In this document: piece after piece, positions 1-64,000 of the stretch
Numbering within the stretch: position 1 is the stretch's first letter
Layout of the letters: each line of letters opens with the position of its first letter
From: Botryllus schlosseri
Lineage: Eukaryota
DNA: 64,000 nucleotides
Direction: 5' to 3'
NCBI GenBank assembly: GCA_051294905.1
Contig: CM119379.1
Coordinates: forward strand, 18,910,001 to 18,974,000
The notes under the pieces: generated by a model
The model's database searches: none
Seen by the model: the letters and a program-made list of their open reading frames with translations, nothing else
Told to the model about the DNA's origin: nothing
Translations under genes and position numbers: made by a program

Positions 1-2086
1 GCGTATAGATTAGATACAATGCGTTGTATACATTGTTCGCGGTAAACGGAATATGTGTCCGCCATATGTGCCGTAGTACAAAAGTAAAATAAGAGTACGG
101 AGATGCTAAAAATCAAGATAATCAAATGTGAAATGCAGTGGACAATGGACATTGGAAACCTTAGCAGGCATATCGGTTTTAATTGACCGCAGTAGATTGT
201 TATGGCAGCATGCACACTACAGTGCAATCAAACATGCATGCGTGAGAAAGCATTCTCGATCTGCTGCAAATGTCTCATGCCTCGGTGTAGATATCATAAA
301 CCAATCAAAGCAAACCAATCACCATACGGGGTCTGAAATTGCAACAGTTTGTCACAGCGGCATTCGCGCTATAAACTTCTTATCCTATTTGGTCTCCATG
401 AGAAATCTGCACATATTGATTTAGCGTCTTCTTGTAATCTATGCATGAATGCGATTATGACGAATTTCAAATAAGGCCTTCTTTGATGTGAAGATTAGAA
501 TAATTGCAATCGGCTTCCAATTTAAACCTTCCATTGTGGGAAACAAAGACTTGAAAGTGGGTTGGATGCAGTTGATAGAAAAGTTAATACACTGATTATT
601 ACTATATTCAGTCGCGTAGCCGTGTTGCAATATTTGGTGGAGTATCTTGACAATGGGTATTCACAATAACCACGGGCTGACCACATTGTCCGTTTGTCGT
701 TAATAAAGAAATAATTACCGAATACGTGTCATTGCGAGATTCTGTTTCGGCTCGTATCTACAAGGTATAGGCTACATGCATTCCTAGACATCCCAAAGTT
801 GTATGCAATGGAACCCATGTGTATTGAGCAAGCCTTGTCTTATCACCATGTCACCAAGTTGCTCGTAGAAATCTTATCATTTCGTAATAGTTATCATAAC
901 TAAATACTATAGTGACTTCATTCAGACTCACGTTGCTCTCCTATGCCCAATAGCCCATTGACGAAACTTCGTAATAATAGGACAAGCTATAACAGAGCTG
1001 ATAAATAATGTGACAGTAGTGACAAGTACATCCTTTTAGTGTATTCTTTTCGCCGCCCATACTTTTTACGTGATTGGAAATATAGCCTTCAAGATTTTCT
1101 TATACAACCTCGTGGGTTGTGCTATAAGTCGGAAGTTCAGGAATAATAAAATGGAATATCGGCCTTGTGTAAATGACCATAGTATTAGTCGAAACACCAT
1201 GAATACCCGAAACAACAACAATCTTTCACGTAAGATGGACTGTTCCATCGCAAATCACTACACAAGTTGCAAACTGTTGAAGATCCTTTAAATGTATATT
1301 TCAAAGTATTTCAACAGCGGAGCATTACACAACCTCCGAAATCAGTGACATACGTCTATTTACATTACAACCGCGATAGAAGTTAGTAATTCAATACGTT
1401 CGCGAATGACTACCTTACTATTCTTACGAACCAAACATAAACATTGACATATCCGAACATAAAAATGCGAGTCAGTTTGCATTTGCGCTCCGACCCGTAT
1501 AACAGGATTACATCCGGACCCGATAATCCGTGACCGCAACAATAAACATCCAAGGGTAATTTCAGCCGAAACTAATCGACAATTGTCTTGATTGATGGTT
1601 TCTTGCCCGTGAGGCCCGACCTACTAAGAATTATTGAAAAGCTTACATACAAATCAAATCTTTAATGTGATTAGGCACGGATGATCAGGAATGCTATGAT
1701 ATAGTAATTGGAATATCTTCAGCGGAGACAAATTCAATATGTGTACATATATTAATAATAATAATAATAATAATAAGAGGATTTGCTGATCAAGTAATCA
1801 TGTACTGTGGTCATTTATTTATGATAAATGATAGTATGTGTTTTATGAATGGGTATATCAGCGACTTGATAAAACGGTGTCGGTAGCAAAGTACATTACA
1901 GAAAGACAGCCAAATGCTTATTGATTGTACTTGGTCTTGTTTGTGGTATTCAAGGTGTTTGTCGACTGGAATGGCCATTTACACCCGGCCGATGTTCTTT
2001 ATTTTGATTACGTAGCTGTCGTAGCACGGCCCACGCGGTCGGACTCAACCCGCAACATATAGGTGTTGCAGCTATGGATAATACCA

Positions 2087-4420
2087 CTACGCCATCTCGC
2101 ATCGATTGTACTTGATGTGGGTATACTTTAAAATGATTGATATGACACTGCGAAGACTACTAAATGATACTTGCAAATACTTGCATAACCCTGTTTCTAA
2201 AAGTTTGGTATGGATTGCATTCTCAGCGGTAACTCGATGGGCTAATAGACTAGTCACATCGTTTAACGAGAGCAATTAACACAGTGACACACTTGCAAAG
2301 CAATGGCAGTGACCGTTTGTATCTCTGAAAGGGCGCGATTCATATTTGAATTCTGGAAAGAGCCCAGTTTTGAAGTCGGTGGCAATTGGTACCCTATCAC
2401 ATGCAATAAATATTTTGTTCCGAGCGGTGGAGTTATTGTCAACCATGTGGATCGGTTATCAATGGTCATCATCAACCGGCTATCAAACTTCGAGTCGCAT
2501 ATTGACTTTAAGTAGGGTTGCCATACGTCCGGAATTTCCCGGACATGTCCGGAATTTCACTGAAAAAGCTGCGTCCGGGAGGAAATTCTAAAATATGCCT
2601 AAATGTCCGTAATTTTGAAGGCTCGAAGTGGGCTCAAAATTTTTCGTGAATGAACATAAACAATATTCTCAAGCATATTTACGCTATTCGAACTTTACTT
2701 CGCGCAGGGCACGAGCTAATACAAGGTATTTTGATATTAGTATGGGCATTGGGCACCAGGCACCGCCCTCGCAAAAATGCAATCAAAAATAAATATTAAT
2801 AACTATCATTTACTGAAATAATTCTAATTGTAATCGCAATTACAAGCTAACGGTATATTCCTAGGTTAAGGCCGATTGGATGCTTCAGTCACAGCCGTTG
2901 GTTCCAAATCTTGGGGTCGTTTGCCTTTATCTGGGGATCGCGAAGGCTTCCAAAATAGGCCGTGAGTATAAGTTTGGGCAAGCTGAATTTTTTTAGTAGT
3001 CAGCTTTGAGCAGAGCCGCGGAACATTTCCAAGTTCGAAATGAGGTCGCAACCATAAAAGGTTGGAAATCACCGGATGTGCAGCCTGCTGGTCATTTTAT
3101 AGTAGCCTACTATTTGGAAGAATAAGTATTATTGACAGAATTCATTCATAAAATTTAACAACCAGATGCATATTGTAGGTAAGGGCCCGAGAAGTTACAT
3201 CGATTACCCTATGGTGGGCCAAAGATCAGTGCGTTTTTTGGACGGAAGGGGGCTGAAAAATGTTGTTTCGGACCTGGTTAAAACGCACAACCAGATAGCC
3301 GCACCGACCTGTCAAACACAATGCCGACAGGCCAGACACGGCTCTCCGGACGATTTCATCCGGCCCGTGAAGAAATCCATTGCAGACCCTAGCAAGTAGC
3401 AATCACCAGAGCTCACGTTACAGATGGCCAAATTCGTGACCTATGTTCCACTGCATTCCTGTATACAGTCGGTAGGCAATGCTTTACTAGTGTGACGACA
3501 TATTGACAATCACTGTGTTATAGCTCATTTTTAAATCCGCTAGTGCGCGCTAAAGAGTGTCCGGAATTCACCTCACAAAAATATGGTAACATTGGTAACC
3601 CTACTTTATAGTAGTGGCAAGACCCCCATCTCGATAGAAATTTGTAGCATTGATGGTGATAAGTGATAACCTATAAACTTCGATATTGAACTATACATAG
3701 CAAAGGCCAGAAGCTATATCGCGTATGAAAATATCCAGATTATTGCATAGATTTTTATGTGTTCTATACAACCTTTATGCACCTCAAGTAGAAGCTAACC
3801 ATTGATCTCTACTGAAGTGCAAGTAAAGTGGGCTGCAAAACATTTCATAAATCTCATAAGTTTTATAGGCAGAACCATCTACTTTTCACACTTTTGATTT
3901 AGTAAAATAGGAAGTAGGCCTAGTTTTAGGATATGCTTGCGTCACTTTTATGATTGACATTGTCAAAACTTGGCGAAAGAGTCCCTGTTTCACGATAACT
4001 GACTATATCTTTGAAAATTGCCCCTATTTGTTTGTGTCACTAGTCATTTTGCGTAGATGGCGAAGATCCGCCCCAGCAATTTAGTAACTGGGCAAGTCCG
4101 ATTAACAGCTGAAAGTATCCGATAAAATATTCCAACCTAGCCTACATTTTACAACGACTTACTTGAATAGTTTTCAGATCTACATTTTTGACTTCAACTT
4201 CAAGTAGTTTTGACAGGTCTTTTAATGTGATCCAGCAAAAACTACAACATTGGATTCTCCGTATCATTGCCGAGGCCCCAAGAGTGCCTGGATGCGCAAC
4301 TGATATATCGCTACTCGAAAAGATTTGGTGTTCTAAACATATAAGACTTGATGAAGCTAGAAATTGCCCAAGTTTATGTATCAGTTGCTTTGTGGGCACA
4401 GTCCCAGAAATTTCAACGAC
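2087..4420 (-). pseudogene. Probable disrupted protein-coding gene of unknown family (at least 2 exons; hAT insertion plus frameshift)
   Basis: Exon about 4163-4420 (...KDLSKLLEVEVKNVDLKTIQ) ends at a strong phase-0 donor CAA|gtaagt. A phase-0 acceptor ctttgctatgtatag|TTC lies at 3691/3690. Removing the 2513-3603 element and one TSD restores an open frame (FNIEVYRLSLITINATNFYRDGGLATTIK|SICDSKFDSRLMMTIDNR...) into ORF 2263..2475, which overlaps ORF 2087..2275 in another frame. No family recognised; the 5' boundary is approximate. Confidence 0.4.
2513..3603. mobile_element. Non-autonomous hAT-like element (TAGGGTTRCCA TIR family)
   Basis: Ends tagggttgccatacg / tggtaacccta. Flanks ctttaag / ctttatag fit an 8-bp TSD with a 1-nt indel. 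Same TIR family as 21560 and 25167. Confidence 0.75.
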
Positions 4421-4555
4421 TACTTCACCTCAGAATCAAAAGCACACAATTACAATACACGCGCGTCCTCAAACAATAACTGCCATATGATCGGGGCAGA
4501 ATAAAAGAAAACGCATCGCTGTATCAAGTATGGCGGACCTGTTACCGACTATCCG

Positions 4556-5090
4556 ACCGTCATCGCGCATGTCCGCATTCCAATCGAAATACAAGCAATT
4601 TCTACTAAATCGATTGATCAATACTAGTCAGCCCACGCGATTACCGGACCACTCACAATCTGACTTATCGACCTCGCCTACCGACACATTCAGTATTCAT
4701 TTTTGTCGCTTCCTTTTATGTTATCATTTCGTAAATATAGTGTGCATTAGGGTTATACGTCCTCTTTTTGACGTTTTTGAGAGTGTCCTTGGAGGACGCC
4801 CAAATGTCCTCGTTTTTGAAAATTTTGGTTAAATCAGGGCTAAAATTCAACTGAGATATATGAAATCAGTTGTGAAGTAACGTTGTGGCGGGTATTTCGG
4901 GAGCTGGCCCGGAAAGTCGACCTTTTCTTTCGTCACCCTACGGCCCCTACGCTTTCTACCTTACTGGTCAGGGTGGGTGTCTGATTAAAAGACTATGCTC
5001 CGAGTCGTTTGGGCACCGTCCATTGCATCGCAATTTTGTAGTGCATTGATTTGATGAAAATTTTGATAAAATGATGCTGAAATTGATACT
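4556..5090 (+). repeat. Interspersed SINE-like repeat, interrupted by a truncated TAGGGTT-family MITE (about 4748-4960)
   Basis: 4556-4730 and 4965-5090 align by eye with 29066-29390 (catgtcc.cattc.a.tcgaaatacaagcaatt...; gggtgggtgtc.gatt...; ATG-repeat tail in the 29 kb copy). Confidence 0.45.
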
Positions 5091-5530
5091 TCGGCTCGTA
5101 ATTGAGTATAAATTCACGGTGTCACTTCTATTTGAGTAACATCGATGACTACTTTAACACTATTCGAAAATTTGTTCACGAAAGTTATGATACCATTCTA
5201 TCAATCTCTGCGGATTGAGATCACACGTCTCCGACACTTAACCCTTTGCTGGCACTCATTTCTCAACTTGGTCCGCGGGCCCGATTGATCGCCTGCGGGT
5301 TGGACCAATCAAATGGTGCCAAAATCCACACCTTTTCTTTTTACTGGAATATTTTATTATAAATCCTATGCACAGACACATCACATATATCGCGGGGCGG
5401 ATGCGTCCCGCAAGGGTTGATTATAAAGTACTAGGAACAAAACGAGGGCACAAGTTTTGTCGCATGAAGTGTTCGATGAGCAACATAACTCTTACCCGAC
5501 TCCCAAAATGAATACAATATCCGTTCCAAG

Positions 5531-6362
5531 CAGTGTCGTGCGGTGAGGTTCATGGCTGGTGAGGCACGGACCCCCCCCCACACACACACACACAAACAAA
5601 CACACGCACGTAAAGTAGCTTACCTGATAAAGAGATCCAAAATGTGAATAACAACAGCAGCGGGCATAGAGAGCAGTTTCTTTGCACACTGATAGCCGTT
5701 GCAATTCCACATTATACAATACATGTAGGCCTATGCAAGTAGCTATCACATACCACAATTTAACGGAAAATAAATAACAGCTACATAAGTAAGGGAATGT
5801 ATTTGCTCCGCATTACGTATTGGCCATCGCTAATATATAATTCCTACAAGACAGTCAAGACTGTTGTATTCCGAAATCGATAGCGTGTTTCACTGCGCTT
5901 CGATTGTCCAATCGTTAGCGAATAGTGCATGAGGCAGATTCGTTTGTGCCTCACCTGGTCATTGTTTCTCTGCGATGGCATTGTCGGTAATAAAACCGAA
6001 TGTCACCCTCCTTGGCGATTTTGGGGGGTTCTGGTCCCCTGACACTTGATATTTGGATTTTCGGAATCAGTGTGACGATAACATTTGATTGATACCAGTT
6101 ATGAATTCCGAGCTATTTATGATGAATTGCATTGTCGCAGGTGAGGCACGACCTGCCTGTGCCGCTACTCTCCTTTCGACTGTATTTTCGAATAATAATT
6201 ATGCAAATTGATGATGTTGTGTGAAAAAATGTTCAAATTCAATTATTTATGAACATCGATGTAAAATATCAATAATCTCCGACTCATGGAGGGTTTTCAC
6301 AAATTTCACTTATTCGCCCTGACGACAGGTGAGGCAGTGCCTCATTGAACCGCACGTCACTG
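5531..6362. mobile_element. hAT-like MITE
   Basis: TIR cagtgtcgtgcggt / accgcacgtcactg; perfect 8-bp TSD gttccaag (5523-5530, 6363-6370). Confidence 0.88.
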
Positions 6363-6939
6363 GTTCCAAGTTCGCTACAGCATTTTCAACGATCTTAGAA
6401 AAAAATACCTGTGGTACACCACAGACCCACTATGAACTACGTAAGTCCAGTGCTCATCATAATCTCATCTACTAAACTTTCGCTAATCAACTAACCTAGG
6501 TCATATTCGTGATCATTGATTAACAACCATAAATCAGCCGTATTATCAGGCGCTTTAATCGGTACATACGATTCCCAGCGAGAACTGCACAGCAAATTTT
6601 TCAACTCTGTACAGTGTACAGATACTTTCATGATGCTAGCAGACCAGTGAGACCACACTCCTTGGGTTCAAATCGACGTGACGAGCCGGACTCGATTCCT
6701 GACAAGGCGTGTAAAATGAACGAATATTTGGCAGATTGCCAACAACAGATTTATTTATCAACATCTTTTAAGCGAAATTTATAACACAAAATAGACACAC
6801 AAATCTCTGTGAGTAGAGTCAAACACAACCTCACACTGCGCAGCTGTATCATCGAAGTGCCAGGAATCTGAAAAGAGCAAATTATTACTTTACATACAAC
6901 TGCATGTTACACAATAAATTAACTGTGTTAAACACCAGC

Positions 6940-7014
6940 TCAGTTTACAAATGAACGGGCCAGTTTGCATATCATACGCATTTGCGTCTTACTGGCGGAA
7001 TTAAGTCACATCAC
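6940..7014 (-). ncRNA. SNORD47: Box C/D snoRNA, SNORD47/U47-like copy 1
   Basis: GTGATGT ... ATTCCGCCAG ... GCCCGTTC ... CTGA; both elements are complementary to 28S GAACGGGCUUGGCGGAAU. Confidence 0.75.
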
Positions 7015-7214
7015 AGACCGAGAAAATGTGAAATCAAATATTTTTTACTATAAAAAACCCACCTGGTTTCACAAATCAGCAGGCCCTTGGAACAAGTCAA
7101 CAAATCCAATTCACATCTTAACACGAAACAGATTACTGGATCCAGACCTGAAACACGGATTTTACGTTAGTTCGAACTTTAGTTGTATGAAAAATATCAT
7201 AATGCTGTTTCTGC

Positions 7215-7287
7215 TCAGTTTATAGAAGAACGGGCCAGATTATATCACATGCATTTGCATCTTACTGGCGGAATTAAGTCACATCAT
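7215..7287 (-). ncRNA. SNORD47: SNORD47-like copy 2
   Basis: ATGATGT box C, same two antisense elements, CTGA box D 67 nt from the acceptor. Confidence 0.78.
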
Positions 7288-7491
7288 AGGCAGATAGGAT
7301 TCAAAATTGATCACTCCTAAGGTTGTTATTTATAATCAACCCCACCTGCATTGCCAATCAGACGTGTTCAACAGATCAAATGCAATTCGCTTCTTCGCCA
7401 AACAGAAGAGCTCTTTTCCTCCCGCCCTGAAACACGTCAAATTTTTATATTGAACTAGGCGGTAAACAAAAGAAATCACAATTACTCTTGC

Positions 7492-7566
7492 TCAGAATAT
7501 TTTAAGAACGGGCCAGTTTATATCACATGCATTAGCATCTTACTGGCGGAATTAAAGTCACATCAC
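7492..7566 (-). ncRNA. SNORD47: SNORD47-like copy 3
   Basis: GTGATGT, conserved guides, CTGA 65 nt from the acceptor. Confidence 0.78.
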
Positions 7567-7752
7567 AGGCAGATAGAATTCGAAATTGCTTATTCCCAAC
7601 CGCCATAAACAACCCACCTGGTATTACAAATCCGCAGGCCCTTGGAACAGGTCGACAAATCCACATTGCATCTTTGCAGACCTGAAACACGGATTTTTAC
7701 ATTAATTCAAACTTCAATTGGTACTCTAGAAATGTGAGATTGTTACACCAGC

Positions 7753-7825
7753 TCAGTATATAAAAGAACGGGCCAGTTTATATCACATGCATTAGCATCT
7801 TACTGGCGGAATTGAGTCACATCAT
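7753..7825 (-). ncRNA. SNORD47: SNORD47-like copy 4
   Basis: ATGATGT, conserved guides, CTGA 71 nt from the acceptor. Confidence 0.78.
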
Positions 7826-8017
7826 AGGCAGATAGAAGTTGAAACAAATTACATACAAGATTTTTATCAACACCCTACCTCTGTATCGTGAAAGAGACAT
7901 GCTGGATAGGTCGACAAACCCATATTGCATCGTTGCAGACCTGAAACACAGATTTTTACGTATTTTAAACTTCCTAGCGGTACTTCGAAAGTATCTGATT
8001 GTTACTCTTACTCTATC

Positions 8018-8090
8018 TCAGTTTATATGAGAACGGGCCAGTTTATATCACATGCATTAGCATCTTACTGGTGGAATTAAGTCACATCAT
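8018..8090 (-). ncRNA. SNORD47: SNORD47-like copy 5 (guide variant ATTCCACCAG)
   Basis: Boxes intact; G>A change in the centre of the guide (plus strand ctggtggaat). Confidence 0.7.
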
Positions 8091-8294
8091 AGGCAGATAG
8101 AATTTAAAATCGATCGCTCCTAAGGTTGTTATTTTTAATCAACCCCACCTGCATTGCCAATCTGGCGTGTTGAACAGATCAAATTCAATTCGCATCTTTG
8201 CCAAACAGAAGAGTTTTTTTCCTCCCGCCCTGAAACACGTCAAATTTTTATACCGAACTAGGCGGTAAACAAAAGAAATCACAACTACTCTAGC

Positions 8295-8367
8295 TCAGAA
8301 TATTTAAGAACGGGCCAGTTTATATCACATGCATTCGCATCTTACTGGCGGAATCAAGTCACATCAC
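8295..8367 (-). ncRNA. SNORD47: SNORD47-like copy 6
   Basis: GTGATGT, guide GATTCCGCCAG, CTGA 65 nt from the acceptor. Confidence 0.78.
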
Positions 8368-8551
8368 AGGCAGATAGTAGTCAAAACAAATCACCTAAGA
8401 TTTTTACAAACACCCTACCTCTGTATTGTGAACGAGACATGCTGAACAAGTCGACAAATCCACATTGCATCTTTGCAGACCTGAAAAACAGATTGCTACA
8501 CATTTCAAACTTCCCAGAGGTACTGCAAAAACAACTGATTGTTACTCTAGC

Positions 8552-8625
8552 TCAGTTTATATAAGAACGGGCCAGTTCATATCACATGCATTAGCATCTT
8601 ACTGGCGGAATTAAAATAACATCAT
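8552..8625 (-). ncRNA. SNORD47: SNORD47-like copy 7
   Basis: ATGATGT, conserved guides, CTGA 71 nt from the acceptor. Confidence 0.78.
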
Positions 8626-8804
8626 CGATGGATAGAATTTGAAGTCAGTAAAACCAACACAAAGCTAAAACATCTCACCAGTTTCACGAAGCAAATTTCT
8701 CCATTCAGATTGCGGGACCATTGACACATCTGAAACAGAGCAGACCATCAACCCAGTGGTCACACACAGCACTAAGCACTAAGTGCAAACGATGATGTCT
8801 TGGC

Positions 8805-8879
8805 TCAGTTTATATATGAACAGGTCCAGTTTATATCATATGCTTTTGCATCGTACTGGCGGAATTAAATTAACATCAT
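8805..8879 (-). ncRNA. SNORD47: SNORD47-like copy 8 (diverged second element GACCTGTTC)
   Basis: ATGATGT/CTGA and main guide intact; one change in the second element is G-U compatible. Confidence 0.74.
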
Positions 8880-9080
8880 AGGCAGATATAATAACAAATC
8901 GATCACTCTGAGCATATCTATTAACACCCCACCTGCACTGACAAGGGAACTTCAGATTGAGACAATCCACTCGCGTCTTTGCTCAACCAGATTATCAACT
9001 GCATCCAGACCTGAAACACATCAGATATTTTCATATTTATACCGTACTATGCGGTACAACAAATAAAATCATTATTACTC

Positions 9081-9651
9081 CCAAGCGGGTAGCCAGAGGG
9101 TTTTTTTGGGGATCGAAACCCGCCTTTTGAAGTGCGAAACCACTTTCTTTTGAAATGATCGTTCAAATGCTAATACCGGGTTGCAATTCTATAAGTTGTA
9201 TCATTAGTGTTGTGCGCGCTTAATTAGCGAGAGGCGTGTTGTCAATTGGCGAGATTGTCAGTGCACTGCACAATGTAACGCAGAACGATCTCCCGCCGAT
9301 CAGGTAGTTGATTGCCGCGGGCTCGGCGACTGCCGCCTGATTTATCACGTCTTCAACAAGCCTAGTTCCGCTGGCTTGAAGAATCGCATCTCTAATAGGC
9401 CCGGTGCGCACTATGCCATCGATGGCTTACACAATCGCGTCCTGCTTTGCGTGGTGCGCACGATATTATTGAGTATACTGATTTGTGAAAAATCACAATA
9501 TTTTTCTACTGCAAGCAGATAGGATCTTTAATCGATTTGCAACCGAAAATTCAACCATACAATGTAACAAATATCAACCTTTTTATTGGACAGTTTATGA
9601 AAATGACAGCTGCCCGAACCCAAAATACACTCAAATTCCCCCACCCCATCC
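9081..9651. mobile_element. Foreign insert of about 570 bp in the place of a SNORD47-like copy
   Basis: Intron 9011-9694 keeps the unit's flanks (attactc... and tagtcaaaacaaatcac...caccctac) but the snoRNA is replaced by unrelated sequence starting gggtagccagaggg. No TSD found. Confidence 0.45.
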
Positions 9652-9827
9652 TAGTCAAAACAAATCACTTGAAAGATGTTCACGAACACCCTACCTCTGT
9701 ATCGTGAACGAGACATGCTGAACAAGTCGACAAATCCACATTGCATCCTTGCAGACCTGAAACACAGATCTCTACACATTTCAAACTTTCTAGATGTGCT
9801 GCAAAAACAACTGATCGTTACTCTAGC

Positions 9828-9900
9828 TCAGTTCATATAAGAACGGGCCAGTTCATATCACATGCATTCGCATCTTACTGGCGGAATTAGGTCACATCAT
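9828..9900 (-). ncRNA. SNORD47: SNORD47-like copy 9
   Basis: ATGATGT, conserved guides, CTGA 71 nt from the acceptor. Confidence 0.78.
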
Positions 9901-10107
9901 AGGCAGATAGAATTCGAAATTGATCACTTCCAAGGTTGTTATTTATAATCAACCCCACCTGCATTGCCAATCAGACGTGTTGAACAGTTCATATTCAAAT
10001 CGCATCTTCGCCAAACAGAAAAAAAGCTCTTTTCCTCCAGCCCTGAAACGCTTCAAATTTTTATACCGAACTAGGCGGTAAACAAAAGAAATCACAATTA
10101 TTCCAGC

Positions 10108-10181
10108 TCAGAATATTCAAGAACGGGCCAGTTTATATCACATGCGTTTGCATCCTACTGGCGGAATTAAAGTCACATCAC
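10108..10181 (-). ncRNA. SNORD47: SNORD47-like copy 10
   Basis: GTGATGT, conserved guides, CTGA 65 nt from the acceptor. Confidence 0.78.
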
Positions 10182-10351
10182 AGGCAGATATCGTTCATTT
10201 TCAACTGATATAAAAAACCCACCTAGTATCACAAATCAGCAGGCCCCACGAATAGGTCAACAAATCAGCTAGATCCAGACCTGAAAAACGGATTTTTACA
10301 TTTTTAATAAATTGAAGAGGTACTACAAAAATATCCGGTTGTTATTCTAGC

Positions 10352-10425
10352 TCAGTTTATAGATGAACGGGCCAGCTCATATCACATGCAGTTGCATCGT
10401 ACTGGCGGAATTAATATAGCATCAC
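10352..10425 (-). ncRNA. SNORD47: SNORD47-like copy 11
   Basis: GTGATGC, conserved guides, CTGA 71 nt from the acceptor. Confidence 0.75.
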
Positions 10426-11166
10426 AGCAGATGAAATTTTGAAACCACAAAAGCTCAAACTCACCATTGCCGCAAGCAGATCATCGCACCAATAGATTCC
10501 GCTCCTAGACTAACGCAAGTCTACATGGATATCTGGAACACCACATGGCGACAATTACATTTCGAAAGACCGATCTGATCAGTCATGATCACACTTTCCA
10601 GAAGGCGACCAAAAATAACTAACAAGTTTCGCATATTGGCACCATTGGAGGCCGCCACGAGTCGCAAACAAGCCCGAGACGGTACTATGATATGCCGTTA
10701 ATATCGGCCGCCGCCGTTGTGGACTTCAGTTTGCTGCCACTTGCAAAACGCATGAAGGGCAAACCAGCCCGCACAGACAGCAAGCAGTCATAACGACGGC
10801 GGCCTCAACAGCTTATATGACAGGCTATCACAGTTAAACACAAAATACCACACACCATCAAGGAAGATAAGTGCTCACCGTCTGGTAGAACCAGGACATC
10901 CGAAGTTAAATGGGATGAAGCCTGAAACAGAGGAGTCCCGTCATCACGTTGTCGGCAGAGCAATACACAACACCGGTATTTCTAGACCAGCGCTACACCT
11001 AGGCCCTACAGATTCGACAGAAATTTGCCACGACATTGATATATGCCATACGGTTTTGCATGCACAGCACTGTTGCTGGCATAAAACCAGAAAGGCAACT
11101 GTCCGAAACAATACAATCAAAATCAGAACAATAACCCACTCGTTACATCATGGAGGTTAAACGTAC

Positions 11167-12155
11167 GGTAACCGGTGAACTCGGCCCATGACGAACTCGG
11201 CCTATGACAAACTCGGCCTATGACAAACTCGGCGAACTCGGCCTATGAACAACTCGGCCCATGGTGAATTTGTTAATAAAAATTATTATAAATGTCGTGA
11301 ATTGTATTGTGTGGAGACAATGGTGAATTGGTGGTGATGGACATGTCGTATGAATGTTATTATCAATGGGGGCAGTATCGTCAAGGAATAGGGCCTAGAC
11401 AGAAAAAAACCGCCTTGCACCAACTCAACTATTAATGTGAATTATATTACATAATTATATTATTATCAAGTGATTAGGTTAGGGTTATGATTAGGGTTAG
11501 GTTAGGGTTATGATTAGGGTTAGGTTAGGATTAGGTTAGGACTAGGGTTAGGTTAGGATTAGGATTAGGATAAGGGTTAGGATTAGGTTAGGGTTATGAT
11601 TAGGGTTATGATTAGGCTTAGGTTAGGGTTAGGATTATGATTAGGTTAGGATTAGGATTATGATTAGGGTTAGGATTAGGGTTAGGGTCCAACACTCCCA
11701 AATTAACCATTTTCTCCGACAAATAATACAATTTACGACGTTGATGATCATTCATACTAAGAATTCCCCCACGGGCCAAGTTGGTCATAGGCCGAGTTTG
11801 TCATGGGCCGAATTCGTCATAGGCTGCGTTCATCATGGGCCGAGTTCGTCATAGGCCGAGTTCGTCATGGGCCGAGTTCGTCATGGGCCGAGTTCGTCAT
11901 GGGCCGAGTTCACTGGCAATCCCCACGTGTTATGACGGCGGCAAGTAAAACTTCAAATTCTGAGAACTGCAATACTGCCCTCCCCCAGCATTCGTACGAC
12001 ATGTCCATCACTCCCAAATTAACCATTTTCTCCGACAAATACTACAATTTACGACGTTTATAATCATTAATACTAAGAAATTCCCCACGGGCCGAGTTCG
12101 TCATGGGCCGAGTTCAATAGGCCGAATTCGTCATGGGCCGAGTTCACTGGCATTC
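11167..12155. mobile_element. Non-autonomous DNA transposon with 8-bp TSD and modular TIRs (Merlin-like)
   Basis: TSD aaacgtac at 11159-11166 and 12156-12163. Ends ggtaaccggtgaactcggccc / gggccgagttcactggcattc. 16-bp tandem subrepeats (gggccgagttcgtcat) at both ends in inverted orientation; right-end module duplicated (11698-11920 and 12010-12155). The Merlin assignment (GGNRM end, 8-bp TSD) is inference. Confidence 0.7.
11473..11688 (+). repeat. Degenerate telomere-like (TTAGGG/TTAGGA/TTAGG)n tract inside the transposon
   Basis: Read directly from the sequence. Confidence 0.92.
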
Positions 12156-12303
12156 AAACGTACAGGGTGGATCCTGCCTTTGAATGATTTCATCTGGGCC
12201 AAGTACACTTATAATTGCCTGTATTGTCTGCCAACTCGAAATTCAATACTAGATACTTTCACGGAAATAATATATACCTCAAGACAGCCAATATCAATTC
12301 AAT

Positions 12304-12359
12304 TCATGCTTTCTACAAGGCACACGTGTCGTCATTCAGTTCACTACTCTTGACATCAA
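12304..12359 (-). ncRNA. SNORD75: Degenerate SNORD75-like C/D snoRNA copy
   Basis: TTGATGT-caagagtagtgaa-CTGA; paralog of 12521-12581 with an eroded box C, guide and terminal box D. Confidence 0.5.
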
Positions 12360-12520
12360 CGGGAGTAGAAATTAATCCCGTCAACCATTGCACTTACCTT
12401 GATCAAGCCTGAAATACTCGAGCTGTACGGAATCCATGTCTCAAAAATATCTGAAATGATATCGAGCGACTAATCATTAAATCATACTAAAGCGGCGACC
12501 TTTTCAAGCAGTCAACAACC

Positions 12521-12581
12521 TCAGTAATTTTTTGTTTTCTACAAGGCACAGGTGCCGTTCAGTCCACTACTCTGACATCAT
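12521..12581 (-). ncRNA. SNORD75: Box C/D snoRNA, SNORD75/U75-like
   Basis: ATGATGT-CAGAGTAGTGGA-CTGA(D')...CTGA(D), 61 nt. Guide is complementary to 28S CCACUACUCUGA; the D'+5 rule gives the C equivalent to human Cm4054 (older numbering Cm4032), the U75 target as recalled. Confidence 0.82.
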
Positions 12582-12928
12582 CGGAATTACAGATAGATCT
12601 GGACAAACAAACATTCAACCCACCTTGACAAAACTTCAATCGTTCAACTGCTTCACTGCAAAAAGAGAAAAAATATTGTTTAATGAATTCAGTTTGTTGC
12701 TCACTAATAGTTAGCCACAGTTTCTAGGTCAAAACTAGAAGATCACTTAAGAATGTAGCCAAGATAAAATTTACTCAGAAACGACCCTTACCTTTTACAC
12801 AATCAGATGCAGACTGCTGCCAACTCAACATGCACCTCTTGATCAGAGTTAACTACACAAACTGGAAAATTAGATAGATGATCACATGGGGAAAGTTACG
12901 GTCACCTTCATTCTTGCATTTTCATAGC

Positions 12929-12988
12929 TCAGAAAAGACCTCTCTCCACAGTTGAAAATTCAGATAGGGCAAGTCAATAAATCATCCC
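12929..12988 (-). ncRNA. SNORD103: SNORD103-like C/D snoRNA copy a (box C GGGATGA)
   Basis: Guide GACTTGCCCT + AT-CTGA(D'), complementary to 18S AGGGCAAGUC; terminal CTGA 67 nt from the acceptor. Confidence 0.65.
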
Positions 12989-13170
12989 GGCGCAAAATTT
13001 CAATGGATGCAGTCTCTTCAACCACACTCACCTCGTAATCACCTTCAGCGACGATCCAACAATTGCATATGTAGATCGACCAGTCCACACCACATGGTAC
13101 TGAGAAAGACAAAATACAAACTGAAACAACTGCCAAGCTGTGGCACCAGCAGGCTGCAGTCCAATACAGC

Positions 13171-13227
13171 TCAGAATAGACTCCACAACACTTCAAGTTC
13201 AGATAGGGCAAGTCAATTAATCATCTT
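13171..13227 (-). ncRNA. SNORD103: SNORD103-like copy b (box C AAGATGA)
   Basis: Same guide and D'; CTGA 71 nt from the acceptor; box C degenerate. Confidence 0.65.
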
Positions 13228-13409
13228 TGCCTGCCAAAGAATTCAATATCATCAATCACACTCACCTCAAAACCATTTCCAAGATGCAGCAGATGATCAC
13301 TCGACCAACGCCCAGCCCACTGAATTCTGACGATTTCACTGAAAAAGATGATAGCTGAAACAAACATAATTGTCAAACTACAATCTGGCAGACTAAGATT
13401 CAATACAGC

Positions 13410-13464
13410 TCAGAATAGACTCCTCAACACAAATTCAGATAGGGCAAGTCAAACAAATCATCAC
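13410..13464 (-). ncRNA. SNORD103: SNORD103-like copy c (canonical boxes)
   Basis: GTGATGA...GACTTGCCCTAT-CTGA...CTGA with a short terminal stem (cggc/gctg); D'+5 points to the 18S G equivalent to human Gm601 (recalled numbering). Confidence 0.8.
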
Positions 13465-14259
13465 AGCCGCCAGCCTGTTGATTATTGCATCACAGAAACA
13501 CTCACCTGAAATCTACTTTTTACTTGCCAATCATCGTTGAGATGTTCAATAAGCTGAAGATAAAATGAAGGAATCAATATTGCATGATATGAACTGGTAA
13601 ATGCTGTTTCAACTTCTAATAATCAACTTAAACATTGCATTACAAGTAATAACAGCTGTTTGAATGAATAGGGTTCCCACGCATTTAAAAGACAAACAAA
13701 TTTGATGGCTTGATTGACACTGATTTATCAGTTATTTTCATTGTCCCATATTCAATCTATATTGTTTAAACAGATTAGATTAGATTCGTCGGAACGAGTT
13801 AAGATGGTCCGTGGGAACCCTGAAACATGAACCTGGAGATAAGTTTATTTACTTCATTAGCACAATATGAACATTGGTACTTTACCTTTCTGTTGCTACG
13901 GGACATCCTTCGCTTTGCTTCCGAACTTTATGCGAACATTTTTATTTATTTGTTGATCGTCTCGTGGTTAAGCTTCGCGGATTGCAGTGTTTTAGGATTT
14001 TTTTGCAATTGCCAATTTTTCAAGAAAAGCTGATTTAGCTCAAGAAAATTTTGGAATTTACACATGGTTCAGAGGTTGCACAGACGCCTTGCGATTTACA
14101 CTCTGAAAAAAGGCACTGGAACACGTCCATACGGCATTAAGTGATTGACGCTCTGCAACTGTAATAAACTCGGATGTCATTGTCGGAGATGAAATTCACG
14201 ACTGGCAATGAAATTGAGCTGACATTACAACATCCCTTACTAACCGTTATCTACTAAAT

Positions 14260-14726
14260 CAGTGGTTCTCAACCTTTTTAGCTTAGGGACAGGTAAAATT
14301 CAATGCAAATTTGTGATTACAGGGAATGTGTACAATTCAAACTTTCAATTCATTCAGTAATCTCCTGCTGCCTTTTGGATAATGCTCTCGATGTGCACAG
14401 GTGTCGACGAGGCAAAGTGCCGTTTTAGCCTTAACCTTGATTTTGACAGTTTAATTTCTTTTCGAGGACCAGCAACTTTGCTGTTTGTGATAGCCGCAAC
14501 CAATTTAGTTATGTGTTCATAGCTTTGACACATCTGGTAGCAGGATACTTAGAAAGTCTGTTGGCATATTAGCAGCCAAGTAAAAGACATGCTAAATCTG
14601 TTAGGAATTTGATGTTTCATTTCTTTAATAACCAATGAACAAGCTTCATTTTACATCTGCAACTGACATTAGAGTATTACATTTGGCTCACAGCGAGCTT
14701 CGTTGACCGGCGGTTGAGAACCACTG
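14260..14726. mobile_element. hAT-like MITE
   Basis: TIR cagtggttctcaacc / ggttgagaaccactg; TSD tactaaat / taccaaat (7/8). Confidence 0.85.
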
Positions 14727-15173
14727 TACCAAATTACATTCAGCTCTTCCAGTTTTCTTCTCAATAACCAGCGTCGCAGAGACCAAGTATTTTGTTCGGC
14801 GGCAGACTCAAATTTCTTGACGATAAGTATTTTTTATTAGTATAAACTCAATAAAAGACATCGAGCGACCAGCGAACGTTAGACGGCGACTCATCACATG
14901 TTACATTGTAAACGCCTGGAGACGGTAAAAGTTTATTGTCGCGCCACAATGGGGTGGTTATCAACAGTAAGTTCCTGTGTCCGATTCGGTATTTATCTCC
15001 GTCGAGAATCACCGCTCCATTTACAGTTGTTTTTTCAAAAAAATGATTGTTGTGTAAAAGATTATGCGATGGCTTGCCTATCGCAATTGGAACGATTTCT
15101 CAAATCGCATTTTTCGAGCCAGTTCAGTTCAATCGTTTGTCCCGCCATCGCTACTAACCGGGAAGCGTCCTGG

Positions 15174-18100
15174 TTAGTACGGTTTCTGCCTGCCCCTCGA
15201 CGAACCGCCTCCTCTGCCCATCTTCGAACGGAACGACTGCCCGCCGAATCCACTGGCATTGCTCGCGCCGGTGCCATTTCCGTAAGAACCTGAGAGAAAT
15301 AACATTGAAAATGCTGACCACGCAGGACAACGGTACTACACTGCAAAATTACCATAAACGTCTTGTCCATAGCTGAAATCTTCGTTGTAAGATCTGTGGA
15401 GTAGAGGATCAGAGAAATAGACAAGACACGGCATGAATAGAATTGATCACGCTTACCCGTCGCCAAAACCATCACCGCCAAATCCGCCATCGTAAGCGCT
15501 GTCAAAATTGTCACCGTAGCCTTCGTAGCTCTGATCAAACGAAGTTCCTCCATACCCATCGTAGCTCTGTAAGTTCAGCACATCAAACGTGCTATAAATT
15601 ACGTCCACAAGTGGGGAAGGGGATAACATATCAAGTATCCTACCACTATAGTCTTGATTACCAATTGTTAAATTTGCAAAGAGATACGGGATGACAAGCG
15701 GTCAGACTATTTGTTGTTGGTAGGGCTGGGTTATGAATCACATCAGTCAAATCACTCATTGTGACATCACAACAGAACATAATATGTCAAAGATCAAATG
15801 AGTATCTGTTATGCCGCCACACATAATATAAGGCCTGTCATCCATCACATTGAAGACACTAGGGCATTGTTTCGACCATACGGGTTGCATTGCACTTAAT
15901 GACAATGTTGTGGGATGATCATGACTTTGGAAATGGTTTTTTTCAGTATGTTCGTAGCTTTGTTTCGTACGCTGCAATACGGCAAATCAAAGTTACGAGA
16001 CTTCCACCAAATAAAAAGCATTTTAAATGCAGTTTTGCCTAACAGCTGCATACCGACCGTGACGTGTACTCACATAGTCCTCGGCAAAGTTTTCAGCAGC
16101 CGCAGCAGCCTGCTGCATCTGGGCAAAATTCTGCGACTGTCCGCGTCCCCTGCCTCGCCCTGAGTCAACAATTACAAAATTAACAATGACGGTGCAATCA
16201 CGTGGTACACATACCTCTACCTCCTCTCCCGCCGCCAGTAGCCCCACCGCCACGGCCTCCTCCGCCGCCTCTACCCCCTCTGGAAAAACTGCCGCCCCGC
16301 GGATTCTGCCCTCGTCCACCGCCGCCACGGCCTCCTCGGGCCCTGCCACGCATAGCCGGGTGAGACATGGCAGCCTGCATGCCGAATTGAGCTTCGGTGG
16401 CTTCGTCAACAACGAGTAGTTTTTGGATTTCGGCAGCAGCCCGACCGAGATTGACGAAAGCCTGAAACAAGTCACGTTGAAGGTTTGACTAACTGGAGTG
16501 CATCAATTCTGACTCTACTATTAGGCTCGAGTAAAGAGTACTTCAATAACACTCATGGAATCACAAGGCTGTAAATGATGTGCAAAGTTGAAATATGTTA
16601 ACTTATGCGACCACAAAGAAAAACAGTTCCAGTTCGAAATCACATTGAAGAAGATTTCAATTATTAACATTTCATTCTTCTTTACGCCAAATATAGCTAA
16701 AATGATGCATAAAGAACAAATATGCATCTTTTACGGGACCACAAACAAATTAAATGCAGTACAAGATCACATCGCAGATAATTGAAACACACATACTATA
16801 TAAACCTATGCTTTCATCTTTATGACAACACTGCATAGCTTTGTCATTTTCAAAAACGTGCATAATACCTTGTACGTTATGATCCAACAGATTTTGATTT
16901 CAAGGCTTATACAGTAGTATCATAACTTTACAACTTTCATTTATAAATTATAGCTTGGGTGGAAGGGGCGTTCAATTCGAGTACCCGAAACAAACTTCTC
17001 TCAGTATTCGAATGAAGAGTCTTCATATAGAGCAATTATCAATACTCAAATAATCGTGCCTATAATAGTCGCGTCCAAAATCTTGGGACAAGGCACACAA
17101 TGCAGACATATAGAATACCTGAGGCACTGGTCCGACAGCTGAGATGTGTACATGCAGAGGGTAGTTCAGATGACTGTATTTCTCGTCAAAGTCTTTAAGT
17201 TCCTCAGCCTAGACGTTAAAGCAACACTATAGCAGTAAGATCGGGCACGGCAGACAAGGGGCATCCCTAAAAGACGGAGAAGCGGAGGCAGCGGAGACAG
17301 CGGAGGCAGCGGAGAACGGACCCTAAAACGCGGAAGCAACGGAGACGGCAGAGAGAGCCAAAAATGGCGATTCCTAAAAGACGGAGACAGCGGACCTAGC
17401 GGAGAGCGGAGCTTTCGGTCATTAACCTTTATAGACACGCGCGACATAGCGGACGGATACTGAAAGCGGAGTTCGGGACCCTGCGAAATGGACATAGCGG
17501 ACGGTTATATAATATAGAAAGCGGAGATCAGGGCGTATCCGAAGATGTTTCGAAGCAGTGGAGAATAACGGAGAAGTCAGCCATGCAAGTTCAAGGCCAA
17601 TTGGGCGACTGATTGCCCGTCGATGAGATGACATAGCGGGCGGTTATATAGTACAAAGAAAGCGGAGTTCGGGGCGTATCGGAAGATGTTTCGAAGCAGT
17701 GGAGAATAACGGAGAAGTCAGCCATGCCAGTTCAAGGCCAATTGGGCGACTGATTGCCCATCGATGAGATGACATAGCAGACGGTTATATCGTTATAATA
17801 TACTGAAAGCGGAGTTTGGGGCGTAGCGAAATATATTTCGAAACAGCAGAGAATAACGGAGAAGTCAGCCATGCGAGTTTCAGGCCAATTTGGTGACTGA
17901 TTGCCCATCGATGAGATGACATAGCGGACGGTTATAATATACTGAAAGCGGAGTTCGGGGCGCAGCGAAATATATTTCGAAACAGCAGAGAATAACGGAG
18001 AAGTCAGCCATGCGAGTTTCAGGCCAATTTGGTGACTGATTGCCCATCGATGAGATGACATAGCGGACGGTTATAATATACTGAAAGCGGAGTTCCAGGG

Positions 18101-21082
18101 CGTATCGGAAGATGTTTCGAAGCAGTGGAGAATAACGGAGAAGTCAGCCATGCGAGTTCAAGGCCAATTGGCGACTGCTGATTGCCCGTCGATGAGATGA
18201 CACAGCGGGCGGTTATATAATACAAAGAAAGCGGAGTTCGGGGCGTATCGGAAGATGTTTCGAAGCAGTGGAGAATAACGGAGAAGTCAGCCATATGCAA
18301 GTTCAAGGCCAATTGGGCGACTGATTGCCCAATGCCCATCGATGAGATGACATAGCGGGCGGTTATATAGTACAAAGAAAGCGGAGTTCGGGGCGTATCG
18401 GAAGATGTTTCGAAGCAGTGGAGAATAACGGTTTGATTTATCACATCACGTTGTTCAGATATTATATATGTTGAATATTTCTACTTTTTCGAGGTAATCA
18501 AGTAGATTTGGGCTATTTCCGGTACTTACTGAAGTGGTAATGTTTCGCAATTACTTCAACATCTACCTGAACAGTATTCTGGATGAAATAATTACATTTG
18601 CAATTCGGATTTTGTAAAGTAGAAAGTAGTTCAGTATAATATTCCACAACTATCAACAGTTAAATTGTCATACGAAACGCGTCCGCTATGTCATCTCATC
18701 GATGGGCAAGCAATCACCGAATTGGCCTGAAACTCGCATGGCAGACTTCTCCGTTATTCTCTGCTGTTTCGAAATATATTTCGCTACGCCCCAAACTCCG
18801 CTTTCAGTATATTATAACCGTCCGCTATGTCATCTCATCGATGGGCAATCAGTCACCAAATTGGCCTTGAACTTGCATGGCTGACTTCTCCGCTATTCTC
18901 CACTGCTTCGAAACATCTTCCGATACGCCCTGATCTCCGCTTTCTATATTATATAACCGTCCGCTATGTCTATTTCGCGGGGCCCCGAACTCCGCTTTCA
19001 GTATCCGTCCGCTATGTCATCTCATCGAAGGGCAATCAGTCGCCAATTGGCCTTGAACTCGCATGGCTGACTTCTCCGTTATTCTCCACTGCTTCGAAAC
19101 ATCTCCCGATACGCCCTGATCTCCGCTTTCTGTATTATATAACCGTCCGCTATGTCTATTTCGCGGCGCCCCGAACTCCGCTTTCAGTATCCGTCCGCTA
19201 TGTCATCTCATCGAAGGGCAATCAGTCGCCAATTGGCCTTGAACTCGCATGGCTGACTTCTCCGTTATTCTCCACTGCTTCGAAACATCTTCCGATACGC
19301 CCCGAACTCCGCTTTCCTTGTATTATATAACCGCCCGCTATGTCATCTCATCGATGGGCAATCAGTCGCCCAATTGGCCTTGAACTTGCATATGGCTGAC
19401 TTCTCCGTTATTCTGCACTGCTTCGAAACATCTTCCGATACGCCCCGAACTCCGCTTTCCTTGTATTATATAACCGCCCGCTATGTCATCTCATCGATGG
19501 GCAATCAGTCGCCCAATTGGCCTTGAACTTGCATGGCTGACTTCTCCGCTATTCTCCACTGCTTCGAAACATCTTCCGATACGCCCTGATCTCCGCTTTC
19601 TATATTATATAACCGTCCGCTATGTCTATTTCGCGGGGCCCCGAACTCCGCTTCAGTATCCGTCCGCTATGTCATCTCATCGATGGGCAATCAGTCGCCC
19701 AATTGGCCTTGAACTTGCATATGGCTGACTTCTCCGTTATTCTCCACTGCTTCGAAACATCTTCCGATACGCCCCGAACTCCGCTTTCCTTGTATTATAT
19801 AACCGCCCGCTATGTCATCTCATCGATGGGCAATCAGTCGCCCAATTGGCCTTGAACTTGCATGGCTGACTTCTCCGTTATTCTCCACTGCTTCGAAACA
19901 TCTTCCGATACGCCCCGATCTCCGCTTTCTATATTATATAACTGTCCGCTATGTCCATTTCGCGGGGTCCCGGACTCCGCTTTCAGTATCCGTCCGCTAT
20001 GTCGCGCGTGTCTATAAAGGTTAATGACCGAAAGCTCCGCTCTCCGCTAGGTCCGCTGTCTCCGTCTTTTAGGAATCGGCATTTTTGGCTCTCTCCGCCG
20101 TCTCCGTTGCTTCTGCGTTTTAGAGTCCGTTCTCCGCTGCCTCCGCTGTCTCCGCTGCCTCCGCTTCTCCGTCTTTTAGGGATGCCCGCAGACAAGACAG
20201 AATCGCACAACATACCTTTTTGCGGTCAGCTTCTCTGACAGAGCCTTTACCGAGAACAGCCATCTTTGTGTTGGTTAGTTCTTGAAGGCCCTTCATTGTT
20301 GCTCCGCCAGGGCCGATCAGGCGTCCCACGAAGTTTACCTAAAATTGCAAACATTCATTCAAATCAAAAAAGCAATTCATCAAATTTAGGCATTATACTC
20401 TTTGGCAATTGACAATCAGCTACAACTTCAAACTTGATCGTCAATTTACATTATCGATCATTTTTCAAGAAAACGTGCATTCATTTTGCTACATACATGC
20501 TTTCAAGTGCACAATATATTGCATTGGATACATAATTGAATGCTGAATTCAGTATGATTTGTCGTAAAAGTCAATGGACATTTTGTTTGGCCACACGACT
20601 CTCATCTCTTATACTACACGGTAATAGGTGTAATCAACATATAGCAATGATAATAATTATAAATGGATAAATGGTGATGTGGGTTTATTGTCAAAGATAA
20701 TTTCAATGTTGCGGTATCAAATTAGTGGCTTACCGAGGGAAATTTCTCAGCAGGAACAAGAATATCGCATTCAACTTTCTGTGGTCTACCAGAAACGTCG
20801 AGCAGGACTTTCTTGGAACTCGTCTTGGGCGCTTCTTTCTTAGGATTCTTGATGTTTTCGATTTCTGCAGCAAATACCGATTGTTGAAATAGATTATTAC
20901 ATGTTCAAAGTTTATTCGAGATATCTAGGATCATTCAGAAGTTATTTCGAAAAAACGCAGTGCACCGGAGAAAATTCTGTCTTACCTTCAGAAATCAGCC
21001 GGACTGCATGTTCGAACGAAGGATCGATACTGTCTTTTTCAGCCATAAGCTCAGGAAGGTACTTGCCATCATTTTGCTCCAT
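15174..21082 (-). CDS. KHDRBS: KH-domain STAR-family RNA-binding protein (Sam68/SLM-like), 9 coding exons, 346 aa
   Basis: Exons 20986-21082, 20734-20864, 20216-20338, 17119-17208, 16215-16461, 16074-16159, 15457-15566, 15353-15393, 15174-15289, all GT-AG and phase-consistent (1041 nt). QUA1 '[17 protein letters not shown]', KH '[12 protein letters not shown]...[10 protein letters not shown]', RG-rich region, Tyr-rich tail ending RGRQKPY*. AATAAA at 14833-14838. Confidence 0.95.
15760..16000. repeat. Interspersed repeat (MITE fragment) in a KHDRBS intron
   Basis: Aligns by eye with 39488-39750 (shared aatgttgtgggatgatcatgactttggaaatg); a related tagggctggg / cccagcccta end is at 15721 and about 39920. 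Confidence 0.6.
17259..20187. mobile_element. Foldback/Mutator-like element: 2.9-kb palindrome with minisatellite arms
   Basis: Perfect 9-bp TSD gcagacaag (17250-17258, 20188-20196). TIR gggcatccctaaaagacggagaagcgg. Arms 17259-18432 and about 18681-20187 are inverted and built from about 140-bp units (about 6.5 left, about 8 right) plus 9-bp gcggag repeats; loop about 250 bp; no transposase. Confidence 0.9.
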
Positions 21083-21233
21083 TTTGGTATGACTTATGAT
21101 AGAACTTTAGCGAAGAGATGAAGATGCTACTGTACAGCCAACGCGCCGAAATCTATGCGATAAGTAATAGACTACGCTACACGTACACGAGGAAGACTTA
21201 CGTTTGAACAGGTCGCAATGCAAATGAATTCTC

Positions 21234-21272
21234 TGCGCATGCGCGAAGAGAAAAAAGCTATGGTCACGTGAC
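21234..21272. promoter_or_regulatory. Putative KHDRBS promoter motifs: NRF1-type TGCGCATGCGCG and palindromic E-box GTCACGTGAC
   Basis: Exact motif matches at 21234-21245 and 21263-21272, 150-190 bp upstream of the ATG, flanking a minus-strand pyrimidine tract. Confidence 0.5.
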
Positions 21273-21559
21273 AAAGTGCCGAAAGCACGCTGAAAGCACG
21301 CCAAGTGCACATTCGGTTGTTGCCCATTGAGCTTGATTTAATATAGAAAGGATTTTGAAAAAATATCTTATCTCTCGGTGTTGCACCATGAAATAGCAGT
21401 TTACTGAGGTCAATGAACATTTTATTGAGTAATATTGGTCATCCCTATTCAATATTGTCTGGGTCAGCACTTCAGCAGCAGAGATTGTCGGATTCCCATA
21501 TCTCGGAATCCGGATCTATCCGACTCCGGCTGGCAATTTGAAATACAGAGTCCTAAGTG

Positions 21560-22025
21560 TAGGGTTACCATACGTCCTCCTTTTTCGAGTTTGTGAAAAT
21601 GTCCTCCGAGGACGCCTAAATGTCCTCCTTTTTGAGATTTTGTACTCTTTTTTGGTAATTTTGGTTAAATATAGTGCCAAATTCGACTGAGGTACAGTAA
21701 ATCAGCACTGACGTAACGCTCCGGCGGCTATTTCGGTAGCTGAGCCGGAAAGTTGACCTTTTTTAGTCAACCACGTATAAATTTGAAAGAAAAACTGTAT
21801 TTTGGGTGCTGAGCGAGAAAGATGACCTTCCTTTAGTCAACCACCTATAAATTTGAAAGAAAAACTGTATTTTGGGGGCTGAGCGCGTAAGTTGACCTTT
21901 TCTTTAGTCAACCGACCGCGCAGTGGGAAAAATTTACCATTTTTTAAAGATTTACCTCCGGTATTCTAAGTTAGAAAATTTTGAAAAGTGTCCTCCTTTC
22001 CCTATTCCAAAATATGGTAACCCTA
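21560..22025. mobile_element. hAT-like MITE (TAGGGTTACCATA family) with internal tandem repeats of about 60 bp
   Basis: TIR tagggttaccata / tatggtaacccta; TSD cctaagtg / cctaaatg. Confidence 0.85.
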
Positions 22026-22725
22026 CCTAAATGTATACGTAAATGTATACACATATCATTGCAATATTATGATGATGTAAAATTAAAGTCCTGTTAAAAT
22101 CCGAGTTTCAACGAATATTTCAAAGCAAATTCGAAATCCGAATCCATTCCGGCTACGTTAAAAATCGATGAAATCCTGCTCCTACCCCGAATCATAGATA
22201 TAAAAATCAGAATTTCTTCGAAATGAGGGACCAGGACTAGGTTTCCATCACTTTCGGAACAAAGTAGACGGAACGCAAGACATACGTGAATAGTCACAGT
22301 TTGGTGTCATCCCATTCCGTAGAAACTGGTGGCCGAATCTCAGTTGTTTCACAAACCATCGATACAAAAAACCGAATTACTCCGAAATGAAAAACCGAAG
22401 ACGAAAACTGACACTTTCGGATTCGGAACAACGTTCAGGTCTATGTTCATCTCAAAGTGCGTCTGCATGAGACTCCTCCACCCCGGTCGATATCCATTGT
22501 GCGACTAGCATATGACGGAAAATAATATCATTAAACATAATTATTCCATTTGAATAGTATATTCATGTTGAAATGAACCCGAATATTTTTGGCTCACACT
22601 CGTCAGTGGTAATCGTCAGCAACTAGTAGAGAATTGGAAAGATCATTGTATATCAAACAATCGTATCACAAAATATGACGTCACCAGCATGGAATGAAAT
22701 CTCAAATAAGAGAGCGCTCAATGTA

Positions 22726-23037
22726 CTATTTTAAAATGATATACGAAATCCTTCTGTAGACAAAACTTGGGCTATGTATTTTGATAAAGGTAGACTCCAA
22801 GGTACACAGAGGAAAGTGTGAGCGGCCCCTTCCGATGACGCGAAATCTGCCGTCTCGATAATTTTTCGCACAAGCGGGATCCTCCAACATACGTTTGCCA
22901 ATGTCAGATAGAAGCGATGTAAAATTGTATTCCAAGATATCTATTCTAATGGGGTAATACCTTTGTTTTATGTCATTTTGGAGACGATATCTATATAGTG
23001 TTGGCAGTGCGTTTACCACACTCGTTTTACATGCCAT
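22726..23037 (-). mobile_element. Degenerate Penelope-like retroelement GIY-YIG endonuclease remnant
   Basis: 'IGKRMLEDPACAKNYRDGRFRVIGRGRSHFPLCTLESTFIKIHSPSF' follows the PLE pattern IGxHL..NPxCA..Y....F.IL...RS.FHL..LEA.YI....P.LC; the N-terminal GIY/YIG motifs are eroded. Confidence 0.6.
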
Positions 23038-23347
23038 GTGCTTTTGTTGTGATTCCAGATAATCCCGTATATATTTTTCTTTCTATCTTGGATGATTATT
23101 AGGCAACCTACTTCGCTGACATATGAAACAAAGATTCGGGTAGTATCAGGGCTGTCTAAATGGACAATTTCCAGAGAAAGTATGGATTAGGATTAGGCCT
23201 TGAAAAAACCGGTTTTGTGAAATTTTGTTGGATATGGATTGGATTAGGATTTTGCTTGGATTTCTCGATTTTCTGCAAGATTTATATGTTATGTGGCGAA
23301 TGGCGTCGAACTTTATATTCAGATCAGTTATTAATGTACTTATGGTA

Positions 23348-24730
23348 GGCTACACCAAAGTCACTCAACTATGAGCAGAGGTGGTCAGTAACGAAGTACT
23401 TCTACTTTTTCGAAGTACTCAAGTAGTTTTCCTCTACTTCTGCTACTTACTCAAGTAGATCTGATTTTCTCTACTTCTACTTCTACTTCGTAATATTTTG
23501 TGATCTACTTACTTACTTTTTGCTATTTCCAGTTTGTCAAGTAGAAGTAGTCTAATCCCCCAATACGAAAGATAGCCTGAGGAAATTCGGGGCTGGTTTC
23601 ACTGAGTACCAACATTTAATATTCATAAAATTCAAGCAAAGCCCGGAAATTTTGTAGCGCTTCGCGCACAGTAGTTATGGAGAGACAATTATGTTTTCAC
23701 GAAAGTATCAGTGAATATAATTTAGCTGCCGGATTGCTTGGTTCCGCTCACACCGCATTGTCGCCAATATCAAATATTTCATCACAGTAAATATGGCCCA
23801 CCGGCCACCATAACGTTTGAAACTACCGTTTCGTAGCAATCACCTATCATATCGTAATCTAGCAGCCCATTACGCGTCTTATAATGTCATGTGGAAAATC
23901 CAGCATTTTTGAACGTTACACCTGTTTTAGCAGCTTCATGGACAAAAGACATGAAATATATTTTTCTCTTTTAACAAGTGGTATTGGTATTTCACTTTCA
24001 ATTGCGATGCGACTATGCGAGTATAATACTTTGAGTTCTAATTACTTTCAGTTCTTTTGTCTGCAAAACATACATGTTGAAGCATAAAAGCAAGTGTAGT
24101 AATGTCTCTATTTTCCGAAAATAAAGCTACACTAAATATAACATTTACGATCCACAATATTTGTTATTAACGTATACTAATCGCGCAAAGTGATGAAACC
24201 GTATCCTATACAACTTCTACGTATTGCTCTTCGCCTAAACATGGCGCCTTATAATATGGGGAAGGGCGCCATGCCATGATATTCTCTAAAACGGCGTCTT
24301 CTAGTAAACAAAGGGTTAGTATCGCATTTTCATATCAGTACTAAAATTTGCATCCCATGATGCGAAAGAACGCTTATTCTGTCGATGATACCTCATGGGA
24401 TGCATCAATACGAATCACGCTCTCTGCACCTTCCGCATACCTCAATTCGCAGGTTCTGACAGTCCATGCGAACTAATTAAGACTGTTTTCAAAACTCCTT
24501 ACTTACTTGAGTAGATTTAAAGTCAGTCAAATCTACTTCTACTTCAATTAGTCTGAGGTAGCTAATTTACGAAGTACTTCTACTCTTACTAGAGTAGATT
24601 TTTTCGTCGCTACTTCTACTTCTACTTGAGTAGATTTATTGACTACTTTGACCACCTCTGACTCTGAGTGACTTTGGGGTACACTACACTCTGGTACTCT
24701 CGGTGCCAATGAACATGAGAGGTGCAGCCC
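23348..24730. mobile_element. Small TIR element nested in the MITE above
   Basis: Ends ggctacacc / ggtgcagcc(c); 7-bp direct repeat tatggta on both sides. Confidence 0.6.
23376..24660. mobile_element. Non-autonomous hAT (CAGAGGTGGTCA family), 1285 bp
   Basis: TIR cagaggtggtca / tgaccacctctg; TSD actatgag / actctgag; tacttctact-rich subterminal repeats. Confidence 0.88.
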
Positions 24731-25166
24731 TATGGTAAGTTATCTTAAATCAACTGGATTGTTGGTTGTGAAAGAAAAAAAAAATTATTCCTTCCTTGAA
24801 TAAATTAGCATTTTTTCTGAATTTCAAGTTCGAATCAAATTTGGATTGGACACAGATTTGAAAATACAAAAGTTATGGATTAGGATTTGGATTAGGATTA
24901 GGATTTGAAGCTCTTCATTCCTTGAAAATTATCTTAACTATTTCAAAATTTCCTAAACGATGCCTACCATCAAGCCTATGGCCTATCTGCCGTGTAATTA
25001 ATTGTTGGTCTTCACCATTGCGTTCAATAGTATGGTACGAAAATATATATGTTGAGCTTTGTACACAATATCATTTTAGGGCGTTTTTCAACGCTTCTGA
25101 AATTCAGACACGTTTTGCTAGCTTGATGCCACAAACATCGTTGATTTTTGTACTTTGTACCAATAG

Positions 25167-25367
25167 TAGGGTTACCATACGTCCTCTTTTAAGAGGATTT
25201 GTCCTCTATTTTGACTTTTTTGAAAGTGTCCTCGGAGGACGCCCTTTTGTCCTCTTTGTTGACCTTTTTTCTTTTTTTTTTAGTCAACCGACACCGATTT
25301 GTGAGAATTCTTCTCCGGTGTTGCAAAGTGTCCTCTTTTTAGATTTTTTCAAAATATGGTAAGCCTA
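25167..25367. mobile_element. hAT-like MITE (TAGGGTTACCATA family), 201 bp
   Basis: Perfect 8-bp TSD accaatag. Confidence 0.9.
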
Positions 25368-25935
25368 ACCAATAGTACTCAATGCAGGAATATGAAAGGA
25401 AACCATTGCTCCATACAAGTCAAGCAGACTCTTAATCGTAAATTAGGGGTAGAGTCATTTGTCTGGTGTGAATGACAGCATCAGTCGAATCGAATAGATT
25501 GTGCCTCTGAAGAGTGCATGTAATGCATCGTTACTTTACTCAACTCGATTTGGGTTAAGGATATAGCGATTCTCAACCACTGAGTGGCACGCGGCTTCGC
25601 ACTATAATTTCGGCACTCGGTATCGCGTCGAAAAAAATTAGGGGCTGAGTCTGCTGACTCGACAACAATGTTCGGATTTCGTAACGTATAACTGGCAATA
25701 CTTTTTTTAAATGATGAAAATAATAAACGAACGATGAGATTATAAATATTGAGTAGTAATATTACAGTTCCATTTTATCAGGGGGATGTTATTGTTTAGT
25801 ATTCACGGTGCTTCGACATCTATAGTAATTTTACTTCATGCCGATGTTGCCTATTATGATTTCAGAGATGCCGACTTGATATAGCACGGCACACTTTTGT
25901 TCTAGGCTTTTGTAAGACTAAGACACCGTTTACGT

Positions 25936-28011
25936 CAGGGGTTCTTAAAGTATGGGTCGCGAAGGGTACAAACTTAATTCGCGACCGCACCCTAGCGATA
26001 TTTTATTGAGCGTGTAATATATGCTGCATTTCACCAACAACAAAAAATTTCTTCGCGCCTTGCGCGATCCCTGGATAGTTTACATGTCACCCATGGTCAC
26101 TGTGCTGGATTCTATAACCAATGAGCGAGACAATCAGAAAACTGGTTACGACGATAAGGCTTCATCATGAAAATGCACATGTACTTTTGTATTGCAGAAA
26201 TTGGTTTGATATCATTAGATCCCCTTTCCGCGCCGGCGGTAGCGATAAAACCTTGGCACATACTGAACGTTGCTGGTCGGTCAGGCCAGGTTGAGTGCAA
26301 ATATGCACTCGCGACCCGCATAGACGAAAATAATGCACCCCGATTTGCAATCACGTGCGTCACCATTCACACATGTTCCACAAAACTGCGTTGCGTTCAC
26401 TGGCTGTCCACCAGAGTTGGATCAATTGTAATTTGTAATGTAATTGAATGTAATGAATTACATATTTCAATGTAATTGTAATGTAATTGTAATTGAAGCA
26501 TTTTTATTTTGTGTAATTGTAATTGTAATTGTAATTTGACAAAAATTTCGCTCAATTACAATTTCAATTACATTAAATTGCTATTGAGACCTGACAAGCA
26601 CAACATAAAATAATTGACTTATAATGCATTCTCTTTAAATGTCGACAAGGAATTTGGTGGATCCATTCGCGGAAGCCCTTGACTGCGCCCTTGCGGGCGA
26701 AGTTTTTTATTTTTACCGCTATGCTGGCCTCGGCTGCCATTGTATACAATTATTAGATTACTAACCAACGGATGGATTCGCAACACGTGACTCACGATTG
26801 AATACGCCGAGAAGCGAACTGCTGAGCCGGCTAAAAGCAGCAGAATCGATAGTCCCACAGCTAACGATCCAAGCGTCGAAATTTGATATGTACGGTCCTA
26901 ATCGAAAGCTAGTGTCGCACTGATTCCGCAATAAAAGTATATTTCCAGGCAATGGTACCATCCCAAAATAGTCGTGAAAGTCTGGGAATCGGGATTGTTC
27001 TGAACAATCGCTGGGAGTAATTGGTCATTGTTGTGGTCATGCTGCTGCGGCGCTCTCACTTTTCAGAACAGTCGGCCTTAAACGGCTATTTTGGAGCAGT
27101 TACATTGCCCTGACGAGATTTTAATTTTAATTTTCGGAATTAGTGCATCAATAGCTTACGATAAAGACCAGATGCATCAAATTTGGACGCCTGAATCGCC
27201 AGCTCTAGGACTACAAAGTTTGCTGCTTTTAGCCAGCTCTGCAGTACGTTTGTCGGTGCATTCATCCGTTACTCACATCTTGCGCATCTATCCGTGGGTT
27301 GGCAATCTACAATACGATTTCAGATCACGATGCTGCATCGTTACTTCGTCTGTCTAACTAACCAGACCACTGGATATTATATAACGTCTTATCTGACAAA
27401 GCACGGTTTTGTTTTCACCCCTCATCCTAATTCCTACGTCCCTCGATAAAGATAATATTATTTCTTTAATTATATACTATATACGCAAATCCAACCCGTG
27501 CATGATTATAATACTTTTTTTAACGACATACTGCATACTGGAATAGTTCGAAAACGTTTTTCTTTTATTAATTACCGGGTATTTGCGTATCATGAATGAA
27601 ACATGAATACTTGAATTGTTGTTAATTACGACGCTACGGTTGTCAAGGAGCACGGTTGAATTTATCATTATTCAATTACATGTTCAACAGCAGCAATTGT
27701 AATTGTAATTGTAATGTAATTGAAGCATGCAAGGAGTAATTGTAATTGTAATTGTAATTTGATATTTTTAGCATGGAGTAATTGTAATTGTAATGTAATT
27801 GAAACATGCATGAAAGTAATTGTAATTGAACTGAAATAATGTAATTGATCCAACTCTGCTGTCCACACCTTATCTATTTCTTATACATGCCCGTAAAACG
27901 TATCATATACTAGCAGAAAAAAATCATTCATTTCAATGCGGGAGGCTCGGGTCGCGAGATGCCAGTGCTACTCATATTTGGGTCGTAGTCTAAAAAGTTT
28001 AGGAACCCCTA
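25936..28011. mobile_element. hAT-like MITE containing a nested element
   Basis: Ends caggggttcttaaag / gtttaggaaccccta with gggtcgcga motifs; weak TSD gtttacgt / gtttgaat; splits a repeat whose empty site is at 29776-29850. Confidence 0.65.
26412..27858. mobile_element. Non-autonomous hAT with (GTAATT)n subterminal repeats
   Basis: TIR cagagttggatcaatt / aattgatccaactctg; perfect TSD ctgtccac. Confidence 0.9.
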
Positions 28012-28404
28012 GTTTGAATGAGATGGCGCGAAGGAGCCTAGATAAACCTTCAACACGCTTCAGGAAGGGAATCTCGAGTCGGTGGTAAACGAGTCAACAT
28101 TTCCATTCACGGCGGAGATACGCGTATTGCATTCAATTGGAATATTTCTATCACAGCCCTTCGACATCATATCCCAGCACGACACCAATGTAGAATCTAC
28201 ATTGTAGATGAGACGCTCACAAGGAGATGTATTGAATTACATCACTTTATTTGAGTCAATACATTATTCATACAAAAGCGAAACTCAAAAGCTTTGCGAC
28301 GAAGCACAGTACCGAAATTTTTCTCCATTTTTGGAACAAAAACATACAAAAATACAGTGATCAAATTCGTAAAAACCCAAAAATATCAACACAGTTATCA
28401 GATA

Positions 28405-28850
28405 CTATTTACTGGGGAAGATTTCACCCTTAATATTGCCTTTCAGCATGACGGCCTCAACTATGTAAGCTATGGTTGTGAAGAATCCAAATATTGCAGA
28501 TGCAAGACGACGGGATCCCCTGTAAGGCGAAGTGTTTCCCTCCAAGTAGCACGAAAGCACTATCGACCCAGTTAAACACAATAAGCAGGCGAAAACAGAC
28601 CACACAAAGTCAACGTTTGCCATCTTGTCACCGATCTTCTCATTCAAACCAGTGAAGTAAATAATCATCAGTATAACGGACACGCTCCAACTTATAACGT
28701 AAGCTGCAAGGGCGTACGCACGTCCGGAATCGCAAGGTTGATCGCCTCTTGCGGTGCACTCATAGCCTCCGGCGACAAGAGCAGTGAAAGCGATGCAACC
28801 GAGAGTGATGACGATGCTTTTGATGATGCCATTCTTCGTTATTACGTATT
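28405..28850 (-). CDS. MARVEL-domain four-TM protein (CMTM/plasmolipin/MAL-like), main exon
   Basis: Four hydrophobic segments from 'YVITKNGIIKSIVITLGCIAF' to 'LASAIFGFFTTIAYIVEAV'. Acceptor tttcactgcag| at 28851. A short phase-1 first exon (MTAKTGVLPQII, about 29532-29568) is possible but weak. Confidence 0.85.
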
Positions 28851-29671
28851 CTGCAGTGAAAAGGGAGACGATCACGCATTATATATTATATATATATATA
28901 TCACATCTAGATTCACATAAATTGTCGCGGGGTATTAAACCTGACAAATAATTCTATAGAAATCTAGTCTAAGGACTAAGACAGAGTGATATAGTCCTAT
29001 TTCGCGTACCCCTTCCACAAGCACGTGCACAGTATAGAACACGCACCTCCAGAGATGAGCATGGGCATGTCCACATTCAAGTCGAAATACAAGCAATTAC
29101 TACTAAATAAATACAGTCCATCCTCAAGATTACCGAACCACGACTGACCTATCGATCTCGCTTCCCATGACATGCCGCCCTATTTCTTGTCGCTTCCTTT
29201 TTCTATACTATCTTCTTTACTTTCATTCAGTGTGCATGCCTCCTCTTTACATCGCCTAGGCCCTAGGCCAAGGTGGGTGTCCGATTCCACAGACAACTCC
29301 TAGTCGCTTCGACACCTTCCTTTCTTTTCATTGTATCGCATTTTTTGTGGTGTATTGAACTGATAAAATTGCTAATAAACCAATGATGATGATGATGAAG
29401 TTATGGATTAGGATTTGGATTTGAAGATTCGGATTTGGATTGGATTAGGACATCGAAATTTCAAATCCGCTCATCTCTGGCTGTAGCCTCATTGGTTCCC
29501 TGGAGGTCAAGACACACGCTCAACTCATATACGTATGATTTGCGGTAATACGCCCGTCTTAGCCGTCATTGATTCCGGTAGGTAATGATAGGACCGATCA
29601 ATAGTGGATTTGTGACTGTTGTGGTGGTACTTCGTGTACACTGTACAGTAGCGTACGTAGGGGAGGTGCGC

Positions 29672-29915
29672 GTTGTTGTTGTTGTTTATGGTATTCATGG
29701 TGTTTGTCGACTACTATGGTCATTGGTCATTTACACCTTATTTTTGATTCAGCCGACGTGTAGCACGGTCCACTCCCAGGCTTTTGTAAGACACCGCTTA
29801 CGCGGATGAGATGGCGAGTATAGGAGCCTAGATAAACCTCTAACACTTAGGTAGGAATTACGAAGTCGACCTCGGTCGGACTGGAACCCACAACCCATTG
29901 GTGTTGTAGCTGTGG
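29672..29915 (-). mobile_element. Probable tRNA-derived SINE with (AAC)n tail
   Basis: B-box-like GGTTCCAGTCC near 29880-29890 on the minus strand and an (AAC)n tail at about 29672; related segments at 1938-2040 and 25790-25935 plus 28012-28090. Confidence 0.45.
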
Positions 29916-30868
29916 ATTATACCACTATGCTATCTCGCCACTTGGGAGGTGGGCGTTCGAAGTCGATACCCCGTGTCCTTCTGAAATGTCAATCTTATCC
30001 CCAATACATACAATGTCATTTGAAACTAAGCAATTGGTATCACGCTGTTGCGTTTCGACCGAACGGTACGATGACACTTTCCAAAGTGAAGTATCGCATT
30101 TCTGAACTGATATCTGAAAGGCATCAGCAGAAGTCAGAGCGATTTGCAATATATATATATTCATTATTCATTATTATGTTTTCGTTTTGTGTAAAATTAT
30201 ATTTTAATTGCACTTATAACACTGTGTTGATGCACAGTTGATTTTGTACACCAGTAAACTATAGTAATGTATTTGATGTGAAATTATATGGTGTGGTAGA
30301 TTTTATTTTTATGATTCAGCGAACATTTTGGCCTTTTTGGGTTCCGCAAAGGATGACAGATTAGCGTAAGCGTGCCCTAGGTTTGTAAAGGTTAAGAATC
30401 ACTGATTTAAATGCATTTGGAGATAATTTCATTCATCTTTTTTCCCTAGGGCCGAGTAATTATATCCAAGACATTTAGCAGCCTCGGTGACCTGTGAGTG
30501 GAATTCGGAGTAGGTATTGTCGAATTGAATGAGTCGGGGTTCGATTCATATTAATGGGAATCTCCGTGCCGAAACCTCGTGTGATCATCATATGATGATC
30601 TCATCACAAATTTTGTATATCTAGGGACCCGGAGTCATGCTTTCAATTTTATTTTATAGGAGTCGGGAGTATGAGCACATTAAAATGCTACGCTTCGCGT
30701 CGAGACTCATAGGCGAGTCGCGAATTGAAATTAATGAGGCCCGAATGCAATATTTCGGAATGTAGAAAATTTCTTTTGCTCCTGGCTGTTGCGGTATTTT
30801 TGCACAATATATACCAGGTGCATTTGTAGTTAGAGCAACCATGTAGCTTCGATTTATCCTTGTCGTTA

Positions 30869-33800
30869 TTAAACATGCTGTCTCACTATAGCGCGCGTCT
30901 TACTTGTGGGAGCGGGCGCATCTCCTTGGTGGAAATATATTTCGACAGCATACAGAAGCGCAGCAATGAATCCGAATATGATAGCAGCTATTCGTTCCCC
31001 ATCGTTACCCGAGCAGCCGTTCCGATTGTCATGGCAGCTAGTATAAATTGCCAAAACTATACTGCCAAACCAACAGAATGTGAAAAGAAGAATGGAGAGA
31101 CACGCGTCGACGGTCTGAAAAGGAATCAACATTGAATTTTCCGACCAGACCAAATTTAAGTCACTAATATAGCATATAACTATTTACAGATAGTGTACCA
31201 TTCATTAGCAGGCTCAGAATGAAGATTTACTAGGAGTAACCCGAAAACCCAAAAGCTAATTTCGAAGTAGCGCGTTAATACCGTATAACCTGGCAATAAC
31301 ATTGCAATGTAACAAAATCTAGGATCGGCCCAGCTCCTTTCTTGAGGATATCGCTTAAGTGGACTAAATCCGCAGCTGCGACTCGTAAGGGTTGAGACTA
31401 TTGAAGTATGCAGTTCAGTGCAGAGTATAAATTCATGGTAATTCCTTAATAGGAATAAGGAAAGGATGCAGTTTATTTTTGTCCTTGATGTTTTTGCGGC
31501 ATATACAAATACATACACTACACACGATTTGTGCATATGTATACCATGAACGCATGATGTGCATATATACAAGGAAGGTGCAGAGATAGCCTTGTACGAC
31601 TTTTTAAGTCTTGCACCCCCCCTCCATGCTATCCCAGTATTGCATGAGCCAGTGGCGGCTCGTGACAATATCGGGTGGTGGGGCACGGGCTGCAAGCGAC
31701 TTTTATCAAGATGACGTCACAATGGGGTTTTCCAACGTAAAGAAGTAACTTAATGATGGTACGGTAACATGAATTTCCCGGCAACAGTGATTTTAATCTT
31801 AACGTATGTGCCACGCAAGAGGTCCGCCGGTGAGTGGTGACTTGAAGTGTGGTAACTGCGGAAACGGCGTACGGAACAAAGATTCAACACGGTTCATGTT
31901 CGCACCAGACCTGACTAATTATCTGCTGAAATGGAAATGACTATTCCTCGAGAGATAGCGTAAGCCTAATTGGAAAGGTCAACGAGTTCGGACAGATACG
32001 CAACTGTTATCTCATAGATTGGGCCTGTCATATTGAATCCAAAACATCATTCTGAAGAACTATAGCAGCCTCGGAAATTCGGTCTCGGTACAGCATAGGA
32101 GATTTTGGCCTTGAAACTGGAGACTGTAGCACGATACATACGGCTTTATTACTGTCTATAGGTCTGCTGCGAAATCGCCTTTGGAAAATATATTACCGAA
32201 TAAATACGTGGATGAAAGCCGTAAACTTGGTACACTGTTACATGACATCATCGAGAAGTGGCCTCATGGCCCTTTTCGGTATGTTACACTGTCAAAATTA
32301 ATGCGAACAGACCAACACCGAATTTTGCGTAAAATTTACTGAGGAATAGGCTGATCAAGTGATCAGCTGTTAGCCGCCATCGAAAACGAAATAGCTATCG
32401 CGCTTGACAGGGGGTTGTAAGCAAATGGCTTGAAGGCCACAATTTCACGGTGAAATTGACATTGGAGAATATAATATCAAAGTAAATATTTGAATGCAAA
32501 CTGAGAATGATATCATCATCTCAGTTAACGTTACCGCAGATACACAGGCTTTTGCGTGAAATCCGCGATGCGTTGTAGGCTAAAGTGTCAGATCGGAGCA
32601 CATCTGTACCGTACTCGACCTTGAAAACGAAATTACTGCCCTAATCATTGAGTGTCAACCTTGAGAATTGGCACAGCGTTCGATACTAAAATCAAGACAT
32701 ACCGTGCAAAAGCTTATGACGGATCTAGGTCAGGACCATCGTTAAAATCAATAGAGACCAATACCGGCTTTGCGTATAATCTGTTAGCGATAAATGATCA
32801 GTCAGCTCTCACTCGAATTAGGAAACGAAATTACCACTAACACAGTTCAGTGAGGAATCAAAAACTTGGTACAGCGTTCTATTATAGAAATTAAACATGG
32901 AACGGCAACGACCGATTTTGCAGCTTCATTCCGCTTCGCTGAGGCTGGAGTGGAGAATTGTTTTGCGTAAGCGACTGTAGGATTTCTGGCAATCCAAAAG
33001 CTATCTTCCCGAGATCAGAAATTATTGAATCTGTTCTTGATCGAAAGCTACTGTGGCACCGATTCCAAAAAATATAAATTAAAATATGATCAGGCACTGA
33101 TCCACCTGGAATCCGTCCTCCAAGTCTGAAATATCGGCATTGTTTGAACAATCGGAGAGTCGCAACGGGTCATTGTTATGGCCATTGTGTTGCGGTTACC
33201 CGATTGTTATGAACAATGCCGATATTTCAGACTTGGAGGGCGGATTGATTCTAGGTGGATCAGTGCCTGATCATATTTTAATTTATATTTTTTGGGATCG
33301 GTGCAACAGTAGCTTTCGATCAAGACCAGATTCAGTAATTTCTGCACTCGGGAAGATAGCTTTTGGATTGCCAGAAATCCTACAGTCGCTTACGCAAAGC
33401 AATTCTCCACTCCAGCCCCAGCGAAGCGGAACGAAGCTGCAAAATCGGTCGTTGCCATTCCATATTTAATTTCTATAGTTCTATACTAACATTAAGACTT
33501 ACCGTGTCTGGCGTGCCAAATGTCATAACCGATCTCAGTATTGAACATCGTCAAAATCAATGGATACCAATACCGGCTTTTGAGTAAAATCTGTTTGCGA
33601 TACATGACGGATCGGCGCACACTCAACTTCGGAAACGGAATTACTACCCTAAACTTTGAGTAGAAACCCTGAAACTTGGGGCAGTGTTAAATACCACCAT
33701 CACGACATGACATACCAAGTTTCAAGAGTTTTCATGGTATAAAACACCAGCAAAGGTCGACTAACCGCATATGACGGTAACCGAGTTCGGATATAGATAC

Positions 33801-36800
33801 GATTGTTACATCACACATTAGGGGCACAGAGCTATTGTGCCCCGGTTGCTCGGTAATATTATGAATAGGAGAGAGTAAATCACCGTTTCTTTATTGTGCG
33901 CGGCTTTGAGAGAATAGACAGTGAAAGCTTGTTATGAGCGCTACCGAAGCCAGACATGGGGTAATCGCGATTAGTAATCGTAATCGATTACGACGATTAC
34001 AGCATTTTCAAGTAATCGTAATCGCAATCGATTACATTCGAAAAAATTACGAAGTAATCGTAATCGACTACTTCCCATATCTAATCGATTTCTTTGTGAA
34101 AGAGCGATTACTTTTTATTTGTACAAGAACTATGACATAAACGCAACATTCGCGAACAAGGAAAAGACATTATACCAGGTCAATGATAGCACAAACGTCT
34201 GATTTAGAAACACCACTGCTCATTATTACGTCAGAAGTATTAGCTTCGCTCATGATTGCGTAAGAAGTATCCACACATTGTATGTAAATAGATATTCAAC
34301 GTACATTGTAGTGTGATTGTAAGAACACCTGCCATGCGATGTATCAGGTTATCGCAACACTCCTCGCAGCAGGATAATAATCACCATTCTGCCTAGTTGC
34401 AAATGGTAACTTATATATTGATGTTTGGTTAAAGGTTATGCTTATAGTTAAACGCAATTTGTCTGTTGGTGTTTGGCGAGCAGCAGGCCTATGCAGTACG
34501 TACAACGTACCAAGGATGGTGTGAACGTGAGGTTCAGGTTCGCGTTCTGTGTGTGTTGAACCTCAGAAATTTAGAGGTTCACGTTCACAAACGAACCTGA
34601 GCTGTAAACCTTTTTTCACATATTACAGTTTTTACTTCATTATAACAGCTTTGGTTGAAATTTATTGCATTTTAACTGCTGGCCACTCAATGCATGGCGC
34701 TGGCAGCATAAAAAACAAATCAACACTAAACGAGCATGCACCTTGAGAATCTCAACAATTTTGCTCGAAATAACCAGCATTCCGTTTGTGAATATTTAGT
34801 GACTCTCTGCTGCGAGTTTGACTAGCATTGACACAACATCAATAGCGAGATGCAATACATTATAGCAAGAGAATTTTGCTTATTCGACCAAACAAAGGAA
34901 TTGCTATCGTTGTCTAATGTAAAAAATCTAGCAGGTGTACGTGGTCAATCTTGACTTCATATGTTTATTGTATCATAAAAACAAAATCCGTGGGATTGGG
35001 GTGTTGGCTACTGCTGTATAATTTGTTAATGGGGTAATACCGGTAGCAAGTATAGAAACCCGTTTTACACTCTGCTCAATATTAACGTCACAATACTCAG
35101 ACGTCGACACATTGTCGGGCTGGCCTGGGCAGTTAAGGAGTAAGCTTATATTCCCTTGCAAGTCCTCGTCGAAATCGTTGGCAAAGCGACGGCAGATATT
35201 GATTTTATGGGATTATTATACCATTTGATTGCCCCAGTTGAAACATTTGCCGACGTTTAAAACGTCAATTCGTTCTTTAGTATAGTGGCATTATGTTGCC
35301 AGAGTAATCGCTGTAGGTATCGTGTACATTAATATAGGCTATATCTTCACTAAAATGTAGGGTTGGAATTAGAAATACGACGTCACGTGACGTCATGAGG
35401 TTCACGTTAGTGTTCACACAGAACCTTTCAAAAAGGTTCACGTTCACACGAACCTGGACCATTCAGAGGTTCACGCCATCCCTAGTATGTACGTAGGGGA
35501 GATGTGGTACCGATGGATCACTGGAACCGAAAATACTTGAAAAATTATCCATGATAATTCCATGATTACACTCCGTGAATTTGTCTACAATTACATGCTG
35601 ACAGAATCTTTCCTCACATGCAAAAAAATAGACCTGCGTGAGTTATGGGGTCTGTGACGAATGATTTACGTTGTAGAATGTAGGGGGTGTAAAGTAAATT
35701 TGGATCGACATTTGCATTTTTCTATATCTCCTTTCAGACTAACAAACACGCCATAATTTTTAATGTGAAGTATAGGGCTTGTATCAGATTATATAATGGC
35801 ACATATTTTTTGAATCAATACCATCCTCGAGTGGACTATTTTCAAGTCAATTACAATATTTATGGGGTGGGGGACCTATGGTATCATAGCCAAATCAAGC
35901 AAAATAGATGGAACAACTAATCACTTAACAGCAGAAACTCGCCTACATATATATATAGGTTGTAAATCATAGGTACATGTGGTGTTTTATCGCTATTACG
36001 GGGTATTTGAAAGTCAAAATGTCGATTTACGGGTAATATGTATGTGGCATTAATTTTTTTAAGTTTAGGCGTAGATCAAAACATGATTTTATGCCAACAT
36101 TAGAGTTGATAATATCTATTTTATTCTTGAAGGTCGCGACGAAACATTCTTCATTGGCTTGCTGTAGCTTAGCTTATAGTGCACAACAAAACAAGTTAAC
36201 AAATTTGAGTTTTTGAGCGTGTCTCATAGGTCCCATGGTCGTGTGCCTTTGGATGCACCGGCTGGGGACCGATGACACGCTCGAGCAACAAATTTTAAAC
36301 GTTTATAAATATTTTTTGAAAAGGCGGATATTCATGTAAATGTCCGCGATAGGTAGAGCTTGTGTCGAAGTGTTGAGACAGCAAAAGATCTGCTATTCTC
36401 GGCTTAAGATCAGAGGCCCAGAGATAAGTTTGCAATTTTTGATCCATCGGTACCACATCTCCCCTACACCGAGCAAAGATTTGAAATTTTGTACTCGCCA
36501 AATAAAACATTACAATTTCCACAACGAAGCATTAAAAATCAACAGCTGCTGATGTATATCATAACCGAACCGTTCTTTGCCGTCTCTCGTACCGGCAGCG
36601 TGCAGTATCTGTATTATGTAGAAGGCAGTATTTTGTGGTCACTTTATCTTATTCTCATATAACTCTATACCTTAATCGGGCGCAAATCGTTATTTCGCAA
36701 TTCTTTACCTGCTGCCATAGCCATCCGCTTATATGCCATGATAGCGTGAGTTGTAGCTAGAATAAGGACCAAAACAGCAATTCGTCCCGCCCGCCGAACG

Positions 36801-38859
36801 TTGGTCTTGGGCCCCAATAAGGTGGTCAAGTTGAAGACTGAATTATTGTCAATAATATTAGTAATTGCATTATATTACTATTAAATTTTAAGCCTCTCAG
36901 TGGAGCTGAGGGTACGTAATTCATAATTATATCATCTGGTATGTTGTTATAATTACTTTATTGTATGTTATTTATTCGCGACCTCCGATCTGCTATATAT
37001 AACATCAAAAGATATTGTAGTCGCCCAAACGTAGATGACGAAAAGAAAAACTTTCGTGAGACGCGCGCACAAATAATTGTCCTGTATTTATTCCACTGTC
37101 CGGGTGGCATTTGTATTGTGGGCTCAGATTTTAAGGATAGGATTATTCGTCACGCACACCCAGCGCGGCTTATTGACAGTGGACAAATGCTCAAAGTTTT
37201 GGCCAAGGTCTTTCTTTAGTAATACACTTCTTGGAGTCGCATGTTGGCCGAAACAGCATTTGTCTTTTGGTATGTCGTGGCTCGGTAATGACCGGCACCG
37301 AAATGCTTATTCCTGTAAATTATGCATACTTTTCCATGAGGGTGAGAGGTATGCATTTCAAAATCAAGCTATCAAGAGACATTTAAATCGCGAAGCCCGA
37401 AAACAATGTTCAAGATAATCAGATCTCACGAAAATACTCTATAATTTATGTTGGTTTTACCAAATACTTTTGAGTCCCCTTCGAGCGCTCTCACCACCCT
37501 ATTGGGGAGTTTGGGGTGCGGCAGTTACGGACCTGGCAAGAATGCAAATCGTTGGATGCGATAAATTGTCCCTTATTAAGTTGGGCAATGGGTACATTAT
37601 GACGTAACAAGCAAATAGCGCATCATTTATTGCGGATGTTGTTGTTATCTCATTAGGCATTTCCGACGCAATCCTTACATTGTCTTCAATATATCTTGTA
37701 AGATTAGTTCTAAGAAGCAAAATAAATGTAATCGTGAGTAATCGTGATTACTTTTCCAATGTAATCGTAATCGTAATCGACTACTTCCTGATTTTGCTGT
37801 ATAATCGTAATCGTAATCGTAATCGCGTGATTCAGAAGTAATCGTAATCGCAATCGATTACATTCATGAAGTAATCACCCCATGTCTGACTGGGGCATAC
37901 CCCGGCTAGGCATTCGCAAAGCGAAAACACAGAAGAGAATTCGATTTTCGCAGAGACTTCGCTATATATGGGCATTTACAAGCGAAAGGACAAAAAGAAT
38001 ACCATTTTCGCTGTGATTTCGGTATATGTAGATTGGTGGGCGTCTATAAATGGTAAAGAATTGTTATTGGACAGAATTTTAGGTGGGGCAATGCCCCAGT
38101 TGCCCTATAGGACGAGCCGCCACTGGCATGAGCGCCGAGCGGGGAAGTCATGGATCCAGTGTTACCAATCAGGTCTTTGGTCTGACCCAGCCGGGGATCG
38201 AACCCACGACCTACCTATCAAGAAGCCGGACGCTTTACCATTACGCTATCTTTTCGGCTATTTTATCAAGTAAGCGGATCTGATATTTTCATCCGCTCAG
38301 GACACACAGTACACGCGACGTAATGAACAAGTAAGCTAAAGGAGAATGTCAAAACTAATATATACGGTCTATCACAGGTTACCAATCTTCTGAGTAAAAT
38401 CAAGATCATTGGCGCATTTATATAACGCCGTTGCAGGCGGCGTCAGGGGTGATTACTCGACGCCATGGATCAATTGCTTACGAGCTCGCAATGGCGAAGT
38501 CAAATTTGCGGTGGCGATGGAGCCTTTCGCTCATGGCCTCTTACGTAATGCAATTTTCAGTGGCGAAGGTTCTATTTCCCAATTGAATAACAGTCGAGAT
38601 TTCCTGGCGAATATATGTAGGCTATACTTACGTCGAATGACACTCCGCACTCCATTTTTGTTGATAGTGTCGTCAATATGAAGAAAAATGACATGAACGA
38701 TATCAACCACGACATGAGATAAGCAGCAAATGGCCAAGCAAACGCGCCCCCGTAACCTGATGCAGCTACAAGAGCGAATGCTATTATTCCGAAGACAATG
38801 ATTGCCATTCTCAGCCAGCCATCTTTGCCACATAAATATGCACCACCAGATTCTCCCAT
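30869..38859 (-). CDS. Second MARVEL-domain protein, 2 coding exons, 157 aa
   Basis: Exon 1 38632-38859 (MGESGGAYLCGKDGWLRMAIIVFGIIAF...GVSFD|gtaagt) joins in phase 0 to exon 2 30869-31114 (ttttcag|TVDACLSILLF...ERIAAIIFGFIAALLYAVE...*); 7.5-kb intron. Confidence 0.88.
31458..31650 (-). mobile_element. 5'-truncated SINE copy
   Basis: Aligns with the 3' half of 58968-59294. Confidence 0.75.
32883..33477. mobile_element. Near-perfect palindromic MITE (about 595 bp, arms about 290 bp)
   Basis: tatagaaattaaacatggaacggcaacgaccg... / ...cggtcgttgccattccatatttaatttctata; same termini as 40092-43436. Confidence 0.85.
34511..35484. mobile_element. Nested MITE with gtgaac/gttcac subrepeats
   Basis: Ends caaggatggtgtgaac / gttcacgccatcccta. 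Confidence 0.65.
35493..36467. mobile_element. Nested MITE with a 28-bp perfect inverted repeat
   Basis: gtaggggagatgtggtaccgatggatca / tgatccatcggtaccacatctcccctac; probably a TA TSD with GGGG termini. Confidence 0.85.
38085..38250 (-). mobile_element. tRNA-derived SINE, 5' part
   Basis: A box TAGCGTAATGG and B box GGTTCGATCCC; continues into a SINE body shared with 58968-59294. Confidence 0.8.
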
Positions 38860-40091
38860 TGCTAACGAATATTAAACATTCAAGTTCGTAACTGAAACCA
38901 AAACAACGATAATGCATAGGTTATAACATTAGAAATATATAGGGTTCTCCACGTGGTTCCTGGCACATTTTAAGTGCGTATTGCTCAGTAACAACCTTAT
39001 CTGAACTCCGGCAAGGGTCCTAACTGATACGTGCTTGGCCTGTAGCTTAATCACACGGAATTGACGACTACAGGGTGCTTCATTTCACGAAGTTCTCTAC
39101 GAAAGACGTGTCGAAGCTCACACCTCACAGCCATTGTTGCAGCAAATAATTCGCCCAAATCCATCACTAAGGAGGCCAAACATAAATCGTCGTCACCAAG
39201 GAAACATTCGATCATGCGACAAGGATTCCTTGTGTCAACGTACTATGGAAGAGCAGTCAACAATCAAATAACGCAGGCCTAGCGGTTGTATATCAATAAC
39301 TGGATGTTATTTACTTATTCAGGATCGGCAGTCTACAAACGGCAGTAAAATAGGAGCTCGGTCGTTTTTGTGCGTAGATGTTGTGCGTGAGATCACAAAT
39401 AACTTGCTCTGGGCAAAATCGAGTACCTAAGTGATTCGATTCTGAATCACGTATTACGCGCTTTGAGTCAAGTCGAGTATTCGAGTAGCACTGATTATGA
39501 CGTCACAACATAATGTACTATGTGAAAGTTCAAATATGTACCTTTTATGCCACCACAAAGAACATAATGTCTGATATCCTGTTATCCCTCACATTAAAGA
39601 TACTTCGGTATTAGTTCGACCATACCGATTTCATTGCACTTCTTGAAAATGTTGTGGGATGATCATGACTTTGGAAATGTGTCATTTCCAGTAACGTTTG
39701 TAGCTTTGTACTATGTTTCGTATGCCTCGACACGGCCAATCAAGGTTTCATGGCTTCTCAGTGAATTTTTTTTTCAAAACTATAATTCTCGTTTTTAAAT
39801 TACCTTTCAGTTGCGAGGAGCGTGTAATTTCAGTACTCGAAAAAATCGTCTTTAACTACTCTACTCGAATCATTGAAATGAATACTCGATTCAGATTCGA
39901 GTACTCGAATCATTGTGCCCAGCCCTACAAACAACGTGTAAACGTCTCAGTGTGGAAGAGAAACATTGCCTATAGTCGAGCGCAACTGTGTTTCCACCTC
40001 TCTGACCTCGAGGCTTCGTCTGAAAGGCATGAATAGTCCGTGATACCCTGACACTTTAGTGCCCAGCGTGAGAGAGTTTAGGAGAGCCAGT

Positions 40092-43000
40092 CTATAGAAA
40101 TTAAACATGGAACGGCAACGACCGATTTTGCAGCTTCGTTCCGCTTCGCCGAGGCTGGAGTGGGGAATAGGCCTTTTGCATTACTTCGATCACGTGACTA
40201 GATACGCATAGCAACAACAAATTGGTTAGCAAGCTACTTTCTCGCGCACCTGCTTCAGTGCTAAATATCGCATAGTGTACTGTTGATTTCTGGTTGTAAA
40301 CGTTTCGGAAATTTGTTGTAGAAGTCATCAGAGATTCACCTATGTTAGATGTCAATCCTGTACAAAGCATTTAGAATGATATCGTCAGAATTACGCAGAA
40401 ATCCATCTGTAACGTAGTCGTATTACGGTACTCAACTCTGATCATATGTACTTAAATTTATGCATTTGAAGTAAAGCGATTGGCTTATATTCTAGTAAGA
40501 GTATTTGTTAGTTCAAACAGTACTATTTGTCTGTTGTGGCGCCTGATTTTGGATGGAAGATATGGCTGAAGCAACCGGGACCCGCAAGGATCAGGATATA
40601 CTGTCTGCTGGTTTGGGTGCTGGCGTGCTGCTATAAAACAACTGTCGCTGAACACATCGGAAGTATCTTTTGGGAGAACCTGCCGTCAAGACTAAGCAAA
40701 TCAGTGCACTTTACTGTTGCCTTATACAATGCCAATTTTATTACCACTACTTCGCAACTGCGATTGAAGTGGATTTGGCAAATCACACTCGATTTTGATA
40801 AATAGTTGATGTCACATATGTGCGATATTTAGCGAACTAAGGGAAGTAACTATCATATAACTCTCTTAGAGCAGCTCAAACGCAGATCATCCTATACCGA
40901 GAGGTGGTCAACGTGGTCATTGTTGGGAACCGAGTAGAAATAATGCCTTAATTTATACTCCAGTACAAGTAGCACTAATTACTTCCAGGACATGTCCAAA
41001 GTACTTCAAGTGGAAGTAGAAATGAATTTCTGAAAAGCGGTCAAGAAATTCGTTACATGAAGTAGATTTGGTTGAGGGTCACTTAGTTTTAGAAATTGAT
41101 GCCATGTGACAACTGTAAACATTGCATGTTGCATCTTCTTGATCAACGCAAAAGGGTGATGACACCACAAATAAGTGCAATTTTCAAAAATTAATTTAGT
41201 TACCATGGTACTGGGGCTATTTTGCCCAGTTGTTATGACAACCTCACGCTTGAAGGGGATGCAATCATGCGCCAAAGCTACTTTCTAGTTGACAAAATCC
41301 CAAACCTGACAAAAAAGTCCTACCTAAAATGTGTCAAGTAGAAGTGGAAGTAGCCTAAACTCATAATGACGCTAGTACTCAGGTAAAATAGTACTTCGTT
41401 GCTGACCCCCTCTGTGTATTGGCTCAACCAACTCAAAAACATCCTCTAAAGACGACTAACATTGTTTCTTTCGCATTGACTCCGTAATATCCTGAACTTA
41501 TGATATTCTTTGATTCATTGAATTTACATATAAACTTGCAAAGAAGATCGATTTATTAATTTTTGTGCATTCAATACCCAGAGCATAAGAAATAGTTGAA
41601 GAAAAATGAATGTTAACCTTATCAAGTTCAATAACTGCCGAGACTGTTATGCCTATGCATTTTCCTCTACCTCCATAGCCACTTGTCTAGACATATTCAT
41701 AGCATCCGCGGAAGAGTGCTTGTCTTGCTGTACACAAATGAAATATCATTTTCGAAGCAGACATCAACATCGGGAAAGAAGTTCAGGACAGTTAGTGAGT
41801 GGTCAGATCATCTGCTGAATTTTTCTGTTGGCATGAAACCACGCTGCCTTCCACCGCATGACCAAATTTTATGTGGTGATAATAATTGGCTCCAGGCTGA
41901 ATTCTTGACGAGGGCATCATCAATTTCTTAGAAGTTGCCTATGTTCGGCTCTCTTGGGATAATTCATCAGATCATTAATCCGAATGCATGTGGTATAGCC
42001 ATATGTCTTGAAACTCAAGATATTTGCACTGTGCCATAGAGTGAAGTAATCCAATCCAGGCAATCAATCAAGTAATCCAGGCCCCGGGACAGTTTGTTTC
42101 ACCCTCAATTGGAGCTGATGATCATTTTCCTTCGGGTAGTGGCACTTGGCAGCATGACAGAATGATCAATAACTTGTAATATAGGTGTAGAGGTCTAAAT
42201 ATTTTGAATTGTTTAACTGAGAAGTCATACAATAGCTTAGGATATTTAATATATATATGGTATGTAGCACATTGCATGAATTCATAACACATCAACGTAC
42301 TGGCACTGGCAGTCATTGTCTCTTAGGCTTAAAAATAGCAGTATCCTATATATATTGCAATCGATATCAATCATCAAAATCGTGCAATGATTACCAACTA
42401 CCGCTACAATACAACTATAGTATACTATCCACACCTAAGTTAATGCTGCAATAAATATCACGCAGTCAATGTCCTGCAATGTCGAATTTTGTGTCATAAA
42501 ATCATAGTTGACTACCAAATAACGGCTACAATGTCGATCATTTTGACGCAAGGAGTTTACATAATTCATGAATCAAATACATCCAACATATTTGAATCCT
42601 TGCGCGTCTCCATGACACTTGCGAACGCGTTTACAGCCCGAAACGATAATATACTGTATCCGAAATACGGCTACGTTAACGACGGATTTCTGCGTAATTC
42701 TGACGATATCATTCTATGTGCTTTGTACAGGATTGACATCTAGCATAGTTAAATCTCTGATGACTTCTACAACAAATTTCCGAAACGTTTACAACCAGAA
42801 ATCAACAGTACACTATGCGATATTTAGCACTGAAGCAGGTGCGCGAGAAAGTAGCTTGCTAACCAATTTGTTGTTGCTATGCGTATCTAGTCACGTGATC
42901 GAAGTCCTGCAAAAGGCCTATTGTTTTGCGTAAGCGACTGTAGGATTTCTGGCAATCCAAAAGCTATCTTCCCGAGCGCAGAAATTATTGAATCTGGTCT

Positions 43001-43436
43001 TGATCGAAAGCTACTGTTGCACCGATTCCGAAAATATAAATTAAAATGATGATCAGGCACTGATCCACTTAGAATCCACCCTCCTATCTGAAATATCGGC
43101 ATTGTTCGAACAATCGGAGAGTCGCAACGGGTCATTGTTATGGCTATTGTGTTGCGGTTACCCGATTGTTCTGAACAATGCCGATATTTCAGACTTGGAG
43201 GACAGATTCTAGGTGGATCAGTGCCTGATCGATATTTTAATTTATATTTTCGGAATTGGTGCAACAGTAGCTTTCGATCAAGACCAGATTCAGTAATTTC
43301 TGCGCTCGAGAAGATAGCTTTCGGGTTGCCAGAAATCCTACAGTCGCTTACGCAAAACAATTCTCCACTCCAGCCTCAGCGGAGCGGAACGAAGCTGCAA
43401 AATCGGTCGTTGCCGTTCCATGTTTAATTTCTATAG
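40092..43436. mobile_element. 3.3-kb element with long (about 340 bp) TIRs; likely progenitor or relative of the palindromic MITE
   Basis: Ends ctatagaaattaaacatggaacggc / gccgttccatgtttaatttctatag. 40170-40430 is inverted at 42660-42920; the right arm carries about 440 bp of extra MITE core; a CAGAGGTGGTCA-family fragment is nested at about 41270-41410. Confidence 0.75.
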
Positions 43437-44228
43437 TCAGTCCAAACAGCAACCCGATTGAAAGCCGCTGGTCTAGCCGCTCACCTGCTTAATCGTGATT
43501 TTCTAGCAAAATGATCCATACGCGCATCCAGCCACGGAAAGATATACAATACATATATTTTCACACGGTCAGTATTGTTCGCTATCGCAATGGCATAGAA
43601 GAATTGAGTCAGCATATGGAAGAATTTTTTTTCATAATTCAGTAAATTTCTCTAGTATACTAGTTCCAGCTCCAATTTACGTCGCCAATGCGAAAGTGGA
43701 ATCTACTCTCTGTCCCTACCACCCTGAATTGCTCACAAGCAAGCAAACTAAAATGTCTTGCTAACGCAAAAGAAACAAGAGAGTCGGTAACCGAGACCGC
43801 AATTCGTAAAACTCGCGTTTATTACAAAAATACAGTCTAGAGAACCACAAAATATTCCATGCGGTAAGTCAAAAAAATACACAGGATGAATAAACACCGA
43901 CCGTATCAAACAAGAACCACGTAGCAGCCATAGTAATAATTATTCCACTCGCCACCATCCAAGCCACGCACGCATTTCTCCAATCGAAATGACATATATA
44001 CGAATAGGGCATACCAAAGAAATATTATTCATAAATCAAAGAAATATACAAAATGGAAGAGACCAGTTGCTAGGTTCCCATACGCACTATACGAAAGTAT
44101 ACGAATAACTAGGATACGCAGAGGAAGACAAACACAAAAGTTCTTCCTTCATCACATCCGGTACGTCACAATGGTCACCTATATCACGTGCACTTGCTTA
44201 GGAAAAATGCGCGCTTCTCTCCTCAACG

Positions 44229-44963
44229 CTAGGCCTCCGAAGTAAACGCCGGATTAGTCGCGCCTTTGCGTGCTGCCGAGCTTGATTTCGAACGAGACAC
44301 GCGCACCAACGGTATAGTCTCGTCGTCCACCTGTTTGGCGCTGACTTTGGGCAAGGGTCGCGCTTTACGCACCGTTGATCCCGACGGCACTGGGCCCTCT
44401 TCGTTTTCCACTGGATATCTACCCTTTTTCACAGCCGTACTGTGAGCCACTGGCTTAAAATCGTCGTCGGACTTGGTCGGCGTGGAAACGCCGTGGCCGC
44501 CTACCACGGACTGAGAAAACTGGGAGTTTTCGTTTTCTTTCATCAAGGCCTGGACGGACTTCAGTATCCCGAATGTCGGCGCCAATTTCGAGGTGGACGC
44601 CGGGTTTTCAGTGAATGATGTTTCCTCGGCGTTGGCGTTTTTACCGCGGGGTTTTCTTTGGGGTGATTTTCTTGGTGCTGCCTTTCTCTTGGTTGACGGC
44701 TCAGTTTTCTCGGACCGTGGCGACTTGTCGGAGGCGGACTTCGCGTCTTGCTCCGTTTGCTTTAAAGCGGCCTGGATCGATTCCATCAGAGTCTGCCTTT
44801 CCTTTGGATTTTTGTCGTTCTTTTCGTCGGCGAATGATACTTCCTTGATGCTGGGCACGTCGGGCGTCTTTGGTCTGAAACGGAATGAAACTGTGTCACG
44901 GGGCGATAGAGATAAAGAGTAGGGATTTTCGGGTTCAGGCTCGACATTGGAGAACATCTCGGG
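44229..44963 (-). CDS. Low-complexity S/T/K/E/P-rich terminal exon (244 codons open in phase 0), probably the AHI1 C-terminal extension
   Basis: Acceptor ggtgttttag| at 44964; longest ORF in the window; no domain recognised; phase link to upstream AHI1 exons is unresolved. Confidence 0.55.
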   Translation of the reverse strand, partial: PEMFSNVEPEPENPYSLSLSPRDTVSFRFRPKTPDVPSIKEVSFADEKNDKNPKERQTLMESIQAALKQTEQDAKSASDKSPRSEKTEPSTKRKAAPRKSPQRKPRGKNANAEETSFTENPASTSKLAPTFGILKSVQALMKENENSQFSQSVVGGHGVSTPTKSDDDFKPVAHSTAVKKGRYPVENEEGPVPSGSTVRKARPLPKVSAKQVDDETIPLVRVSRSKSSSAARKGATNPAFTSEA

Positions 44964-45029
44964 CTAAAACACCATTCGACTAACCGATGGTACAAAATTT
45001 GGGTTCTAGCATAGTTGAGGAGGGTTGGT

Positions 45030-45375
45030 TCGATTTGTTTGAAATAAGGTCAGATTTGTTTGAAATGAGGTCAGTCTCATGTTAGAAATAAGGATAGTCA
45101 TGTTTGAAATAAGGATAGTCGCTATATTCACTATAAGGTCAGTTGCAGTACCAGGCACGATTTCCCAGTGGTAAACCAGTCCGAACACATCCCAGACACC
45201 ATGTCTGAAAGACAACACAGGCCAAACACATCTCAGACACCATGTCCTAATAACAGCACATGCCGAATACACCTCAGACATGATGTTCGAACAAGCCGCA
45301 GACACGATGTCCTGGTGTCAACACAGTCCAAACACACCCAAGACATGATGTCCGAACACGCGCCAGACACGACAA
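45030..45375. repeat. Two adjacent degenerate minisatellites (about 21-bp tgtttgaaataaggtcag units; about 38-bp ccagacaccatgtc units)
   Basis: Read directly from the sequence. Confidence 0.7.
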
Positions 45376-45972
45376 TATCGAGTTGATATCACACATTGAA
45401 AGAAATATCGCTATTGGTCATTGGAGGGTAAACTATATGGACGATTTTCGTGACTACACAGTATAGTAGCAGTGGAGAGTCAGAGAACTATAATCTGGTA
45501 CTGCTAGACTGGCAATATTGATATTTCCTATAGCATAAAGTTGACCAGACGTATATTTCATGTCCTAGCATAGCTGTTTAAATAAATGCTCTGATGTTTT
45601 GGAAATGCACCTTAAGCTAGATGCCACATCTTCTGAATATTGTCTGAATATATCGGGGTTATTGGTGAAGGTGCTAGTTATTGGTTTTATCGGTATTGGC
45701 TTAAAAATATGATACCAACTCCAACACCAGACCTCTCAAAGTTATCCAATTTGGCTCGAAGATGCGGATATTATATACGTATAAGAATCCAAATTGTTAA
45801 TATACCAAGTGTACGTAGGGATAGCTATTACTAATTAAATTACTTCACACTCACTACTTCACCGATATACTTCACTGATCAAATAGGAAAATCTACAATT
45901 AATGACAGATGTTTACGGACGTTGGGTGTGCGCTATATGAGCAATGAGCATTCAATAACTATCTCTAAGTAC

Positions 45973-48900
45973 CTTCCGGATTCCCTTATCAATATTGACT
46001 TAGGCTGGGTCGAAGCGTTGGTCTTTGACGGCGTGGTTTCCTTGGTGAGCGGACTTGGCTGAGATTTGCCCAGAGTATCTTGAAGCCTTGCCTCCCGCCT
46101 TCTTTGTCTGGAGCTGATTAAAAAAGACGAAATGTAGAGAGCTTGTTTTTGATAGTAGTATATTCCCTGTCCAATACCGTATACTGCATTTAGAGTATCA
46201 CTGTTGTTGTCGTTTATTTATATATGTCCCTAGTGATGATATTGAAAAGAAATTCCATATTTCTCTTTCTCAACACAGCGCCATAGGCTCTTAATGAGTT
46301 TGAAAGGTTGGAATATTGGTACTAGGTCAGTTTTCACTTTCGCCGCAGGATAATTCCAAGCCCAATTATTATCCCGAATAAATAATTTTACATCATGCAA
46401 TAGCCAGTCGGTGTACATATGAGTATGTGACATTTGAGCATAGTATCTGTTAAAGCTGTGTTAGGTTAGGTTAGGTTTAGGGTTAACTTTGGGGTTAGCT
46501 TTGTGGTTAACAAGTCACATACTCATATTGTGTGCTAAAGTGAGGCATGTTCAAATGTTGGCAACGCTATAGCCAATTTTGGGGTTAGTTTTGTGGTTAA
46601 AAAGTCGCATGCTCAAGTGTTGTATGCTCAAGTGTTGCATGTTCAAATGTTGGCAACGATATACCCATTGTTGAAATAGTCAAAATCAAATCCGAGATTT
46701 TTCAAAATTCCGTTCCAAAATCTTGAAACCCAGCCTTTGCAAATTCCAATACAGAGAACCATGCAATTGTAGGAAGGGTCACATCAAAGCGTACCTGACA
46801 CTCGAGTTGCTAAGCCTGTCTTCGTCTCCCTCCGACTCACTTTGCGAGTAGAAATTCAGCCTTCCGCCTGGCATTTTCAAGGCGTAAACCTGACGAATTA
46901 AAAACATCGATCTTTGTAACAACGTTATTCGATCTAATCAGAGGTGATCATGGTTAGAAAAGAAGTACATCCACTTCCGATCAGCAGTTTTATTAGGCTA
47001 GACTACTCAATTATGCAATTGTAGATTTTGTAAGGTAGAATGTAGTTTAGGATAAGTTTGTATCCACTTATGAGTAAAATTGCCGTGACCAAAGAGAAAA
47101 ATAGCCACTGACTGAATAACGAATGTACTTCCCAGAAGTGCACCTTGTAGTGAACAACCGAATGCTAAAAGAATGCAGTGCCGTGACCCGTGACCAAATC
47201 TGCTTTTTTTAAATACCCAGTTCCTTTCGGATCTTTTAATTTCTATTTTCCATCAAAGTAGTTTTGACATGTCTAGGAAACCTACTTGTAATTAAGTTGA
47301 AATTCAGTCCATTATTTCTACTTGAGAGCCGCAACGTCGACTACTTTGACCACCCCTAGACCCGATATCCACGGCCGGACCTCTTACCTTTTTATCGGGA
47401 GTTCTATCCGGCACGCCAAACACAGGCGCTTGCGTGTTGCTTTGCTGAATTTGCCCGGTGGAAACTGTCAAAGCATACGTGGCGTTAAAATCGATACGGA
47501 AGCCCGCTCACCAATTTCAGCAAACTCACCTTGTTCCTCGACGTAAGTGCTGGGGAAATAGCCCTGTTTGCCGTCAGACGCCTTCTCGCCGAACCACCAA
47601 TTCGGGCTGTCCTTGTACAAGACCTTGATCAGGTCGCCGCGGACGACAGACAGCTCATCTGAGCGACATGCTTCGTACTCGAAGAGGACCACGACCTGAA
47701 GTTCATTGGACATGACACAATGCGATTGTAGTGACCGCGAGATTAACGAAAGATGCCGAATCCAACATTTTTGTTATAAATCAAGGGTTTGAGCCAAACA
47801 GTAGATTAGCAGTGGTTCACAAACTTCTTATATCTCATCCCACCTTAACCGAACACAACATGACTTTTCCCCCCTAAAAGTCTTAAGTCAACAGTAGCAA
47901 AGCAAATTTACTTTTATATACTTGTATTACTTACTCAAGTAGTTTTGTTCGATACTACTTCCACTTCAAAAGTTTTTATCCAGAAATATTAATTTTTGCA
48001 TATTTTTTGTCAAGTGAATGGTAGTTTCTGAATGCACTTCAATTACTTATATTAGGGGTCTCTCATTTTTACTCATCGCCCCTGCATGTCTTTATCCCAC
48101 TAAAAGCTTGAAGTTATTAATAACAAAGCAAAAATCTACTGGAGTAGTCAAGTAGTGCACTTGTACATGTACATGTATCACTTAATCAAGTAGTCTTGTT
48201 TGTATACATCTTCTACTTCACCTCTTTGGATGCAGAATACTAATTTTTGTATACTTGATTTGGTCGAGTGAAAAGTAGTTTGTGGAAGCACCTCGATTGC
48301 GTCTATGTGAGAATGAATCAGCAGACGAGCACAGGCCCAGTTAGGCTATATAGTTGAAATGTCTCACATTAAATACCAAATTTGGACAAAGTGAAAATGC
48401 ATTGGAGCCTATCGCTTTTGCATCGATGTCTACTGATTGAAAAACTGAAAATAAAAGCCTTAACAACTGGCGTTCTGTGGCCCCCTTGTATCGTGAAATG
48501 GCTCGCTCTGATAATCCCTTGATTACACCCATCACATTATACCCCAAATTAGCAATGAAAAGTCGCATATGTAAACAGCAGCCTGGGCATATCGCCAACT
48601 GCGCGGTGCTCTACCAATAACTAGAAAAAAGCATTACCAAGCTTTGCTGTTGAGACCCCGGCGGAGCTTGGATTTGTAGAACTTGCTGGCCGTCCTTGCC
48701 GGTTGTGAACGAAAGATCTGGTGCTACACCAGTCTTGTAGGGGCTGCCGCCAACTAGATCAAAACATGATAACATTATGGGAAATAACACAACGAACTCA
48801 GTTATATATAGTAGGGGGTGAATTTTCATATACAGAAGTAAGACAACAACTGCAAAAAGTAAGTGGGCTACGGCAGTTGGTCTCAGATAAAAACGACAAG

Positions 48901-51900
48901 ATGAGACACGGATCACATGTAAAGATCAGCGCTGTAGAAACGGAGTCATGTTAAATTTTCTCTTGATGAAGTCGTAGCTATTTTGTAACACCCTTTCGAC
49001 TACTTTAAAATTGAGCTAAATGTTCTCAAATGTTACTATCACGTTTCGCTGCATCATGAACTTAATTTCTTGTGGTATATCGAAAATGGAAGTCTAATTG
49101 GAGGTTGGTGGAAAAGTGCACCGATTTCAAAGTGCCGGAAAAGCTATCGGAAAAATCTCTTTTTTCCATAACAGGCATCAGTCTGATACCTTACGAGAAA
49201 GATGTTAAACACATTAACACAACATCTCACTTCAAAGAGTGGGAACAATGAAAAATCTGAATTGAAACAAAATCAAACCTGACACAACCGATCTTTGATC
49301 TCTACGGCCCGCCCTGATGTATTTATCGGCCACGGCTCTCGCGTCCGGACTCGCGTGCGGTGATAGGAAAGACGGAGCCAAGACGCTACCCCGCATCTAA
49401 TCAAATGCAAGGCATTTTCACTGGGTGGCGTTGTTAGGCAATAAAACAAGCGTACATGTGAGCCGCTGTCGAATGACGAATCCAGGTTCGACAAGGAATC
49501 GTTGAGTTTGTAAGGAGACGGCGATCTTGATATTCTGCTGGGGGGATCGGCCTGAAGCAATGTATCATATAAGAATTTATATTCAATACTTCCCAATATG
49601 CGTCAGTGTGTGGATAGAAATGGGCCACATTTTACGCAGTGAAATACCGTAACGTGTCAGAAACACACTCCCGGTGGGAATTTTCGAGATCAAATCTGCT
49701 AATTGCGGATACAAACTCAAAGATCTCGAATCCACGAGAGCTATTTCTGGTGGATTTTGATTGTGACGTAACTGCGCAAGAAGTGGAGAAGGCATGGTGC
49801 AATTAGTTTCAATTTCAGTTATTTCCATAAAATTAAAAAGAATTACGAACTGGGAAAGAGAGAGCGAGTTGATTCAGTTTCGGCATCAAAAAGAACAGAA
49901 ATACTCATAGAATACCTGGACAACAACAAAATTGACAAAGCGGTTACCAGTTTTGTTACCAAATGAAGATAAGGTAAATGTCAATATCATCAAGATCAAA
50001 TTAATATTTATTGGATCAAAGCGATTTTCCAGATATTCCAGACCATAAAGCAAAGTCCGCGACCCAACTGGAGGTATAGCAAATTCGGTAAACGGAATTC
50101 ACTACGGAGATTACTGCATAAACTCGATTAAAATGAAAGATCTCCGGGTCCCCATGATACTTTGGTGTCCAGCAAATCGGATGCCAGATCATTCTATTGG
50201 AAGATATTATAACACATCCAATATCAGTATGAGACCGACATCATCGAAGATCAGTACAGCAGGAATAGCTAAATGCTAGGCAAGCAAGGTCATTGCGATA
50301 GAAAATGCCTGTCTGTATAATTGCAATGATTTTCAAGTCATTCTTGGTACATCACTGGTCTCTCTACCAAACTTCTTCAATCAGCTTCAGCCTGTGAACC
50401 CCGAATAATCACTTCCAGGGACAAGCTACCCTCCTAACCGTGTCTATCTGAACGAAGCTCATGCAAATTATCATCACATTCAACTAAATCACTTTTTACC
50501 GGCAACTGTTCTTCGGTGTTAGACAATCTTCTATCTCCTTCATCTGCGACTTCCTTCAAATTTCATAAACAATGAATTAAGAACGGCACACTTTAAGCAG
50601 CAATGATGGATTCATGCAGAAAATTATAATCGGCTCCGCCATGGACACGCGTCAACTGACCAGGCGTCAATACGGATGTGAAACATTGGAAAATGTTGGT
50701 GTCAGAAAAACCTCGAAATATCGGCCTACAATAGAAAACGACCTATTCCGACAGAACTGCAAATTTTAGTGTTTAAATTACAAGCGGAACTTATCAGAGT
50801 CAACGACAAATAGTTCATTCCATGACATACGAGACTTTCTTTGCATGCTTCTGCGCCGATAGTCTTGCGTTAAATAGTTACAGTGCACTAATTTTCCTTG
50901 CTATTTCAAATAGCTCGTTCGCACCGACACTCTCTCTACTATCTTTTATCGCAATTTTGCGATGTTTTGAACTGATGGAAATATTAATATAAGAATAAAT
51001 GAAATGAGCATGACAATCCACAACTTGAATATCGATTGAATATGTTGCACGTTTCAATCCGGTGGTCTGTGATTTGCTAATAGGATTTGCGTGATGAATT
51101 ACACTCACCAGAACAGAATCTAACTGATTCTTTATTCGATTCAAAGTCACCGTGCCTTTAGCCGCTTCAACGTGAGCGTTTACGGACATAGCTGAAAGCA
51201 AAACAGCAATGGAACGTACTCGATTGTTGATACCGATATAAAACTAACTTGTATCATCCTCTTGACTTTCATTAGTGAAGATAGGCTTGAATCCGGCTTC
51301 CATCGTTGCAACTGAGTCGAGCAAATCAAAAACAATTAACACATAGACTGCAATAGTCCTTATTAAACCATCTTTTAAATTCCAATTGCAATATTTCATC
51401 GAGCATTAGTCGTATGAAAGCAAAGATGGTTTATTTCGAAAGTGACAAACTTCCAGCATGCAAGTAAGGCAAGTGAGAAACCAGAATCAAGAGATAACGA
51501 TACATAAATTTATGAAATTATACGATAAAACAGTACCAACCTGCACTATTAAACTTATAGAGCAGGATCGACTGGCTCGCTGCGTACGAGCAAAACGCAA
51601 CAATATGATCGTGGGGATGGTAAATGACAGAGTGAACGGCGTTCTGATATCCGAGCTCGTCGTACTTCGCAACTTGGTCACCTGATGGTTGGAATTTGTA
51701 TATAGGAATCGAGAAGATAAAGTCATGGTAAAAGCGCATCGGCCAATATCACTCGACTTTAAAATGTTCGAATAGCTATAAAGTTGCAATCACAGACATA
51801 TGGCTATGCTAGATAGTGCCCGCATGAGTAGAACTTCAACCTATAATTGAACAAGCCAGCAAAAAATGCTCATATTCCAAATCGAAAGTGATCAGAGAAG

Positions 51901-54900
51901 ACTTAAGCCCGATATTTACAACCCAGGGCTGAAAAAATAACGGCCCGCTCACCAGTGTCTACGTTCCACACATAAACGCATCCGTCTTCGCTCCCGGAAA
52001 AAATCAGACTACCACACGGCGTCAGAGACGACCTCAAAAGCTGTCGGTAATTGACGAGCCCCGTGAATTTCTTAATGGAATGGCTAAAAATAGAAGCATT
52101 AAGCGTCAAACGAAATCGGCTGACAGGCCGAGCTAAGGGTCGTTACATTCGAGAGTCCAAAAGCCGAACGCTTGAGTCCCGGCAATGAATCAGGATCTTG
52201 TTGTTCCTCGGATGGAGACGCAGGCTGTTGACACAGACGCCGGCAAGGTCCTTGTCTTCGATTTTCTGGAAACAAGGATTGTTCTTTCGTTGAGTTGGCA
52301 GATTTTCAGAACAGTGATTTATTCCGGACGAACTTTTCGCCCGTATTAGGGTTGCAACCCTCCCCTAACTGCTACAACTGACCTCGGCGAGCGTTACTTT
52401 TAAAATTAATTTCTTAGGTCATACGTTGCCAAATTGGTAGTCATTAAAAATTCTGCTTATATACTTGTTATTGCGCCGTTAACTCTGGACAAGGAACACA
52501 CGAAAAAGAGCCTTTGAGTTGAATAAATGGATGCTGCAATGAATGTAGTCTGGCATTAGTTCTAAAATTACATTGTATATGATACTTAACCAAATTCCTT
52601 TCAATTCGAATCTCCGTTTTCATGCTTTGCTCTTGATAAAGGGCACACGAAAAAAGTATGAGAGTTACATAATTATACTGCAACGAATGTAGTCTGGCAT
52701 TCTATATTATATTGTTTTGTCATACTTTGTCAAATTGTTTTCATTTGAATCTCTAATTATATTGTTGTTATTGCGCTACCAACTCTTGATAAGCGACATA
52801 CGAAAATTATTGAAGATACGAAAACGCACATATTTGATTGTCCAATTCGTTTTAATATTCTTTTTCGCCTTCTCGTGAGAGCGACAGTCCCAGCACACAA
52901 TGATTCCAGCGCCATCGCCGCTGAACATGTTGAGCCCTTGAACGACAAAAGTTATCAGCCGAAAACGAGACGCCTTCACCGATCGCACACACCTGTGCTG
53001 TCGAAAATTATTGAATTGATCATGACTTTGTGGACGTCCAGCTCCTGCGTGAGTTGGGACCTCTGCGAGGCGGTGTTCCAAACGCGAACTGTTGAATCGT
53101 ATCCGCCTGCGGGTGGAAAAGCTTAATTTTTCGTATGAGTAATTACCGTAATTTTCCAAGCATAGCACGCCTCCATGTATAATACGCACCCTTAAAATGG
53201 CATGCAAATTCTGGGGAAAAGCCTGTACCCATGTATAGTACGCACCTGGCATTCGCTGTACACGAATAGCTCTGTTTTAGTATACTATGTTGACATGTCG
53301 TTCTGTTTTGCGATGTCACTGTTCAATCATGATATAACGATCGCTAATCATTATGCGATTAACGGCATTGTCTCTAAACGGTGGTAGATAGCAGCCGAAG
53401 CTTGCGAGATACTTCAGGCATGCGACACGACATCTTGCGCACGAGGCCTATTACAGACACAATTGCCCAGGTTAACGGTTATGTCGTGCGCACTAGGTCT
53501 TTTAGAGATGCGACCGATTACGCAAGCGATTATATCTTGCGCGCATGGCCTGTTGTATATGCGATTGTTAAGGCCTGTCGTTGACGCAATGACCTAATTG
53601 CTCTCGCGTACAAACGGCAAACCAACTCAGCAGGAGACCACGTGCTGTGCTGCTCGTTAATTGGCAACACACTCCTCGCTAATTGGCAGCTCGTTATGCT
53701 GATAATACGAATTGCTGGGCGCGATGGCTGAAACTGATGCGCGATTGGAAACAACCGTGAAGAAAGGTGTGATTTCAAGTTTTTTATCGAGGTCGATTGT
53801 TCAAGGCTTGTTGTACCCATGTATAATACGAACCCCCCGATTTTAGGGCAAAAAATCATGAAAATTTTGCGCATTATACATGGAAAATTACGGTAATTAT
53901 GTTATTGATGAATAACTGAATGTGTCGAAGAGCATTGTGTGGATTTAGACACAAATCGAGTGTGCTCTGTTCAGTGGTCTAAGTAGGGGGTAGGGAGTCA
54001 CCTCTACTTTTTCCAAGTACTGAAATACTTTTTGCCTCCCTACACTACTTTCTCAAATGAATATGATTTTAGACTAATTCTACTTCACTGCGTTCAGTTT
54101 TTCTTCGATCAAACCAGGCCTAGAATACTTACGTTTTACTTACTTGGAAATCGCGACTTCTACTTGGACTTCAGTAGTAATTTACTTCGTCACTTCTAAT
54201 TGAGTACCAATGATTATTATTTTGACCACCCATGCCCCTAAGTTCGTCAACAGAAGGAAACTTATGTGATCCTTGTATTATCAGCATTTAAGCATGTACT
54301 ACGCTACCTGGGTCAATTCGGAAAGTTTTTAAATCCCCTTTTCCACGAACCTGTACATTTTTAATCGGCTGTGTTGTCAATGTAGAATTATATTATAATA
54401 GAAATATAGCATGAAGCACGGTTGGGTTAGGAGCAAAAAAAGAGTTACAAATTGAGAACTGATGACCGGTAGAAACTATTGACTCGAATGAACCGTTTAG
54501 GTGAGACGTAAAAAAAGTGTTCCATGCAGTTAATTTGTAACAGCGAAACAAAAGCGAATTTTGATTATATTGTCTTTTAGGTTGGATTGAACAGAACACC
54601 GTGCACCCAACACGGTTTGTCTGCGATTTTGCTGACAGCCTCTCCACAACAAAGTTAAAACATACCGGTAGCGATAAGATGAGAAGCTATGGGGTGATAC
54701 GAAGCGGTGTAGACGTAAGACGGATGAGGTAGCGTCTGTATCGGTTTTTCTCGCTTGCTAACGTCCCACACTCTAAGAACAGATTTTGAATAAAGTCGTG
54801 GTGAATTTACTCGGGGAAAAGACGTTCGTACTGAGCTGTTCCGTCAGCAGAAGCAGACAACAAGTATTGGTCGTTTTTCGACCATTCCAAGTCGTAGACG

Positions 54901-57900
54901 AGTTGCTGGTGTCCTGTTATGACGCCGATTTCGTCGCCGCTCGGAATGCTGTACACTGGAAGACAGATGAATTTTCTCAATACAGAATCGTGAGAAAATT
55001 CGGTGACATAAAACAAATTTCACTCTAATCGCGCCACCAAGAATGACCAATGATCTAGGCTAGTGAGATGTAAGTTCACAGAAAAGACACGATAGGTTCA
55101 ATTCAAACAATAAACACTAACAAGAGAGAGATAATCTTAATAAACTGACACTAATTAAAAGATTTACTTGAGATATGTCATATTTTTTATATTGGCAGGT
55201 ATAATAGGGGATTTTTGTCAGTTGACTCTATGTATGTGTGTCATGAAAAGACACAAGATGAAGATGAAGCACTATTCAAACAGACTCATATAAATCCAAT
55301 CACTAATAAAAATCTTACACAGAATCGGATAAGTTGCTTCATGGCGGCAAGCCACGGCTAATCTTGTTCCGCGATGTGAAAACTGCATCGTAAACGCTCC
55401 ATCCGATCCGGCCCACAATCTCAGCATCGGAGCGTTCGGTATTTTGCAAGTCTAAATGAAGCAGTAAACTTGAATGAGGACATTTTTTTTATAGATAAGT
55501 AAATGGGAATGTGGAATCTGTGTCCCGGGGTGAAACTATGCGTGGCCCACAAGGCGTGCTTCTAATTTAGCTCTATCCAGTATGTTTGAGCGAAGGGCCA
55601 AAATAGCACTAAAATATCTCTATGTTGACTATGCACTATGTATGTGACAATATATTCGATAAACAATTTCTATCGTCATTTGCCTTCAGGTTTTCAAGAA
55701 TACTACGCATATTACCTGGCATGCTGGTTAAAGGTTGCACACCCCTGGGCTGAATAATTAGAATCATCGAAGCAGCGAATGAAATACATTACCAATGCAA
55801 ATATATGCAACCGTGTGCACAACTCAAAGTTGCAACAAGGTTAAAATGACTAGTCAGCAGGATAAATGGTCCTGGTCCAATTTTGGCCTATCACTACATC
55901 CAGAGGTGGTCAGTAACATTGTACTTCTGCGTTATCGGAGTACTAAAGAAGCTTTTGTCTACTCACACTACTTACTCAAGACTTTAGTTTACCTCTACTT
56001 CTACTGTACAGTTATCAGTTACTTAAAAAAAGTCGGCCTAGGATACTTAATTTCTTACTTAGTAGGAAATGTTCTACTTGCACTTGAGTAGAAATTTATG
56101 ATTTTCCGTCTACTCAAGCACCAACGACAACTACTTTAACCAGATCTAATTACATCAAAGTATAAGCCACGAGTAAACTGGGAGCTTGCGACTTGAGTCA
56201 TAGCAGCTTGACTTCATCGAAGATTTTGAAAAAGATACGCATCTCAATACAAAATCCCCGTCTTCCGACTCCACGTTACCTGTCCGGGCAGCCTGGACCA
56301 CTGCTGCATCTCCGCCAAGTCGTCCAACTGATCGCGAAGCTGACTTTCGGACGCCGAACGTTCCAAGGATTCATTGAGCTGATTGTAAGTCAGCGAGCTC
56401 TCTTCTCGTTGGAGAGCGGAAAGTGACCGGAGAGAGGACGCCATCTATGGAAATAACGACGACAATGACAAAGCCGGGTCGCGCTGACAGTGAAACACGA
56501 GTACGACAGGCTTAATCGCAGAACAAGTGAAGGAGTCTGAGTAAAAACATTCCGGGCTTTATAATCTTTTAGGCGAATGGTGTCACCACATGAGAGAATG
56601 TCTAGCAGAGATGAGCATGGATTAGGATTAGGTTTTGAAAAAACAGGATTTGTGAAATTTTATCGGATTTGGATTAGACATTTTTTTCAGAGCTGATCAG
56701 GATTTGGATTGGATTGAACTATTTTCTGGGAGATTGAAATGTCGTGTGGCGAATGGCGACAAACTTTATTCAGATCAGTTATTAATGTACTTATGGTTAC
56801 TAAGTTATCTTGAATCAAGTGAATCGTTGGTTGTGAAAGAAAATTTTCGAATCCCTCCATTGCATAAATTAATATTTTTTCTGAATTTCCAGTTGAAATC
56901 GGATTAGGATTGGACATGGACTTGAATATGAAAAAGTTATGGATTAGGATTTGGATTTGAAGGTTCGGATTTGGATTGGATTAGGACATAGAAATTTCAA
57001 ATCCGCTCATCTCTGATGTCTAGGCCAGTGGTTCCCAGCTGCCGGTTCAACTTTCTAGCAAATATGGTAAAATTTTAAATTTTGATTGCAAAATGCATTT
57101 GAACGTAATAAAGACTTTGTGGTCGACTTTGGACTTGACGTACGTCGCAATGCCGCAACTGTTGTACCAAAGTGTTGAAAAATAGAGTATGCCTACAGGT
57201 AATTTAGGACTTTTTAAACAAAATTCGTTAAATTTTTACACTACAATTAAGTAACATTTGACAGTATAACAGTGGCTGGCAAAGAGCAAAGTCGTATTAC
57301 TTCCAATAGTCAAAATAGAGTCAGTGGTCTTGACAGGACTTTACCTTACAGAAACTTCAATACAGACACACATCACAGTTGTCACACATAAAACACAGCA
57401 GGAAATTTCTCATCAAATTCAACTTCGTATTCATTGCTTTGAGTTGTATAATTTTGTCGTGATTACATTCTGGGTTTCGGCTACACATGAAAGTTCACCG
57501 GTCTGCAAGCTGAATAGGCGGAGAGCCAGTGGTCAATTTTGAGTATATTCCAGGATTTCACACTGCTTTTGCACCATGGTCAGGATTTTGCCAGCACAGA
57601 ACAAACTCTTATTAGCAATTTTGACAGAGTGGTCATAAACTGTCAGGATTCTATAAGACTCGAAGGCTAGCACATTAACACTTGACCTCTGAAAACAGCA
57701 TAAAATATGAATACGCAAAGTAAGCCACAGTAGTTCTTCAGCTATAATATCCCCGTTTCAAAGGAAAAAATGTTTAGACAAACTTTTGACAATCAACGTA
57801 GCGAAGTTTTCAGGTCAATTGTAACCAGTTACCATCAATAAATTAATTAGAAAGAGATAATTTATTGATGAAAGTAAAGGTATGCTTACATCGCCTGGTA

Positions 57901-60900
57901 GAGGTATGGACTTTATCGTCACGTAAAGTGTGCCGGGGTATCTCTGTCGCGGGTGATTCAGCCACCAATTGTGAGCCTGTTCTGCGGACGGATCTAAATA
58001 GAATAAAAAAAACGCATGAATCAAAGCTTCAGACCAACTCATGAAAATACTTACCCTGCCAGCCACCGGACCTTGGCGGATGGAATAGTTGCAAACGCAT
58101 TTTCCTGCCAGCATTCGGCTGCCCGTTATTGCTCACAAGCTATCGTAAAATGATTTCAATTAGTATTTTGACTGTCACAAGCATATAAGCTGGTCGGCAT
58201 GAGAGTTTAGTAGCAAATAGGTGTGGATACAGACAAGTTGTCAAAATTTATATGCATGTGTGCAAAAATGCGATGAAAGATTGCTTCTGCCAATTCTAAG
58301 CATTCTGGATTTGAAAACAATATTGAAACTCAATTCTTTCAACTGTGAGTCACTTCTTATGATTTTACTTTGGCGATATATCAAATAGCACGTTCAATCG
58401 AGTAGAGTAACAAGAGAATTGCGACTAGAGTCAAGTCATTACAACCCTGTCAACATGGTACATTAGATGCGACACGTCACCTTCAAAAACGCCCACGCCA
58501 CATTGTGCCACCCTTTTTCACTTCCTCCTTTGACGTTATTTGCCTTTTCCATAGCCACGAAATCTCGGATCTGAATCACACATGAAGAAAAAAATCGAAC
58601 GCCGATACTATCAAAGTATTCAAATGCAATCGCGTACCACAAAAAACAATATTGGTTTCGATGCGGTGAGCGATGTGGGCGCACTTGTGAGCCTAGCAAA
58701 AGACTCGTTGAACAGGAGCTGTTCTTCCCAGCGTGGCAGCAACGATCTGTTCAGCTTGAAGTCGTACGGCTGCGTCATCAGAGGCACGATCGTGCTGACT
58801 GTGTCGCTTTCGTAGTAAGAGGAAACGTGACGAGCACTAAAACATATTCGACATCGTAAATTATCGCGAAGAACAAGCATTGTAGCTTCATGGTTATATC
58901 TGCTGTCCTGTAAAACCAGGGCTCTCAGGTTTGATTCCTGCTGTATATCTCCTGAGAACCAGAAAGGAAGGAAAGGACGTAGTTTATTTTTGTCCTTGAT
59001 GTTTTTTGCGGCATATACACCGACTCATGATACACATACACACGATCTGTGCATATGCATACCATGAGTGCATGACGTGCATATGCCGCTGGACAACGAA
59101 GTGCAGATATAGCCTTTACGGCTTCCTAAGTCATGCACCACCCCTCCATGCTATCCCAGTAATGCATGAGCGCCAAGCAGGGAAGTCATGGATACCAGTG
59201 TTACTAATCAGGTCTTTGGTATGACCCGGCCGGAGATAAAACCCAAGACCTACCGATCAAGAAGCCGGACGCTTCACCATTACGCTAGAGGCGGTAAATA
59301 ACAAATTATACTTTTTTGAAGTAGCCTACCAAAGTGATTTTTATTTCCTTGCACTACATCGGCCATATTGACCCTATATTATCTATTTTGACTCACAAAG
59401 AGCCATACATGGCAATCGACTACTACGTCACAATTGTGACGTCATCGTAGCGCAAGTTCAAAATCACTACATGGGGTTCGCCGTTTGCACCGTATTTTCT
59501 CGGTAAAAACTCGTACTAATCATGCTGGTTGCCTTATTTGAGTAATGAGTTGCAAAACTTGAGGTACAAAGATCTTTTCCAAGTTAGGTAGTTTTAGTTG
59601 TATTGCACTGAGAGGCATATGATATTTTTTGAAGCTTAAGACGATTAACATTTAGATTTCCAACAGACAACAGTAAAAGTATGAATCTACCTATTACATG
59701 CTTTTTATGGTTAATGCGTCTTTTGGCGTTGCATGGCTTGGTTGGTAGTGCATGCATGGTTTTGATAGTGAAATCGCCACAACAACTGGGTGAAGTAGAA
59801 CTTATATCACGGTAACTGAGCATTTTCGCCTGTTGCCTATGTAAACTTGCATTCTTGCACTTGCATCGGCTTGCTATCAAACACCTTCACAAAAGCGTAC
59901 CTGTCGAATTTATTGATGTATTTCCCTGTCACGGCATCCACGATAGACACTTTAACCACGGGGTGCGCGACAAACTTGGGGTCGACTCGAATGTAATCGC
60001 AATGGTGAACGGTCACCCCCAATATAGTCCCGTCGTCTTCGATTTGTTCCTCCGCGGGGGTGTCGGCGGCCGGCGTGTCTTGCGGCTCTGTGACGGGCCC
60101 TTCAGCCTCTTGGTTTTCCCCCTCTACACCGTCTGCCCTGGGCAAGGCTCTCGGAGCACCTGGGAATATTAACGAGACAAACGTCGACATTTTACTTCTT
60201 AATCTTACAAAAAATACTTACGATAAGAATTCAAAGGACAGTCAATTACTAGCCAGCGGTAACTGGGGCCGGACGTAACAATTTGAGTACTCAAATCCGA
60301 GTCAAGTATGAATACTAATGATTCTAGTCTAGTCTATTTTGCACAGCATGCAGCGGGCATCATTTTTCTAGTAGATACAATTACCAGAGGTGGTCAAAGT
60401 AGTCAAGAAAGCTACTCAAGTAGAAGTAGAAGTACCGACGAAAAGATCTACTCAAGTACGAGTAGAAGTACTTCTTGCAGTAGCAACCTAAATCTACTTG
60501 AAGTAGAAGTACAATTGACTGACTTTAAATCTACTCAAGTAAGTAAGTAGTTGTGAAAACGATCGTAATGCGTTCGCATGTCAAAAGCGGCAAATCGAGC
60601 TATGCGGAAGGTGTAGAGAGCTTGGTTCACATTGATGCATCCCAGGAGGTGCCAATTTTGACAGAATAAGCAGTCGTACACATCATGGGATGTAATGATA
60701 GCATTCATATGGAAACTAATCCTTTGATATGGAAACTAATCCTTTGTTTACTCGAACACCCCGTTTTAGAGAATATCACGGCATGGCGCGCTACCCCATA
60801 TTATAAGGCCCCTAGTTCAGTCGAAGAGCAATACGGAAAAGTTGTGTCGGATACGGCTTTAACACTTTGCGCGATTAGTATACGTTAATCAAAAATATGG

Positions 60901-63900
60901 CAGATCGTAAAAATCCCATAAAGTGTATTATAGCTTTATTTTGGAAAATATAAGTCATTACTACGCTTGCTTTTATATTTCAACATGTATGTTCTCCAGA
61001 CAAAAGAACTGAAACTATAATTAGAACTGAACGTGTATTACTTGTAATTGAAAGAAAAATACAAATACTACTTCTAAAAAGCGGAAAATATATTTCATGT
61101 CTTTTGTCCAGAAAATTTCAACGGCGGTTTGTAAAGCAGGTCTAACGTTGAAAAAAGTCAATTTCCACTTTTTCAGATTAGGACACGTCATGGTCTGCTA
61201 GGTATAATAGGTAATTGCTAGATTACGAAACGGTAGTTTCAAACGTTAGGGGGAAGGCATATTTACTGTGATGAAATATTTGATATAGGCGACAATTAAT
61301 GCGGTGTGAACGGAATCACGCAACCCGGTATCTAAATTATATTCAGCGATACTTTCGTTAAAACATATTTGTCACTCCATATCTACTGTGTGAGAAGCGC
61401 AACGGAAATTCTGGGTATTACGTGACTTTTATGGAAATTAAATGTTGGTACTACGTGAAAACAGCCCCGAAATTCCTTGGGCTATCTTTCTTATTGGGGA
61501 TTGACCGATTGGCAACGGCTGCCATTTTCGAAAAATTTTACTGCATTTTTCAAAATCTAAAAATGGTACCTTGCTGGGACCCGAACACAGTGAACCAGGT
61601 ATCTTTCGATTCAAAATGTCAACGCACAGCCGATTGCGCCACTCAAATCGACACCGACGATGTGTCTGATTACTTATATCAAGAGCAAGCCGAGAAAGCG
61701 TTGGTTGGGAACAGAAATGCTAAATTGCGGACCTTATGAACCTTAGTATAGGTATTCGCTGACGATAGAGTCTTATGTATTGTATAGGCACAGTATTCAT
61801 TGTTCTAGAGAGCCCTGAGTCGACACTCTACGTCTAACAGGCGATAATTTCTAATCAAAACACTACCGACCGTTTTAGTCAACTCGCGCCGAGAGAATGA
61901 GTCATGCGGCGAGTGACGCGCGTATGGTAACTTCTAAGGCTTATAACTGAAACTGTTGTGAACCTAAATCAGTCATTTTAGTCTTCCTAGACGGAGATTA
62001 TACAGTCCTTACCACAATGATATACTGCAAATGCTTATCATTACTGCAACGTAAAGTTTATGCTGTTATTTGGTAGCACTTCCGTCCAATATATACAACA
62101 TTTTGCGGGTAATGCACACCGAGTAGTATTGCAGTTATTACGATATATACATGACTAATAACTGTTGTCTGATGTAGATATAATCTTATGGGCATGTACC
62201 CTTCACAGAAACAATCTAAGAATGTATATTACAAACAGAATTCAGGACATATCCCTTTATGTTATGGATATTCGTCCCTGCGTTTGACACTACCGTGGTA
62301 GTCTGCAGCGATTTTCTTCGCGATTTTCAGAAGCGGCCTTGGGGTGACTTAGGCATAACTAATGTTGTTTACATTGGCCTTGTAGGTGGAGATTGACTAG
62401 TTTTATTGAATGAGACAAACCGCAAATGCTTATCATTACTACAACGTAAGATATATATCGATGTACGACAGCTCTTTGTATATCTAGACGCACGCTTTTG
62501 CGTAGGTATAATCGCTGAGTAATTTTGTGCGTATTCCGAATTATACTTCGCCATTAGCCGTTATTTAGAATCATACAGGTAACAACAATCCACAGACACA
62601 ATCTATGAAGGTCTATGGCTATTAGAACACGATATATATGACGTTATGTGACGGGTATTCATCCATCTGCTTGAAGCTGGTACGGTAGTCTGCGGGAATT
62701 CGCTTCCCGATTTCCAATGCAACCTTGAGCGGTGTGGAACTAACTAGTATAGTTGTTTTAGCTAAAAAAAAAACAGAAGCTGACAATCCCTATTCATAGC
62801 AACTAACTACAGCTGGTTATGACGAATAAAACCAAATGTACAACAGTATATATGAAGGGTATGAGGAACGCGCGTCTGTGCAATGATGCTTCGGCGGATA
62901 TTGTTGTCACGCGGCCTATCACATAGCTTTTGAACAGCTCATATGTAACTAATATCAGATATGAAGATATGTGTGGACTTGTATGAACGCTAGCTATTCA
63001 CATAAGAAACAACTATGTCCTAAGCCGGCTAGAGCGAAACATACAGAACGTTATCTGAGAGTAGTCAATGACGCGCGAATTGCCGAGACAGTGTATTTTG
63101 CCCCATATTTATCTACGGTGTTTGTTATACGATTTTGACGTCTTAGATATAATAAATATAAAATAACAAGGTATCTATGAACTGGTACGAACAATATCTA
63201 TTCACAGAAATGAACAGCAACGACCTAGCACGATTAATATGTAATATATCTTGGTTTCAATTACGGTACCCTTCTCTCGTATCGGCATGTCGAAAAATAG
63301 ACACGCCGGTGCCAAACGGTTAAACTACTTCTACCTGACAAACTGAGAATAGCGAAAAGTAAGTAAGTAGTTCGGAAAATATTACGAAGTCGAAGTAGTG
63401 AAAAAAGATATACTTGAGTAAGTACCAGAAGTACTTCGTTACTGACCACCTCTGACAATTACGCCTGTTATTGAGTCATGATAGGTGGTACTCTAATCCG
63501 AATTGAATCACCCAGATATTGAACAAATTCGGAGTGGGCCTGAATCTGATTTAGGAATATTCACCACCCAGGGCCGAAGTGGTGTTTTTAAGAATGGTCT
63601 CCATTGTGAAATTAGGTGACTGCGGAGTCCGAAACTACTGGCACGGCACCATTACAAGCAAGGTTACCATCGACATGGATGAAAACTAAGGACGGTCAAT
63701 CAAACTGAGAAATTCGCAAACTGATGACCAAGAAAAAATAACGACAACATTTATGGCCACTGATACTGTCTGTTCACGCCTTTTTTGGTAAGGGGCTGAC
63801 TTGAAGGAAAGTCATCACTTTTGCCCAGTCGTAATCACGGCCTCATTGCCGTAAAATGGACAAAATGTGGACTCAAGTCAATTGGCCAACAGACACCCCC

Positions 63901-64000
63901 TAATGGGATTGCATAGGAGTAAAGGAATACAAATATGAAAGATAAAGCACCCTTTTTTGTCTTCTTCTTCCTGCGTACGGTTGCTTTTGGAGCAGTAGTT
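45973..64000 (-). CDS. AHI1: Jouberin / AHI1 (C2-like region, WD40 repeats, SH3), 5' end outside the window
   Basis: Phase-consistent GT-AG exons: 63951->64000, 59901-60159, 58638-58836, 58481-58570, 58055-58139, 57890-57993, 56280-56444, 55319-55451, 54832-54955, 54666-54772, 52993-53106, 52830-52936, 52147-52265, 51953-52083, 51541-51681, 51249-51311, 51109-51191, 49456-49551, 49279-49396, 48638-48753, 47530-47695 (SH3), 47388-47464, 46795-46889, 45973-46113. Motifs VSSYYE..PLMTQPYDFK, WEEQLLFNE, VAWAFLK, YPGTLYVT, WSRLPGQ, LTPCGS..FSGSEDG, RSDEL..RGD match vertebrate AHI1. Confidence 0.95.
52460..52800. repeat. Intronic degenerate tandem duplication (about 150-170 bp unit, about 2.5 copies)
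   Basis: Recurring ctcttgataa...cacacgaaaaa...gaatgtagtctggcatt blocks. Confidence 0.65.
53144..53895. mobile_element. Tc1/mariner-pogo-type MITE
   Basis: ta|ccgtaattttcca / tggaaaattacgg|ta; TA flanks; subterminal atgtataatacg repeats. Confidence 0.8.
55901..56148. mobile_element. Short CAGAGGTGGTCA-family hAT MITE, 248 bp
   Basis: Left TIR intact, right TIR eroded; TSD actacatc / attacatc. Confidence 0.75.
56606..57015. mobile_element. Intact CAGAGATGAGC hAT-like MITE with ggattagg repeats
   Basis: TIR cagagatgagc / gctcatctctg; perfect TSD atgtctag. Confidence 0.9.
58968..59294 (-). mobile_element. Near full-length tRNA-derived SINE (core resembles the MetaSINE domain)
   Basis: A-box head tagcgtaatgg, eroded B box, core ccaaagac...tggtatcc...cttccctgcttggcgctcatgcatt; two other partial copies in the window. 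The Meta-domain resemblance is from recall. Confidence 0.8.
60385..63454. mobile_element. CAGAGGTGGTCA-family hAT element, 3070 bp (the 1.3-kb form plus a nested insert)
   Basis: Perfect TSD acaattac; sequence is the reverse complement of 23376-24660 except for the 61504-63320 insert. Confidence 0.9.
61504..63320. mobile_element. Nested 1.8-kb TIR element with an internal direct duplication of about 390 bp
   Basis: Ends accgattggcaacggc / gccggtgccaaacggt; absent from the paralog at 23.5 kb (empty site ggattagactac); flanks tg / ta suggest a TA TSD. Confidence 0.75.

What the first reader, a model, noticed from the sequence alone, without database searches (positions are those of the whole stretch)
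6730..14115. Candidate invertebrate GAS5-like host: U47 and U75 guides co-hosted in one lncRNA, plus a SNORD103-like triplet
Seen: upstream introns of the same minus-strand transcript carry two SNORD75-like and three SNORD103-like snoRNAs, and each family is locally duplicated (11, 2 and 3 copies). Known: human GAS5 hosts both U47 and U75, while SNORD103 lies in a different, protein-coding host. Inference: the U47/U75 linkage may predate vertebrates, with snoRNA cargo exchanged between hosts. Flanking synteny (KHDRBS, AHI1) does not match human GAS5, so orthology is not proven.
Basis: partly seen in the sequence, partly recalled or inferred. Interest (0 to 1): 0.75.

Follow-up and report, generated by a model that had tools for sequence, protein, structure and literature searches.

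The report
Sea-squirt non-coding snoRNA host gene
A sea-squirt gene that makes no protein is spliced from about 21 tiny exons, and its introns carry 17 small guide RNAs for ribosomal RNA modification; two of the four guide families also travel together in the vertebrate GAS5 gene, but that single shared pair does not show the two genes are the same.

Summary
On the minus strand, about 14250 to 6735, lies a spliced, apparently non-coding snoRNA host with one snoRNA per intron: three SNORD103-like, two SNORD75-like (the second decayed) and 11 tandem SNORD47-like units.

- **One transcript:** RNA reads and contigs from four studies give a continuous chain of GT..AG joints from 13506 to 8478, so all groups share one spliced RNA.
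- **Family assignments:** Rfam fails at gathering threshold (0 hits; SNORD47 never appears). Guide, D' register and overall similarity to published chicken U47, U75 and U103 support all three. The guides pair with the expected sites on real eukaryotic rDNA.
- **GAS5 orthology is not supported beyond that one pair:** guides for the seven other GAS5 functions are absent, and RNA contigs run upstream of both proposed 5'TOP starts. A Sam68-like gene ends about 700 nt upstream on the same strand, so read-through is not excluded.
- **Chance:** a four-family host shares a pair with some human host about 3% of the time, and many hosts were scanned in this genome.

Earlier notes of this scan already described the U47-like array on this same stretch. 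Verdict: a well-supported new member of a known kind; GAS5 orthology is possible (about 25%) but unproven.

The parts
6735..14250 (-). Whole host transcription unit. The 5' end is unresolved (at least 14170-14250). The 3' end is predicted about 20-30 nt after the AATAAA at 6755-6750.
   Evidence: Chain of GT..AG joints in 4 runs from 4 studies; loose ends placed uniquely; splice sites; poly(A) signal.
13886..14250 (-). First exon, upstream limit unknown.
   Evidence: The X3 contig runs from 13886 to 51 nt beyond 14199. The X4 contig covers 13706-14170. Donor is AAAG|GTAAAG at 13886/13885.
13404..13471 (-). C1, SNORD103-like box C/D snoRNA. It has a canonical C box GUGAUGA, D' guide GACUUGCCCU plus AU before CUGA, and box D.
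   Evidence: The guide pairs with SSU AGGGCAAGUC 12 nt 5' of the 530 loop in L093. The register is the same as chicken GGgCD15. Box D lies 71 nt from the 3' splice site.
13165..13235 (-). C2, SNORD103-like, with C box AGAUGA.
   Evidence: SNORD103 is the top Rfam hit when C2 is searched alone: 18.6 bits, E 0.071, gathering score 45. The guide and the 2-nt spacer match the consensus.
12923..12996 (-). C3, SNORD103-like, with C box GGAUGA and a D guide that differs from C1 and C2.
   Evidence: Box D lies 67 nt from the 3' splice site.
12520..12592 (-). B1, SNORD75-like. It has C box AUGAUGU, D' guide CAGAGUAGUGGA before CUGA, and box D CUGA.
   Evidence: Rfam SNORD75 scores 17.6 bits with the guide identical to the consensus. 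Same register as chicken U75; z = 3.7 against chicken U75. Box D lies 70 nt from the 3' splice site.
12280..12362 (-). B2, a decayed SNORD75-like copy. The guide is CAAGAGUAGUGAA, UUGA stands in place of box D, and it lies at the 5' end of a 1476-nt intron.
   Evidence: z = 1.7 only. The intron is defined by a 12-nt loose end found only at 10909-10920.
10922..12397 (-). Long intron holding B2, degenerate TTAGGG-like repeats (11454-11702), 16-nt tandem repeats and duplicated segments.
10631..10797 (-). H box is AUAUUA. The 3' pocket strands UCAUAGUAC and CCUCCAA match the SNORA23 consensus, and the terminal box is AUA.
   Evidence: Rfam gives 24.3 bits, E 0.26 (gathering score 45). The fold shows two hairpins with 15 nt from pocket top to AUA. 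No target was found on the four protist rDNA loci.
6945..10437 (-). Array of 11 SNORD47-like units, one per intron. Approximate starts are 10437, 10185, 9905, 8885, 8625, 8375, 8100, 7835, 7570, 7295 and 7025. Between them lie non-coding exons of 51-85 nt in two or three recurring types.
   Evidence: The snoRNA body is 86% identical between copies, against 50-52% for the flanking intron parts. Box D lies 65-77 nt from the 3' splice site in all copies. z = 4.5-6.3 against chicken U47.
9011..9694 (-). A wrecked 12th array unit. The intron ends are homologous to a U47-bearing intron, but about 600 nt of unrelated sequence replaces the snoRNA.
   Evidence: joint 9008|9693 seen in 4 runs.
6735..6867 (-). 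Predicted last exon, with AATAAA at 6755-6750.
   Evidence: Acceptor TTTTCAG| at 6867; signal. This part was not covered by the reads laid.
14260..14726 (.). MITE-like insertion between the KHDRBS 3' end and the host, with perfect 15-nt terminal inverted repeats.
   Evidence: The X3 RNA contig stops at its edge.
14838..20329 (-). 3' half of the upstream Sam68/KHDRBS-like gene on the same strand. The KH exon is near 20230-20329, the RGG exon at 16215-16470, the stop near 15175, and AATAAA signals near 14940 and 14838.

Best explanation
This is a multi-exon, apparently non-coding snoRNA host gene of an ascidian. RNA polymerase II transcribes the minus strand from at or beyond 14250 down to about 6735. 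About 21 short exons (32-133 nt apart from the first) are spliced together. Each excised intron releases, by exonucleolytic trimming, one snoRNA protected by its box C/D or H/ACA proteins.

Predicted cargo and targets:
- U103-like: 2'-O-methylation of SSU rRNA at the middle G of AGGGC, just 5' of the 530 loop (human Gm601).
- U75-like: LSU rRNA at CCAC*UACUCUG (human Cm4054).
- U47-like: LSU rRNA at UUGGC*GGAAU (human Cm3887), or the neighbouring G. This guide is helped by a second conserved block that pairs with the directly adjacent GAACGGGC.
- SNORA23-like: probably one pseudouridine.

The U47-like cassette (exon plus intron) was amplified in tandem to 12 units, of which 11 survive. The spliced exons are most likely a by-product.

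The gene resembles vertebrate GAS5 in architecture and in carrying U75 upstream of U47. It carries no other GAS5 cargo, so I treat it as a lineage-shaped host whose orthology to GAS5 is open.

Shown: the splicing chain, box and guide anatomy, conservation of the snoRNA bodies, and intron placement. Inferred: snoRNA accumulation, the actual methylated positions, and the non-coding status.
For: Splicing:
- GT..AG joints are seen in raw RNA reads (X23) and in contigs of three further studies: 13506|13338, 13266|13099, 12792|12655, 12624|12450, 10465|10280, 10223|10042, 9959|9756, 9695|9010, 8933|8729 and 8679|8480.
- One 237-nt X4 contig spans the exons from 13100 to 12397 plus 12 nt that occur only at 10909-10920.
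- An 8-nt loose end links 10533 to 10880.

snoRNA anatomy:
- Boxes C, D', C' and D and terminal helices of 3-6 bp are present.
- Box D lies 65-77 nt from the 3' splice site in all 14 canonical units. From my own knowledge, this is the window known to favour splicing-coupled box C/D processing.
- Across the 11 array copies the snoRNA body is 86% identical, the intron flanks 50-52%. A11 has a compensatory change in the D'-C' hairpin.

Family identity:
- The guide and D' spacing equal those of chicken U75 and U103. Chicken U47 shares the guide, the C' box TGTGATAT and the internal CsGTTC block.
- Each family's best z-score is to the expected chicken family.
- The Rfam consensus guides for SNORD75 and SNORD103 are identical to those here.

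Targets:
- A pattern built only from family A's two blocks retrieved eukaryotic LSU rDNA reading GGGAACGGGC-U-UGGCGGAAU.
- The family B site lies 106-113 nt downstream of it, and the family C site is in the SSU next to the 530 loop.
- Human site assignments come from PMC11550049 and PMC6856654.

Non-coding status: there are 18-28 stops per frame, and many upstream ATGs.
Against: - No Rfam family reaches its gathering score, and SNORD47 is not hit even at E up to 10 on a single unit.
- No small-RNA data were available, so accumulation of the snoRNAs is not shown. Steady-state host RNA is low: 70 reads in about 6% of run X23.
- Family A has one extra nucleotide before D' relative to chicken U47, so the N+5 rule points to the G next to the conserved C.
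- A 203-codon ORF crosses the array exons and exceeds the shuffled controls.
- The 5' end is unknown.
- The H/ACA target was not found.
- The rDNA used is from unidentified protists, not from this animal.
Confidence: 0.85

Rival explanations
1. True GAS5 orthologue. The U75-U47 linkage in a non-coding short-exon host was already present in the common ancestor of tunicates and vertebrates. Vertebrates then added U74, U76, U80, U44, U78, U79 and U81, while the ascidian added U103, SNORA23 and the U47 amplification.
For: - U75 and U47 are both in the chicken and human gas5 host (PMC2653536), and both are here in one spliced RNA.
- The order is the same, with U75 5' of U47 (file 5).
- The architecture is the same.
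- The gas5-like host is described as a hotspot of snoRNA gain in vertebrates, so a small ancestral cargo is plausible.
- U79, U74, U47 and U75 modify neighbouring 28S positions.
Against: - Only 2 of 9 non-mammal-specific GAS5 guide functions are present. The other seven are absent from the host, and no convincing copy lies elsewhere in the 64-kb window.
- A four-family host shares a pair with a human-like host partition in about 3% of random draws. Dozens of hosts were examined in this genome, so about one such hit is expected by chance.
- The TOP start is not supported.
- The neighbours do not match the GAS5 region: KHDRBS is here, and human GAS5 is at 1q25 (my own knowledge).
- Exon sequence cannot be compared.
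Confidence: 0.25
2. Not an independent lncRNA. The snoRNA-bearing exons are a spliced 3' extension or read-through of the upstream Sam68/KHDRBS-like gene, so the snoRNAs are expressed from that gene's promoter.
For: - The strand is the same. The KHDRBS stop is near 15175 and its poly(A) signals near 14940 and 14838, only about 600-700 nt from the most upstream RNA evidence for the host.
- RNA contigs pass both proposed starts and end at a repeat edge rather than at a plausible start.
- No promoter evidence is available.
Against: - KHDRBS has two canonical AATAAA signals before the host.
- No joint between a KHDRBS exon and a host exon was seen, but the laid stretch ended at 14199.
- Contigs cannot show starts.
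Confidence: 0.2
3. Part of the cargo is dead. Many of the 17 units are pseudogene copies that are not assembled into snoRNPs, and only one or a few per family work.
For: - B2 lacks CUGA and has a changed guide.
- C2 and C3 lack the first U of box C.
- A04 has a changed internal block, and A07 has a changed guide and 3' flank.
- One array unit has already lost its snoRNA.
Against: - Nine of the 11 array copies keep all boxes, the guide, the internal block and intron placement.
- Conservation of the snoRNA body far exceeds that of the flanks.
Confidence: 0.5
4. The array exons encode a real 203-residue protein, so the locus is a protein-coding snoRNA host.
For: The longest open frame of 224 codons exceeds all 2000 within-exon shuffles and 99.7% of exon-order permutations.
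Against: - Paralogous exons are read in three different phases.
- The 62-nt exons are stop-free in all frames, so openness is a property of the repeat.
- The ORF starts 794 nt into the RNA, behind many ATGs.
- Exon skipping and copy-number variants seen in the reads would break the frame.
Confidence: 0.04

Closest known systems
Vertebrate GAS5 / gas5-like snoRNA host (human, mouse, chicken mRNA CR387333)
   Same: Both are non-coding and built of many short exons with one box C/D snoRNA per intron. Both carry U75 and, further 3', U47. Both show local snoRNA duplication ('hotspot of snoRNA gene expansion', PMC2653536).
   Different: This host has no U74, U76, U80/U77, U44, U78, U79 or U81. It carries U103-like units (PUM1 introns in vertebrates), an H/ACA unit and an 11-fold U47 array. 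A 5'TOP start is not shown, the neighbours differ, and NMD or growth-arrest behaviour is untested.
Drosophila Uhg genes and mammalian SNHG1/UHG-type non-coding hosts
   Same: All are lncRNAs whose introns are the functional product, with multiple snoRNAs and tandemly repeated exon-intron cassettes.
   Different: The cargo families differ, and no orthology is claimed.
SNORD47 (chicken GGgCD56)
   Same: Both have the D' guide ACUUrAUUCyGCCAG to LSU UUGGCGGAAU, the C' box UGUGAUAU and an internal CsGUUC block complementary to the adjacent GGAACGG.
   Different: This version has one extra nucleotide between guide and D', and the D' box is A(A/C/G)GA rather than AUGA. Its internal block is longer (CUGGCCCGUUC). 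There is no Rfam hit, and there are 11 copies instead of one.
SNORD75 (chicken GGgCD60) and SNORD103/SNORD85 (chicken GGgCD15a-c)
   Same: The guide cores (AGAGUAGUGGA; ACUUGCCCU) and the distance to D' are identical, so the predicted target nucleotide is the same.
   Different: The rest of each RNA has diverged, with Rfam scores of 15-19 bits against gathering scores of 45-50. U103 sits in a different host than in vertebrates.
Extra base-pairing in box C/D guides (van Nues et al. 2011, from my own knowledge; paper not read here)
   Same: A conserved second element pairs with rRNA directly next to the guide duplex.
   Different: This is inferred from sequence only. It was the topic of another note of this scan (s1-286674).

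Membership tests
Box C/D snoRNA (generic) | Box C (RUGAUGA) near the 5' end and box D (CUGA) near the 3' end, brought together by a short terminal helix | tested here: met
   14 units have both boxes, with helices of 3-6 bp. C2 and C3 have a substituted first U, and B2 has UUGA.
Box C/D snoRNA (generic) | A guide of 10 or more nt directly upstream of D or D', complementary to rRNA | tested here: met
   Duplexes of 10-13 bp form at the expected LSU and SSU sites on loci L008, L065, L093 and L117. My generic score did not beat shuffled guides on these divergent rDNAs, so the support comes from site identity with the chicken duplexes.
Box C/D snoRNA (generic) | Intronic position about 60-90 nt upstream of the 3' splice site | tested here: met
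   65-77 nt in all 14 canonical units.
SNORD47 (Rfam) | Covariance-model score at or above gathering | tested here: not met
   No SNORD47 hit at gathering, nor at E up to 10 on 671 nt or on a single unit.
SNORD47 (functional) | D' guide to LSU UUGGC*GGAAUC (human Cm3887; chicken C3376) | tested here: met
   The duplex is the same as for chicken GGgCD56. z = 4.5-6.3 against chicken U47, 0 of 500 shuffles.
SNORD47 (functional) | Target C paired with the 5th nucleotide upstream of D' | tested here: inconclusive
   GCCAGU|A(N)GA places the C at N+6 and the neighbouring G at N+5. Chicken has GCCAG|AUGA.
SNORD75 | Covariance-model score at or above gathering | tested here: not met
   17.6 bits against 50.
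SNORD75 | D' guide AGAGUAGUGGA, with target C in ACCAC*UACUCUG at N+5 | tested here: met
   B1 matches the Rfam consensus and chicken GGgCD60 in both guide and register. B2 keeps only about 9 bp.
SNORD103/SNORD85 | Covariance-model score at or above gathering | tested here: not met
   18.6 and 15.5 bits against 45. SNORD103 is the best family only for C2 searched alone.
SNORD103/SNORD85 | D' guide ACUUGCCCU plus a 2-nt spacer, targeting the middle G of SSU GGAGGGCAAGU | tested here: met
   All three copies meet this, with the same register as chicken GGgCD15a-c. The site is found in L093 next to the 530 loop.
SNORA23 | Two hairpins, an H box, an ACA box 3 nt from the end, and conserved pockets | tested here: inconclusive
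   24.3 bits against 45. The 3' pocket and geometry fit, AUA stands in place of ACA, the 5' pocket is not conserved, and no target was found.
GAS5 orthologue | Non-coding, short-exon host with one snoRNA per intron | tested here: met
GAS5 orthologue | The GAS5 cargo set (U74, U75, U76, U80/77, U44, U78, U79, U47, U81) | tested here: not met
   Only U75 and U47 are present. The seven other guide functions are absent, while the positive controls are all recovered.
GAS5 orthologue | 5'-terminal oligopyrimidine transcription start | tested here: inconclusive
   Pyrimidine tracts exist at 14113-14105 and near 14030, but RNA contigs reach 14170 and about 14250. There are no cap data.
GAS5 orthologue | Conserved flanking genes | not testable with these tools
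   The upstream neighbour is KHDRBS-like. The human GAS5 neighbourhood is known to me only from memory, and no other tunicate or amphioxus genome could be fetched.
GAS5 orthologue | NMD sensitivity and accumulation on growth arrest | not testable with these tools
   Needs experiments.

The most novel reading that the evidence does not exclude
The locus is the tunicate orthologue of GAS5. A non-coding host carrying U75 upstream of U47 already existed in the last common ancestor of tunicates and vertebrates, which would make GAS5 one of the oldest traceable lncRNA genes. Its cargo was then reshuffled with other hosts: U103 with the Pumilio/KHDRBS neighbourhood, and SNORA23.
Probability: 0.25. 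Interest if true: 0.7.

Novelty: new member of a known kind. Interest (0 to 1): 0.42.

Why it matters
Tunicate snoRNAs and their hosts are almost uncharted. Covariance-model surveys recover only 12-24 families, and the authors say they have not been systematically investigated (PMC5006418).

This locus offers three things:
- **A validated example:** one spliced non-coding host with four cargo families. It also shows that guide-and-register comparison succeeds where Rfam thresholds fail.
- **A view of host growth and decay:** a cassette amplified 12-fold, one unit already destroyed, and one U75 copy decaying.
- **A testable evolutionary question:** if the U75-U47 linkage proves ancestral, it would date a well-known lncRNA gene to before the vertebrates and give a rare anchor for lncRNA orthology. 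If it does not, it illustrates how easily snoRNA cargo re-assorts between hosts.

Tried and rejected
- **Rfam:** gathering on the whole window gave nothing. Permissive scans gave only sub-threshold hits, and generic box matches (SNORD31, snoR38) outscored the right family for C1 and C3. There was nothing at all for family A.
- **Generic antisense scoring:** scoring of guides against the four metagenomic rDNA loci did not beat shuffles. The loci are divergent protists and 10-bp duplexes are common, so I relied on site identity instead.
- **H/ACA pocket scan:** no target was found.
- **D guides:** those of families B and C, and the conserved GUGCCUUGUAGAAA block of B1 and B2, have no rRNA target.
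- **Papers not held or without supplements:** Smith & Steitz 1998 and the Drosophila snoRNA catalogue are not held. The Drosophila Nm-map supplements are not held either, so U47/U75 linkage in flies could not be checked.
- **Earlier findings:** a look-up by sequence was blank.
- **Other genomes:** tunicate, amphioxus or echinoderm genomes could not be fetched with these tools. The flanking-protein route was dropped because only short exon translations have a reference.
- **Trans-spliced leader at 13898:** rejected, because the loose part is about 100 nt long and diverges before the AG.
- **Loci left unread:** L045, L073 and L080 are human-gut metagenome contigs that could be human rDNA. I did not read, compare or search them.

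Full report
**What is there.** Read on the minus strand, 14300-6600 has the layout of a snoRNA host gene: short exons bounded by AG|GTRRG donors and TTTCAG| acceptors, with one snoRNA-like unit in most introns. Earlier notes of this scan identify the genome as a sea squirt. A direct-repeat scan shows a 260-280-nt cassette repeated between about 6900 and 10450.

I extracted 16 box C/D units:
- Three of family C: 13471-13404, 13235-13165, 12996-12923.
- Two of family B: 12592-12520 and about 12362-12280.
- Eleven of family A, between 10437 and 6945.

Two things were not in its note:
- An H/ACA candidate at 10797-10631 (SNORA23, 24.3 bits, E 0.26). Its fold gives two hairpins, an AUAUUA hinge and 15 nt from the top of the 3' pocket to a terminal AUA.
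- A 684-nt intron (9694-9011). Its first 43 nt and last ~70 nt align with a U47-bearing paralogue, but its middle is unrelated sequence. It is a 12th cassette that lost its snoRNA.

**One transcript.** I laid one raw-read RNA-seq run and contigs of three other studies on 8200-14199. Joints with CT..AC ends on the + strand (GT..AG on the minus strand) form an unbroken chain. After small shifts to the GT-AG positions, the exon borders are 13506|13338, 13266|13099, 13032|12861, 12792|12655, 12624|12450, 12398|10921, 10879|10532, 10465|10280, 10223|10042, 9959|9756, 9695|9010, 8933|8729 and 8679|8480.

The two links that matter most for the claim are covered:
- A 237-nt contig of run X4 holds the exons from 13100 down to 12397 and then 12 letters that occur only at 10909-10920 in the whole window. 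That is the first bases of the exon after the 1476-nt intron.
- An 8-letter loose end at 10533 matches 10880-10887.

Other loose ends join to array exons below 8200 (7066, 7349, 7881, 7913). This shows exon skipping or copy-number differences between haplotypes. Below 8200 the exons are predicted from splice motifs and paralogy. The last exon carries AATAAA at 6755-6750.

**Are the units snoRNAs?**
- Fourteen units have both terminal boxes, and box D ends 65-77 nt before the 3' splice site in every one. From my own knowledge, this tight placement is the distance that favours splicing-coupled box C/D snoRNP assembly.
- Terminal helices are 3-6 bp.
- Across the 11 array introns the C-to-D body is 86% identical on average, while the intron parts before and after it are 52% and 50%.
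- The invariant columns are the boxes, the D' guide and an internal block CUGGCCCGUUC. The 9 nt before box D vary freely, so there is no second guide.
- Copy A11 changes both sides of the small D'-C' hairpin (AUGC/GCAU to ACGC/GCGU), a compensatory pair.
- Some copies are imperfect. B2 has a changed guide, UUGA for box D and a 1476-nt intron. C2 and C3 lack the first U of box C. A04 and A07 carry changes in the internal block or the guide.

**Family assignments.** Covariance models do not confirm them at curated thresholds:
- No family reaches gathering anywhere in the window.
- SNORD75 scores 17.6 bits against 50.
- SNORD103 scores 18.6 and 15.5 bits against 45, and generic matches such as SNORD31 outscore it for C1 and C3.
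- SNORD47 is never hit, even for one unit at E up to 10.

But a survey of tunicate ncRNAs reports that such models find only 12-24 snoRNA families in tunicates, because the sequences diverge fast (PMC5006418). So I tested the defining functional features directly.

- **Rfam consensus guides.** The sub-threshold alignments show guides identical to the consensus: AGAGUAGUGGAC for SNORD75, and ACUUGCCCU with the same 2-nt spacer before CUGA for SNORD103.
- **Chicken sequences.** The supplement of the chicken snoRNA catalogue prints sequences and duplexes (PMC2653536).
  - U47 (GGgCD56) pairs with UUGGCGGAAUCA through ...ACUUGAUUCUGCCAG|AUGA. It also has the C' box UGUGAUAU and an internal ...CGGUUCC... 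block, and family A shares all three.
  - U75 (GGgCD60) pairs with ACCACUACUCUGAU through ...AGAGUAGUGGA|CAGA, the same register as B1.
  - U103/HBII-251 (GGgCD15a-c) pairs with GGAGGGCAAGU through ACUUGCCCUCN|CUGA, the same register as C1-C3.
- **Alignment scores.** In global alignments with shuffled controls, each ascidian family scores best against the expected chicken family. Family A against U47 gives z = 4.5-6.3 (0 of 500 shuffles). B1 against U75 gives z = 3.7. C1-C3 against U103 give z = 3.2-4.8.
- **Real rDNA.** A pattern made only from the reverse complements of family A's two conserved blocks retrieved eukaryotic LSU rDNA. It reads ...CCAAGG-GAACGGGC-U-UGGCGGAAU-CAGCGGGGAAAGAAGACCC, so the two blocks pair with directly adjacent rRNA. 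On the same loci the family B site lies 106-113 nt downstream. The family C site lies in the SSU 12 nt before the 530 loop.
- **Published site assignments.** SNORD47 is assigned to 28S Cm3887, SNORD75 to Cm4054 (old C4032, assay primer GAAATACCACTACTCTGATCG), and SNORD103/85 to 18S Gm601.

I therefore accept the three labels as functional homologues. There is one open point. Family A has an extra U between guide and D' (GCCAGU|A(A/C/G)GA against chicken GCCAG|AUGA), so the N+5 rule points to the G next to the conserved C.

**Is it non-coding, and where does it start?**
- The spliced model (1587 nt with a provisional start at 14113) has 18-28 stops per frame, and an early 43-codon ORF that ends in exon 1.
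- A 203-codon ATG ORF crosses array exons E11-E20 and exceeds the shuffled controls. However, paralogous exons are read in three phases, the 62-nt exons have no stop in any frame, and the ORF starts 794 nt into the RNA. I regard it as a by-product of the repeat.
- The 5' end is unresolved. An X3 contig runs from the donor at 13886 to about 14250, and an X4 contig covers 13706-14170 at exon-like depth. RNA therefore extends beyond both TOP candidates.
- The X3 contig stops at the edge of a MITE-like element with perfect 15-nt inverted repeats at 14260-14274 and 14712-14726.
- Upstream on the same strand lies the Sam68/KHDRBS-like gene: KH domain, RGG and YG-rich exons, stop near 15175, and AATAAA near 14940 and 14838. 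Read-through from that gene is not excluded.
- Four raw reads leave the window sequence at 13898 with about 100 nt found nowhere in the window. This is unexplained and may be another haplotype.

**GAS5 or not.**

In favour:
- Chicken and human gas5 carry U75 (intron 2) and U47 (intron 10) in that order (file 5), and here too U75-like lies 5' of U47-like.
- The architecture is the same.
- The gas5-like host is known as a hotspot for snoRNA gain.
- Four GAS5 snoRNAs (U79, U74, U47, U75) modify positions within about 224 nt of 28S.

Against:
- I searched the window for the chicken guide elements of U74, U76, U80 (both guides), U44, U78, U79 and U81 next to a box. None is in the host and none is convincing elsewhere, while the same search recovers every U47-, U75- and U103-like unit.
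- An illustrative simulation gives about 3% for a four-family host to share at least one pair with a human-like partition of hosts. The scan holds 65 notes fitting 'snoRNA host' in this genome alone, so about one such coincidence is expected.
- The TOP start is unsupported, and the neighbours differ.

I found no paper describing a GAS5-like or any snoRNA host in tunicates.

A second, equally loose synteny hint points elsewhere. Vertebrate U103 sits in PUM1, and a copy-number table places PUM1 and KHDRBS1 about 1-2 Mb apart on human 1p35. Here the U103-like triplet is about 1 kb downstream of the KHDRBS homologue. I put that at about 25%.

**Verdict.** This is a real, spliced, apparently non-coding multi-snoRNA host gene of an ascidian, with U103-, U75-, SNORA23- and (11x) U47-like cargo. 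It is a new member of a known kind. The GAS5 reading is an attractive hypothesis that needs other tunicate, cephalochordate and cyclostome genomes, cap mapping and rRNA methylation maps.

**Handling note.** Three loci returned by the metagenome scan (L045, L073, L080) come from human-gut metagenomes and might be human rDNA. I did not read, compare or search them.

Noticed in passing
window 10631-10797 (-): An H/ACA snoRNA candidate lies in the intron between exons 10921-10879 and 10532-10465. Its 3' pocket (UCAUAGUAC / CCUCCAA) matches the SNORA23 consensus and its terminal box is AUA. Rfam gives 24.3 bits (gathering score 45). No target was found on the rDNA loci at hand.
   Followed up: partly
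window 9011-9694 (-): The snoRNA-less 684-nt intron is a 12th U47 cassette. Its ends align with the A06 intron, but about 600 nt of unrelated sequence replaces the snoRNA. Part of that sequence (9200-9400) has high contig depth in X4, as a repeat expressed elsewhere would.
   Followed up: partly
window 7063-10042 (-), spliced exons E11-E20: A 203-codon ATG ORF (224 codons open) runs across the array exons, longer than in any of 2000 within-exon shuffles. Paralogous exons are read in three phases, and the 62-nt exons have no stop in any frame.
   Followed up: partly
window 14260-14726: A MITE-like element with perfect 15-nt terminal inverted repeats (CAGTGGTTCTCAACC) lies between the KHDRBS poly(A) signals and the host's first exon. 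An RNA contig ends at its edge.
   Followed up: partly
window 13670-13821 (-): A foldback with a 12-bp stem (GGGUUCCCACG.../...CGUGGGAACCC) lies inside the first intron, z = -3.0 against shuffles. No snoRNA boxes were seen. It may be a small inverted-repeat element.
   Followed up: no
window 13898 (-): Four raw RNA reads match up to 13898 and then continue upstream with about 100 nt that occur nowhere in the 64-kb window. This may be another haplotype or a structural variant at the host's 5' region.
   Followed up: partly
window 11454-11702 and 11754-11929, 11180-11270, 12090-12150: The 1476-nt intron holds a degenerate TTAGGG-like (telomere-type) repeat block and arrays of a 16-nt unit (CATGGGCCGAGTTCGT). 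A 112-nt segment is duplicated at 11687-11798 and 12003-12114.
   Followed up: no
window 12923-13471 (-) versus 14838-20329 (-): The U103-like triplet lies about 1 kb downstream of the KHDRBS homologue. In human, PUM1 (the vertebrate U103 host) and KHDRBS1 lie about 1-2 Mb apart on 1p35 (table in PMC8269103). This may be a trace of old linkage, or it may be chance.
   Followed up: partly
window 12520-12592 and 12280-12362 (-): B1 and B2 share a conserved block GUGCCUUGUAGAAA downstream of D', preceded by a small hairpin (GGCAC..GUGCC in B1). It has no rRNA complement on the loci tested and is not present in chicken U75.
   Followed up: partly
window 13404-13471 and 13165-13235 (-): C1 and C2 keep an identical 3' antisense element GGAGUCUAUU directly before box D. 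It is absent from chicken U103 and no target was found. It may be a lineage-specific second guide.
   Followed up: partly

What the first reader, a model, noticed from the sequence alone, without database searches (positions are those of the whole stretch)
17209..20215. A 69-nt intron of a splicing-regulator gene inflated to 3 kb by a giant hairpin transposon
Seen: the element starts 28 nt from the donor and ends 50 nt from the acceptor. Removing it and one TSD leaves a 69-nt intron. Its arms can pair over more than 1.1 kb, and the arms differ in minisatellite unit number (about 6.5 versus about 8). Inference: in the pre-mRNA the fold-back would bring the two splice sites back to near-ancestral distance, making the insertion tolerable. 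It would also create a long dsRNA substrate for ADAR or Dicer inside the KH-domain coding region. The near-identical arms and intact TSD suggest a young insertion or inter-arm gene conversion.
Basis: partly seen in the sequence, partly recalled or inferred. Interest (0 to 1): 0.7.

Follow-up and report, generated by a model that had tools for sequence, protein, structure and literature searches.

The report
Foldback transposon inside a Sam68-like gene intron
A 2.9-kb hairpin-shaped "jumping gene" of a young Mutator-like family has landed in a tiny 69-base intron of a sea-squirt splicing-regulator gene, and the messenger RNA is still joined correctly; this is a tidy but ordinary transposon insertion.

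Summary
Window 17209-20215 is a 3007-nt GT..AG, phase-0 intron on the minus strand that splits the KH domain of a KHDRBS/Sam68-like gene. It holds a 2929-bp element (17259-20187) with perfect termini and an exact 9-bp target-site duplication. Removing the element and one duplicate leaves 69 nt.

The element is a non-autonomous, internally deleted member of an abundant, young Foldback-type Mutator-like family. At least 40 ends are 95-100% identical, and 9 of 10 other paired copies have exact 9-bp duplications. Complete copies of 11-15 kb encode an intact 1013-aa protein with MULE DDE core, SWIM, Ulp1 protease and PHD finger.

The pre-mRNA is predicted to fold into a 1101-bp hairpin (-2352 versus -1017 kcal/mol for shuffles). 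RNA contigs from two studies, plus one raw read from a third, show the exact exon-exon junction. The genotype of those animals is unknown.

Not shown: that the hairpin is needed for splicing, any editing or siRNA, or arm-to-arm conversion. This copy's arms are 97.4% alike, below the family's within-element mean.

Verdict: a real feature and a new member of a known kind, of modest interest.

The parts
20216..20338 (-). Upstream exon (123 nt, 41 codons) encoding the N-terminal half of the KH domain
   Evidence: Pfam KH-I_KHDC4-BBP E 2.3e-8 and KH_1 E 6.7e-7. Best PDB matches are KHDRBS3 and KHDRBS1. Exon ends are confirmed by RNA joints.
20188..20215 (-). 5' intron flank: donor GTATGT plus 28 nt up to the element, including one copy of the duplication
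   Evidence: Sequence; RNA joint 17207->20215, cut +1.
20188..20196 (.). Target-site duplication, right copy (GCAGACAAG)
   Evidence: Exact 9-bp match with 17250-17258; longer matches fail.
18680..20187 (.). Right arm (1508 bp; transcribed first in the pre-mRNA): terminal motif, 9-nt subterminal repeats at 20126-20171, and 8 units of the roughly 139-nt repeat
18432..18679 (.). AT-rich central loop (248 bp, 31% GC), a remnant of the internal sequence next to the right arm of the autonomous element
   Evidence: 97% identical over 269 bp to positions 9758-10026 of the 11,263-bp copy on C14; GC content.
17259..18431 (.). Left arm (1173 bp): terminal motif GGGCATCCC, 9-nt subterminal repeats at 17275-17320, and 6 full units plus 1 truncated unit of the 139-nt repeat (array 17491-18431)
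17250..17258 (.). Target-site duplication, left copy (GCAGACAAG)
17209..17258 (-). 3' intron flank (50 nt) with a likely branch point CTTAC (A at 17236, 27 nt from the acceptor) and acceptor TCTAG
   Evidence: Sequence. The branch-point assignment is inferred from the yUnAy consensus. This flank plus the arm's outer 72 nt (17209-17330) has no strong local structure of its own (z +2.5).
17119..17208 (-). Downstream exon (90 nt, 30 codons) encoding the C-terminal part of the KH/QUA2 region
   Evidence: Translation in phase with the upstream exon; RNA joints on both sides.

Best explanation
The 3-kb intron is a 69-nt ancestral intron that received a cut-and-paste insertion. The insert is a non-autonomous, internally deleted copy of a Foldback-type Mutator-like (MULE) DNA transposon. 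The family's own transposase made the 9-bp staggered cut that produced the duplication.

Complete copies elsewhere in the genome encode that transposase. It is a single-exon 1013-aa protein with a DDE MULE core, a SWIM zinc finger, a Ulp1/C48 protease and a PHD finger.

The insert sits between the donor (+28) and the likely branch point, which is the least constrained part of an intron. In the sense orientation it carries no poly(A) signal and none of the four strong donor heptamers searched. It is therefore removed with the intron by the ordinary spliceosome, and the gene still makes normal mRNA.

Shown: the anatomy, family membership, the coding partner and a correct exon junction in RNA. 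Inferred: the transcribed element snaps into a hairpin of about 1.1 kb that loops out 2.9 kb and leaves about 78 nt of single-stranded intron. That may help splicing, but there is no evidence that it is required.
For: - Geometry and duplication.
- Family: at least 40 scored ends at 95-100% identity out of 221 candidates. Nine of ten other paired copies have exact 9-bp duplications and one has 8 bp. Of the two complete intact-ORF copies, C14 has an exact 9-bp duplication and C2 an 8-bp one.
- Deletion derivative: the centre is 97% identical to sequence just inside the right arm of the 11,263-bp C14 copy.
- Transposase: three intact 1013-aa ORFs at 99% identity. Pfam gives Peptidase_C48 at 6e-16, MULE at 5e-5, PHD at 6e-4 and SWIM at 0.017. 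D264, D329, C350/H353, E444, W402 and the SWIM CxCx5CxH are invariant in 11 relatives.
- Transposase fold: the core model (pLDDT 86.9) best matches FAR1/FHY3/FRS, ZSWIM1/3/9 and IS256-family transposases, and ISCth4 and Hermes among solved structures.
- Termini: an imperfect palindrome (GGG...CCC) followed by subterminal repeats, as in Muta1 (PMC5499845).
- Splicing: the joint that skips exactly 3007 nt appears in X5 (2 contigs, depth 866), X8 (an 827-nt contig through five exons) and X23 (1 read). Joint depth equals that of the neighbouring joints.
- No AATAAA or ATTAAA, and none of the four strong donor heptamers searched, in the sense strand.
- Fold: -2351.8 kcal/mol against -1017 +/- 17.5 for shuffles, with 1101 inter-arm pairs and the first helix starting exactly at the element ends.
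Against: - The spliced junction would look the same from an allele without the insertion, and no DNA run showed the genotype of the RNA donors. The only hint is that X5 and X8 show none of the eight exonic differences seen in X23, so they resemble the reference haplotype.
- The Pfam MULE score (24 bits) is under the curated cut-off of 27.6.
- Repeat numbers inside the arms rest on the assembly alone. No long read was laid across them.
Confidence: 0.82

Rival explanations
1. The insertion is tolerated because of the fold-back: the hairpin restores a near-ancestral distance between the splice sites, and without it the 3-kb intron would splice poorly in this short-intron gene.
For: The predicted hairpin is extremely stable and starts at the element's first base. 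The donor-to-acceptor path falls from 3006 to about 33 steps. The other introns of this gene seen in the reads are short: 61, 121, 395 and 657 nt. Intron structures that bring splice sites closer together are documented in Drosophila (PMC2724269).
Against: There is no comparison with a non-pairing insert of equal length. The gene already handles a 657-nt intron. The genotype of the RNA donors is unknown. Long perfect dsRNA could equally hinder splicing or attract nucleases.
Confidence: 0.3
2. The paired arms trigger structure-directed, spliceosome-independent excision of the element from the pre-mRNA (SOS splicing). This would regenerate a short intron that is then spliced normally.
For: SOS splicing is triggered by base-pairing of transposon inverted repeats and is conserved from C. 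elegans to human (PMC12779559). The genome encodes a CAAP1 domain at E 1.3e-14. The arms pair over 1.1 kb.
Against: No joint near 17259/20187 appears among the listed joints in any RNA run; 18 weaker joints were not shown. For an intronic insert the spliceosome removes everything anyway, so no such step is needed. The pathway has not been tested with kilobase-long arms or in tunicates.
Confidence: 0.08
3. The intronic hairpin is processed as dsRNA, by ADAR hyper-editing or by Dicer into siRNAs. The host gene would then act as a source of silencing RNAs against the transposon family, or would itself be down-regulated.
For: Perfect helices of up to 105 bp are predicted. The genome has several adenosine-deaminase (A_deamin) loci. 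The family looks active, so the host would gain from siRNAs against it.
Against: Change types in the RNA run are symmetric: A>G 14, T>C 14, C>T 18, G>A 18. The clustered A>G sites come from reads with 7 or more other differences, so they derive from other copies. No small-RNA run was available.
Confidence: 0.15
4. Assembly artefact: the hairpin, or its size, results from mis-joined repeat reads.
For: Long inverted tandem-repeat arms are hard to assemble. No read spanning the element was examined.
Against: The ends are exact, and a 9-bp duplication of unique flanking sequence surrounds them. The flanks are single-copy. Twelve other copies have the same architecture. An artefact would not create a target-site duplication.
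Confidence: 0.03

Closest known systems
Foldback-type MULEs with a characterised transposase: Muta1 (Aedes aegypti, PMC5499845) and Tm1 (root-knot nematodes, PMC3169594)
   Same: Duplications of 8-9 bp. Terminal imperfect palindrome (GGGTCTACCC in Muta1, GGGCATCCC here) followed by subterminal tandem repeats. Unequal repeat numbers in the two arms. Non-autonomous deletion derivatives. A DDE transposase with the MULE signature.
   Different: The arms here are far longer (1.2-1.5 kb in this copy, about 6 kb in one relative), built from a 139-nt unit rather than 12-15-nt units. The transposase shows no FLYWCH hit in Pfam and carries a Ulp1 protease and a PHD finger at its C-terminus.
Rehavkus elements (Repbase; described in PMC6446971 and bioRxiv 10.1101/2024.12.02.626372)
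   Same: [quoted passage not shown]
   Different: Rehavkus is reported only from insects and annelids. No Rehavkus protein was available for comparison, so kinship is untested. A Ulp1 domain is not mentioned for Rehavkus in the papers read.
Mutator transposases carrying Ulp1 (and PHD) domains in Hydra, lancelet and plants (PMC2836005)
   Same: The same domain combination: MULE core, Ulp1/C48 and PHD. The relatives found here include Hydra, Ptychodera and Ciona proteins at 31-46% identity.
   Different: Those are Repbase entries with no foldback architecture described in the paper read. Here the protein sits between kilobase-long tandem-repeat arms.
Drosophila Foldback / FB-NOF
   Same: 9-bp duplication and arms made of tandem repeats with variable copy number (the Drosophila features are from my own knowledge). 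The nearest language-model cluster (score 0.95, 212 of 256 features) is auto-named '120.7 kDa protein in NOF-FB transposable element' and carries C48 and PHD.
   Different: No protein with that name appeared in the profile search or among the 30 best Swiss-Prot fold matches of the transposase core. The link is a lead, possibly limited to the C-terminal half.
SOS splicing of DNA transposons (PMC12779559) and long-range intron structures that bring splice sites together (PMC2724269)
   Same: An inverted-repeat transposon inside a transcribed gene whose arms can pair in the RNA.
   Different: The insert here is intronic, so ordinary splicing is enough. No structure-directed excision product was seen.

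Membership tests
Mutator-like (MULE) DNA transposons | Target-site duplication of about 9 bp (8-11) | tested here: met
   Exact 9 bp at this copy. Of the 12 other paired copies, 10 have an exact 9-bp duplication and 2 have 8 bp.
Mutator-like (MULE) DNA transposons | Terminal inverted repeats shared with an element that encodes a MULE DDE transposase | tested here: met
   The same termini flank the 11,263-bp and 15,117-bp copies that carry the intact 1013-aa ORF.
Mutator-like (MULE) DNA transposons | DDE triad with a C/D(2)H motif after the second D, and an IS256/MULE fold | tested here: met
   D264, D329, C350-x-x-H353 and E444 are invariant. Best fold matches are FAR1/FHY3, ZSWIM and IS256-family proteins, and ISCth4.
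Mutator-like (MULE) DNA transposons | Pfam MULE domain (PF10551) above the curated cut-off | tested here: inconclusive
   24.0 bits against a cut-off of 27.6, E 5.3e-5. Most relatives carry PF10551 in the precomputed annotation.
Foldback-type elements (structural class) | Long inverted arms that make up most of the element and are built of tandem subrepeats in variable, often unequal, number | tested here: met
   The arms are 2681 of 2929 bp. There are 6 versus 8 units here, and 1-37 units per arm across 13 copies, unequal in 12 of them.
Drosophila FB-NOF lineage | Protein homologous to the NOF 120.7-kDa protein | tested here: inconclusive
   The atlas cluster name is the only support. No such hit appeared.
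Rehavkus | 9-bp duplication, PHD finger in the transposase, and a minisatellite next to the terminus | tested here: met
   (PHD at E 6e-4, under the cut-off). These are shared traits only.
Rehavkus | Transposase groups with Rehavkus transposases in a tree | not testable with these tools
   No Rehavkus reference protein could be fetched.
KHDRBS / Sam68 STAR proteins (host gene) | QUA1-like N-terminal region, a KH domain of the STAR type and an RG-rich tail | tested here: met
   KH by Pfam. Closest solved structures are KHDRBS3 and KHDRBS1, ahead of SF1, QKI and GLD-1. The spliced product shows the N-terminal region and RG repeats. The splicing-regulator role is inferred from vertebrate relatives.
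SOS-splicing substrates | Excision of the element at or near its paired repeats in RNA, independent of GT..AG | tested here: not met
   No such joint is among those listed. The depth was low, so this is weak evidence.

The most novel reading that the evidence does not exclude
The kilobase hairpin is functionally read by the cell. Either it acts as a structural bridge without which this short-intron gene could not splice a 3-kb intron, or it is a substrate of a structure-directed excision pathway (SOS-type). That would make this locus a natural chordate test case in which transposon architecture itself buffers gene disruption. Because the family looks active, with three intact transposase genes, carriers and non-carriers may coexist in wild populations and allow an allele-specific test.
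Probability: 0.12. Interest if true: 0.6.

Novelty: new member of a known kind. Interest (0 to 1): 0.3.

Why it matters
Foldback-type MULEs with a recognisable, intact transposase are scarce in chordates. A 2019 survey found only one MULE sequence in a sea squirt (PMC6446971), and a full-text search for foldback, transposon and ascidian returned no paper.

This genome holds a young family with three intact 1013-aa MULE-SWIM-Ulp1-PHD genes and dozens of deletion derivatives. That makes it a candidate active DNA transposon in a tunicate and a possible genetic tool.

The insertion itself is a clean natural construct for asking whether a perfect intronic hairpin helps, hinders or is ignored by the splicing machinery. 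It does not reveal a new mechanism.

Tried and rejected
- Empty-site haplotig: both flanks are single-copy in the assembly, so presence/absence could not be judged from it.
- DNA evidence from other animals: X17 gave huge depth on the repeat but none on the unique flanks. X5 and X8 turned out to be transcript contigs. The question stays open and the single read-laying run is spent.
- RNA editing: no excess of A>G or T>C. Apparent A>G clusters at 17760-17781 sit on reads with 7 or more other differences and come from other copies. The test is underpowered.
- Inter-arm gene conversion: rejected for this copy. Left versus right is 97.4%, against a family within-element mean of 98.4% and a between-element mean of 96.3%. 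The right end is 100% identical over 230 bp to an end of the C1:35.19-Mb copy.
- Whole-protein single-sequence structure model: pLDDT 34, unusable. It was replaced by a core-domain model built with 51 sequences.
- NOF kinship: not found by the profile search or by the core fold search.
- The 13-kb pair on C11 is not one element, because it has no matching duplication.
- Earlier scan notes on this transposon family: none found by words.
Full report
**Observation**

The region was read directly and measured by script. On the minus strand, an exon ends at 20216 with the codon AAG and is followed by GTATGT. The next exon starts at 17208 after TCTAG. Both junctions are in phase 0, so the intron is 17209-20215 and 3007 nt long.

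Inside it, 17259-20187 (2929 bp) begins GGGCATCCCTAAAAGACGG and ends with the exact reverse complement; the outer 42 nt are perfectly inverted. The element is flanked by GCAGACAAG on both sides. The repeat is exactly 9 bp, and 10 bp or more fail to match. The element lies 28 nt from the donor and 50 nt from the acceptor, and removing it with one flanking copy leaves 69 nt.

Repeat finders show a 139-nt tandem array at 17491-18431 (6.6 copies) and arrays of period 139-186 at 18680-20003. A core-motif count gives 6 full units plus a truncated one on the left and 8 on the right. The arms (1173 and 1508 nt) align over 1150 columns at 94.7% identity.

**What the element is**

The terminal 187 bp has at least 40 scored matches at 95-100% identity across the 495-Mb genome, out of 221 candidates. 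Ends in opposite orientation pair up into elements of 1.0 to 15 kb. Nine of ten such pairs have an exact 9-bp duplication of unique flanking sequence and one has 8 bp. This is a mobile family that makes 9-bp staggered cuts.

Long copies carry a coding region. Three loci (C2, C13, C14) hold an intact single-exon 1013-aa ORF at 99% identity to one another, and many others are truncated or carry stop codons. The C14 copy is a complete 11,263-bp element with the same termini and the duplication ATAGCAGGA. The C2 copy is 15,117 bp with an 8-bp duplication.

Pfam finds Peptidase_C48/Ulp1 (6e-16), MULE (5e-5, just under the cut-off), PHD (6e-4) and SWIM (0.017). In an alignment with ten relatives from other animals, the following are invariant: D264, D329, C350 and H353, E444, W402, and the SWIM CxCx5CxH. 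Relatives include a Ciona protein at 41-42% identity and Hydra and Ptychodera proteins.

A core-domain model built from 51 sequences is confident (pLDDT 86.9). Its best matches are the MULE-derived FAR1/FHY3/FRS and ZSWIM proteins and IS256-family transposases. Among solved structures it matches ISCth4 and Hermes. The family is thus a Mutator-like element with foldback architecture.

The 269-bp centre of the window copy is 97% identical to the stretch just inside the right arm of the C14 copy. The window copy is therefore an internal-deletion derivative that cannot move on its own.

Unequal arm repeat numbers are the rule. Across 13 copies the arms hold 1 to 37 units, and 12 of the 13 are asymmetric. 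In Muta1, more subterminal repeats raise transposase binding and excision (PMC5499845).

In the non-tandem terminal 230 bp, arms of the same element are on average 98.4% identical and arms of different elements 96.3%. This copy's two arms are 97.4% identical. Its right end is 100% identical to an end of a copy on C1, and its left end has two private changes in 187 bp. The insertion is young, like the family, but nothing points to arm-to-arm conversion here.

**The host gene**

The spliced product starts [18 protein letters not shown] and continues through a KH domain into an RG-rich tail. The exon before the insertion matches KH domains in Pfam. It is closest to human KHDRBS3 and KHDRBS1 among solved structures, ahead of SF1, Quaking and GLD-1. 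Calling it a splicing regulator rests on what is known of vertebrate Sam68-family proteins, not on a test here.

The Ciona best hit is consistent with that.

**RNA evidence**

One call laid four runs on 15950-21900. A joint that skips exactly the 3007-nt intron (CT..AC on the plus strand) appears as follows:

- X5: 2 contigs, depth 866.
- X8: one 827-nt contig that runs through five exons, depth 161.
- X23 (raw reads): 1 read.

In X5 the neighbouring joints have similar depth (796 and 561). No exon-skipping joint is among those listed. The gene's other introns seen in the reads are 61, 121, 395 and 657 nt.

The limit of this evidence is important. The same junction would arise from an allele without the insertion, and no run gave DNA coverage of the unique flanks. 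X5 and X8 show none of the eight exonic differences that X23 carries. This hints that they share the reference haplotype, but it is only a hint.

Change types in X23 are symmetric (A>G 14, T>C 14, C>T 18, G>A 18). The clustered differences inside the element lie on reads that differ at 7 or more other sites. In addition, 24 reads run off the element end at 17255 into unrelated sequence. Most element reads therefore come from other copies. There is no sign of editing, but the test is weak.

**Fold**

The pre-mRNA segment from exon to exon (3220 nt) folds to -2351.8 kcal/mol, against -1017 +/- 17.5 for eight dinucleotide shuffles. The fold has 1101 inter-arm pairs and perfect helices of up to 105 bp, and the first 73-bp helix begins exactly at the element's two ends. 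In that structure the path from donor to acceptor is about 33 steps instead of 3006.

The 50-nt 3' flank holds a good branch-point candidate (CTTAC, A at 17236). Folded together with the arm's outer 72 nt (17209-17330), it has no strong structure of its own. The sense strand of the intron has no AATAAA or ATTAAA and none of the four strong donor heptamers searched. The hairpin idea is physically sound, but nothing shows that it is needed.

**Comparison with what is known**

- Foldback-type MULEs with 9-bp duplications and composite repeat arms are described in nematodes (PMC3169594) and mosquitoes (PMC5499845).
- Rehavkus elements combine a 9-bp duplication, a PHD finger and terminal minisatellites (PMC6446971; bioRxiv 10.1101/2024.12.02.626372).
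- Mutator transposases with Ulp1 and PHD are listed for Hydra and lancelet (PMC2836005).
- The nearest language-model cluster is named after the Drosophila NOF-FB protein, but neither a profile search nor the core fold search confirmed this.
- Intron structures that bring splice sites closer are known (PMC2724269).
- A spliceosome-independent pathway that excises transposons after their inverted repeats pair was reported in 2025 (PMC12779559). The genome has a CAAP1 domain and adenosine-deaminase loci, so the actors exist, but no excision product was seen.

**Verdict**

This is a real, cleanly delimited insertion of a new member of a known transposon kind into an intron, and it is removed by normal splicing.

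Noticed in passing
G000 C14:4479336-4490598 (L061/L062); C2:23703840-23718956 (L057/L058); C13 near 4960136-4962421 (L047): Three copies of the family carry an intact 1013-aa MULE-SWIM-Ulp1-PHD ORF at 99% identity. Two of them are complete with termini and duplications, so the family may still be active.
   Followed up: yes
G000 C1:35192752-35203523 (L032/L033): In this 10.8-kb copy the left arm has grown to 37 repeat units (about 6 kb) and the ORF has lost its first 251 residues. Its left end is 100% identical over 230 bp to the right end of the window copy. It shows how foldback arms can seed satellite-like arrays.
   Followed up: partly
window 21522-21900: A 69-70-nt tandem repeat (three units at 21729-21901) draws extreme read depth in all four runs, up to about 300,000 summed depth in X17. 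It is a very high-copy repeat of unknown kind lying just upstream of the KH gene's first coding exon.
   Followed up: partly
window 17255 (reads of run X23): 24 RNA reads match the element terminus and then continue into sequence that is not in this window. Another copy of the family is therefore embedded in a well-expressed transcript elsewhere.
   Followed up: no
window 16092, 16290, 16327, 16357, 16369, 16411, 17128, 20782: All reads of RNA run X23 differ from the reference at these eight exonic sites, while the contigs of X5 and X8 match the reference. At least two haplotypes of the gene circulate, and these sites could serve as allele tags.
   Followed up: no
window 17275-17320 and 20126-20171: A short array of 9-nt repeats (AGCGGAGGC-like, 3.8 copies) lies just inside each terminus, in the position of the transposase-binding subterminal repeats of Muta1.
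   Followed up: no
window 21197 (run X5): A contig leaves the first coding exon at 21197 into unmatched sequence. This suggests a further upstream non-coding exon outside the stretch that was laid.
   Followed up: no
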